Origin: Xylographa opegraphella
Taxonomy: Eukaryota
Direction: 5' to 3'
DNA length: 64,000 nucleotides
NCBI GenBank assembly: GCA_022813865.1
Contig: JALDZX010000003.1
Span: forward strand, 434,001 to 498,000
Below the pieces are notes generated by a model. That model ran no database searches, was not told the DNA's origin, and worked only from the letters and a program-made list of their open reading frames with translations. Of the stretch, positions 1 to 64,000 are shown one piece after another. A program made the position numbers and the translations under genes. The first letter of the stretch is position 1. Every line of letters begins with the position of its first letter.

Positions 1-192
1 AATGACACTTGGAAAGGTGCAGCGCAGTGGGCACGCGAGCCAGGGTTTGCGGCGACATCCGTGACACGGGAGGAGTACTTGGAGAAGGGGTCGGAGTACC
101 TCAAGGTATGGATTTGAGATGGCCCGATGAGCCCCGGCAGCCACTGATGCAATACTTAGGAACATAATCGAGGCAATCCTGCGGCAGTCTGA
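1..192 (+). CDS. ARP5: 3' end of actin-related protein Arp5 (INO80 complex), truncated by the window edge; exons 1-105 and 160-192
   Basis: Translates NDTWKGAAQWAREPGFAATSVTREEYLEKGSEYLK|EHNRGNPAAV*, matching the Arp5-type C-terminus. Intron 106-159 is GTATGG...CTGAT...TAG. Confidence 0.8.
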
Positions 193-1411
193 AGGCTCCG
201 CATAAAGTCCATGAAGAACAGAATCATTACGAAGCAAAGGGCCTGATTGCAGCGAGCTGTGACGAAAGGGATTACCTGTGAATGGTCTTCCGAAAGCATC
301 AGAACGGTGGCAAGTTCGGAGCGTGTGGGGGAGACAAGGTATTTTCCATCGTCGTTCCGAAACATGGTGATGCGTGAAACTGACCGACCGATGCACAGTT
401 TGCCTCCACCTGGTGTTTGTAGTCGTCCTTGGAAGAATGGCGCCTTCCAGAAGTGAGGAATTCTAGGCGGCCGCGTAGTTTGCGAACTATGGCTGTAAAG
501 AGGCCTGATGTGCTATAATCTTCAAGCGACCATCCTAAAATAGATATATGATGGTGTACTTCTCGTCAAAGATGTGGACAATTCCTCCGAGACCCTTGCT
601 TTCATAGCAATCACAGTAATACCTTGGTCCTAATATCATTCTATGGTCTTTTCTTCGTCTTCAGTTTTGCCTAGTTGCATACCGGCTTCAAGGTTGCCAA
701 AGCGATACGAGCCAGTGTGGTCGTTGCAATCCATCAGTAGCTTTCCCATTTGTCCCATGCCACTATTTTATCAAAGTTGTGGCAATTGCAACTGGGAGCG
801 TTCGAGGTAGCAACCAATTAAACACGAGGTCAGCTATTTGCAAGCATCATGACTAACCGGCGGACGCGGCGTGACCATTCGGAGGGGGCATCAGTCATCA
901 CTTCCGCGTATTTTAGCGGCGTCCAAAATATGTGTGTGTGGTTGCACTGCAGAGCGCGGATGTCGGCGCAACCATTCCACCGGCAAGGATCTTGGCCTGA
1001 GTGGGACTTAGCCTGCCTTTTTATGCTGTTTTATGCTGTTTTGTGCTAGCGCCGGATGGAATTTCGCATTTGCAACTACTTAGTCATCAATCAATCCTTC
1101 GGTCACCAAACCACGAAGGAAGGAGTCCTCGCAGTGTATATCGTCAGCAAACAGTCTCGAATAAGGCAGCTACTCGCCTGCCTTCTCCTCATCCGTTGTT
1201 ATTGCTCCTTCCTCGGTCGTATTCGTGGAGTTGTGGAGTCGAGCACCATTTCGGCCATTTCGCTGCCGGGCTCGCTTCCGTCGGCTGTCATAATCCACCG
1301 GCTCTGCCTTCGACCAAGATCAAAATTCCCCCCCGCCCACGAAAGCGTAGATCGACCACTCAGGAATTAGTCATCTCACCTGCTTCCTTTCCATCCCACC
1401 GACTCAACAGA

Positions 1412-2606
1412 ATGCACCCAGCTCTGGCCCCAGCGCAACACCACATCCTGCTTCCATCAGCTCAAGTAAGCCTGCCCCATGAATGGCCTTTGCCAATTTC
1501 ATTCGCCCCCCCCCCTCCCCTTCTCCCGCGCCTGCCCCCAACGTTCCTAGCTGACATGGCCGCTCAGGATAGTAATGCCACCGAGCAGGGTGAGTAATCA
1601 TGCGAGCGAGGCGCCCCTCAGTGTACCCCGTTCAAAGCATAAGTAACCGTGTGCCGCAAGTCCTTGTGCTGACATATCATTGATTAATGCCCAGTGCTGC
1701 GCGAGCACCTGTTGGCCCAAGTGCACTCTTCCCCAGCTCAGCAGCGGTCGCATGCTCTCGACGACGTGCGAGTCCATAGTCCGAACCAGCATATCCACAA
1801 CATCGACCCGGCCATCGCTGGTGGCACGGGCATGACGAGCAACAGCGCGGGCGAGAGCGGCGGCGACGAAATCGGCAGCGACGGCAAGAAAGGCGGGAAA
1901 CGCGAACTGTCGACCTCGAAGCGCGCCGCGCAGAATCGAGCAGCTCAGGTACGTATCACCAGTAATGCTTCCGATCCAGTCCCCAGTTGAGCTGCTGTCC
2001 TGTTGTGCGAAGGACCACCGCACCTGCGTCGCTTTTTCGTTGTTTTTGTGAGGTTGCGAATGACAAAGACACGCAAAGAAAGCCAGCCAGCTTACTAACA
2101 CCTGACTATTCACCCGGCTACAGCGAGCGTTCCGCCAGCGCAAAGAAGGCCACATCAAAAAACTGGAGGAGCAAGTGCGCGACTACAACCTGCTGAACGA
2201 GAACTACAAGGCCGTGCAGGCAGAGAACTACCAGCTACGCGACTACATCATCAACCTGCAGTCGCGCCTCATCGAGTCTCAGGGTGACTTCCCCCAACCG
2301 CCTAGCAACATCAACCTGCAAGAGCCGGTGGCGCGCTCCGTCGTGGCCGCTCACGACCACCTCCACCTCCAGCAGCAACAGCACCAGATCCCCGCTCCCA
2401 CCGCACCGATGGCCGGCTCGGCCATCAGCCAGCTGCAGGCCAGCGCTGCCCAGGTGGTGGCCGATCTGGGCAGCGCCGCCGCCAGGAGGAGGAGCGGACC
2501 CTTCGACTCGAGGACGACCCACGAAGTGCAGATGCACGACCGCACCGATCCCCAGCTCGCGGTGTCGGGGCAGGGCCAGCAGAACGCAACGCCAACGTTG
2601 GCGTAA
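1412..2606 (+). CDS. kapC: bZIP (AP-1/Yap-like) transcription factor, KapC type; exons approx. 1412-1465, 1568-1589, 1695-1948, 2124-2606
   Basis: MHPALAPAQ...SAQ|DSNATEQ|VLREHLL...NIDPAI...KRELSTSKRAAQNRAAQ|RAFRQRKEGHIKKLEEQV...QAENYQLRDYIINLQSRL. Canonical GT-AG introns with branch points, e.g. TACTAAC near 2093. Confidence 0.85.
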
Positions 2607-3374
2607 GCTATCGCTGTCGCCCCCGGGGTATGCCTTCTCTGGCCGCGAATAATGACTTTTGTCCATGATTCAGCATCCCGCATAGCGAGACTGGCAGCTT
2701 TGGACCTCTGCACCGGTGTACGGCTTGGTATCGGAGGTTTTTTTCCATTTGTTTTTTTTCACCCTCTTCTTGTTGGATGATGAGTGTGATGGATGACCGG
2801 CGACGAGGTGGGTTGGCGATGTGATGATGGCTTTCAATAAGGACGTGTGATGCGAAGGGGATGCGGGGGGGGGGACAGAAGGCGGGAAATGGGGTTTGGC
2901 CAAAAAGGGAGGTGTGCTGTCCCCGACTACGATTTGCATGGCGTTGGCTGAGCGTATTTCGCGTGGGCAGTCACTCGTTCGGGCCCCCACGCTGCTGTAT
3001 ATAATCTCTTCTTGCTGCGGGTCGAGGACGAATTTGGGTCGGAAGGTTACGTTGCTGGAATAAATACATAGTGTCTTTGATGGACCTCCCGCCGTGATCA
3101 TGGGTCATCATGCCGCTTGTCGCCAGTGGCTCTCGCGCGTTTATCACTGGGAACGGATGCGAGATGCGTGTAATGCACGACCAACTCAACTGCAACTACT
3201 GGCATTATCAGCCGTCCTATTCCGTTTATTCGGACCAAGCCAGACGAAAAGCACCGCCGATAAAGCTCAAGTACACCTTCTCGTATCACAACCCACATTC
3301 CCATGAAAGATCATACCCGCCCTCCCCCACCCTTCCAACCATCATAGTCCCTCTCCCCCTCACAGACCTTACGC

Positions 3375-5215
3375 CTACCCCTCCGCCTCCACCTCCCCCG
3401 CCTCCGCAGCCAACATGCCAAACTGCCCACCCGCACCCGCCCACACGAGCCTCCTCCCGCTGACAGCCGAATTCGCAATGCGCGTCGTGACAGGCACGTC
3501 GTCGATGGTGCCCAAGCCAGTCTGATAGTTAGCGGAGAAGCCCCAGGCGAAAGCGGCGCCGCGCGCATTGACGACGATGCTGGTGTCCGTCCCGGCCGCG
3601 GCGTCGGCGCCTGCAGGATGCGCGGCCGGCCGTGCTTGTCGCGCACGAGGGCCGCAGCCGGCATGGTGGCGACGGCGATGCCGCACTGCGCGCCGTCCAT
3701 GCGGCCCCAGACGAGGCACTCGCCCTGCGCGGTGACGGCGATACTGTGGTGCGCGTCGCCGTCGCCGGCGACGATGCGCTTGCCCGTGAGGGCAGGCACG
3801 GGCCTGGGTTTGCGCACAAAGGCGGCGTCGTCGCCGGCGCCGTCGGCGAGGCCCGTTTGCCCGTAGCTGTTGAGGCCCCAGGCGTACAGGTCGCCGGCGC
3901 GCGAGAGCGCGAAGGAGTGGTACGCGCCGTAGCCGACGCCGACGATGGTGCGGTTCCGCGGCAGGCCGAACTCGCGCGGGATGAGGCCTTGGAGGCGGGC
4001 GATGGGCTTGATGCGGCGGCCGAGCTGGTGCTGCTCGCCAGAGCCCCAGGCCCGCACGCCGCCGGAGGTCGAGAGCGCGAGCGTGTGGTTGTCGCCGCAG
4101 CAGACGTGCGTGACGGCCTTGAGGCCGGGGAGCTGGATGAGTGTGGGCTGGATGGGGATGGTGGGTGTGAAGCCGAGGACGCCGTCATTGCACTGTTGGA
4201 CGTGAGGGGTTAGTAGTAGAGCGGCATAGGAAATGGGGGAAGGGGAGACGTACTCGGAAGGTGCCGCAGCCGTAGACGAGCCCGTCATCAGTGACGGCTA
4301 GGGTGATGCTGTCGCCTGCGGCGACTTGCGTAAAAATCGTGCCAGAATGGACGTTCTCGAGGGAGACCTCGGTAGGGGTGGACTCGCGCGGGTTGATGCC
4401 GTTATCGTCGTCGTCGTCGCTGTCGGCGTCGATGTCGCGCATCTTTTCTTCGTGGCTAGTATCTCTGCCGAGCGCTCCCTAGTCGTTCACGCCCCAGGTC
4501 AGAATCTTATTGTCGTGCGTCAGGGCGACGGCGTGCATGCCGCCCATCGCGAGCTGGACGACCCCCACATCCACGGCGGAAAGCTTTGGGTTAAGACGGG
4601 GGCGTTTGACGTCGATCACGCTGCCGGTACTACCGAGGCCGAGTTCTCCGCTGGAGCCTTCGCCAAAGACAAAGACGTCAAGCCTTTGAGTGGGAGCTTC
4701 GTTGATCACGACCCTGGTCTCGAAGGTTTTCTTCGGCCTGCCACGGGGTCGCTTGATCGGGGGCGGGTTTTCTTCATCTTTTTTCTTGCGCTTGATCCCA
4801 TTTGGGTCGTTAACGCTTCGAGACGAGGTGGTGCCTGTTGCGGCCTTGGTTGGCGTTTTTGTAGTGGTCTTGTCAGTAGGCTTTGCGGCTACCTTTGTAC
4901 TAGACCTGGTAACAGGTTTTCTGGGCACGGCTTTTGGTCGTCCGACAGTGGTCGTGGCGGAAGCACTAGTTGCGTTTGTGGCAACGTTGGTATTATCGGT
5001 AGCGGAAATCCCTCGGGGCTCTACTTTTCCTGGCTATTTGCGAGTTTCAGTCAAGTTATAAGCAGTTTAAGTGGTACATCTTGGGCCAAGCTCACGTTCC
5101 ACTTCAAGAGAATCGACGACTCCTGCGACCCCCTCATCTTTCTCAGCCTTGATGAGCGTCTTCTCACGCTCGCTGAGCCTCTCGCGAGGAATTGCCGCTT
5201 TGCCATCCGAATCAT
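3375..5215 (-). pseudogene. RCC1/Pim1-like (RanGEF beta-propeller) gene, apparently disabled; 5' end uncertain
   Basis: RCC1 repeats FVFGEGSSGELGLG, GGMHAVALT, WGSGEQHQLGR, WGLNSYGQTG, WGFSANYQTGLG, WAGAGGQF. In-frame TAG at 4479-4481 (TWGVND*GALGRDT) and a frameshift near 3600. Confidence 0.8.
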
Positions 5216-5919
5216 GTTGCTTCTCGTCCTGTGTAAGCCAGAAAGGATAGCGTGATATTGCGGCCGCGGTTGCACGAAATGGGAATAGTCTCAGGCGCGG
5301 ATACAGTGGACAGGAGCACACGCGGCTGGCGATTTCCATACCCGAAGTTTTGAAAGTTCAACCATGATGCTTCAGATATACTTCAGATGCACGCGAGTAG
5401 AACAGCTACTCGGAATGAGTAGGCAGTTTGCAAGGATCGCCGAGTCTCTGTGTCGCGGACAATGAAAGATTTCGTCAGAAGACGAGAGAAGCTGCGAACG
5501 ATGTAAAGATTACATGCAAAACAGAAGTATTCGAGAACAAGAAGGGCATAGATGTGGATCGGGATGACATTGGCAGGGTCGAGTATGCATTGTGATAATA
5601 GAACAATAGAACTGCAGGCCGTTTCCGTACAGGATCAATGAGACCCCAATAGGCAATCAAGCAAGCTTCATTCACAAGCAGAGACATCAATAAACAGTGT
5701 CAGCTTGATTCATATCGTTGAGCAACTCCAATGGATATAATAACGTTTCCAATATGCTAATACTTAGTTCAAACCTGGAGATTTTAGTCTTTACATATGC
5801 AGTTCAGGTAGCCTCTACACAGGACTAGTGCCACTTGTCTGCAACAATAATACTCAAAATCTGATTCTATTGTGATATCTACAGTGTAACGCTAACCTCT
5901 CTCCACTTCTTCAAAAAGT

Positions 5920-8900
5920 CTACCCCTTTTTGCTGTCGTCTATTGCTCTCGGTACGGCGGGTATCTCCACCGCCTCGACTTTCCATTGGAGTCCAATATA
6001 CGAATCGCTCACCCCCCAGACATCAAGTCTTCGCTCCCCGTCGCTCTCTGGCAGCTTAATGGCAGCTCTCGCCGTAGCCTTGCTCGCGGATCCTCCTTTT
6101 CCGACGTGTCTACCCTGGGCAACATTTGTAGACCACATAACGCGCTTCAAGGCCACAATTTCGTCCTTCACACCATCCGCTACCACAACGAAAAATCCTT
6201 CCGATTGAGGTTTTGGGTATTTTGGCGCATAGATCTTGAAGTCCGCGCTGACGGGTGGATTGAGACGTACAAGATTGACGGCCAGACCAAGCGCATTGAC
6301 ATTCGAAACGTCAACCTTGACGTGTGGGAGGCAGCTTATAGATTTGACAAAATGTGCCTGAGCATGAGAGGGAAGCGCAAGATTGTTCAGAAGCCTGTCT
6401 AGCCCATCTCTCGAACCTGCGAGTGCTTCTGCGACATCCGCAAGAGCGGGGAGCTTCGGGGTTTGGTTTTCCTCCCCGTCGGGTGCGATACCAGGGAAAA
6501 GTGAAAGACCGCCGTCATCTGGCCATCGTGCAGACTTGATACATTGGAGCAGAGTGATCATCATGATACAGCTGGAGAGATAACCGAGTTCCGTCAAGAC
6601 ATCGATGGAGGCTTGTATTATCCGAATACTCTGATCCAAGACTGAGTTCTGGTCTCCCACATAATCGCTGATAGGTAGTTCTATACGTGACATGTATGCT
6701 TGCAAGAGCAGAAACGCCTTCACATGCGGATCCCACATAGGCATATCCCCCATGGTCTCCGCTTTCAGTGGCAGGTTTAATGATAGCTGTGCATTGATTA
6801 GGTCCTCGTTATGACGAACAGGAAGTTCATCGAACTCGGTTGCTCCGCACATCCAAGATAGCACGTCCGCAAAAGATGCATGCGGCTTGGCGTGTGCGAT
6901 AAGGTGACGAATGGTGATGTGCGACAGATAGTAGTATGACATGATCTTACCGAGAGAAGTAGAATCCACGTCGCCATTGGAGTGTAGAGTTATGCAGCTT
7001 GAGTCTGCGAGAGATTCGAGTGACTTGTCTACTATGTTTATCATATAGTCATTCGCGAGGGCCTGTGCCGCAATAGTGTTATGTTCTTCGGCCGTTATTT
7101 CAAGGCCATAATAAGACGGATTCTTGTGCAACCTCCGGAAGAAAAATGTCCAAGTCAGGTAATCAAGAGCGTCTTGTTTTGTACCGATCGTCCCGGCTGA
7201 AACTTCGGCGCCCAGATGGTTGTCGAGAACATTATGGAGGGATGATTCAACGGGAAAGCCGGTATGTAAGAAGTGCTTGTAAAAAGCCTTTTTAGCATCT
7301 TGGGTGAAAATACGTGCTATACCTGACGTATCAAACTGAGGTCGTCCTGCCCGCCCAAGCATCTGCAAGACATCCGTGAGGTCCATGTCTTTGTACCCTC
7401 CGATTTTGGCGTCGAAGAACTGGGTTCCCTTAACTACTACCAGATGGGCGGGCAAATTCACACCCCATGCAAGTGTACTTGTTGCAACCAAAATCTGGAT
7501 CTTGTTGTTGGCAAAAAGTTCTTCGGCAAGCTGTCTATCAGACTCAACTAAACCGGCGTGATGAAGGCCAATGCCGAAGCTCAAAGCTTCACGTAAAGCT
7601 TCGTCCTTGACCCGCGCCAGATTGAGCTGAAGGTCATCTTCAGACATGCGTACGAATCGACGAGGATTATCCTCCATGCCACAGAAGTTGATAAGGTCCT
7701 TTGCGGTCAGTCGTGTCTGTCTTCTAGACGCCACAAAAACGATCACCGGTTTTTCCGGCGAATGAGTTTTGATAGCCAAGAATGTTGGACGATTCATGGA
7801 CTGCATCAAGGGACAAAACCCTCGCTGCTCTGGAAATCCATCGATAAAAATCTCCAGAGGGACCGGTCGTACGGAGTGACGGAAGTTGAATAAACCTTGC
7901 TTGACACCAAGCCAATTTCCGAGATCCATCGCGTTTGCGCATGCTGTCGACATACCCACAAGTCTGACCGAGCCTTTCGATTGCGAGGCAATATAATTCA
8001 TCCTTGAGACAATGATCTCCAGAATTGGTCCACGATCGCCTCCCAGTAAGTGAATTTCATCGATGATAACCAGGCTGACTTGTCGCACATAACCTCTGGT
8101 TTGCCAGCTACGGCTTATACCGTCCCACTTTTCTGGAGTGGTAATAATGATATCTGCATCTCTTATCGTTCGTGTATCAGGAGTATTGTCACCGGTCAAT
8201 TCGACAAGCTTGAGTCCCATCTGTTGGGTCAATCTCTTTCGCCAATCCTGGACTCGCTCCCGCACAAGAGCCTTCATGGGTGCGATGTATACGACCTTTG
8301 ATCCAGGCTTCTCGCGGAAAGCCCACCACATAGCTAATTCTGCTGCGACTGTTTTACCACTGCCTGTCGGAGATCCCAGCAAGACATTTGCTGAAGTATG
8401 ATATAATGTGTGGAATATCTGGGTCTGCATAGGATTGAAGAAATGAAATCGATGACCATAAATCTCTTCGAGCATCGGATTTTTAAGCGCAGTAATAGGA
8501 AGAGGCTGCAGATCGAGTAAGTCTGTGTATACACTCTCCGTATCAGGTCTAATGAGGTGTTGGAATGAAACGGGTGTGACTGTCTCAGCGCCGAGCCAGC
8601 GGTCAGAAACAGCTCGTACATATATTTGTGTAGGTAGTGGGTCTGTGAGTGGAATTGTGAAATTTAATTCATGATCATCATATAGCTTTTTACGGCTCAA
8701 TATGAAGTACTCATGGTGGTAGATTTCGGATGTTTCAGAATTCTCTACCCATATCCAATACGACTCTGAAGTCCCGTTGTGCCGATCGTTCCAGCGGAAA
8801 TCTGGAGTAAGGAATAGGTGTATGCGGAGTACATCTCGGTTCAACGGTGCCATATCGGCCTCGACGGTTAATGTCGGGAAGTTGTCCAAAAGCTTGGATA

Positions 8901-11900
8901 TTGTCCTTCCCATACCGTTATTGTGGACCAGTTGTCCAATTTCTGCCGGTTCCATGTCTCTCAGTGACTCGATCGAAGATACCCCAGACTTCTCGTCTAG
9001 ATTCTTGAGAATCGGTTGCGGAAGATCAAATTGATGAAATGGATGCTGGAATGGCCAAACTTGCTTCTCGATCGACTTGCACAACGATAGCAACACCAAA
9101 CATTGATGTCCCCATCTTCTATTCAAGGCTATCATGAATAATGCCCTACATATCCTAGATGCATTCTGAGCGACATACGCAGAATCCGAAACCAATGCAA
9201 AGTCTTCCAGACGAGCTCGAGATATGTAAGACTGAAGTAGAATGTTCGTCTTCACGTGTGAGACGTCAATACCACCTTCAACCTGACATTGCGCTGCTTC
9301 TTCCTTCAGTCTCGATAGCTCCTTTGACTCATTGTCTCTTGATTGAATGTTGTCGAACTCCCCACTCATACTAATCATCTTCAGCACATCTGCTTCAGTA
9401 GCTTGTGGACGCATCATAGTGTTAAAAATCTCGATACTCGTCTGCAGAACATAATACTGGCTAGCGATTCTGCCAACATCTTTGGCACGGAGCTCTTCTG
9501 TCGTTTCGTTAAATATGATCATCTGGCTCTTCTGTAAAACACGAGCAGCATTTATAACAAGTGCTCGCCGCCTCTGTACGAGCTGTGGATCATCACGTAT
9601 CTCAGACCAATCGATACCATAGGTCAATGGGCTGCGTTGCATTCGGACAAACAGATATGAGTAACCTACCCATTGAACTGCTTCTGGAATGGAAGTAACA
9701 GTGCCGAGTGAGATCTCAGCGTTGAGATTATCAACCAGCTTCCTCGAGAATTTCGACTCTATAGGCTGCTGTTGAGTTACAGCGGAAAGATAGTGTGGAA
9801 GCTTGTCATGGGTAGTACAAATAAAGCCAATACCAGTTGCTTGAAATTGTGGTCGACCTGCTCGACCAAATATTTGCAGCACATCTAGAATCCCGAGGTC
9901 GACGAATTTGCCTTCCTGTGCACTGTATAATTGAGTACCTTTGATAATGACCGCCGCTGCTGGCAAATTGACTCCCCATGCGAGAGTGGCTGTACAGCAT
10001 AACACATTAATATGACCTTGAGCAAAGAGCTGTTCCACTTTGTTTCGATCTGAACGTGGCATACCAGCATGGTGAGTGCCGAACCCTTTAGGGACCAATT
10101 CTTTTACTTCACGGCCTTTGGCTGTCTTCAAATCTCGTATAGCATTAGGATACCCCTCAACTTCACGACAGTCGAAGAGATCTGAGCAATCTTGGTCCGC
10201 GGCCATGGAGATGAATGTTTTCGCAGTGGTCACAGTGTCCTTTCTGGAATGGACGAAGACCATGACTTGGTGCCCAAGCTCCAACATTTCCCTGACTTTC
10301 TCGAAAGCTGTCTGGTCTATGTTATCACGAGAAGTTCTTGAACCTGGCTTGCCCTTCACGCCAATGAAATGCTGTTCAAGTGGTACCGGCCTAAAAGAGG
10401 CATCGAAATAGAAAAGCCCAGCCATCCGGTTCACCTTGAGGAAGTCTGCCACGTCAACATAATTCGGTAAAGTCGCAGATAGGCCAACGATTCGAATCAG
10501 AGACTGCGTGCTTTCAACCTGCCTCTCAGTTCGAGCCACGAGTGACTCAATGACCGCACCTCGTTCGTCGTGTAGCATATGTACTTCATCTATGATGAGC
10601 AACCGGACTTTTTGAACTAGCTCGGTATCACCAGTACTTTTCCGGGTTACGACATCCCATTTTTCGGGAGTAGTGACAATAATCTGTGTTTGTACGATTT
10701 CCTTCTTCGTCAAATGCATGTCTCCTGTAAACTCTCGCACTTGTATACCGAGCCAAGCGAGACGTTTACCAAGCTTTTCAGTTATCTCGGCGGCTAGTGC
10801 CTTCATTGGAGCAACATAGACAATCTTGAAATCTTCTGTCTGGACTGTAAAATCTGTAGCCTGCGGTTCTTCCCATGGATTCGGTGTCAAATTGTGCCCG
10901 ATAGCATTCAATATTGCTAACATAGCTGCGTCTGTCTTACCAGCGCCGGTTGGAGCACATATCAACATATTTTCACTCGTCCTATAGGCAACGGGATACA
11001 CCAAACTTTGCATTCGATTGAGGGACTTGTACCCTTTGAAGGTCCTCTTACATAGTCCATCCATCTCTGCAATCTCCACGAGCTTTCTTCCAACACCAAT
11101 AGTCCCGACTTCGGCAGCAGGGATAGAATACTCTTCGTACTTCTGGTGCTCCGTACGTTCACTGCCTACAGGTAAGCCGTATGGCTTTCCCGCGACAGAC
11201 AACGTATTGCCTGCATTGTGAGCTTTATATATGTGAGGATATTGAGGGCCATCCCGGTTAAGGGCAGGTCCCAAGGTAGTAGTCTTATGTTCGAAATCTT
11301 GCTGTCTGAGCGCTTCCTCTCGCTGCTTTTTGGTTTGTAGACGATCCAGCACATCGCCGTTTTGATTTACTCTTTTAGTAGTAGAAGAAAGAATTTCTTT
11401 GCGGTTAGCCATCAGTTCGATAACAAAGTCCAAATCATCATATCCGACGATCTCTGCCAGAGACATTTGTAATTCATTTTCTATTTTTGCTATCAGTGAT
11501 GTTCCATATCAGCGATAGGTAAGGCATACCATTACTATCTGAAGCTAGCATAGCCAGAATCTGTCCCTGAAGCTCCTGGGCATCAAGACCAGATTTCTGA
11601 CTGGCCAGACTCGTCGTTCTCGTCCCTAACCACTCAAGCCCTCGACTAACGCCATCGATATGACCGTTAAGGTAAGGTTCTTCGGCCTCATCCAGCAAGT
11701 CACTGCTATACCCATCGTCTTCGTCTTCACTGAGAATATCCCAAATATCATCACTGCCACTTCCTCCAGTAAGATCATCGTCTACAAATAGATCTTGTCC
11801 ATAACTTGGGGCTATACTGCTATTCTTGTCCAACTTGAGCTCTGCAATAGCTTGCCGCATACCTGCTAGCTGAGCAAGCCATTGCGATTGTGCTGTTGCC

Positions 11901-11914
11901 ATTCCTGGGGACAT
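5920..11914 (-). CDS. SLH1: Ski2-like tandem-cassette RNA helicase Slh1/Mug81/ASCC3 (ribosome quality control); intron 11481-11529
   Basis: Two helicase cassettes (APTGAGKT/DEVH and SPTGSGKT/DEIH), each followed by a Sec63-like region. The 1848-aa ORF joins the upstream exon in frame via GTATGC...TAG. Confidence 0.93.
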
Positions 11915-12342
11915 AGCCTCCCGGATTGTGCTGGGCAAGGAAAACTCTTTCTAAGTTTCTTGATGATATGGGCCAAAAGACTTGAGTCGTTGACCTAGCC
12001 CATAGCACCCTGTTCACTTGTATTTGGGCGTATGCTCTAATACAAAACAGATTCGTGATTCGTCCTACAAAAGTCAACATTAATGATGTGGCGATGTTGC
12101 AATCGATACGCCTTAGCGTGAGTGTTTTCACGCCGCTTATGATGGCGATTAGATTAGCGAGAACAAAGGCGGCAAATTGTTGTACATGGGCGAGAATAAG
12201 GTGATTTGCATAACCTAATCCCCGATCGCAGGCACGAGGTCTACATATTATTGTCATAGTAGTCCCTATTCAAAACCGCTTTCGATTGCCCAACCAAAAG
12301 ACACAAGCTTGATCTCTTGCGCGATTATTCTAGACTATCGAC

Positions 12343-13217
12343 ATGAAGATCTACTACATCGGCGTTCGCAAGCCTCCTTCAGTACAGTCTGAAATGTCGC
12401 TGATGCCTGTATTCAGATACTCAAGAACGAGGAGAAGCCGGCGCATGAGTTGGCCGTTGAGAAGGATCTCACCAGCTATTCCAGGTTCACAAGGAGCAAG
12501 TGTGCCGCCCACAAGCCCTCTCCCTCTTGCCGTCATCGCTCTCCGCTGACACGCTTCCTCTCACACAGCTATGGCGAATTTATGACCCTCTTCAGCAAAA
12601 CAGTTGCCGAGCGGACGAAACCAGGGCAACGGCAAGACATAGAAGAGCAAGGTAAAGAACATTTGCCTTCAAACCTCCTCGCAAAGCCTTTACCACGCAG
12701 TCTCCGTTCCTTTCCTTCATCTCCACACATACTCTATTGCTAATTTCCTGCTGTAGCCTACACCTTCCATGCCTATGGCCGTACGGAAGGAATCGCCGGC
12801 ATCATCATCTCGGATCAAGACTATCCCGCGCTTGTGGCACATCAGTTACTGTCCAAGGTGGTGGATGAGTTCCTCTCAAAACACCCTCGGAGCTCCTTCG
12901 CCTCATCCAATCCGTCCCCGCTGCCTTTCCCGGAGCTCAAGGACTATATTGTTAAGTATCAAGACCCTCAGCAGGCGGACAGCATCATGAAGATTCAGAA
13001 GGAACTGGACGAAACGAAGATTGTGCTGCACAAAACTATTGAGAGCGTGTTGGAGCGTGGAGAGAAGATCGATACATTGGTCAACAAGAGTAATGATTTG
13101 AGTAGCCAAAGCAAGGCAAGTTTCTTGGCAATTAATGCAGTATGAGGTTTGCTGATAATCATGTAGGCGTTTTACACGCAAGCCAAGAAGCAAAATAGCT
13201 GTTGTGTGGTTATGTAG
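12343..13217 (+). CDS. YKT6: R-SNARE Ykt6 (5 exons; last intron GC-AG)
   Basis: MKIYYIG..., longin domain, ADSIMKIQKELDETKIVLHKTIESVLERGEKID, C-terminal FYTQAKKQNSCCVVM (CCAAX). Confidence 0.95.
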
Positions 13218-13636
13218 ACAGGCCAGCAAGTTCGACCATTTTGGAAGCGGATTGGCACTTTACAACCATACATCTTTCGTAGGGCAGAGTGAGATGGAAG
13301 AGTTTTCTTGTATAGGGCGTTTTTCAGCGTACTCGTTGGTGTTCCTATAGTATGCATTGGCGGCGCCCTTACTATCGTATTCGGGAGTCCTGGTTATGGT
13401 TTCATACCTGATCTTCAAAGTGGCAACTTTGCTCTTCACTATATGGCGAAGGCTCTTCAAACAGAGGAAGATAATGACAAGTCATGACAGTATTGTGCAT
13501 CTAAAGCCTACTTACCAATTATGTCCAATAACCACTTCACACTCGTAAGGTCTGCAATATGATATATACAACGCGGATGGGACCGAAACGCTCTGGGCAT
13601 TCCTATACCATATACAAGAAATACATGAACATTCCC

Positions 13637-15255
13637 CTATAGTTTAGCTTTCTCACCCGGACCCACTAAAGGGTCGTAGACACCAAGGCCAAGTGTATCC
13701 GCAGGAACCGACGTTGAGTGTAAGCTCAGACCACGTGTATCTACCAGCGTTGGATTGAGCTGATCAATGCTGGAGCAGCCAATCAACCGCATGTTCATCT
13801 CCATCTCATCCTTTAGGAGCTGCATCGCGCGATCAACTCCGGGTAACCCGTAAGCGCTCATTGCAAATAAGAACGGTCTGCCGATTCCAACGCCTTTAGC
13901 ACCAAGGCATAGAGCTTTGATAATATCAGTCGCTCGTCGGACGCCACCATCAACGTAGATCTCGATTCGGTTTTCCCAACCACGTTCACGTAGAACAGGC
14001 ATTACCTCGGAAAGAACTTCTATGCCAGATCTCGCGAAGTCAAGCTGCCGGCCTCCATGGTTAGAGAGTACGACTCCCTGGACACCAACTTCGATGGCCC
14101 TGATCACGTCTTCTACCCTTTGGACGCCCTTCAATATGATGGGCATTTTCGTAATGCTTAGAAACCACGGTATATCCTTCCAGCTAAGAGAGGGATCGAT
14201 GAATGAGGAAATGGCCCTTGCAGCTCCCTGGGAACGATCGACATTGTCACCACCTGTGTTTTGGACGTTGGAGCCCACGTCTGAGAATTTGCTTCGCATG
14301 TCTTTCTCACGTCTACCAAGCTGAGGGGCATCCACAGTGATAAATAGTCCTTTACATCCACGCTTCTCAGCGTGTTCGACAATGCGTTTCGTGATCGCGC
14401 GGTCCTTGTTGACGTAAAGTTGAAGCCATTGGGTCTGATCTCCCTGGGCTTCATCTACAATCTCATCGAACGAGCAGCTAGCAAGCGTCGGAATCATCTG
14501 TATTACATTGTGTTTTTTTGCACCTCTCGTCAAGATGACTTCGCCTTCTGGATTGCCCAATTTCCCAAGTGCTGTCGCGGTGACATAGAAAGGTATATCA
14601 ACTTTCGTTCCTAGCATAGTTGTCGAAAGATCAATTTTTTCAACGTCTATCAGGACCCTCGGGCGAAACCATATCTTATGGTATGCTGAATGATTCTCCC
14701 GCATAGTCTATCTCGTTTATTAGTATTTTTCGACGCTGCGATTTTGCTGGCCTTACTATTTCGTCGTCTGCGCCACTAGAATAGTATGCCCATGCAGTCT
14801 TTTTCATCACCCGTCTTGCCACCGCCTCGAAGTCCATGAGGTTATAGCATTGTTCAAGTATTGGCATCCGCTTTATTCTCTCTTGTCTTTCTTGCTCGTC
14901 CGGGTCTTCCTCTTCCTGCTCCTTCTCGATGGTACTCATGTCTACATCACCCAGATGCTTGGACTTATCGAGGTACTTGTCAAGAGTATCCGGAGGGTGA
15001 ATGGGTGCATACGTTTCAGTAGCATCTTTGCCTGCATATTTGAGGATTATTTTCGGTCCCCCTGGTGAAATATCAGTATGGGCGGACAGACGTGATCCGG
15101 AGGGAAATGCTACCTGGATGTTCTGGCATGAATTCTGTAACGTCATATGCTTTACCATGTATAATCACCCAGCAATCTTTCTCATTGTTATGCTTCGCCA
15201 CCTCATCGCCGTGCAATTTCCCGCCCTTTGGCTCTGAGGAACTTTCGTGATTCAT
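13637..15255 (-). CDS. CYB2: Flavocytochrome b2 / L-lactate dehydrogenase (cytochrome b5 heme domain plus FMN alpha-hydroxy-acid dehydrogenase domain)
   Basis: [26 protein letters not shown] heme domain; [27 protein letters not shown]; ends AKL*. Confidence 0.92.
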
Positions 15256-16094
15256 CTTGTAACGAGAGTAAAACACTTGGATGGGAAAATAAATCAGAGA
15301 AACAAGGAATTTCTCAATTCAACGATTATGACAGGATAATCGTTCAATAACTATCAAGGTTAAATACACGCGATAACGATGGAGGATGGTTAAGTGAGAA
15401 GTGTGATGGCAGAAAACGGGACCTCAGTTTGACATAGCAACAGCTCACAGTTCTATGACATGATTCAAGGACGGCAGTTTCCTTTTAGCATGGAGCCAGA
15501 TCGGTCGAGAGGAGGGGTTGAACGGGAGCGGGTTCGCAGAGATCCCTCGGAACCAGAGATGCACGTTTTGCGGAGAGATGTGGGGTCGAGAAATAGGCTG
15601 GTCCACCCCCTGTTCGCCGCTGCAGCCGCTTGTGGAGCGGCTCTGGCACTCGGAACGACCATGAAGCAAAAGATTCTGGTCCCATCCACGTTGAGACGTG
15701 AAGCTCAAATCCATGGATTCATGACCTCCGTACAGGAGCATTTTGAGTGAAATATCATCATTGATCCGTGGAACACCGACCACTCCGTGTTTGGCAACGT
15801 GACCATGAGTGATGACGCAGCTTCCCAAGCGGGCGGAGAGGGCTGAAACCTTCTCTCGGGCAAGCGTGAATCATACATGGCACGTGTGACACGATAGACG
15901 CGACCGGCATTCAGACAAGAAGCCTCGAGACTCCTGCTGTATATGTCTGCTGGCGCGACTTTGAAAGTGTGCAATTTACTGGCATTCTCTCAACGACTAT
16001 CGCGGGCGAATAGTGGTGTCCGTTTTGATACCGATCATGGAATTCAAGGCAAAGCATCTCTGAGATTTGAGTGCATCTCGATCAAGCCTTTATA

Positions 16095-17082
16095 ATGTCT
16101 AATAGCCTCGAAGCCAAAATTTGCGTCCTTGGCGCCCAGTAAGTCACTGAAGACAATAACTTTTGCGTCTCAAAGACTAATGGAGGTTGTAGAGGCATGT
16201 CCAGTCTTTCCCAATCTGCTGTCCATGAACTGACACTCGATTTCTACAGGCGTCGGCAAAACATCTCTCGTCCAGCGTTACGTCAAAGGTACCTTTACGC
16301 CTCCTACAACGACTTCAACCATCGGCGCATCGTTCTTGACGAAGAGGGTTCTTGATGTTGATAGCGGTTCCACCGTTCGTCTTCAGATATGGGATACAGC
16401 GGGCCAAGAACGATTCCGAAGCATATCAAAGCTCTATTACCGTGGAGCATCGGCTGTCATCCTTGTCTACAGCATCATCGACGAACAGAGCTTCAATGAA
16501 ATGGGCCGTTGGCTTCAAGAAATCAAGAAAAACCTTGGAGAGGATATTATTGTACACGTTGTCGGCACAAAGAGTGACATTATTGCCCAAGATCCCAACC
16601 TAAGGAAGATCCCATTCGAGCGCTGCATAGCGTACGTTGCTGAGCAATTACACCCTACACTAGCTTCCACACCCCCAGTGACCGCGGGCGGGACTGGCAA
16701 TACGCATAGCTTAGACAGTAAGCACAGCAGTCGTTTTTGGGGGCAGGATATTGGCTGGGATATCTGCCACGAGATCAGTGCTTCTTCCGGAGAAGGCATC
16801 GAGGAGGTCTTCCGGGTCATCACACGAAAATTGGTCGACCAGAAACACAAGCGAGTGGAGTTGGAGCATGCCTTGGAGAATGGTATCACACCTGCCACTG
16901 AAGGCGGCCGTTCAGGGTATTTCGACCGACCTGGAGATGATGGTCGGGGAAGCTTTCGGATTGGCATTGGGGACAAACGAAGGAGCTGGCTAGGATTCCC
17001 GACACCGAGCATTGGCATAGGAGACGAAATACAAGCCGCAGGCGGAGGAGCAGGGAGGAGAAATAATGGGAGATGTTGTTGA
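16095..17082 (+). CDS. Rab-family small GTPase; exons 16095-16138, 16193-16194 (2 nt), 16250-17082
   Basis: MSNSLEAKICVLGAQGVGKTSLV, TIGASF, WDTAGQERF, YYRGA, VGTKSD, EISA, C-terminal CC prenylation motif. Confidence 0.9.
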
Positions 17083-17540
17083 AGTGTTGCAAAGGGTCGT
17101 TGCGGAAAAACAAACCCCCTAGGAAGTACTCACGCCTTCATGTATTCATGTGCGATTTGTATAACATTCTTCCATGTAAGCTGCTGTAATAGATTATAAG
17201 AACAGATCCAATGACAGCCGTTATGTATTGCTGTAGCCTTCAGTAAGAAAGTCTAGTCGCCTCAGAAACAACAGATATCTTGAAGGTGGGGACGAAGAAA
17301 TCGAAAACAAAGCAAATTAGTAGATGGGGTTTGCTTGGCAAAAGCACAGTTTGAGATCCCTGTGCCTGGCAGAAGCACAATGACGTCTTGTCGAGACGCT
17401 GGCCATTTCCAGGTTCGCGACTGGGGCGTGAGTGTTTTCAAGGCAGTTGTTTCCTGCAACACTGTTATAATACACTGGCAAGCACGGCCAAGTGAATCGT
17501 CTCACTACTAGCTTTTCGTGGCTATCTGTCAGACACTTTC

Positions 17541-19938
17541 ATGGCCTCCAAACCGAAGGGCACTGCCCTGTCGAACTACAATGTTGACTATGTGATAAGC
17601 TACCGCTTTGTAGATACAGGTATGTCCGATCTCGACAGCATACTGGACTGCTAGCTATATACTGAGCTGACGTTCTTAGGCAAATTACCTGCGGCGAGAC
17701 AATTCCAAAAACTTATCCAAGCATTGGCACAGCTTGGTTTCACGCTTGAAGTACGCAACGGGGATAATTGCTCTTTGCTGGTGTTCGTGAAAGCCGACAA
17801 CGACAAACGATTCAACAATGAAGTCTACAGGTCAAGGTGCGTTACGAGCTGTTCGTTAACCTGAGAGATTATGAATTGATCTTTAATCAGGGTGAAGGAT
17901 TGGCTCAATGGAGTACGAGCAGCTCAGCCGGATAAGGAGGCATACAACTCGCTAGCGGTTGATTCAATGACCGAGGCTGAACGGTATCGTATCATCTATC
18001 AAATGATCACGAACCCGAAGGAGGAAGGTGGAGCAGGAATAACGCCGAAGGAGGGTGAATGGAAGGATGTCGAATCTATATTTCCACTACACGACATCGC
18101 GCACAACAGAGAATGGGTCAAAGACTGGAGCATGAAGACATTCTTGAAGATTGAGGATCTAGACGAGATAAGGAATCGTTTCGGCGAAAAGGTAATGAGT
18201 CTACCTAACTGAATTCTTGGAACGACTAATGAAAAAACAGATCGCCTTCTACTTTGCGTTCACCCAATCCTACTTCACGTTCCTCACGTTTCCTGCAGCT
18301 TTTGGCTTTTCCGCCTGGGTCCTCCTTGGTCACTTCTCACCTATTTACGCCATAGTAAGCACTTTCTGGTGCGTTGCGTTTGTCGAGTATTGGAAGCATC
18401 AGGAGCTGAACTTGGCTATTCGCTGGGGTGTGAAAGGTGTCTCTGCTATACAAGAGAAGAGAAGAGACTTCAAACATGAAAAAGAAATGAGAGACCCAAC
18501 AACCGGAGAAACTGTGCAAGTGTTTCCAGCATCCAAGCGGCTTGCACGTCAGGCCTTAGGTATCCCATTTGCCTTGCTTGCATCTTTGGCGCTGGGAAGT
18601 CTCATTGCTACCTGCTTCGGCATCGAGATCTTTCTCTCTGAGGTCTATAGTGGACCCTTCAAAAGCGTTTTGGTATGTTGTCTAACTCCCAAACAAATGT
18701 GATGTGGTGGTGCTTATCATTTAAAGGTTTATTTACCTACTGGCCTCTTGACAGTTTTCGTTCCGACTCTGACAACTCTCCTGACAGGCGTAGCTACCAG
18801 ACTCAATGACTACGAGAATTGGGATACGAATGAAAGCTACCAATCAGCTCTTACTCAGAAAACATTCGTTTTGAATTTCATTACCGGATATCTCCCAATC
18901 TTTCTAACGGCATTTGTCTACATACCATTTGGCAGTCTCATTGTCCCGTACTTGGACATCTTTCACCTTACCGCCAGGCCTTTCGCTACGTCTGAAAAGC
19001 AGTTGACCTCGCCTAAGGTCGGGTTCGAAATCAATCCTGCCAGATTGCGCAAGCAAGTGATATATTTCACGGTTACCGCTCAGATTGTCAATTTTGCACT
19101 GGAGAATCTCGTCCCCTATCTGAAGCGCCAAGGGTTTCATAAATATCAGGAGATCAAGACCGAACGAGCGGCGAAACAAGGCGGTGCAGCCCCAGGCGCT
19201 ACCGTCAATGACCACCCAGAAGAAGCAGAATTTCTCACAAGAGTCAGGGGCGAGACTGAACTTGACGTGTATGATGTGACTGCTGATCTCAGAGAGATGG
19301 TTCTTCAGTTTGGCTATCTAGCTTTGTTTTCCGTTGTTTGGCCATTGACGCCTGTATCATTTCTCGTCAATGATTGGATCGAGCTACGAACAGATGCAGC
19401 CAAGATCTGCCTCCAAACGCAGCGACCAACACCTGCTCGGGCGGACAGTATCGGTCCATGGGTAGACAGCTTAGGATTTCTGGCATGGTTAGGAAGCATT
19501 ACGAGTGCAGCACTCGTGTACTTGTTTAGCAATGATGGCATCGGTCCTGATGGAACACCCGCCACCATCAAAGGATGGGCCCTGCTTCTAACGATATTCT
19601 TTTCGGAGCACACATACCTTGTGGTGCGGCTTGCTGTACGAACTGCAATCTCCAAATTAGATTCCCCAGGAATGCAGCAGGAACGGGCCGAAAGGTTTAT
19701 GGTTAGAAAAAAATATCTTGAAGAGACAATGGGTGAAAATGCGATGGAGCTTCCACCAACGAAGGCTCCGGAGATCACAAGGGCATCACTCGAGGAGGAT
19801 GCGCGCAATGATAGTTTGAGGACCAGCGATCCGGAGGAACACTTCTGGCATCGACAGTTGGGATGGGAAGAATCGGTAGAGATTGGAGTGTCGCTCATCG
19901 ATAAGATGGGGACAGAGGAGGGCAAAAAGACTCAATGA
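17541..19938 (+). CDS. IST2: Anoctamin/TMEM16 (Ist2-like) lipid scramblase/channel, multi-exon
   Basis: VDYVISYRF, IFPLHD, LDEIRNRFGEK|IAFYFAF, ELRTDAAKI, RADSIGPW and multiple transmembrane segments. Confidence 0.9.
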
Positions 19939-20300
19939 TGCTCTGTGCGTTAATTTGTACTGCAGTGGTGTCCAGTGTGGCTCGAATACGAAGATATGAA
20001 GTTTGTTCGAAGCTATTGTTCTGTGGAGCTTCGAAATAGGCACCCGCTGACTGAGACTCCATCACCGGCTCCGCCCACCGAGCTTTTTGTTAAACTGAGG
20101 ATTTAGAAAGTGATCTGTATGCTCTAGTCTTCCCTTTTTGATCACTATCGTTTTGACATGGCATGCCTCTCCACCGGATTGAATAATCAACGTTGGTGGT
20201 CTCATGTTCGTTACCGTGGCCATAAACCCCTTATGCGTGGCGGCCTGTGCAGTTAATGATATATATGAAGCCTGCTTTTCGGCGGTACTATCTTTCATGA

Positions 20301-21269
20301 TTACACGTCGATTACTTGAGCCTCATAGCCAATCTTGCCCGATCGCCAGTCGATCAATGCTGCATTGATCATAATTGTCGCATGCATTTCCGCGCCCCAG
20401 ACTTTCGTCCACAGCAGCCCTAGAATTCCATAGACTGCCAATCTCATCACATCCAGCCACCACCCGATGCCCAGTGATCCTCCCCACAATATCCATCGCT
20501 CTTTCCGGCCACAGAGTCTCTCGTATGCTTTTTGCCCTTCGTCCCAGAGCACAGTCGCTTTCCCTCTTGCAGCATGCACATGCCCGAAGACGTGCACCCG
20601 TGGTTTCACTCTCCATACCTCCTTCAAGAGAAAGTGGCAGCCCAGTCCAACCGGGAGATCCAGGTGCCATTTTGGCGGCGTGTGCGTCACCAAGACATCT
20701 GTGTCGAGCGGTATCGTCCCCGTCCAGGCGTTCTCCTCTCGCCGGTACTGGAACGCGAACTCCTTGCCACCACATGCTGGGATCTGGGGCGCCCCATATA
20801 TGTTCAGTACTCTTGCATTGCCTCCCTGTCCTGGGACCTTCAGCCTCACGCTGGAGTGCTGCAGGTAATGTATGTTCCCCCAGTCGAGCGTATTGTTCAC
20901 ATCCGACCGCCCTCGTGACCGTGGATCCAGATAGCTGTCATGGTTCCCGGCAATTGCAATCTTGTGTCCGTGTGGTAGGGAGTTGAGCCAATCGATCTGG
21001 ACTTGGATCTCGGAGGCTGTTCCTGCATTAGTAAGATCCCCGGCATGGATTAGGACATCGCCCGAGGGGATGGGGGGTTTCTGAGTGTGAGTATCGGAGA
21101 TGCAGACGATTCGGATATGGTTAGAGTTACGGGAGACGCCGGGGCCTTGGAGTAACGAGAAGGCGTGGTAGAGGGCGCGAATGAGAAGTGCAAGGGGCGA
21201 GGTGAGGATTTGGTAAGAGAAGGAGGGAGGATCAAACGGCGATGCAGGAGCTGCAGGGCGGGAAATCAT
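20301..21269 (-). CDS. Calcineurin-like metallophosphoesterase (MPPED/239FB-like)
   Basis: VCISDTH, HAGDLT, IAGNHD, VTHTPP and HVFGHVH motifs. Confidence 0.9.
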   Translation of the reverse strand: MISRPAAPASPFDPPSFSYQILTSPLALLIRALYHAFSLLQGPGVSRNSNHIRIVCISDTHTQKPPIPSGDVLIHAGDLTNAGTASEIQVQIDWLNSLPHGHKIAIAGNHDSYLDPRSRGRSDVNNTLDWGNIHYLQHSSVRLKVPGQGGNARVLNIYGAPQIPACGGKEFAFQYRREENAWTGTIPLDTDVLVTHTPPKWHLDLPVGLGCHFLLKEVWRVKPRVHVFGHVHAARGKATVLWDEGQKAYERLCGRKERWILWGGSLGIGWWLDVMRLAVYGILGLLWTKVWGAEMHATIMINAALIDWRSGKIGYEAQVIDV

Positions 21270-21993
21270 TGTGCAGAGTCGTAAGATTCGGGCAGTAATG
21301 CTCCATTAGTGGTTGACGGTCCCATCGCCGTGACGGCAAGGGAAGCTGTCTTGAGCTGGAAAAGATCCTATTCGCTTTCCAAGGACGGAGTTATGTCCTA
21401 AAACTTCGAGGAGCAGCGCCAAGCAATCGCTCACGGACGCGTCAGTGAGTTACTCCGCTCGTACGAGAGCATTTAATAGATAAGTAGCGTGAATCCTGTC
21501 ATCTTCATCTTCTTTCCTCCGCTGAATACATTCTCATCGGCAGCGAACCTGAAGTTGATGATTCAGGCAGCCGGTCGTCCATAGCGCCATGGCATCGATC
21601 TCTCGACTCTATCCTGACCGAAACCTCCCAAATGTCCTGTGCGAAGCAGCCAGGCTGTGCCATTTCCAGCACCAGCTCAATGCCTCCGATATCGCTTAGA
21701 GATAGTCACCCTGGCCATGAAGATACTGTATCTGGGCGAGGAATTCGACAATGGTCGCTGGTCTTGAGTCACGGTGGTGGCTGAGACCCAAGCCAAGCCT
21801 CGAAAATGAGGCTGAACGAGGAGGGGGACTAGGAGGGGGGGAGCCTGAGCCTCGCTCCTCCGATACGCACCTCCTTCCGATATGCGCTCCACGGACTCTG
21901 CTCGAACCTCCTTCCTACCTCGACTGCCATATCACACCCGTTTTGTTGATCAGTCCCGTTTCCATTGGATGAGCTTACTGGCCTCGTTCCAAC

Positions 21994-23967
21994 ATGACGG
22001 GTCTCGAGATAATGGCCGTTGTAGGGGCCGTGGCCGCGGTGATTTCGGCGTACAATGACGGCTCGGAGCTTGTGAAGAAGGTCAGAGAGCGACGGCGTAC
22101 CAGGAGGGCACTAGAAAATGCTGCTTTACAGGACAATTCTACCCAAGACCTTGAGCAATCCTTAGATACTGGTCAAGCACTGGTCCGCATGAAATACGAC
22201 AATAGCTACCGACGGCTCGGGGAGACCTTTGCACACGGCGATCGTGAGTCGTTGGATTTCTGAAAAGTTTCACATTCGTCTGGACACTGCTGATATGTCA
22301 CTACAGAGGAAGCGCTGAATACGTTGAAGGACATCATCATCCACCTCCAGAGTCAAGTTATCGGCAATCTAAAGGTTGCTTGGCAGCATGACGATAGTAC
22401 CATCGATTTCGTACCATTACAAGATGTTTCTGATGACAGTCAAAGTCAAACGATCTTATGCTTGATGCAGCTCCACCAGCGACTGCTTGTGGCGGCCCCT
22501 ATCGTGGACATGCGTCCCAGTCCGCCACATCCTCCCCAGAATGGATTCCATGGCTTCGTTGAGCCGGTCTCTCGTCAACAGACAGGGTTCTCGCAAGCTC
22601 CATTGCCATTCAGCTCTTCTTCGGCTCCTTCACGCTCGACCAATGTAACAACAGAAGTCGAGGTTAGGAGGCCAAGTCGATTTCCCTTAGGCAGGAAGTC
22701 CAAGAATGTTATCGAGAACCCTCAGCCACAAATCATGGGTGTTTCCGCCACCGGACTCCATGACTTGCCATCAACACCGACCTCGAAGGACGAGCTATTA
22801 GATGGCACACTGTTGGCGGGACTCGGTCTGGGTCTTCCGCCCACCGACAAGTCGTCCTTCAATGCGTCGAGGGTCAGCTCTGTCAGTACTGGAAGCAGCT
22901 TCAGTTTAGAGCCCGATCATCCGGAATCTAACCCTTTTTTCGATCCTTGGAAGGATACCTCGAGTCCTATCAGTCAGCGCGGCTCACAATCTTCCAAGCA
23001 ATCACCAACTTTTGCTTTTGGACCCGACAGCGGCCCAGAGCATATTTCGTCTCTCGGCAATACCTTGCCACAATCTTCTAATCAATATTGGGGTCCGCCT
23101 CAAGCTCAACCGCCTTCCAGGCAAGCGCCAGCTTTCTCTTTCGGCCCTAATTCTATACCAGAACATAGCTCAATTCTGAACAATAGAGCATCACAATCCT
23201 CCGGTCAATCTTGGGCATCGCCTCAAGCACAAAATAGCTCTTCAAGTAAGCGAAGCTCTCGTGCTTCGGACAACTCTTTGCAATCCTTCCCAGTACCGTC
23301 GTCATCATCTCAACACCGACCTTCACTGCCAACGTTGTTCGCTCCACAAGGGACACCCGTAGCGCAAGCAGTTATCAAGCCGAGAACAACAGGAGGTCTG
23401 AGAGGATTCTTGCCAGCTGAAGAGAATGATTTTGCCGGATTCTGTAATGGTAAGTGGCCACCTTCCTGGCCTGTCAGAAAGTAGTGACAACGTCTGACGT
23501 GCACTCTAGGCGCCTGGAAGCTCCAGATTGGTGAGAAGAAGAAGGCGCTCGAAGAGATAAAGCGAGTGAGCTCTATATATACCGCGAGCTCATTTTGGAA
23601 ATGCAAGAAGTGTCATTTCGAGGGACGCATGACGAGGGATGCCAAAGGCAACAAAGCCGTCGACACGCGCGTCTACGGAGCCAATGGAATTCTCTACCGT
23701 TGGGAATTTCTTTTCAAGTGTCACGTCCAGCTCAAAAATGCCCTACCAACGATGGATTCGACCTTCGGCTGCATCTTCTGCTGCGTCGAAGGGAAAGGGA
23801 CACCGATTTATGGCGGCGTGAAGAACTTCTTGGCGCATATGCTGGAGCACCGAGAACGGCCGCCCACGGGAGAGGTACTGTACAGAGTCGGCTGTATAGT
23901 TGGAAGGACGCCGAATCATGAGGATGATTTCGATATCGCACTGCCTGCCCCTTCCACGACAACGTGA
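21994..23967 (+). CDS. Fungal hypothetical protein: N-terminal helical domain, S/P/Q-rich linker, C-terminal Cys/His-rich domain; exons approx. 21994-22243, 22306-23449, 23510-23967
   Basis: Three ORFs join in frame through GTGAGT...CAG and GTAAGT...TAG introns. The C-terminal part reads GFCNGAWK...CKKC...FLFKCH...CIFC...HMLEH. Confidence 0.75.
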
Positions 23968-25034
23968 GCGATCTGAGGCGATGAGCCATTTATGGATTTA
24001 TTGTGGCTGTTTATGAGGGACGGTTCCGAGGCGTGATTGATATAGAAGGAAACACCGCCTGGGTTAGGATGTTTCAATTTTTCGTGCTTCGTTGAATAAC
24101 GGCACGTACAGGTTTGGCGGATAATCTAGCTTTCGGTTGGATGTCTGGGTTGTGTCACGGTCATGTGCTTAGGTATACCCTTTCAGCGTTGTATAGCTAC
24201 ATGAGCACGTTCTTGGCGCGTCTTGACTTGAGTTGTGTGATAGAAAATGTGCTACGAAACAGAATGGCATTCATGTTGCACGTTTAACTCTGGCGGGAGA
24301 TTTCATACTAATTCTCAGGTCCGTGATGTTGGCCACGTCGAGGCGCAAACACTATATGGAAGACTGCTTCGTTCTTAACGTTCTAGAGAATCTACTGTGA
24401 TCGGCTGCTACGTAAGTGAATGGGCCATCTCACTCGCCATCGAAATGCCGTACCTTCCAGCTGTTGGTGTGCAGAAGGTTCGTATTACGCGTTCGTGCTG
24501 ATGAGCCAACCATTCCCGTTCGATGCCCACATTGTCATGCTTCGAAATGTCGACCAAGTTGACACAACGGAGAGCGAGAGAGAGAGAAAGTCCCGCTGAA
24601 GAAATCCTCCACTGACGAGTGTTTTATTTATGCCTCCGCCGGTGAGGTAGGTAACTTCGAAGTATCTATTGCCCCGTCCATTCCATCCGCAAGGTTCGAG
24701 CACGAAAAAAATCGAATCCTCCGTTGCGGATCGCGCCGTCCTGGTAACAGAGCTCTTCATCCCTCAGTCTCCGGAGGCAATGCTAGTGAAGACGTACGCT
24801 GCTTCTCTCCCTCACAATTATCACGTGTGCATGAATTTGGCTTATGTCTTCTTATTATATGTACAGCCCTCGAACGATCATTTCCAACGAGTCAGTTGGC
24901 CTCGCAGTTCTTCTATGAGTCCCTGTATATAGTATTCCACGCGGTGTCTCAATAAATTGACACCCGAAAAGATCTTTGCCGCTACCGTTTCCAAGTCCAA
25001 AGCCTCTGCGAGCTCACCGACCACCGGCTATCCC

Positions 25035-26787
25035 TTACGCACCACCCGACTTGGCTAGCACCTCTTCCGCCGTTTGGACAATGATGTCAAACGCCCTCCT
25101 GATGTACTTCTCCTCAGCCTTGGGATTTGCGCTTACGATTCGTATGGCATACACTCCATTGACGACCCCGCTCGTCAGGAATATCTGGCCTCGAGCGTTG
25201 ATCAGCTCATACACCTCCTTCGTAACTTCATTCGCGTCTGCACCGCCTCCGTTGTGGAGTTTCCCAATACCATTAGTCTTCACTAGCCCATCACTAACTC
25301 CAGCATCCGAGGCATGCTCATGTGTCACTCCGTTCGTCGCCTTTGACCGTGTTTTAACCGTCAGCACGGTCAGCGCAAACGCCGGTGGCGTGGGCACGGA
25401 GAAGAGGTCTGGGCGCGAGAGTACGAGGCTGTGGAAGAGCTCGCCGAGCTTGACGTGGTTGCGTATGTGTGCTTTGAGGCCGTTGGCCCCATATGTGCGG
25501 AGGACGAACCAAATTTTCAAAGCGCGGAAGCGCCGTCCGAAAGGGATTTGCCAGTCACGGTAGTCGGTAACGAGGCCGGCGGCGGAGAAGTCGTTGCGTA
25601 GGTAGGAGGGGGTGATGGAGAGTGCGTCGGTAAGATTCCGGCGACGCTTGATATATAGGCAACTGTGAAGCGAAAGGGGGTCAGCGGAGCTGATAAGTGG
25701 TGCTGGAAAGGAAGTGTGCACAGTACCTCGCGTCAAAGTTCGTTAACAACCATTTATGCATATTCATATTAAAGCTGTCAAATGCCCCCATGTGCTCGGT
25801 TAGGTGTTGGTATTCCTCGCAAACCAACGCTGCACCTGCGTAGGCTGCGTCGACATGGACCCATACCTCCGGTCGATCCTTGAGTACCTCCTTTATCTCT
25901 TCAAATCGATCCGTGGCGCATGTTGCCGTTGTTCCCAATGTAGCGGTGAGGTAGAAGGGTTCCAGTCCTTCTTTCTTACACTCATTGAGCATCTCCTGTA
26001 AGCCTGTGCCGGTCACAGCTAAAGCATCTTCAAGATGACAGTGTATCGGCTTGTACCGGACACCTGCAATAAGCGCCGCTTTCGCCGTACTGCTATGGCT
26101 TTGCTCGCTCCCTATAGCTACAAGGCGGGCCCTCACTTCAGCCTTCTTTCGCTCCTTCTGCTCTCCTTCAAGGCCTTTACAGGCGTCATCAACATAGCGC
26201 TCTCGAGCCGCGACCATGACGGTGACGATCGCCTCACTAGCACTTCCCTGGATGACGCCTCCACCTTCGCCCTCGCTAAGGAAACAGGCTGGCAAGTGAA
26301 GCAGTTTTGCGAGCCAGTCCAGGGCAATCGTCTCCAATTCCGTTACGGCGGGAGAGCAAATCCAGTTGAAGGCGGGTGCGGTAAATGCGGCGGAGTATAG
26401 CTCTCCAAGCATGGCAGGATAGGTGGATGAGGCCGGATAGAAGGCCATAAAATTAGGGGATTGCCTTGAATAATCGATCAGCGTTTGTCTGCAGGAAGGG
26501 GCATAACGCGAAAAATACCAGTGTGTTAAGCCGGGCATTATCTTCGACTCAATATCTTTCTGGATATCTTCCCAAGACTCGCCGTCCTCAGGCGGGGCCG
26601 AGGGAAGAAGCTTCCGCAGATACCCTGGCGCGACATTGGAGACCACACGGCGGTCTTGAATAGTGTCATAGTAGTTGATGACTAGGGGAATGTAAGCCCA
26701 ACTATTTCCTCAAGTTCGCAATGTATGACAAGCTGCACTTTCGTCAATTGAAGCATGCGCAGCTTTTCGAAATTCTTCTGAATTCAT
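25035..26787 (-). CDS. Group II PLP-dependent aromatic-L-amino-acid decarboxylase
   Basis: MNSEEFRKAAH, PGLTHW|QSPNFMAFYP, SPAVTELE, HVDAAYAG, NMHKW (PLP lysine), PSYLRN, DWQIPFGRRFRALK. Confidence 0.92.
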
Positions 26788-27316
26788 TGCTGTGCGGAAT
26801 GGGAAAACTGGAAACTTTCAAAATTGACAACAAGACCCAACGTCACTCTTAAAAGAGGCGAGTGTATACCGAGATGCAGATTCCAGCATATGGTCGACTT
26901 GTATGTACAAAACCTTGACGAGCTAAACAAAGAGATGCAGATTGACTTTGAGAAGCATGGGATTCGGAAGCATTCCGCGTAGCGTAGAGTTCCGCCCGCA
27001 TCGCGGGGTCATGATTTGGTGGGGGCCTTCAGAGCGATATGTAGTCATCAAGAAGCTGTAAGACCTAGTTAGTAAACAGCGATAATCCGAATCCAGTCAG
27101 TAATCGACCGAGACTATTACCTCCATTCGGTTAACAGGTTCCATGACTGTCCATAGCCTCAAGATTTGACCAGCAAGCCTTCCACGTTAAAGACCATAAA
27201 CCCCAGCTCATTCGCCCTTCACACTGGCCATCAAACTCCTCGAACCTCTCTTCAGACCTTACCGTCAAGCAATCAAAAATCGATCCCTCTTTCTGCACAC
27301 CTCAAGATCTACAGCC

Positions 27317-27814
27317 ATGCCTACCGCAACCGCCGTCTTCAATGGTAAGACCATTGCGAAAGCCGATAGTTGGGAGACCGTCGAAGGGAACGTCTATGTA
27401 AGCACCAAGGTATCCTCCATTCAGTATCACGAACTGACATTCCAAGTTCCCGCCATCGTATGTCACGACTTCCGGGCTGTTGGATTGCTATGTCTAACAG
27501 AACACAGCTCCCTTGATAAGTCGGTCCTCAGTGTGACGAACACCCATACCGGATGCCCCTGGAAAGGCGTCGCATCGTACTACAGCATCAAGGTTGACGG
27601 TATGTGATTCACCGCGCAGTATACTCCAAATAGCAGGCTGATTAGCATTGACAGACAAGGAAGTGAAAGACGCAGCGTGGTTCTATCCCGAGCCAAAGGA
27701 GAAGGCCATGAATATCAAAGATCATGTTGCTTTTTGTAAGCACGCTTTGGCCAAAAGAGATCATGGGCTAACGATGTGGCAGACAAGAACAAGGTAGAGA
27801 TCTCCATGACATAA
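27317..27814 (+). CDS. DUF427-family protein, 5 exons including an 11-nt exon at 27447-27457
   Basis: VEGNVY|FPPS|SLD...HTGCPWKGVASYY...DAAWFYPEPKEKAMNIKDHVAFY. Confidence 0.85.
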
Positions 27815-28008
27815 ATTCTGTTCTGCTGCAAATGCACTGGTTGAATGGAGAATCGCAAAGACATCGGCATGGATGCGCACTCCAGCAGTCTAGTATAAAT
27901 AGCGTCACGTAGCTGTGGAATGTTTGCTCCAATTTAGTCTGAAAGCTTTGTGTCTTGCGGCTCACGCCCCTAAAATCTATAGTCAATCAAGCCTCTATAT
28001 GCATAGCC

Positions 28009-29484
28009 TCAAGTCATCGTTTTTGTCTCTCCTTCTTTCAGCTTTCCCTCACCGACAAGACGGCTTACCTCCGCACCCCACACAGCCTTAACTTCCGCAG
28101 GACTCTTCTTGCCATTTAGATTCGCTGCCAGCGTAGCCAGCTCCTCGTTATCGATCTTGCCCATCACGAGATCTACATCGTTCAGCACCCCATCGATCTG
28201 CGCAGGGCTGGGATCCCCTCCGTCTTGTAGATAGTTCGCATCTTTCACACTGGACTTGAGCACGCGCTTGTTTTTCTTCGCCGCGTTTTTGGCTGCCTCT
28301 TTTGCTTTCTTGCCTTCGGCCTTTTCCATTTTCTCGGCTTCTTCTCTCTCTTTGGCAATCTTGTCGGCTTCTATCTTTGCTTTCTCGGCCTCTCCCTTGG
28401 CCTTTCTCTCTGTGGCTTCTTTCTCGAGCTTATTCTTGTTTTTCCTCGCTTTCTCCTCGGTGCGGAACTTCTTAATACGATCATCTCCTGCAAGGCAATC
28501 GTCGACCAAGCTACGTAGCCGCGCTGTGTCTTCGGTCTTCTTTTTCTTTCGTGCATTATTGTTTTTCCGCTCAACGTGTCGCTTCTGATCCCGGTTCTCA
28601 TTGTCATCAGGCACATCCTCATCCTGATACTCAAACGACCTCCAGCTGTCAAAATTGTACCAGAAATTGTAAAAGTGCTCCACCTCCTCCTTGGAGCTCT
28701 TCTCATCGCCCAAATCTGGCACAGGCTGGGTCTTACTAAATCTGCCTTCGCTCACAAACACTGGGCTCCACAACTTGAAGTATCCGCCCTTCTGCGCTTG
28801 CTTCTTAGTTGGGGGTTCCACATCCGCGTGCTCGTCAACGGAGTCGAATTGCCGGCGACGGACGGGATCGAGCAATACCTCGGTGGCTTTCTGGATGCAT
28901 TTGAAGAAGGAGTCGTCTTCGGTATTGCCGGCAGCAGCCTTCTTATCAGGGTGGTGGCGGAGAACTTTTTTGCGGTGGGCACGCTTGATCTGGTCCTCTG
29001 AAGCGCGATAACGATACTTTGTGAGACCCAGGACTGCATAGTGGTCTTGTCCCTGTTGTGGTTTTCATATCAGTTAATGCCTTGACTGATGTTTCCACCA
29101 TAAAAGTATACCTTCCAGTCCTTCGCATCGCGCTGCAGCATCAAAGGATCTTCTGGCTCGCTGATTTCCGCACTATCATCATCCTCCACCTTCTTCACGT
29201 TCTCCTGAGCCTGGATCCGTTCATCTTCAGAGAATGTGCGATGGTGTCGCTTCTACTCGAAGATCAGCAAAAATAACACATTCGCAAGATTTAGGAGGCG
29301 GTAGCCTCGGTTGTGCACATACTCTACGAGCATGAGCCAGGAAGTGAGGGCCCACGGGCTCAATATTGCGCTGTGTGGCTGGCGACAGAGTACCTATGGC
29401 CTTGAAGTCCTTATCGGCCGACCAGCCAGCCGGCAGGACTGGCAACGGCAAGGACGTATGCATAGTCGCCATGTTGAGCTGCAT
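28009..29484 (-). CDS. ZUO1: Zuotin (ribosome-associated J-protein)
   Basis: IEPVGPHFLAHARR, QDHYAVLGL, J-domain HHPDK, FYNFWYNFDSWRSFEY and a charged C-terminal domain. Confidence 0.93.
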
Positions 29485-29729
29485 TAGTCTGTGTAATCGA
29501 GATGTCTGGAGGAAGGTTGATGTTGAACAATTTTCTTTGCGCAGTCGGGTAAAGTTTCCTTGACGGGAATCGACCCAATGCTCCCTTGCACGTTACCCGG
29601 TAGTGGGCGCTTAAGCGAACAAGCTTGGCAATATCAAGCGAAAAATAGTTGATCCAGCTCCGAAGTAATGGACAAATTGATTGAACAAAAAAGGAATACG
29701 AAATTAAATCAGCAAGGTTGCTGCAGTAA

Positions 29730-30739
29730 TCAATTTACTTTGGCCGCAGTCGAGTTCTCTGATGTTCTGAGCTTAAATGCGTATTCTAATGATGCAGCAT
29801 AAGTTTTCTGGTCCGGCAAGCCCCACGACGGCCGATTTTCAAGGCTTGTGAACAAGACCGAGCACAACTCAACCTTGACGACCGCATGACTCATTGCTTT
29901 GCCTGCCACCAAGTCATTAACGCTGATAATGCTCGGAACGCCGTGTTCCAGAGGACCATGGCCTTGCCATATGACGTTATCAGCTTCGTCGACGAGTTCG
30001 ATTCGTTTCACTGCGAAGCTTCCAGCCCATTGATATTGGCAGTGTTTGTGTTTTACTTCTTCTGCTGAAGCACGGTATCTTGAATGGAGGATCAATGTAT
30101 CCTCGCACCGCACATTTCTAGCGAGTTGAAATTCTAGTTTGAGATCATTGTCATGCTGGACACATGACGTCCAAGAGCCTGAGATCGAGAAGCGCATCAA
30201 TAGTTGAGCATCATCAAGCCGGCAGCGAACGTGGAGAACAGCATATCAACAGATTCGGTATCTGCAATTGATGCTGATGAAGGCATGTTGAGCCAACGGG
30301 AACTGATTACATTGCCAATCGTTCACCCAGGTCTTATCATTGACTTCTCAATCAAGTCGACTATTTTTCGAGCATCATTGTGATTTCTGGTGCGTAGTAA
30401 TGTGCCAAAACTCATTTGTGTTGTTGCATTTCCATGAGATTCAAATGTGAAAGTGGCTGTTGATCTACAGAGCATACTTTGCAACTTGTACAAGCACTTG
30501 TTCCCTCGATGAAGGCCTGCTTGCAAACGCAACGGTTCGATACTTTTTGCTTCTTTGGTTCTCAATGGATCGGACATGAGGCTGTCCCCAGTTCTGATAT
30601 CACGTATGACCCTGGCCTCTCCATAAGCCAATCTTACCAGCGAGCTCCAGGAAAGCATGATGAAGACGGCGCTGCTTTCCAGAATCCATAATGCGAAACG
30701 CATATGTCGATCAATGTGTGGTCTGCGATATTGCTCCAT
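29730..30739 (-). CDS. Possible hypothetical or degenerate gene (two adjacent ORFs of 138 and 156 aa)
   Basis: Two consecutive minus-strand ORFs of protein-like composition. No recognisable motif, and the splice junction was not resolved. Confidence 0.3.
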
Positions 30740-30859
30740 GGACGTTAGTTGGATCTACGTACCAAGCTAATATCGGGCTCCGAGATCTCCCTAATCGAGG
30801 TGTCCCTTGCCGAGCCATCCTTCACACGCTCGCCAACGACGACTAAGATTTCTCCAAAG

Positions 30860-31750
30860 CTACTGCCCGTCCAGCTTCGGCTCTACGTTCTGATTTCGTG
30901 CTATATTACATTAACCTAATCCTCGGAAGTACCCCGTCCGTAGAGTGATTGGACGGGAAACCCTAAGACGACGTGTGGAACGAGGGACTCCGCCCGTAAT
31001 TCATAGGTATATTGCGACTCACCATCAAGTTACATCGTAGCCGAGGACGACCATTCCCGTCAGAGAGATCTCCACGTCGTCCCTATTCTCCGAATGTAAG
31101 TGACTTGAGCGGCTGGCCAGATACACCTTGGCCCACTTATGGGTAGCTTTCGAAAGCAAGGAACCGACGGACGTTGGTTGGTAAGCGGTATCGGTGCGGC
31201 AGGCAGGCTAGAGCAGAAGTCTCGAATTCTCTGAACTAGGGTATTACCGATGCCTGCACTCGTTGCGGACGCGCTGAACCGTAGTCTGCATCGGTCTGCA
31301 TCGGGCTGTTCCTGTAGGATCTACGCAACCCGTACGGCACCTCCCCAAACGAGGAAAGGCCAGCAATGTTCTCTTCCTACCACCTTAGGTATGGGCTAGA
31401 TGATACACGATCACCGTTCGCCTTCGGATGTCATCAAGCCAGGGGGTCTGCACTCCTCTGTATAAGTAGTTCCACATACTTTATTCCCTTTGCCATATAA
31501 AGATCACCTCAAAGACGAATCGATAGTGCATGCAGACGAAAGAATACCATTACCTCTCGGATAAAATGGTACGGGGATGGGTTTATTGCTGGGCTGAATA
31601 CTAGGAGCAACGGAGTCGTAGTATGATTGCAGTACCTAACTATGGATGGACGACGGACCGGTGACGAGCGGGGAGGCCATCACGGACGATGGGATCCCCG
31701 GCGCCTGCATCCAATGAGACGTGTAAAGCTAACCATATCCATGTCCTCAG
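30860..31750 (+). ncRNA. Candidate structured non-coding RNA (telomerase-RNA-like template plus flanking hairpins); identity unproven
   Basis: No ORF of 60 aa or more. Many complementary stems, a C(UUCG)G tetraloop at 30873-30882, and hairpin 30933-30957 just 5' of AACCCTAA (30959-30966). Confidence 0.3.
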
Positions 31751-31864
31751 TTGTAACGATCGTGTCACCAGAATTGTAACGACCATGTGACCCCAATTAT
31801 AATGACCATGGCAACTCATTGTAACGACCGTATCACTTCCGCTGTAACGACCATATCATCCAGA
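31751..31864. repeat. Degenerate minisatellite, about 5 copies of a 22-23 bp unit (core TTGTAACGACCAT)
   Basis: Units start at 31751, 31774, 31797, 31819 and 31842. Confidence 0.85.
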
Positions 31865-31981
31865 CTCGACACAAGTACCTCATGATTGAGCATATAGTTC
31901 AGAAATCTCCAATGTCCCGCCAACCGTCCCCTATACTCCACACGTTACTCCTCCCTCCCCGGCGCTTCTCTTGCGGCGCCT

Positions 31982-32563
31982 CTAAGAATTGAAGTGCCTG
32001 TCCATAGCATTAGCGAGTATACTCCCTCTCCCAAACCCGAGACCACTCTCGACAAAGCAACAAAAGCGCCACACATACCAAGTCACATCCACCACGCTCT
32101 CCTCGGAATTACTCGTCAACGCGTTCCACGCCCCGATGGAGAAATCCAAGTTGTCGTTCTGGCAGCTCTCGCAGGTATCCTGCACCTTGGCCGTGATGGT
32201 GTTGCCCTTGCCATGTACGCCGCCGTCCGGGCTGCCGGTGTTGACCACGGTGATGGTACGCCCACAGTAGGGCGACTTGTACTCGTTGTCCATCCACTTG
32301 TTGCCAAGCGCGACGATGATGGAGCTGTCTGGGTTGGTGACGCCGCACGAGCCTGCGGTGTTGTCCTGGTCGTAGACGGTGGCAGTGCCGTAGTGGCTGA
32401 ACAGGGCTGTCAATCTACGATGAGGCTGCTAGAGAAAGCGGACGACGTACTCGGTGCGCTTTGCGAGCGCGGGCCCGACGGGCGTTGGGTCGGGAACGGG
32501 GATGGCGGCGGCCAACATAGCTGTTGTGGCAAGGCAGAGGCCAAGGAATGATTGAGAAAGCAT
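31982..32563 (-). CDS. Small secreted RlpA-like double-psi beta-barrel protein (expansin/loosenin/Asp f7-like), 2 introns
   Basis: Signal peptide MLSQSFLGLCLATTAMLAAA, Kex2-like KR, then GTATVY...GSCG...IVAL...YCGRTI...VQDTCESC...LDFSIGAW. Confidence 0.85.
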
Positions 32564-34598
32564 ATTGAGAAAATAGGATGAAAGCTTGCTGTGGCAATTT
32601 TGTAGATATGATGCTGCTATAGGAAGACACAGAGTTGGAATGCTGAGAGCGCGGTGGATGAGTTGATAGAGTGGGCATCACCATCAACTTTATAGTCGTC
32701 GCTCTGCATGTCTCCTACCCTCTAGCAGTGTGTGAGACGGAGGCAGGCTGTACCAGTACCAGCATAGCAGAAGACATGATTCTGGCTTGTGGAGGGTCAT
32801 GTAGATGACACTGCCCTTTTTTGAAATGATGATGCTGTATCGAGGGCGACTGTCAGCTGTACAAGACAATTCGTCGAACACCCACAAGATGGTCGAAGGT
32901 AAGCTTGATCAGCAACGCATCTGCAGAGACTAGTAAGACGGTATTCTCTTCTCCTGCTCACCATGACTACGTCTCCACATTTGTCGGTGAAGATTATGAA
33001 TACTGGTCAACCAACAGCGACCCCACGAAAGCTGGTAAATAAATTGCTACAAACCCGCGAAGGGGGGAGTGCGACTGGCCGACGAAGCAGAATCGATCAT
33101 GCAAGGTGGTGACAGTAAATAAGCCCATGCAGTCGGTTCGCCGATTGATACAAAAGTCTGACAATTGATGAGAAAGAACGCCAGTGTTAAGAGAGAGTTC
33201 CAGCTAGTTTTTGCTTCAGTTGTCGAGACTTGTGCGTGGTGCAACCCACTGTGAACGTGGTGACTGAGATGCCAGATAAGTAGCGCACTAGAAGAACAGC
33301 ACGATCGACACGATCGGCAATGAGCTATAGTGAGTTGAACATCAAATTGTTGACAATACACGATTTCAGCCAAACAGGCTGTGATTCAACATGCTCTGTA
33401 AGACTGAAAAATCTTACAGCGCGTGACTCTCCTACGTTATGGCCATGAACATTTCTCAGGAATCTGCAGTGGCATGAAAGCGGTATGCAAAAAGTAGAAT
33501 CAAGCCGGAGGGCTCCGATTGGAGGTCATATGCTGTGTAACATAGCTATCGCTAAATTGATCCACACATTTGCCTCGTAATGGCAAATCTCACACCCCAT
33601 GGAAAGGTGATGCTCACGATATCATAGTAAACGAGCTCAAAGCGAATAGCGCAGCGACTAGTGAACTGAACGAAGGGTGCCGTAATTCGAGTTTGCTTAT
33701 ACCTCCACAATTGAGAATTTAGCCTACCGCACTGGACTCCATCAGTCATGGGACGGTCGGACAAGGCATGGAGTCGCGGTATATTGAATCAAAACCCGCG
33801 GAATCTGGTCGTCGCTCAACCATTCGAGATGCATGATGACTGCGCCTAGTCTATAGAATCTCGGTATTTCGAGTAGCAGGCTGCACGCCGCAGTATCGAC
33901 GATGTAGAACGAGGTTCAAGAGTCAAATCTCCCATGATCTGGACTCGATGCTCTCCATCACATTAGGAATCCAGTTCATAGGAAGTCTCTGAGATCGAAA
34001 GAGTGTGATTAACAGCAATGTAGTCTTACTGAAGTACCAATGACACGAGTAAAGGACGACCTGATGAAGTAGTGCAGTAGTGTACTGTGTAAAGGAGTAT
34101 GGAAGTGATGTCGAGTCCTGAAACAGACCCGATTGGGCTCCGACCTTAGATGTGGAAGCGAAGACCACCGAACACAAAACCACAAATCTCCTGCTCCATA
34201 CTGTAAGGTTGTGCAGAAACGACAATTGCACATGGTCGATCCAGCGTTCAAAATAAAACAATCCGGGCATAAAATACTCTCCATCCCCCGTTAATTCCCA
34301 TGTCTACCTTACTATCCTTACGTTCCGCTGCACCACGAGTCAACAAGATACTGCAAGCACCCACCACCCACCACCAACCCGAACCCCCCATACCCCGCTA
34401 GATCACCCCCCGGAAACCCACCCCAAATCAACCCGCGCAACGCTCCCCCGACAGCCAAACAAACAAGCAGGCCCATCCAAGTCTCTCCTCCCTCCTCCCC
34501 CAACCGCGTCTAAGCGCAGCGTCCTCCGCTCCCCATGCCTCCGTACCTTCGTACGTAGTACCAACCAACCTACCCCATAGTCCGGACCTTAGCCTCGC

Positions 34599-34635
34599 TA
34601 CCTTACCTTACCTTACCTTACCTAACCTACCTACC
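34599..34635. repeat. (TACCT)n-type microsatellite within a C-rich low-complexity tract
   Basis: taccttaccttaccttaccttacctaacctacctacc. Confidence 0.8.
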
Positions 34636-35304
34636 AAGAAACCCAACGTCGCGTGCCCACGCCCAAACCCAAACCCCAATTCACCCCACCCCCCCTCGCT
34701 ACGGATCGCCCAGCCCATAGCGCGCCAAGCCAGCCCGCGATCGCCATCAAGCCACCCGACGAACGCAAAAGTGCTGACGTCACGCCCGGTTGCCAAGTCC
34801 GCCCGCCCGCCCGCCTGCCAGCCAGCCAGCCAGCCAAGCGAGCCGGGTGTTGATCCGAGGGGGAGAGTCATGATGGACGATCCCAGGGCGCCAAAGGGAG
34901 CGCTTCGGTTGCGGCCGGGTGAGAAGACGGGCTGGTGGTGGTGGTGGGGGTGGGGGAGGCGGGACGGTTAGGGTGGGAGTGTGTCTGGGACTCTGAGGAG
35001 GGCGGGTAGGGAGGTTAAGTAACGTCTGGGATGAGTCTACGGGAGAGTGGGTTGGGACGAAGGAGCGATGGAGAGAGAGAGGGGCGGGAAAGGGGTGGTT
35101 AGGGAATGGTCGCAAAGCATGGCAGCCATCCGTCACTGTGCAGGCGAGGGAGCAGCTCTAATCTCGTACATATTACAGCGGTCTAGAGAGAAAGGACAAT
35201 TACAGAGCTCCGTGGAACCATAGAACCGCCCTCGCGCCGATCGGGGGTTTTCCCGCCCGGGTTCCCCTTCCCACCAAATATTGGCTCCGATAAGCAATTT
35301 GCAC

Positions 35305-37382
35305 CTATGCCGCGTAGGGAGATGTGCAGCTGAAGGAAGTGGCCACCGTCCCGCCATTGCCGAAGGCGCTGATCAGCGCCATGATGGCCGAGTAGCAGCC
35401 GAGGCCACACACCACGAGCGCGCCGAGCAGGTAGAAGGTGTTGAACAGGTTGAGCAGCAAAACCTTCCGGTACCCTCGGATCCAGCGCTTGAGACCCCCG
35501 TCCTGACGGATGTATTTCTTGGTCGCCTCGTCGAAGGATTCACCCGGCAGCATGGCGCCCTTCTTGATTTCGAAACCGAGTTTCAGGAGCGCCGGGAAGG
35601 TGTAGGTGAAGTTGCCGATGCAGAAAGCGCCGACGAGACTGCTGAAGTCTCCCAGATTGGGCACGGCGCCGGCCACGATGAAGGCGAGGGCCCAGTACAC
35701 GGGCACCATGACGACCCAGAGTATCTTACCCCGCTTGTTCGTGAGTGCAGGGAAACCTAATGACATCATGTCAGCCAGGCACGCCTTGGCCACGAGGGAA
35801 GGGATAGCTTCACGTACCGAACAGCTCCATGAACACGTTGTTGTAGATGACCTTGATCCCGATGTTTCCATACAGAGCTGCGGCAATCAGACCACCTGTA
35901 GTTGGGATCGTTAGCCTGGAATGCCATTGCACCGCGACCTGTGACGATGTCTGGGATGACTGCTACATACCGACGATGGATAGGATATTACCAGCAGTCT
36001 GATAGTTGTACGGATTGATGCTCTGGATAGCGGCGCTGTACGTGTATTGACCTTGGTAGGAGTATTGGAAGAGTCCGAAGAACATGTAAACGAGATAGAT
36101 GAAGATATCGGCGCAGAGCATGCCTTTCCAGAAGTCCCACGGGTTGCGCATCTCGGCCAGGAGATTGAAGAAGAGCATGGCCCCACCGTATGCGTAGATG
36201 ATGGTGTTGATGCCCTGGAAACTGCCCAGGAAGCCGGTTCCACCAGAAGCGAATCCGTCAGGTGGAGTGCCAGCGAAGGTCCTGGTTGGAATGGCGCTTC
36301 CAACTGTGCCGTCGGGAAAGTTTCTGTCACCGTATGGAGTACCCGGACCACCAAAGGACCCCAACATGACTGCATAATTCGGGCTGGAAGTGGCACTCAC
36401 GCCGATAGCCATGAACGAGGTGATGACGGTGGTCCAGACAGAGAGGTTGGCAAGCCATCCGAAACGTTGAAGCGTGCGGATCTGGCCGAGGACCATGCCG
36501 AGAATGGCGATGATAAGAAGGCAGACGATGAAGCAAACCCCGTTACCATTGATGCCGTTCTGCCCGATAGAGACTTGCGACACAGACCCACCAAGACTGA
36601 GGATAAGCACAGCCACCAGCATGAACATCTGGAGGCTCTGTAGAACGTTGATAACATGCCTCACTTCCTGCCCGAAGACGCGGAAGAAGGCCTGTCCAAA
36701 ATCGCGGAGGGGGTAACGGTCGGAGTCCATGTGCATGTAGACACCCCACACGTACCAGCCAGAAATCGAAGCCATGAGACCAAAGACGGTGTAGAGAGCG
36801 CAACCCGGCCCGTAGCCCGTGTTGGAGAAAGCCCATCTGAGGATACGTTAGCTCGTTCAACACCTCGAAAGCTACGACCGATTTGCTAGCTTCCTCGCCA
36901 ATGGGGAGTACTCACGGGGCACCACCGGGACCCAAGATATCCGTGGTGATCAGAAAGAAGATGGAGCCCCAGCTGGCCGTCCTCACGGCGCGGGAGGCCT
37001 GTCTCCACTCGAGATCGGTGACGGTGGAGAAGTTGTTGTGGGTGGTCACGATGTTTCCGTCTCCGACAACGGCGTTGACTTCATGGACGTGGCCCTTTGA
37101 GAATCGGTTCTTGATGATGCCGCCGAGCGACCAGGGCGCTTTCCGGTTGATCATGTTGCCCTCGTACACCCGTTCTTCGGCGCGGGTTAACGAGGCATAG
37201 TGCAGGTACTCCTCGAACAGGACGGACGGGTCGTTGTGGACTTGGGCGGATTCGATGTTGAATTCGTTCTTGCCGCGGGCACCCTCGTGACCGTGATCGA
37301 GAGCGAACTGAGCCGGATTCTTCTCCTCCATACGAGGGTCACCGCCATCGAGGGCGAAGTTGGCCAGATTCTGACCTGCCAT
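35305..37382 (-). CDS. mtr: AAAP-family neutral/aromatic amino-acid permease (Neurospora Mtr-like)
   Basis: FEEYLHYA, RTASWGSIFFLITTDILGP, DSDRYPLRDFG, GQIRTLQRFGWLAN, YAYGGAMLF..LAEMRNPWDFWKG. Three introns apparent. Confidence 0.85.
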
Positions 37383-38310
37383 GTTGCGTGGGAGCGGGAA
37401 GAGGTCGAAGCTGTGCAGGGGGAAGGGACAGAAGTGCAGGTGGAAGGGGAGGGGGAGGAAGCGAATATGTAGTCGGGCTGGGGGAGTGTTGGCTGCATGT
37501 TCCAGCGTACTTCACGCGTACTATCTGCAATGGTCTCGGTTCAAGCGTATCGTGAATGCACTTCCCTCCTTCAGACTGCAACCTCGGACCAGCAGCCTTG
37601 GCGTGTCGGCGGACAGGCCGGAAGAGGAAGCTGGCCGATACCAGACACGACCACCAGCGCTGCACATCGCAACATTCACTGCCCATCCCCCGGCAAGACT
37701 GATAAGACTAGCATCGGCAGGACCAGTCAGAGGACACCAACCACGAATGGTGATAAGCGACCGTACTTCCTCCCGGTTTGTGGTGGATGGTGTGGGAAGG
37801 TGCGAGGTGACATGGACGCTGCACCCACTCGCTTGGGTGGGCCGATGGATGTGGGAAGATGCCGAAGTCCATGAGCTTTTCGATGGGCGAATCTTCTACG
37901 GCCGCTCTAGGTAGCACAAACGTCGGCAGCAATGCTTATTTGTGCTGGGCGTCAACGTGGCGGTACGGCGAACTGCCTGGGCACTGGATCAAGAATCCTA
38001 AAGGATGCCGCCCCAGCATTGCGATCCACCTTCCGATTGGTGTCCCCACCCACATCCCTTGTCAGCATCCGATATGAATCCAGCTGGAACGGACTTGCAT
38101 CTAATCTAATCGGTCAGCCCGAGCGGCCATCCGAGTAATACCCGATCGGGGCGCCGTCATCACGGAGCATGTCCTCCAAAGCTTTCTCCGTCCTAGTTAT
38201 CATCCACGGTCCACCCCTACCCCAATCACCACCCAATCACAACCTCCCCCGGCCCAGTTTGCCCCAAACCCTACCTGTTTTCCACACCCTCTCTCTCATG
38301 ATATCAGCCC

Positions 38311-38796
38311 ATGGCCGAGCCGAGGAGCATGGTCCTGGCCGCATATCGCCACGTCCTGCGCGCCACCAGGATCGCCTTCGAGGGTAACATTTCCATCCTC
38401 TTTCTTCCATTGATTGGATCGAATGCGCAACCAGAGTTGACCACCCTTTTTCTTCGCAGGTGATCCCCGCCTACTGCTCTCCGCGCGCCACCAGGCGCGC
38501 TTATCCTTCGCCGTGAACAGCGCGTTGTCGGCCTCGAGTCCGGAAGTGACCGCGCACATCGCGCACGCCGAGGAGGTGGCGACCATCTTGAGGCAGAACG
38601 TGGTCCAGGGCCAGCAGGTGGAGGGCGAGAAATACCGTAAGGCCTGTCCGTCGTGCTGCATCCGCCGATGGGGCGCTGATTCAGCTCCGCAGAATTGCGC
38701 ATCCACGAGGAGATCGAGAGAGGTGACAACGAGAGTGTCAAGATGTCCAGAGAGGAGATGGGAAGTTTGGCCGGCCTCAAACGAGGTGTCTCGTGA
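38311..38796 (+). CDS. MZM1: LYR-motif complex III assembly factor Mzm1 (LYRM7), 2 introns
   Basis: MVLAAYRHVLRATRIAFEG|DPRLL...AEEVATILRQNVVQG...|LRIHEEIERGDNESVK. Confidence 0.88.
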
Positions 38797-39097
38797 AAAT
38801 GCAGGAGGCGGCGTCCTTCGAGGGACCGTGGATATATTACAAGACATGGTTGAATGTCTGACACATGTTGTTGAACCCGATCCGTCCGCTTGATGCGCGA
38901 TGGAGTCGGTGTCATCGTTGTTATTACAGTCTACGTCTAAGGGGTATCTCATTATATGTTGAATCCGGATGTGACGCCGAACGTGCCATGCACCTCTAGC
39001 CACATGTTGAACATGGCAAAACCAAGAACACCCGTTTTCTTCCATCCTCGTCAACGCCGCACGTACATCGCAGGCGAGCAATGAACGTGCCCGTCCT

Positions 39098-42000
39098 TCA
39101 CGTGGGCACAGGAGCTGCAGCACCCGTCATGCCCTCCACACTCTCCACCGGCCCACAAGTACAGAAGAGATTCATGTCACCGTATGCTACGAAAGGTATC
39201 AGCATCATGCGGTTCGTGTCCCACTACGATCGGACTCACCGTCATCGAGCCGGGTCACGCTGGGCCAAAACTTCTTCTCTTTCAGCCACGGCAACGGGTA
39301 CGCGGCGCTTTCCCGGCTATAACTTCTCTCCCACTTGTCACCCACGAGAAGGTCTTTGAGAGAATGCGGTGCCATCTTCAGCACGTTCCCATCGCGAGGC
39401 TGCTCACCCTTCTCGACCATCTCAATCTCCTTCCGTATGGATATCAAAGCATCGCAGAACTGGTCAAGCTCTTCTTTGCTTTCGCTCTCCGTCGGCTCGA
39501 TCATGAGGGTATTGGCAACAGGCCATGACATGGTTGGCGCGTGATATCCGTAATCCTGCAATCGTTTCGCGACATCAATGGCTTCGATGCCAGCGCTTTC
39601 TTTAAACTTGCGGACGTCGAGAATGAACTCATGAGCACATCGGCCAGCCGTGTTGGTGTACAAGACAGGATAATGCGGCTTTAACCGGGACAAAATATAG
39701 TTGGCGTTGAGCAATGTGATTTTCGTCGCATGCGTTAATCCTCGACCACCCATCATCTTGATGTAGGCCCAACTTATCGGCAGGATACTTGCACTTCCCC
39801 AAGGTGCCCCACTGACTGGTGCGATAGCGTTCTCCCCGCCAGTTTGAACAAGTGGATGACCAGGTAGAAATTGCGCCAGGTGGGATTTGACGCCGATGGG
39901 TCCGACTCCTGGACCGCCTCCTCCATGGGGAATGCAAAAGGTCTTATGTAGATTGAGGTGACAAACGTCGGCACCAATCTCGCCTGGAGAACAAAGTCCG
40001 ATTTGAGCATTCATGTTTGCGCCATCCATGTAAACTTGTCCACCGTGAGAGTGTACGATGTCACACATCTCCTTCACTTGCGGTTCAAACACACCAAACG
40101 TGCTAGGATATGTGATCATGATCGCGCCAAGTTCCTCACTATACTTCTCACATTTGGCTTTGAGATCGGTCATGTCGAGGTTTCCGGTACCAGTCTCACA
40201 TTTAATAGTGACGACTCGCATCCCGCACATGGCGGCACTGGCAGGATTCGTTCCATGCGCTGAGACCGGGATCAGACAAATATCTCGTTTCTTCCCGGGT
40301 TGCATCTCCTGATACTTTCGGATTACGCGAAGGCCAGTGAATTCACCCTGAGCTCCAGAGTTTGGCTGGAGAGACACGGCGTCAAATCCAGTTATTTCAG
40401 CCAGATCTCTCTCGAGCTCGTCGATCAAAATAGCATATCCTTTGGCTTGATCAACAGGCACAAAAGGGTGTATTGAAGAGAACTCCGGCCATGAGATCGG
40501 AATCATCTCTGTCGTTGCGTTGAGCTTCATCGTACACGAGCCAAGAGGAATCATAGAATGTGTCAGGGAGAGGTCTTTCGACTGGAGGTGGTGGATATAA
40601 CGCAATAGCTCTGTCTCTGAGTGATGTGTATTGAAGACCGGGTGGGTCAGGAATGATGATGTCCGCTTCATTGTTGATGATGATGATACATCTCCGAGAC
40701 TGTTCAAATCCAACTCCGCGATAATCTCTCCCAAACTAATGGAGGCCTTCGTAGAGGCAAAGTGCTCGAAGATACTCATGATGTCGAGCAAATCTTGTGT
40801 ATCCACAGTCTCGTCAATCGTAATTCCCAACTTGTTAGGATTGATTATCCTAAGATTGATGGACTTATGCTCAACCGCCCATGCTGCAAATTTGGACGCA
40901 TTCTCCGTGCCTACTTCAACAGCAATTGTGTCAGACGCTGTTCTCCCGTCCCTGGATTTGCCGGTCGTCCCCGTGCTGAATCCTAGTCTACGTACACCTT
41001 CTTCAAGAACACGTGCACCAACGATTGCTCGTTCAGCAATGGCTTTAAGTCCAACTGGGCCATGATACACAGCATAAAAGGCACTCATATTTGCTAAAAG
41101 TGCCTGCGCTGTACATATATTGCTGGTGGCCCTCTCTCGTCTGATATGTTGCTCCCTCGTTTGGAGAGCAAGTCTCATAGCCTTGTCACCCAGCCTGTCC
41201 TTTGAGACCCCAATTAGTCGTCCTGGAATTTTCCGTTTGTACTTTTCACTGCAAGCAAAAAAGGCCGCATGGGGGCCTCCATAACCGAAAGGAACTCCCA
41301 GCCTTTGCGCATTGCCGAACGCAATATCTGCGCCAAATTCTCCTGGAGGCTTCAGAACTGTCAAGGCAAGCAAGTCTGTCGCAACACAAAAAGTGGCCCC
41401 CAGTCCGTGAATTGTATCAGCGAGACCTTGAAAGTCTTCCACCCCTCCTTCTGTGTCCGGGTACTGCACAAGGGCACCAATGAGATCATCTCCGGCTTCC
41501 TTCACTTGGTGTCCTCCATTTGCAAGTATGTCCACTACCTGTATACTGATCTCGAACCCTTCTGCTCGTGATCTCAATACTGCGATTGTTTGTGGATGGC
41601 ACAAATGGGAAACGAGGAACGTCTTGCCGGCCCGCTTTTGACGAGCAGCTGGTAATGCATTCATGGCAAGTGTCATGGCTTCAGCAGCGGCTGTAGGCTC
41701 ATCTAACACAGATGCATTCGAGATCGATAGAGCAGTGAGGTCAGATACCATGGTCTGAAAATTGAGGAGTGACTCTAGGCGTCCTTGACTGATCTCAGGC
41801 TGATAAGGGGTATAGCTGGTGTACCAGCCTGGACCTTCCAGCACGTTTCGCTTGATGACCTCGGGAGTCCTTGTACCAGCATAGCCACACCCAATGTAAC
41901 TTCGCATAACCTTATTGCCGCTCGCTATTGTACGCAGTCGAGCGATCAATTGACTCTCGGTGAGACCATTTTCACCAGCTAGTCCCTCTTTCTGCTCCTG

Positions 42001-42372
42001 TCCCTCAATTTTAAGATTCCTTGAAGAAAGTATGCCTGCGGGCAGAACCTCTCTAGTAAAATCGTCAAGTGACTTGGTCGGAGGATCTAGGCTTTGGAGC
42101 ATCTGCTGCGTCGAGCTTGGTGATGGTCCAATATGACGACGTGAGAAAGTGTCGAGAGGTGCCAGCATATCGGCGTTTTGGGCAGCTTTGACATGTTTGA
42201 CAATGTCATTAGTCTTGTCAATCGTGGAGCTAGAGTAAAATGGCCGTCGTGACAATGCATTGGAGCCTTGAAAGAGGAGTCGGCGGTGGAGTATTGAACA
42301 TGTTGATAGTTGTGTGGCATGTGCCCCCAGAACGATAGGTGGCTTTGCCAGCCTCACAATGCCTCTACGCAT
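39098..42372 (-). CDS. GCV2: Glycine decarboxylase (glycine cleavage P protein), mitochondrial; one 3' intron
   Basis: RRHIGP, YTPYQPEISQGRLE, ATSNICTAQALLAN, MIPLGSCTMKLN, LNLHKTF, KFWPSVTRLDD|AYGDMNLFCTC. Confidence 0.96.
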
Positions 42373-43106
42373 TTCGATCTATGTCTCCTGCGTCAGTTGC
42401 TATAACGACAAGCTCCTCAATGAGACATGTTGGAAAACAATGAAGGGGCGAGGTGGTGACATTGATCTAATTATCGTGCCCGTCGGATATAGTTTTCTTA
42501 TCGATTGGTGCTTCAAGCGCGAGACCCTGCCTCGATAAGGTACTTTATGCGGGGTTAAGACCTAAGCGCGTTAACATCCGCAACCGCCACTTAGGTACCT
42601 TAGGTAGGTACCATATCGAACACAAGGTATTTGCTGAAAAGTACGGCGTTTATAGTTATTTTTGACCTGGATTAGCGTCGGTACATTACAACTAATAGCA
42701 CAGAAAGTCTATGATTAAGGGATGTATCTCCCACAGTATCAGGATGGCGTCGGAGAAAGGTATCGTATGTAAGATGTTACAAAAGCAGAGTTCATATCAA
42801 CAGCTTCGGTGGTTTAGTCCACTATCTTAAGTCTCCGGGATTTTGTATCATGCTCTTGAAAGTCGCGAACCAATCGCCCAGCTCTACCATGATCAGGCGT
42901 GAGATTCTCTGAGCCTCTACTTATTTCCGATAACTCGCTTCGATCTGAATCTTCCTCCTCGACCTCTGAACGCCACAATCCGGCCCTTCGCCTAACTCGT
43001 TTTACATGTCGGTTATACGGGCACGCTCGACGACGATGAACATCCCAGTAGTCCCTTATATATCTCTTGTATAACATTGACCAATATTCGTAATATCATT
43101 TCCAAA

Positions 43107-43855
43107 CTAGGCTTTAATATCAAAGCTTGTCCCGCACCCGCAACTACTTGTTGCAGCCGGATTCCCCACGATCTTAAATTGACTTCCAATCAGCTCCATG
43201 GTAAAATCGACCTGGCTACCTTTCAGCAATTCCAGGCTCGGTTCATCCATCACCACCTTCGCCCCAGTGCCGTCAGTTGCCTCGAACACGGTATCATCTT
43301 CCGCAGATATTTTCGCAGAATTAGTGAGCGACATGAGGTATTGGAAACCGTGACAGCCACCAGACTGCACAGTCACCCGTAGAGCGAGGGATGGGTTGTC
43401 GTCTTTGGCCATAATTTCTCGAAGACGCTGAGAGGCATCAGTTAGGAAAAGTCTTAGAGGCAGAGTGAGCAGTAAGGATACAAGTATTGTGGGATTACCT
43501 TTGAGGCTCGGGGCGTAATATCAATAAGCATATCGTTACCATCCTCGTCTTTGCGCGGATTAGCAGTGACAACGGCAGCGCGGCTTTGCGAGGAAGAGGT
43601 AAAGGATCGCGGGACGGATCGCTGTACAAATGGAATGCCAGACGTCTTCGAGGGCGGTGGTAGCTTTACTGCTGTGCTTCTGGAGAAGCCCCTCTGCTGA
43701 GTGAAAGCTGGGAGGAGGAAAGATGGGATCCTCTCAAAGTCGTTATGCACAAGGATATTGGCTACAGGTGTGGTGCCATGATGCTTCGCAAACAGAACTG
43801 ATGTACGACTGGTATCGAGACATCTTATACATGAACGCATCGTAATCTTCATCAT
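43107..43855 (-). CDS. ISA2: A-type Fe-S cluster carrier Isa2 (HesB family), 1 intron
   Basis: LRVTVQSGGCHGFQY, ELIGSQF, SSCGCGTSF, with an Arg/Ser-rich presequence-like N-terminus. Confidence 0.92.
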
Positions 43856-44630
43856 CTAGCCAGAAAGTCTCGGATACGGTGGTTGCCGTGATTATTTGTT
43901 GTATTCTTTCAAACGTGATCCGTGAGGCAAAACATCGGACACTGATAAGTTTTGAGGACCTCGGGATATCGTAATCGGCTTAACGTTGTTCCGATATTGC
44001 CCTGGATTGACCATTCCAGTAGCGCAAGTCGAGCACCTGAAAAGATATTTAGCAAGTCTGGTATGCGAAACCAGGACTCAAATAAATTCATGATGGATTT
44101 CAAAGCAGCAAACTCAATATTTTTGATGACAAAACATGCTATTGCGTTGCATATTTATTCCCCGTAGCTCCATAGCCAGCGAGCTCCTTTCATGCACCTC
44201 TCGGAATCGATAGACGCGGCTCAAGGCGTTAGATGTGTGGCTGCTTGCGCCAGACCAGAGCATACTTTATATCACTATTCTCGTAATGAAATCTGTCGAT
44301 CACAGAGAACGGTGAGCAAGAGAAGTCACAACCCTTGATAGCAGAGGCGTCTACTAAGGACAGGAGTTCCGACGCTGAAGCACAGAACTCGAAGAAAAGA
44401 AGCGTATTACCATAGGACCTAGGCGCTGCCTTAGACTGGGCTGTGGGAGTACCTTAGCTGATCCCGTACCACCCGGCCTGAGGACAAAAGATTCCCGCCT
44501 GTCAAGGAGATTTTTAAGCGATGCCGCGCGCGGATAATCTTGCTACTCTTAGCGGATCCTTTGCTCGGAGGCTTGTGACGACATAGCGTAGGCTTGTCTT
44601 AAGAACTTCCCCAGATCCTGACTCCCCACT

Positions 44631-46474
44631 ATGGCTTATTCCAAGTCAAACCCCTTCATGGATACTGATGTACGTTCCCGCGAATATGCGGTAGAACTTG
44701 ACAGAAATGACTCTCTACGACATTTCCGGAATGAATTTCTCGTTCCTACCAAAGCAGATCTAAGGTCAAGGACTTTGGCCACTTCTCGTACGCAGAGCTT
44801 GTCTGTGATTTCTGCGATAACATTGCTCTAACCTGGTGTCCTCTTATCAGCGCTGCGAGATGCCGCCGGGTTGGAAGAGCCTTCGATATATCTCTGCGGA
44901 AATTCGTTAGGTTTGCAGCCACGACGAACCTCTGAACGGATCCAGTCCCATCTCACGACATGGGCTAAGAAAGGTGTTTTTGGACACTTTGTAGAGCACC
45001 ACGATTCTGCTTTGCCTCCATTTCTGCATGTTGACCATGCAGCGGCGAAGAAGATGGCTCCCATTGTGGGAGCATCAGAATCTGAAGTAGCTGTTATGGA
45101 GACTTTGACGGCTAATATACATCTCCTCATGTCGAGCTTTTATAAGCCAACGAAGGAGAAATTCAGAATCATCATGGAAGGAAAAGCATTTCCCAGTGAT
45201 CGTGTACGGAAGTTTCCATTGTCACTACATCACTTGCCGAACCTATTTATCGTTTGTACACAGCGCTTCAGTTTTCAAAAAGCTGTTGAAGCCCTTAATA
45301 TGTCCCTATACAATCATCAGATTCCGATTTCTAAGAGCCAAATTGCTCGTGAAACAGCCTTGATCAACTCTGCCTGACCTCTGTGCACCAGCATCCCTTC
45401 TGCAACTTCATAGCTAATACTGCGACAATTCCAATAGTATGCTGTAGAATCCCAGATTCGCCACCACGGGCTTGATCCCAAGGACGCGATCATACTTTTG
45501 GACCCAATTGAGCCATCGACCTCTATTGTCAGTACCTCTCAAGTTTTGGCTACCATCGATAAATACGCGTCTTCCACCGCTCTAGTCTGGCTACCGGGCG
45601 TTCAATACTATACAGGCCAATACTGGGACATCAAAACCATCACAGCCCATGCGCACTCCAAGGGTCTTCCAATCGGCTGGGATCTTGCTCATGCAGCCGG
45701 GAACGTTGAACTACAACTGCACGACTGGGATGTCGACTTTGCTGTTTGGTGCAGTTACAAGTATCTCAACTCCGGACCCGGCGGTATCGGCGCACTGTTT
45801 GTCCATGAGAAGCACGGGAAAGTAGACATGGAAGCTATGGACCAAGGCAAGCAAGGTTACCGCCCACGATTAAGCGGGTGGTGGGGAGGCGACAAAGCTA
45901 CCCGGTTTTCTATGGGGAACAGTAAGTCATCCTTCACATCAATTCGAATTGTTCCATTGACTAGTCCCCAGGCTTTCTTCCAATACCAGGAGCAGCAGGT
46001 TTCCAAGTCGGCAACCCGTCCGCTCTTGCCCTAACGGCGGTTCTTGCGTCCTTAGAAATTTTCGCAGAAACCGACATGAAAGTTATCCGTACAAAGTCCA
46101 TCAACATCACAAACTACCTCGAGGAGCTCCTTCTTCAGCCCCCCAGTCATGGATCTTCCAACCCCTACCGGATCATTACCCCTTCAGCGCCGGAGGAACG
46201 CGGAGCGCAGCTAAGTGTGCTTCTTGAGGAAGGTTTGCTCGATGGTGTCATGGCTGAATTAGAGAGTGCGGGAATTGTCGTAGACGAGAGGAAGCCAGAC
46301 GTGGTAAGAGTTGCGCCGGCGCCATTATATAATTCATATACAGATGTGTGGGATTTCGTGAGAATATTCAGAGAGGCTTGCGAAAAGGTAAAGGGAACTC
46401 GGGATGCTGGAGCGAACGGGAGCGTGATGGCAAACGGGGGCAAGGAAGAGAAAGGCTGGGGGTTGATAAAGTAG
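44631..46474 (+). CDS. BNA5: Kynureninase (PLP-dependent), 3 introns
   Basis: [75 protein letters not shown]. Confidence 0.95.
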
Positions 46475-46672
46475 GCAATGTATGGGGGCATCTCTTGGAA
46501 TATAATTCCAAGACTCTATTCGATCTGGAAAGCAGAAAGCATGAACAAGTCACTCTACGGATATTAATGCATGAACCAGATGCACTGTGAAGACCAGGCT
46601 TAAGCCGTTCTTCGCGTTTATCTTTTCTACCGCCGTATACCCACCAGGACCACCACCGCTGCTCGTTTGCTC

Positions 46673-47343
<671 letters not shown>

Positions 47344-47940
47344 AGTGATTGGTGGTGGAGGAGTGGTTCTGCTTGAGGAGTCGTTCCTTATTCAACAGTG
47401 AAACGCAACGCAACGCAACAGACTTGCGGAATTCACTCCCCACGGTGTGCCCTAATTTAGCGGCCGTTGATATAAGCTAGTTTCGGGTAAAAGTTTTCCC
47501 GACATGCATTCACGAAAAAAATCTTCCGATCCCATATTGCTACCGATGCAACACAGGTTCTCGGTGCTGGCTTCTTCGACAGAAGTGCACGATGAGGCTG
47601 CTAAAAAGTCGAAGCCTCGTCATGACTATCTACAATTGCCATCGGTCGTGGCTACTCTAGTGGAGCTTCTCTGAGCAATATTCCCGAAGTGCGGGGCACG
47701 TCATAATGACCTTAAGCTACAGAAACTACGGGAACTTTGGTGCTTGTTAATGTAAATTGCTGTGAACTGCTTGTTTCTTGCCATGCGATCAGATGTAATC
47801 ATTCTTTCAGTCTAAGCTTTATTGTCAGCACTGACAGGAGCTGAACCATACCACCCGAACCCTGACTTTTAAGGAAGCCGTAGGAAGTGGACATGCTCGG
47901 CACGGGTTAAGGGAAGCTGGAACTTAAAGTCTCTCACACC

Positions 47941-49237
47941 ATGGCCCATTCGGCTCCGGATCTCCATATACCCTCCACGGATTCAATAGTTCAGGTTTCT
48001 ATTATTGACACCACGACGCATATCGGTGCTATCCCGAATGGACTTTTCATGGTACCTAACATACCAGGTTACGAATATCTCAATTGTCCCTCTTACTCGT
48101 TCCTGATTGAACATTCGTCTGGTCGGAAGATCCTTTTTGACCTTGGAATTAGAAAGGATTGGGAGAATCTTGCTCCCAAAGTCTTTTATAGGCTCAGAGA
48201 CTCTAAATGGGACATTAGAGCCTCGAAAGACGTCCGAGAGATTTTAGAAGACGAAGGATTTGACCCCGGTACAATAGATGGCATTATATGGAGGTTTGAT
48301 GACCCTAATTTCTGCTCTCTAATCGCTTTCCATATATAGTACGGCGATCAGCGTGAAACTGACATCTCTCAAGTCATTTTCATTTTGATCACCTTGGCGA
48401 TCCTTCGCGATTCTCGGAAAAGGCGGATCTGATTGTTGGTCCGGGATTCAAGGAGGCTTTCATGCCTGGTTATCCAGAGGATCTTGAAGGGTCCATTAGA
48501 GTCTCTGATTATGAGTTCGTACATCCTCGCAGATCGTAGATTTTGTGTTAAACGCGCAATGTCAGCACTAGACAGACTGAACAGACTAATATGTGCTATC
48601 GAACAATTGTAGGGGTCGCAATATTTTTGAAATCAATTTCAGTGCAAAACCTCTGAAGATTGGAGATTTTCCTGCGTACGACTTCTTCGGAGATGGCTCT
48701 TTCTACCTTTTGGACTCGCCGGGTCATACCGTCGCTCATCTCTGTGGACTCGCCCGGACAACAACAGGTCCTGGTGGAGATACCTTTATATTGATGGGTG
48801 GCGACTTCGCTCACCACGGTGGAGAATTTCGTCCTTCGCCATACCTTCCATTACCGACTTCAATCCAACCGCATCCTTTCAAAAACATGAGAGGACATTC
48901 GCCGTCTTGTCCGGGCTCTATTTTCGAGAAGGTGCATCCGGCAATCACTCAAAAAAGGGACGGTGGAGATGGCAAATGGATGACAGAGCCCTTTTTCCGA
49001 CCAGGACTCGAAACCACGCATGACCTGGAGCAATGTGTCAACACAATTAAGAAAGTCCAGGAAGCAGATGGCCATGAGCAAGTATTGGTAATATTTGCGC
49101 ATGATGAGGCACTAGTGGATGTTGTGGAATTCTTTCCAAAGAAAGCAAATGAATGGCTCAAAAAGGGTTGGGGTGCTAACACGAAATGGATGTTTTTAAA
49201 GGACTTTCAGAAAGCGGTTGAAGCGCCGGTTATTTAG
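47941..49237 (+). CDS. Metallo-beta-lactamase-fold hydrolase (lactonase-like), 2 introns
   Basis: SFLIEH, LFDLGIRKDW, IIWS|HFHFDHLGD (HxHxDH), DFFGDGSFYLLDSPGH, GGDFAHH, AHD. Confidence 0.9.
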
Positions 49238-49394
49238 TTTTATATGTTTTTACCGAAATGCTTTTCGCAGTATAGGCCAGCTACTATTCACTTCAAAGCT
49301 GATAATATCGCTCAGCATAAGACACTATTGTGAAAAGCGACCATAACACATCCACTCTTGTCTCTCCTGTTGTGCTTGTCCTGAGGAGTCCGGC

Positions 49395-49547
49395 TTGCCT
49401 CAATACCTCAGACGTGTAGGGCGCTAAGCCCCTTCGGGTTAGCTTATTGCTGACTAACAAACTAGGAGCAAACACCCTAACTTGCTAGTCAGCAAAAAGC
49501 TAACCCGAAGGGGCTTAGCGCCATACACGTCTGAGGTACTGAGGCAA
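49395..49547. mobile_element. Non-autonomous fold-back element (MITE) with ~66-bp terminal inverted repeats and an 8-bp TSD AGTCCGGC
   Basis: Left arm TTGCCTCAATACCTCAGACGTGTAGGGCGCTAAGCCCCTTCGGGTTAGC... is near-perfectly complementary to the right arm ...GCTAACCCGAAGGGGCTTAGCGCCATACACGTCTGAGGTACTGAGGCAA. AGTCCGGC lies at 49387-49394 and 49548-49555. Confidence 0.9.
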
Positions 49548-49745
49548 AGTCCGGCAAAACGTTGTCTCCGGATTACGTAACACATAAACGACAACAACAA
49601 AGGATCTCAACCTTAGACAGTTCAGATACAGAAGGAAGTTCACCTTGGTATGTCTGCCACTACTGTATTAGACTGGCAACACAGCACTTCTGTAAATTTG
49701 AATTTTGTCCTAGCAGCCAATCTTGGTAATGACCCTTGAAAGAGC

Positions 49746-52700
49746 ATGGATCCTTCAACTACTTCCAGTATCCCTCGTTTGTCCAGACTACCTTTACCAC
49801 GTACAAGTCGTATACCCACTCAATCCAGTGGTCCAAATTCCCGTCAGTCTACAAAAGTTTCTCCAAAGTCTACAAATACCGCTGGCCTTGCGGGAGTGGT
49901 GCAGGTGACAAGTACCAGAGCTTCTTCACTAGGCTTGACGACTGGAAGTCATGCCGAGAACGGACAGTCTCGAAGTGAGGTTTCCGTGGACACAGTCGAC
50001 TCTTCGTCGGGTACAGATGTATCAACGCCTCAGGATGACATACTAGACCTCTCTGTATTGACCGAAAGCACCTCCGCCGTTTCGGCAAACACTGAGGTTC
50101 TACAAGCCATGGAAGGACTCAAAATTGGGAGAAAATCACGCCCATCTCTATCCGACCGCACAGTCGAAACACTATCACAAATACCGCCTTCGCCGTCACC
50201 ACGGCGTCGACAATCAGGTTTTTTCACCAATGAAAGTCCAATGCTACCTCCTGCACGCGCTGCTTCCACCATGACTTATTCGCGACCTAGCTCGAGAGCT
50301 AGTTCGTCCAATGTATCAGTCCAGCCTATGTCTCCTACTAAATCCCAAAGACTGTCTAAAATCGGCGCACCACCAAGTTCATCCACACCCAGTAGAAGAG
50401 CTGTCAGCACCTATTTGCCTCGAAGCTTGATCAAATCAGGTCACAATGCCTCTGACACCATCGAGTCAAAAAGGTATACAGGAGCAAACGTGACAAGCCC
50501 GTCGACAAGCATCCCAACGCCTAGAACGCAGATTAAGCGAGCATTACATGGCAGTAAAACTATTGCTGCAAGACCGACCTCCTTGCGAGCTCCAATTCAG
50601 TCCTTGTTCAAGCAAGAAGGAGCAGAGATCCCTGATCCTCCTAAAGACTCCGACATAGATATCGGTAGCGCGATAAGCAATGATAAATTTCCACAAGGAT
50701 ATACCCGCCCAAAATCAAGTGGACCTCTTGCATCGAAGCCGGTATCACGGAAGTCTACCAAGAACTCGCTTAAGGAGTTCAGTGAACCACCAGTTGGAGA
50801 AGTGCGAAAAATTTCTGCATCATCACAAAGCCTGAGGGAGACCATTGCAAAAGCAAAAGCAACTCATAGGGGGGCTGAATCTGCACTTCTCAAGTCCGCT
50901 TCTGTCCCAAGGTCTGTCGAGAATGAGCAAACACCAATTGGTGCATCCGAAGTCGATGCCTTCTCGCTCGACTTGTCTGAGCACACTACAACGAACGTTC
51001 TTCGCAAACGCATTGATGTCGCGAAGATGGAGGGAAAGCTGAATATCGCTGCGCTCGGTCTGACGGAAATTCCAAGACAAGTATTACATATGTATGAACA
51101 CAATGATAGTGGGAGCATCCCGTGGTACGAGACTGTCGATCTCACAAGATTTAATGCAGCAGATAACGAACTCACCGACATTAATGTTGCATTTACTCCT
51201 ACTAAACTTAACGAGAACGATGACGAGAACGAAGATGCTACTGGTGGCGTTTTTGCTAATTTGGAGTCCATTGATCTGCATGGGAATCAAATAACTACTG
51301 TACCACCTGTTTTCAGTTTATTATCACGCTTGACCACGCTCAACCTATCAAGAAATCGAATCACAGTTGATGCCGTCTTTGTGCTTATGGGCATCCAAAG
51401 CCTTAAGGAGCTGCGACTTGCCGAAAACTCTCTGCAGGGTCATATTCCGGACTGCGTATGTGAACTGGAGAATTTGGAAATCCTGGATATCCATGAAAAT
51501 GCAGTCAGCAGTCTACCGAAGAGCCTTGGACGTCTGACGAAGCTGAAGATCCTCAATATTAGCGGCAACAAATTCACGTCGTTACCCTTCAAAGAACTGG
51601 CGCAGATATTGTCTCTTGTAGAAATCATGGCTTCCAAAAACAGATTGGATGGCACTTTGCTACCGTCATTCCCAATAGTTCTTACAACCTTGAAGACCTT
51701 GAATGTATCCCACAACGCACTGGTTTCCATCACAGATCACGAGGTTGAGATGCCGGCCCTACTATCTGCGGACCTCTCTAACAATAGAATCTCTCGTTTG
51801 CCAGGCTCAAAAGCTTGGCCCAAGCTTACTACTCTCATTGCTAATGAAAACCAGATAAAAGCACTGCCTTCGGACTTTGCGTCCATGAAATACCTGAGGG
51901 CTGCAGATTTCAGCTCAAACAGTCTTACCAAAATTGACGACACTCTAGCACCAATGGATTGTCTCGTAACCATGCGTCTTACGAACAATCCTCTCCATGA
52001 ACGGAAGCTCGTGAATATGACAGCTGATGAGCTGAAAGCTACGTTACGAACCAGACTGTCCAGTCCTCTTTCGGAGTCTTCGGTCGATCTCGGCGCAATG
52101 ACGCATGACAATGGTGGGCAGCCATCTGCACTATGGGTGGTCAAGTCAGGTACATTGGACAGATCGAGATGCAAGCTTCGAGAGCTGGAATATGCAGAAT
52201 TAGAAACTGCAGCAACAGACGCCACGGTCAAATCGCTAATTCTGCATCACAACCTCTTCCAGCAGATCCATCCGGCAATTGCCGTCTTTACAAACACTAT
52301 GGTCAATCTGGATCTTTCTCACAACAAGCTTGGCTTGAATACCGAGTACTTAGCGCAGCCACTTGCACTTCAGCTACTACAGACTTTCAATCTAACATCG
52401 AATGCTCTGCTTTCTCTAGATCCACTAGTACAGTATCTTTCAGCTCCCAAATTGGCTTCCCTGAATATATCTTTCAACCGCATCACATCTCTTCCGTTCC
52501 TACGCGGAGCATTTCCAGGCCTGTCAACGCTTCTGGCATCTAACAACGCTGTTATAGAGTTAGATGTCGAATCAGTACGTGGTCTGCAGACCTTAGATGT
52601 GAGCAGCAATGAGATTGAGCACTTACCTCCCCGACTGGCTCTCCTGCAGGGTCAAATGAGAACATTGATGGTTGGTGGCAACAAGTTTCGCGTTCCTGGA

Positions 52701-52799
52701 TGGGGTGTACTCGAAAAGGGGACAGATGAAATCCTTAAGTGGTGTAAGCTAAGGATTCCAGCTGGCGAGGAGGGATCCTTGGTTGATGAGATAGACTGA
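49746..52799 (+). CDS. Leucine-rich-repeat protein with a long S/P/T-rich N-terminus
   Basis: 1017-aa single ORF with many LxxLxLxxN repeats in the C-terminal half. Confidence 0.88.
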   Translation: MDPSTTSSIPRLSRLPLPRTSRIPTQSSGPNSRQSTKVSPKSTNTAGLAGVVQVTSTRASSLGLTTGSHAENGQSRSEVSVDTVDSSSGTDVSTPQDDILDLSVLTESTSAVSANTEVLQAMEGLKIGRKSRPSLSDRTVETLSQIPPSPSPRRRQSGFFTNESPMLPPARAASTMTYSRPSSRASSSNVSVQPMSPTKSQRLSKIGAPPSSSTPSRRAVSTYLPRSLIKSGHNASDTIESKRYTGANVTSPSTSIPTPRTQIKRALHGSKTIAARPTSLRAPIQSLFKQEGAEIPDPPKDSDIDIGSAISNDKFPQGYTRPKSSGPLASKPVSRKSTKNSLKEFSEPPVGEVRKISASSQSLRETIAKAKATHRGAESALLKSASVPRSVENEQTPIGASEVDAFSLDLSEHTTTNVLRKRIDVAKMEGKLNIAALGLTEIPRQVLHMYEHNDSGSIPWYETVDLTRFNAADNELTDINVAFTPTKLNENDDENEDATGGVFANLESIDLHGNQITTVPPVFSLLSRLTTLNLSRNRITVDAVFVLMGIQSLKELRLAENSLQGHIPDCVCELENLEILDIHENAVSSLPKSLGRLTKLKILNISGNKFTSLPFKELAQILSLVEIMASKNRLDGTLLPSFPIVLTTLKTLNVSHNALVSITDHEVEMPALLSADLSNNRISRLPGSKAWPKLTTLIANENQIKALPSDFASMKYLRAADFSSNSLTKIDDTLAPMDCLVTMRLTNNPLHERKLVNMTADELKATLRTRLSSPLSESSVDLGAMTHDNGGQPSALWVVKSGTLDRSRCKLRELEYAELETAATDATVKSLILHHNLFQQIHPAIAVFTNTMVNLDLSHNKLGLNTEYLAQPLALQLLQTFNLTSNALLSLDPLVQYLSAPKLASLNISFNRITSLPFLRGAFPGLSTLLASNNAVIELDVESVRGLQTLDVSSNEIEHLPPRLALLQGQMRTLMVGGNKFRVPGWGVLEKGTDEILKWCKLRIPAGEEGSLVDEID

Positions 52800-53060
52800 T
52801 CCTGTCTGTCTCATGTTTGTTTGCCGACTCGCTACACGCACTGGATGAGGTTCGACGTCTGCTTGATATTCTCACTCAGGCAGATTTGTGAGTTCAGCAG
52901 GCACTGAAGGCATAATTGGACCGGGGTTTGGTTTTAGGATATCCCGAAATTATGGATAAGATGCAGCATAGAAGTATGTCCAGCGTAGGGATTGTTTCGC
53001 AAAAGGGGTATCTTATATGCATACCAAGTGCTGCAAACACGCTAAAATCTTCCCACGAAT

Positions 53061-54185
53061 CTATTGCTCGTCCAACTTCACCAGCCACGTCCTCACCCAC
53101 TTTGTGAACTCGTCCTCACCACCCTCCCAAGTCTTCTCTGCGAGTGCAACACATTTCCTGGCGCAGTCTCTGATCGTCCGCAAGCTATTATTGACTTGTT
53201 CCACATCTTGTGCGTACAGAGCGGCAGCAAGATTATCAGCATCATCACCGAAAAGGCGACAATACAACATAATCTTGTCATATCGGTCTGCTTGCTCTGC
53301 AGTCGGAAACTTGTCGGGTGGTGTCTGAGCATCAATACTTGGGAAGCGTTTCACCCGACGCTTTAGGAGCGCGGGATACAGCAAGCGTATAAGCTTAAGA
53401 GTCTCAATGGCTCTTCTGGTAACGGGCATGATAGCCGCTGAAGCGTGTTCTGGTAAATTGAAAGGATTATCTTCGAACTCTTCTACATTATTTATATCGT
53501 GCTTGCGTGCCTCGGCCCCCACCTTCTCCTTCACGCCAGCCCCTATGGGTTTCATCTCAGACAAGTTGTTAGTAATAATGTCCATTGAAGAGTTGCCATC
53601 TCGCCATTCCTCGAGCTCTTCGATTGCGTCTTTGAACAGGTCATGATACTCTTCTACTTTTGTTACGGCAACCGCAACCAAGCCCATTGGCGCAAGTTTG
53701 ATGGCAAAATCCATACCCTCCCATATCACGCCTGTGTTCCGAAGCGTTTTCTGACTCCTGATGTTTTTGATCCCCCACTCATCCACGGGAATATCTTCCA
53801 GAAGGTCGAGATAGTGCTTGAACGCAGAGGCAACGCTTTCGCGAATAGTGCTGTGTAGGAAGTTGGTGTATCGCTCGGGAGGGCATAGCTGGCAGGCGCT
53901 CACGAGCGCAGGAATACATTCTTGGCAGAGTGACTTGAGGATGAATGTTATTTCCGAAGGGGTGTATGGTTTGTTGAGTACCAGAAGCGAAAGTTTCGTC
54001 GTTTGTGCTTTGAGTATTGCACCGGCATCGGAGTAGAGGGCGACAGCGTTGGGCGAGGAGGGATCGAAGGGCACATTGGGAAGGGCACCGGTTTGAATAA
54101 GAGTTTCGAACTTAGCGATGAGGGCCTTAGTGGATGCGATGGTGCTCTTTAATATAGCAAGAGCCTCAGCCTTCGGAGCCGTCAT
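53061..54185 (-). CDS. Conserved helical protein, probably GCIP (Grap2/cyclin-D-interacting) family
   Basis: Long single ORF containing LKAQTTKLSLL..NKPYTPS, TGVIWE and DAIEELEEW motifs. Family assigned from memory. Confidence 0.65.
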   Translation of the reverse strand: MTAPKAEALAILKSTIASTKALIAKFETLIQTGALPNVPFDPSSPNAVALYSDAGAILKAQTTKLSLLVLNKPYTPSEITFILKSLCQECIPALVSACQLCPPERYTNFLHSTIRESVASAFKHYLDLLEDIPVDEWGIKNIRSQKTLRNTGVIWEGMDFAIKLAPMGLVAVAVTKVEEYHDLFKDAIEELEEWRDGNSSMDIITNNLSEMKPIGAGVKEKVGAEARKHDINNVEEFEDNPFNLPEHASAAIMPVTRRAIETLKLIRLLYPALLKRRVKRFPSIDAQTPPDKFPTAEQADRYDKIMLYCRLFGDDADNLAAALYAQDVEQVNNSLRTIRDCARKCVALAEKTWEGGEDEFTKWVRTWLVKLDEQ

Positions 54186-54397
54186 TGCGCCTAAGAATAG
54201 AGGTGTTGTCTGGTAAATCTCAAGGAAACAAATTTCCAATAAAAATACCTATAATTGGCGCACCCAAAATGCAATTTGAGGTCGGCAAGGCACAATTTCA
54301 AGCTTAGCGTGCCAAGCCTCTTTCAGACTTCGGTCCGAATTTATTTCACTCGATACCAATACTTTCGGACGTAAAGCCCAACGGTAGTTATTCTGAG

Positions 54398-55964
54398 ATG
54401 CCTCGTCAGAGCAAGGCTGTTGAGCGTATCCTCCCAGAGCGTACTCTCGTCGTTGATAATGGAGCATACACCATAAAAGCTGGATTTGCTAATTCCTTGC
54501 CTAATCCTGATACTGATTGCCATGTTATACCCAACTTTATAGCCAAGAGCAGGGACAACCGCATCTGGATAGGAGCACAGATGGAAGAATGCTCAGATTA
54601 TGGAGACATGGGATTCCGAAGACCAATTCAGAAAGGTTTCCTTGTCAACTGGGAGGCGGAAAGAGAAATTTGGGAGAAAACGTTTTTAGCGAAGGACGCA
54701 AAAGTCAAGGTAGGATAGATTCTTCATTTTCAATCTCATGCTAATTTATATAAGTGCGATCCTCATGATACAAGTCTCCTTCTTACTGAAGCCCCTAACT
54801 GCCCTGTTGCTTTACAGAGCAATTGCGATCAGATGGTCTTCGAAGAGTTTGAGTTTGCAGCGTATCGTCGTTGTGTTGGTCTGTCCATGCTTCAAATATG
54901 ACAGCCAAAGCCAAGATTCAAGCGGCTGACGCGAAGGTAGGTCCGTCTCTCAACGCTTTCAATGACATTGGCATTCTCGTGGAAGATCCACCTCGTACTA
55001 TTGATCTTGATTTCCTGCCCGTGGAATGTGTCCTTGTGATCGATTCTGGGTATTCTCATACCACCGTGACCCCTGTTTATAAGGGTAGGCCGATCCAGCA
55101 GGCCATCCGTCGCCTCGAAATGGGGAGCAAGGTTTTGACAAACTATATGAAAGAGATGCTTTCCGTTCGTCAAATGGATGTTCGTGATGAAACTCACTTG
55201 ATCAACCAAATGAAAGAAGATACTTGCTTTGTCAGCAGTAATTTCAGGAACGATCTTGAGAGTATTGGCAAGGGTCCCCTGGCGGCCGGGAGAAAAGCCC
55301 CTCGCAGAGAGGAAGATATTGTAGTTGATTTTGTTTTACCGGATTACTCTACCCGTATGCGCGGAGAAGTACGTCCTCATGATCCGACAACAATGCCCAT
55401 GAGAACCAAGGTCGGTGCGGTGACGAATGCAGATGGCGTAAAGGAATACATCATGGCTCTTGGTAATGAAAGATTTGCTGTACCAGAACTACTATTCAAC
55501 CCGGGCGACATTGGCATGAAGCAAGCTGGGCTTCCAGAGACTGTAATGCAAAGTATGTCTGGGCTTCCTCCTGGGTTATGGCCATCAATGCTGTCGAATA
55601 TCTTGGTTATTGGAGGAAATGCAAAGTTTGATGGATTTCTTGCAAGACTGTACGTTATTTCAAGGCTGTTCTGTGGATATTCTGATCAAGTGTGCCCAGC
55701 TCTTCGGAAATACGTCAGCTTGCACCTGCAGAATGTCCCGTAAGAGTTGCAATAGCTCCTGAGTATGTATTTCCATGTTGCCCCGTTTGATTAGGGTTCT
55801 TCCCGCTAACTTTGAGTAGTCCGATTAAGTCGACATGGCTTGGAGGAGCCCGACTTGCGGGGAACAAGATAGCTCTTAAGGATGTCTTGGTAACAAGACA
55901 GGAATACCAAGAATATGGCAGTGCATGGCTTCTCAAGCGTTTTGCTGCAGGAAGCACGAACTGA
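54398..55964 (+). CDS. ARP6: Actin-related protein Arp6 (SWR1 complex), multi-exon
   Basis: TLVVDNGAYTIKAG, RRPIQKGFLVNWE, DQMVFEEFEF, VIDSGYSHT, LGNERFAVPELLFNP, VTRQEYQEYG. Confidence 0.92.
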
Positions 55965-56599
55965 TGTGTATTACGGATATGGTATGTGGTGTATTGTCGC
56001 GCGCCGGAAGATGCCACAGGCAGCTGTCTAGTATATAACTGTAGGGTTCTTTGGTACTCCGTAAGTGACAAGCCTCCATTGAGCCCATACTTGAAGCTTT
56101 CCATCCTTGATCCTGGCAAAGAGGCATATGGACTGGCTAACATTATCCCAGAGCGACTGGAATTCTACCCAATGGTGTTTTCAGTGCCCATCACGCCTAT
56201 ACTCCATTCACTTTGACCAGAGCCTGAGTTGGATGATATATATCAAGCTATCAATCACTACGTTAGCACTACACAAGATTGGCATGGTAGCTTATAATTA
56301 GACGTTGAGTGAAAGTACGACAAGAGAGGTCTAATTGAAGTCATAGATTGCTACCAAGGCCAACCCTTCCTAATTTTCGTTCCTTTTCATGGGTTAACGA
56401 CGCCAATCTCCGCGAATGAATCATCTGCCTACGAGGTTCCATGCTGCGACACTGAGACTGTCAGAGATGGTGCATTGAAGGCCCCTTACATGGAGCTGTC
56501 TATATCTAGTAATGATAGTCATGGCTTTAAGCTACTTATGAATATTGCGACGATTCAATGAAGGAGGGCAGGCTGTTCCACATGGATTTAGCTCTGCCA

Positions 56600-57983
56600 T
56601 CAAAATGTACTTGTTGGACTCCCTCCATCGATGTATTTACACAGGCGGCTGAGCTGCCGTACAGTCTTTCCTCTCGCATCTCGAGCTGCATTCGGCTCCG
56701 CAAAGTTGATCAAAACAGCGCCAGATGGCATGCCCGCGTCAGCTATATCAATGCTTTCGAGTCCCAATCCCATTGCACATTTAAGACCCTCACCAGTGGT
56801 ATTTTTGACTTCCTCTGTCAACTCCCTACTTAACTTCTTGGCCTGCCGTGCCGTCTTTGCCCCTCTGCAGACACCGAGCCTGTCATCGACGTCTAATACC
56901 TGATCTAAAAAACTCGAAGTCAATGCTTCATCCAGAGGGAACATCGGGTCCATGTAATGTTGATTGAAAAGATGACCTGAGGCGCCCATACGCACGAAGA
57001 TTTTGCCACAGTACTTGTTATCGAGAACTTGGCACACGTTGTACAGAACACCCCATCGAGGCACGAGATCCAGTTCATTGATATAGTGTTCGATATGAGG
57101 AAGACAGTACTTCGTGGCCAATGCGGGCCTCGAGAGATGAGGATCATTGAAATGGGAGGCTGCAGATCCGAACGTGTAAACTTCCTATTTCCATGAGGCG
57201 GTCGATGTCAGCTACGGTTTTCTTCATCACAGGATCCCGTGGTAGTGAAAATTGTCTCACAAGCTTCGAAATGACAGCACACGGCAGATCGGCGTATAAG
57301 CTGTCCAACACTAGCGATGCAATGATTCCGCCCTGCGAATGAGCGATCAGGACTACCTTATCGACTGTCGGATCCAGCAGACAGGCTTTTGTATAGTCGT
57401 AAGCCACCCGCACGTCCATCGTATTGAACGCGAGGCATCTCTGGACAAGGCATTCCAGCAAATCTGCTATCAGTCCGTACGTTTGGTTGTGTATTCCTGT
57501 GATGGGACGACCGAACGTCTTGGCAAGCCGATTAACGTTGAGTTGGAGGCCTCGGTGGCCGGTGATACACCCGTTGATGAACAGCCAACGCTCGTGTTCG
57601 CAGTTCACCACCGATGTGGTAGTGGCATTGTCCACTTTTGAGTACACGATTCTGCATCCTTGCATGGGCCATGATAGAATGCGGATGAGAACACTGGCAA
57701 GGCCAAACACGAGGAAGAATACGCCTCCTGGCAGGCAAAAAATAACGACTGGCACTAGGAATAGGAGAACAATTTCTACAAAGAATAGCGAGCTCTGAAG
57801 AACAACGTCATGCAAACCTCCTATATTCATATAGAGCTCTGCGTGCTCGTCATTCGTTCGAAAAGGGAATACTAGAAGAGGCAAATATGGTAACATCGTA
57901 AAGAGAACGCCCGCATCCCTTGTGAGGAGTCGCAGAGGACTCTGACGGGATGCCCAGGCAGAAGTTCCTGTGAGTCTGTCCAT
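56600..57983 (-). CDS. Conserved fungal membrane-associated alpha/beta-hydrolase-like protein; 5' end uncertain
   Basis: WLFING, LIAHSQGG (nucleophile-elbow-like), KL|EVYTFGSAA, IEHY, SGHLFNQHY, plus N-terminal transmembrane segments. Confidence 0.75.
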
Positions 57984-58516
57984 CTATGGTGGAAGGTATT
58001 TGATCGTCCTGTATAAAACATTGGTAGTGAATGTGGGGAAGTCCACTTGATGATATGGGGCTCGGGAGGCGTGCGAACATCTCGTCAAAGGATGCCAGGC
58101 ATGACTGCGTTGTCGGCCGGACTTATCTGATGCGTGATGAAAAACAGACGATCATGTTATAGAAAGAGACAGGGAAATGATCAAAAGGTCACAAGGACCA
58201 TCACGTGATTCATAAAACCCTTTCCACATTCCAGCATGGTTGACATAAATACTGTATACCATATGATAGGTAAGAGAAGAAACATTGCGGTCCTAGATGA
58301 CATACACTATAAGTCCAGCTGGAAACAAGTGCCAAAAATATCTCAGATCTGCGATAGATAAGAAAATAGGAGGTGGCAGGGAAACCGCCGCGGACTGTCA
58401 GACACAACTCACAGCAACAGTCAAGTCCACTCCACAAATATTGTCAATGTATGTCCAATTATCAGCTAGATTTTCTTCTTGATCATGTTATCCTCGATCT
58501 CTCAAGTTGTCGGGTT

Positions 58517-59289
58517 TCAGATCCAGGAGTAAAGCTCAACAACTTTCCAGTCCAGATCATGGTGCCTAATCACCTTCCCCAACTCTAACGAGGCTCTATC
58601 AAAGGTAGCTCCACAGACGAGAGAGTTCAGTCCCAGTTTAGCCACTAGTTGCCAGTGATCTCCGTGAGACCATTGCCATCTTTCAATTGTTGTATCTTCT
58701 CCTACCTTCAATATCCCCTGGCACCAGTTTCCGACTCGAACAATCATGCCTTTCGTATCGTGGCTTTGGTCACCAGCCATGAGCGTAACACTCAAGTGGT
58801 CCTTCTCTTGTTCAACAAGCTGGACGCCAATATCATGCCACAACTCCTCGTATTTCTTGACCTCCCCAGTCTCAGCATCGATATTTTGGCCACACTCGAG
58901 TACGTCTCCGTCCTCTTGCTCGTACATATCACCCTCGTCCTTTTCGGGCTCTGAGGTCTGAGAATCTATGTCATGCTTCCATACCGTGTGTGCAGGTCCG
59001 CCTGCAACCTTGGCAGGTGTAGTATACGATTTTCCTGCAAAAGCCCATTCTAGTCTCGAGATGGGCTCTCCATTTGTCGGGAGGATTTCTCGCGTGCCGT
59101 CCTCTTGAGTCGCATTAAGGATGCGAACGTCAACGAACCATAAATCGCGGGAGGTGAGTACTAGAGTTGAAGTGGGCTCGGTGGCTTCCCCAGGCAGCTA
59201 GATGAAGCTTTAGGGGTGGAGCGCATGATCCAAGGCGAATGACATACCCTGCGGATATGTTTCCGTATACTGGCGTTCGGTGTGCCCAT
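58517..59289 (-). CDS. HRI1: Hri1-family protein, 1 intron near the 5' end
   Basis: MGTPNASIRKHIRR|LPGEATEPTSTLVLTS...FVDVRIL...LEWAFAG...WKHDIDS...YEELW...GMIVRVGNWCQGIL...ERW. Confidence 0.8.
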
Positions 59290-59583
59290 CTCAGCTTACT
59301 CTTTCTGGCACTCGACCGAATGGTGGTAAAAGTGATGGAGGATTCCTTTGGTGTCACGTCGAGGCCATCTTTAAGCGCCTCCCGAAGTGCCGATTTCAAG
59401 TGTCATCTACGAGAACAAGTCGTGACTATAGTAAAAGCTTGCAAAGCATAACGAAGGAGATAAAAGGTCGTAGGGGAAACCTGAGATAGATCAACCTGTA
59501 TGTTATCCATATAGACGAATAATACATAGCAGTGGCTTGGTGAGTAGGAGGTTAGACGTTGATTTATTAATCACGGTCATAAT

Positions 59584-60262
59584 CTACTTTCTGGTCCTTT
59601 GACTGCCAGGATCAAAGTCCCCGACTCTGAAACCGTCCTTGTGATAAAAAAAACACGCACTATTACAACACCAATACACTCCCCTAAGCGCTGCTTCTTC
59701 TCATCGTTACTACCATCAGTAGGTATTAAAAGTCCCCGAAGAACAGGGTTAAGCTCATAATCTAGATTGTCGTAGCACGGCTATATTTAAAGTGTAGAAT
59801 TACAATCTGTACGCGTGAAGTTTGATAATGCCTGACCATTGTTGGGGAACCCATCTACAGGCCTGTTGTTTCTATGGCGAAGAGGATGAAACGATTGTTT
59901 GTGGAATGTTTCATTTCGAATTGTGTAGTCGCGCAAGAACATTCTCTTCACCAAACTATATCTTTAGTTGATCAAATTAAAAAGGGTATACGGACTTTGC
60001 CTCAATCCATTCTAGTAGTAATATCGTTGTGGAAAACTGAGATATCGTTGTGGAGAACTGAGATATCGTTGCGTAGCTCCGTTACGTCTCTGTGTACACT
60101 GTGTACTTCTTCTCGTAGTTGGCGAACGTCCCCTTGTAGTTGATTCATCAAATAGACAAGAGCTTCAGCACCACGAAGTGCTGGAAGGTTCGGAAGTGAT
60201 GTACATCCAGTAACTGCTTAAACGAGGCCGTTAGATAAACGCTCAAAATTTGGTTGAGCCAT
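59584..60262 (-). pseudogene. Degraded coiled-coil protein gene with a Mug135/MUG2_C-like C-terminus
   Basis: MAQPNFERLSNGLV*AVTGCTSLPNLPALRGAEALVYLMNQLQGDVRQLREEV...RMD*, then ENVLARLHNSK*, and in another frame FHPLRHRNNRPVDGFP...|ELNPVLRGLLIPTDGSNDEKKQRLGECIG. Stops at 60218-60220, 60002-60004 and 59911-59913. Confidence 0.65.
60021..60073. repeat. 21-bp tandem repeat (~2.5 copies) encoding heptads of the minus-strand pseudogene
   Basis: atatcgttgtggaaaactgag / atatcgttgtggagaactgag / atatcgttgcg. Confidence 0.85.
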
Positions 60263-60395
60263 GGCTGATATCTGTTGTTGCAACATGTAAACAAAGAATA
60301 ATGATGAACGTGTTTTCTAAACGTGCGAAGACCCCGCAAAATCAGTGTCTTTTACCTTACTCGGTTATACCAAAAAGTTTCCGTATCAATACCGG

Positions 60396-61040
60396 TCAAT
60401 CCCCTACAGTCCGTTCCTTCATGTGCCGCTCTTTCAGCAATTTTTCCGTTCTCATGAATTCCCTTATACCAACTGGCACATCGGCAAAGAGGTCTCGGTC
60501 CTCTGCATGTGCCCAATTTGTTTCGGTTCCACCTCCATCATCGTCCATACTTCCACTGCCCTCGCTTCCCCTCATCTGCACTTGTTTCATTCTGGCCTCC
60601 CTAGACTTGGTAGCCCATTCCTCAACATCGTCTCTATAAAAGTCCCAAACGCAGTTCACACAGCCGCTCATGCAACAGTTATCTGGCTCTTGGGGTCGTG
60701 GAGGAACAAGTATGCCAGCTATATTGGTTGATTGAGATTCGATATCACGTCGTCTGGCCGGACCCACCAGACGGGAACCAAAGACAACTCGGGCTTTGGC
60801 GATGTTAGCATCCTTGGAATTCGTTGGAGGTGGCTGTCGAGGAGTCGGGCTTGTGCGAGTCGCTGAGCTTGTGTGGGAAAGAGGTTGAGACAGAAGCAGT
60901 GAATAGTAGTCATCGATGGAGTCAGCAGGTGCCGATGATGTAGACTTCGGCCGAGGATGCTTTGCAATTGGCAACCCTACTCGGGAAGACCTGCGTAATA
61001 TACGGCAAGTAGAGAATATATGATCGGTAGGTCGGTACAT
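60396..61040 (-). CDS. Oxidoreductase-like domain protein (OXLD1/YPL107W-type), probably mitochondrial
   Basis: VPPRPQEPDNCCMSGCVNCVWD, SMDDDGGG, VPVGIREFMRTEK. Confidence 0.82.
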   Translation of the reverse strand: MYRPTDHIFSTCRILRRSSRVGLPIAKHPRPKSTSSAPADSIDDYYSLLLSQPLSHTSSATRTSPTPRQPPPTNSKDANIAKARVVFGSRLVGPARRRDIESQSTNIAGILVPPRPQEPDNCCMSGCVNCVWDFYRDDVEEWATKSREARMKQVQMRGSEGSGSMDDDGGGTETNWAHAEDRDLFADVPVGIREFMRTEKLLKERHMKERTVGD

Positions 61041-61338
61041 GTCTAGCAGCACAGGAGCAGCAGCATAACTCTTTGCTCGGACATCAATGCAAATTCGTCC
61101 CTGGTAGCACGGAGCAGAACTGACGTAACTGTGTCCCATCGGACAGGGGTATTCCCGCTGCCGGAGCTAATGGATAAGAGCTGGCCTGAGTTTGGCCTGA
61201 TAAGAGTTGTTCAGCAATTAGAACTTATAAGATTATTTCCCTATTCGTGTCATTCCTTTCTTATCCCTCATCAATCCTTGTTGTATCCTAAAGTGCTTGA
61301 AGCTCGTGTTATTGTTTTAACTTACGTTCTTGCTCATC

Positions 61339-63766
61339 ATGGCACCGATCAATGGGGATGTCCCTCCACCTCTGGAGGGCAAGAAGCGACGTATTGGAGT
61401 AATGACCAGTGGGGGTGATGCTCCTGGCATGAATGGAGTCGTGAGAGCTGTTGTACGCATGTCAATCTCTAAGGGATGTGAACCGTATGGTATCTACGAG
61501 GGGTACGAAGGTCTTGTCCAAGGTGGAAGCCTTATTAAGCGAATGGAATGGGCAGATGTCCGGAATTGGGTCTCGATAGGCGGTACTCTCATTGGTACTG
61601 CCAGATGTAAGGCGTTTTATGAGCGTCCAGGCCGATTAAAAGCTGCCAAAAACATGGTCTTGCACGGAATCGATGCACTGATTGTCTGCGGTGGAGATGG
61701 CAGCCTTACCGGAGCTGATAAGTTTCGAGCGGAGTGGCCAGGCCTATTGAAAGAGCTTGTTGAGACCAAGCAATTAACTGCTGCAGAGACTGCTCAATTC
61801 CAGCATCTCAACATTGTTGGCTTGGTTGGTTCGATAGACAACGACTTGTCTACCACCGATGCTACTATAGGTTGCTATTCTTCGTTAGGAACGATCTGTG
61901 AAAGTGTAGACAAAATCGACGCCACGGCTATGTCACATCAGCGTGCGTTTGTGATTGAGGTTATGGGACGGCACTGTGGTTGGCTTGCCTTAATGGCAGC
62001 CCTCAGTACTGGTGCAGACTTCGTCTTTATTCCGGAGAAACCGCCAAGTGGGGATTGGGAAAAAGAAATGTGTACGATCATCAAAGAAGTGAGTAGAGGC
62101 TCAAAGTCATCACTTCTTTCATTGCTAACCTATCTAGCGTCGAGCACTTGGTAAACGGAAGACTATTGTCATTATTGCAGAGGGTGCACATGATACAGAA
62201 CTTCAGAAGATCTCCCCGACACGCGTCAAAGACCTTCTTACCAATAAGCTTGGCCTAGATACACGAATCACGACACTGGGCCACTTGCAAAGAGGAGGTG
62301 AACCTTGTGCATATGATCGGATGCTGTCGACATTACAAGGTGTCGAAGCCGTTCACGCAGTACTCGATGCGACTCCAGAAACACCAACACCCGTAATCTG
62401 TATTATTGAGAACAAAATCGTGCGGAAACGTCTTGACGATGCAATCAAAGCAACTCATGCCGTGGCCGAGGCTATTGAAGCAAAAGATTTTTCTGAAGCT
62501 ATGAGGCTTCGAGACTCTGAATTCTCAGAGTACTATACCGCGTACATGACAACTACAGCTACAGATCAACCTCAGTTACTGCTACCTAAGGAGAAGGTAT
62601 GGCATGACTATCTTCTGGGAAGTTTCTAAATTGACGTCTTACAGCGAATGCGTATCGCAATCGTCCACGTAGGCGCCCCGGCAGGAGGAATGAATGCGGC
62701 GACACAATCTGCAGTTGCATACTGTCTCGCTCGCGGACATACACCCATCGCTATTCACAACGGCTTCCCTGGCCTCACTCGTCACCATGATGATAAACCT
62801 CAGGGATCTGTACGTGAAATTAAGTGGCTTGATACAGAAGGCTGGATCAGTACAGGCGGCTCCGAAATCGGCACAAACCGTGGTCTGCCTTCGACAGATA
62901 TAGCAAAGACTGCTGAATGTTTTGCGCTCTACAAATTCGATGCTCTATTTGTAGTTGGCGGCTTTGAGGCTTTCACGGCACTTAGCGAACTTCGGAAGGG
63001 ACGGGCTGAATACCCGTCCTTTCGGATTCCTATGGTTCTTCTTCCTGCCACAGTGAGTAACAACGTGCCCGGCACAGAATACTCTATTGGCAGTGATACA
63101 TGTCTCAACGCTCTTGTTACTTTTTGCGACGCGATCCGGGTATCTGCGTCGTCTTCGCGGCGGCGAGTTTTTGTTGTGGAAACTCAGGGAGGTCGATCTG
63201 GATATATAGCTACTGTAGCAGGACTCTCGATTGGAGCAGTTGCTGTATACACTCCCGAGGAGGGAATCAACCTTAATATGCTGACACAGGATATCGAGCA
63301 TCTCCGCCAAAGCTTCGCCACCGACCGCGGGCAGAACCAGGCTGGAAAGCTGATCCTTTGCAATGAGCATGCCTCCGAAGCATTTGACTCCATGGAGATT
63401 GCCAAGATTATCAAAGAAGAAGCCAAGGGACGCTTCGATGCTCGTCATGCCATACCTGGTCATTGGCAACAAGGTGTGAGACCTTCACCGATGGACCGAG
63501 TCAGAGCTGTCAGGTTAGCGTCCAAATGCATTCAGTTTCTTGAGGATTATGCTGGGCGAACACAAGAGGCTATTGCGGCGGACAGTCAAAGCTCAGCAGT
63601 AATTGGTATCAAAGGAGCCAGTGTCATTTTCTCGTCGATGCTGAAGTTGGAGAGGGATGAAACAGACTGGAAGGACAGGCGTCCAAAGAACGAGTTTTGG
63701 TTGGCAATGAAGACTGTGGTAGATACGCTGAGTGGTAGACCAAACCCAGGGGTCAAGCGTAATTAA
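61339..63766 (+). CDS. pfkA: ATP-dependent 6-phosphofructokinase, 2 introns
   Basis: [74 protein letters not shown]. Confidence 0.96.
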
Positions 63767-64000
63767 AACATCGCTCAGAATAGATATTTAAAGAAGATTC
63801 CTCAACTTCTGCCGACTATCAAATATCTTGCTTGGGCCAATGACGAGGAGTAAGCTTATATGCTTGCCTTCCAGCGAATGTATACTGACAATCCCACTAG
63901 GGTTCACGATTAATAGTGCATCGAATGCTTTGCATTCGATATAACCGAGGTATATTGATTATCAATGCTACGCACGAAAGACTGCTATATCTCGTCCCTA

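Follow-up and report, generated by a model that had tools for sequence, protein, structure and literature searches.

A Rab GTPase gene lies on the plus strand between an ATG at 16095 and a TGA at 17080-17082 of the window (the whole stretch of DNA that was analysed, 64 kb long), where positions 15600-17600 were inspected. Its large exon, starting at 16250, is an open frame of 277 codons that ends with a C-terminal CC before the stop. The translation of this exon matches the Pfam Ras family (PF00071) with an E value of 2.3e-36 and is also matched by TIGR00231 (small_GTP). The nearest solved structures are those of Rab21, Rab5 (Rab5A) and Rab1 (Rab1A), with E values of about 1e-27. Among 7202 database relatives, the best-matching proteins come from Lecanoromycetes, which are lichen-forming fungi; the top full-length relative is 80% identical, and P0075, a fragment of 193 aa, is 92% identical. 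Some of the relatives carry the source names small GTP-binding protein, RYL2-like and yptV5-like. Judged by its sequence, the gene is a Rab/Ypt GTPase with its nearest relatives in Lecanoromycetes.

The large-exon translation contains WDTAGQERF (G3), GTKSD (G4) and the terminal CC, where we take DTAGQE to define G3, [NT]KxD to define G4 and a C-terminal double Cys to be a prenylation motif. Every invariant residue of a family alignment of 20 sequences is kept in this exon. Exon 1, the start codon and the 277 downstream codons are intact, and the exon-1 peptide matches the N-termini of orthologues. Contigs of the runs X2 and X3 were aligned at 80% likeness and cover parts of the large exon, the intron region lying outside them. 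All 12 listed differences from the X2 contig, which is 208 nt long, of low depth, from the same study and about 88% identical over 16375-16574, are at the third position of a codon, a pattern that an orthologous Rab under purifying selection would show. The intact exons and the third-position changes thus fit a gene under selection, and would still allow a very recent inactivation.

The gene is flanked upstream by a cytochrome-b5-like heme-binding domain on the minus strand (14676-15318), which is split over two open frames matching positions 3-36 and 32-73 of the PF00173 profile. This split indicates that an intron interrupts the region of the heme-binding motif in the neighbouring gene. Downstream, on the plus strand, several open frames from 17541 to 18702 and beyond encode a protein of the anoctamin/TMEM16 type with Anoctamin_N and Anoctamin domains.

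The 5' end of the Rab gene is divided at the P-loop as follows; the 2-nt exon is a proposed feature.

16095..16138, plus strand: exon 1, from the ATG, 14 codons and CA (bases 1-2 of a Gln codon), ending GGC GCC CA
16139..16192, plus strand: intron unit 1, 54 nt, GT-AG
16139-16144, plus strand: GTAAGT donor of unit 1
16175-16181, plus strand: branch-like motif GACTAAT of unit 1, with A16180 12 nt before the acceptor G
16190-16192, plus strand: TAG acceptor of unit 1
16193..16194, plus strand: proposed 2-nt exon AG, base 3 of the Gln codon and base 1 of a Gly codon
16195..16249, plus strand: intron unit 2, 55 nt, GC-AG
16195-16200, plus strand: GCATGT donor of unit 2
16229-16234, plus strand: branch motif ACTGAC of unit 2, with A16233 16 nt before the acceptor G
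16247-16249, plus strand: CAG acceptor of unit 2
16250..17082, plus strand: large exon, from the P-loop (GC GTC GGC AAA ACA) to the terminal CC and the stop codon (TGA, 17080-17082)

The gap between exon 1 and the large exon is 111 nt long; in ten relatives the orthologous intron measures 42-63 nt. Each of the two units within it carries its own donor, branch motif and acceptor at normal spacing, and the candidate exon, in the string TAG/AG/GCATGT, is flanked by an AG on one side and a GC donor on the other. The donor of unit 1 matches CAG/GTAAGT at seven of nine positions. The GC donor of unit 2 matches it at six of nine, and does so equally before and after the removal of unit 1. GC-AG introns are usually rare in fungi. 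Unit 2 resembles other introns of this class in having GC at +1/+2 and the other donor positions near the consensus (AG/GCATGT); the one thing that sets it apart is that it would follow immediately on a 2-nt exon. RNA folding gave z-scores of -1.0 for unit 1, 0.35 for unit 2 and 0.27 for both together, with no sign of a special structure.

A preliminary description of this DNA had reported two units of 54 and 55 nt in the 111-nt gap, and all of the elements that it named are found at the positions listed above. It had also stated that joining exon 1 directly to the large exon would shift the reading frame, and that inclusion of the AG would restore CAA GGC and with it the G1 box GAQGVGKT. The computed products agree with both statements. 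Splicing of the outer GT (16139) to the outer AG (16249) gives 49 residues followed by a stop, and the P-loop consensus GxxxxGK[ST] is lost. When the 2-nt exon is kept, the consensus is present as GAQGVGKT and the product is 292 aa long, with a single terminal stop and with residues 1-27 the same as those of the relative P0036.

All GT and GC donors and all AG acceptors between 16098 and 16330 were enumerated, with one or two introns allowed. There are 9 single-intron and 149 two-intron solutions that are in frame, and among them only the combination of 16139-16192, the AG and 16195-16249 yields a GAQGVGKT identical to that of the orthologues. Each of the nine single-intron solutions loses residues of the beta-1 strand or of the P-loop and uses a poor donor (GC or GTCCTT). 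The flanking exons are out of phase, and no single canonical intron joins them with the conserved motif kept.

The interior of the gap was shuffled 1,000,000 times with the outer donor and the last branch motif and acceptor held fixed. To be counted as equivalent, a shuffled interior had to contain a YAG/RG/G[TC].. site restoring the frame and the residues, preceded by a branch motif at a distance of 7-30 nt, and neither unit could be shorter than 40 nt. Such a rescue was found in 31 of the 1,000,000 shuffled interiors under loose rules and in 6 of 1,000,000 under strict rules. A loose pattern of two tandem intron units has a single match in the 64-kb window, namely the Rab locus, and between 0 and 3 matches per shuffled strand in controls (mean about 0.75; 20 shuffles of 64 kb). 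Because this loose pattern is not rare by chance, the weight rests on the exact place of the tandem units and on the residues that they restore. Scanning for introns by pattern alone was uninformative: one such scan matched shuffled DNA as often as the actual window, and a second gave hundreds of candidates. A strict scan of the window for introns that join open reading frames gave 17 candidates in all, with lengths of 40-125 nt, and none in reversed-sequence controls.

The proteins of 120 relatives were examined at the P-loop, the closest one (P0075, 92% identical) being left out at the DNA level. In 45 of them, which are spliced models or transcripts, the exon-1 peptide runs straight into the P-loop. 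Twelve have an insertion after GAQ(G) following the exon-1 peptide. Ten of these insertions are unspliced read-throughs that start with G and then K, M, T, R or I, and end immediately before GVGKT, as expected of G/GTA...AG/GC. The implied introns are 42, 48, 48, 48, 51, 54, 54, 54, 57 and 63 nt long. The remaining two insertions (P0049 and P0084) are partial mis-predictions. A further 35 relatives start inside the P-loop or close to it, their sequence being unrelated as far as GVGKT, and 29 start downstream of it. Three of the 35 (P0069, P0108 and P0117) appear, from codon possibilities worked out by hand, to have exon 1 in another frame and single introns of about 64, 52 and 67 nt. In the deposited models of four named lichen-fungus records (P0049, P0053, P0080 and P0084) the P-loop intron is wholly or partly treated as coding, showing that this intron is often mis-annotated even where it is a simple single one.

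The single short intron of the relatives is in phase 1 and splits the Gly codon between G and GC, which is the site of unit 2. A second unit at the position of unit 1 was found in none of the relatives with a readable boundary (P0075 being left out). The conserved two-intron arrangement that the preliminary description had proposed to look for among orthologues is therefore not seen: every relative with a readable boundary has one intron, and the arrangement looks lineage-specific. The same description had held that the 2-nt exon and the GC donor are both required to make the protein. This appears to stand, as the combination is the only one that restores the P-loop, is rare by chance and has its unit 2 at the intron site of the relatives.

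More distant orthologues were found in two other collections. A metagenome scan with generic Rab motifs gave at least 80 loci. Those that are orthologue-like among the matches listed are L001-L004, L007 and L008, with 51-75% identity, and a close lichen relative is absent among the loci listed. A scan of prokaryote genomes gave one fungal-type orthologue, L081, the other matches being Asgard and other Rab-like genes. Five distinct orthologous loci (L001, L003, L004, L007, which is the same as L008, and L081) have no intron at the P-loop site and read CAG or CAA followed by GGC or GGT there; L002 starts downstream of the P-loop and is thus uninformative on this intron. In L001 (2099 onward) an apparent intron is situated a few codons further on, where ...LVHR is followed by GTTAGT, indicating that lineages differ in where introns lie in the 5' part of this Rab gene. 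L081, which is 53% identical over all 277 residues, and L088, a second Rab-like gene, are on contigs of a record titled Ferrimicrobium sp. MAG. Their sequences point to the presence of eukaryotic contigs in this bacterial-labelled bin.

The comparison with the relatives suggests how the two units may have arisen. Unit 1 has the look of an additional intron that sits 2 nt ahead of an older one. The simplest history is likely to be that unit 2 is the old intron common to the relatives, whose donor would have changed from GT to GC, and that unit 1 would have been gained later, 2 nt upstream of it. Copies of unit 1 or unit 2 elsewhere in the 64-kb window were not found beyond chance matches of 8-12 nt, and the two units are not significantly alike (global alignment score of -4, compared with -9.7 +/- 3.5 for shuffles), so that the window gives no sign of a tandem duplication or of a repeated element. 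The origin that the Fusarium report (PMC12940212) proposes for a 1-nt exon, in which the loss of bases at the exon end is rescued by a cryptic exon, was also considered for the Rab locus. It would need a pre-existing cryptic site, which is unlikely in view of the shuffles (31 in 1,000,000).

The assembled string at the junction of exon 1 and unit 1 is CAGTAAGT. If two bases had been lost from the assembly at this point, the true string would be ...CAAG/GTAAGT, and the whole 111 nt would simply be one intron of the ordinary kind, in phase 1. Exon 1 of the relatives does end with CAx G before GT, and the loss of one A and one G would produce the observed string. However, a separate build of the probable source run includes a contig of 113,562 nt, which has no differences and no gaps over 15950-17250, at a word depth of 161. 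A 2-nt assembly error at the junctions, a possibility that the preliminary description itself had named, is in this way countered base for base; since the contig probably comes from the same reads, the agreement excludes an artifact of the assembler or of polishing, not every error. A loss of two bases would also leave the internal TAG/AG/GCATGT as a pure coincidence, and we regard it as very improbable.

Four further arrangements of the locus have to be weighed against one another. With some confidence, we infer that the 111 nt are removed as two introns that leave the 2-nt exon AG between them. The outer signals are canonical and the 111-nt gap is inside the range of intron lengths in the window, so the whole gap might instead be spliced out in one step by the outer GT...AG, with the internal AG unused. 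The mRNA would then be frameshifted, with a computed product of 49 residues before a stop, and the gene would be a recently inactivated copy or a null allele. Consistent with this, the two-unit arrangement is shared by no relative. Against it, no more than about 3 in 100,000 random interiors would be expected to contain internal signals by which the frame is recovered together with exactly the right residues, and exon 1, the start codon and the 277 codons downstream are all undamaged and conserved. Moreover, a 54-nt insert that starts with GTAAGT, ends with TAG and has a well-spaced branch motif resembles an intron, not a disruption. One-step removal as the whole account of the locus is thus unlikely, although it is the most serious of the competing explanations.

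Two GT-AG introns could also enclose an 11-nt middle exon (16193-16203), with a second donor GTCTTT at 16204. This solution is in frame, gives 295 aa with GAQGMSSVGKT, in which the GxxxxGKT string is kept, and might be chosen by a gene predictor that accepts only GT-AG introns. However, its donor at 16204 matches the consensus at four of nine positions, compared with six of nine for the GC donor, and lacks the purine at +3 and the G at +5. The three extra residues are found in none of the 120 relatives in spliced form, which makes an exon of this length hard to credit. A single non-canonical GT-AC intron (16139-16247), excised in one step, leads to the same mRNA as the two-intron arrangement, as the preliminary description had correctly observed, because 16248-16249 is again AG. 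Spliced aligners would report such an intron, and mRNA reads cannot distinguish between the two, their mRNAs being identical. GT-AC ends are not known as a recognised intron class of the U2 spliceosome, and the locus has complete canonical signals for two introns; a GT-AC intron is accordingly most doubtful. Two nested units, as in a stwintron, were tried and rejected: contiguous removal of 16139-16247 ends with AC and that of 16140-16248 begins with T, leaving no external GT/GC...AG intron.

In the two-intron arrangement, the gene would encode a working Rab/Ypt GTPase of a fungus of Lecanoromycetes type, and its pre-mRNA would undergo two separate splicing reactions, each on a short intron, with the 2-nt exon remaining between them. 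Unit 1 (16139-16192) would be spliced out as an ordinary 54-nt intron and unit 2 (16195-16249) as a 55-nt GC-AG intron, while the AG at 16193-16194 would be retained in the mRNA and complete the CAA (Gln) and GGC (Gly) codons of GAQGVGKT. As the acceptor of unit 1 is only 2 nt from the donor of unit 2, the reactions are probably ordered, as in recursive splicing, rather than simultaneous. Unit 1 would most likely be removed first, during transcription, creating the next donor ...CAAG/GCAUGU. YAG acceptors are preferred over GAG. If unit 2 were removed first instead, the acceptor UAG would have to win over a GAG two bases further on.

Short fungal introns are recognised by intron definition, that is, across the intron (as described in PMC7138796). 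The outer pair at the Rab locus, GTAAGT (16139)...ACTGAC...CAG (16249), is by itself a fully canonical intron. Because this pair is strong and the 111 nt lie within the 40-125 nt of introns in the window, one-step, frame-shifting removal must compete with the two shorter reactions, and some non-productive splice product is likely to be formed. This competition might conceivably provide the putative on/off control that the preliminary description had suggested. The 54-nt intron gained 2 nt upstream of the old P-loop intron would have made the 2-nt exon obligatory, its inclusion would be set by the order and kinetics of the two competing reactions, and one-step removal of the 111 nt would lead to a premature stop, so that the level of the Rab protein could follow the ratio of the two. 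The exon would then be the first of 2 nt to be described in a fungus, and its origin could be read from the relatives. We consider this proposal as a whole, control included, to be speculative and rather unlikely.

The closest known parallel is in the CYP621A P450 genes of Fusarium, in which two short introns enclose a 1-nt exon that has support from RNA reads (Nelson and Syed 2026, PMC12940212). These reads imply that the fungal spliceosome can process exons this small. Both cases are fungal and have a conserved motif split by exons that are out of phase and not directly joinable, a tiny exon between an AG and a donor, and wrong gene models. The Fusarium gap has about double the length of a usual intron; the 111 nt of the Rab gap exceed the 42-63 nt of the orthologous intron in ten relatives but lie within the 40-125 nt of the intron candidates in the window. 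The Fusarium exon, as reported, is 1 nt long (AG/G/GT), has a GT donor next to it and shows conservation across at least 20 orthologues in Fusarium, whereas the proposed Rab exon is 2 nt long, is followed by a GC donor and has relatives with a single intron. The same report gives exons of 2-5 bp as known in Arabidopsis, Drosophila and humans. Arabidopsis APC11 has a single-nucleotide exon (PMC4674806), which, like the exon proposed here, is ultra-short and required for the reading frame, and which that report describes as constitutive; unlike the Rab locus, APC11 is a plant gene and its exon is 1 nt long.

Two other arrangements resemble the Rab locus in part. Stwintrons, as described for Pezizomycotina and Lipomyces (PMC7138796), share with it two short U2-type units in one gap, consecutive reactions and intron definition. 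In a stwintron, however, by that account, one of the splice signals of the external intron is split by the internal intron and no base stays behind in the mRNA, while the Rab units are situated side by side and 2 nt would be kept. Zero-nucleotide recursive splice sites (PMC13149111) have in common with the Rab locus a donor almost directly after an acceptor and an ordered, stepwise splicing. These ratchet points are described as AG/GT sites with 0 retained bases, in animal introns of tens of kilobases; the Rab locus, with 2 nt between acceptor and donor and a gap of 111 nt, does not belong to this type. A literature search within a limited collection found no nuclear 2-nt exon in fungi.

A gene structure with a tiny exon is thus rare and already documented, and the particular features here are the length of 2 nt, the GC donor, the site in the P-loop and the simpler relatives. 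Gene predictors that accept only GT-AG introns, as well as spliced aligners, would produce a frameshifted, truncated or GT-AC model at this locus. The expectation that automated annotation would err here is borne out by the frame logic, and the locus would be a useful annotation test case for genomes of lichen fungi. If the two-intron arrangement is true, the Rab gene has the second fungal exon shorter than one codon. This sub-codon exon would be the first with a length of 2 nt, as well as the first to have a GC donor next to it, and it would be situated in the P-loop, the most conserved motif of the GTPases. It would also be a natural substrate for studying the minimal spacing of introns and the order of their removal under intron definition. 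Since the relatives retain the simpler one-intron state, unlike in the Fusarium case, the locus would record the origin of such an exon, a new intron placed beside an old one.
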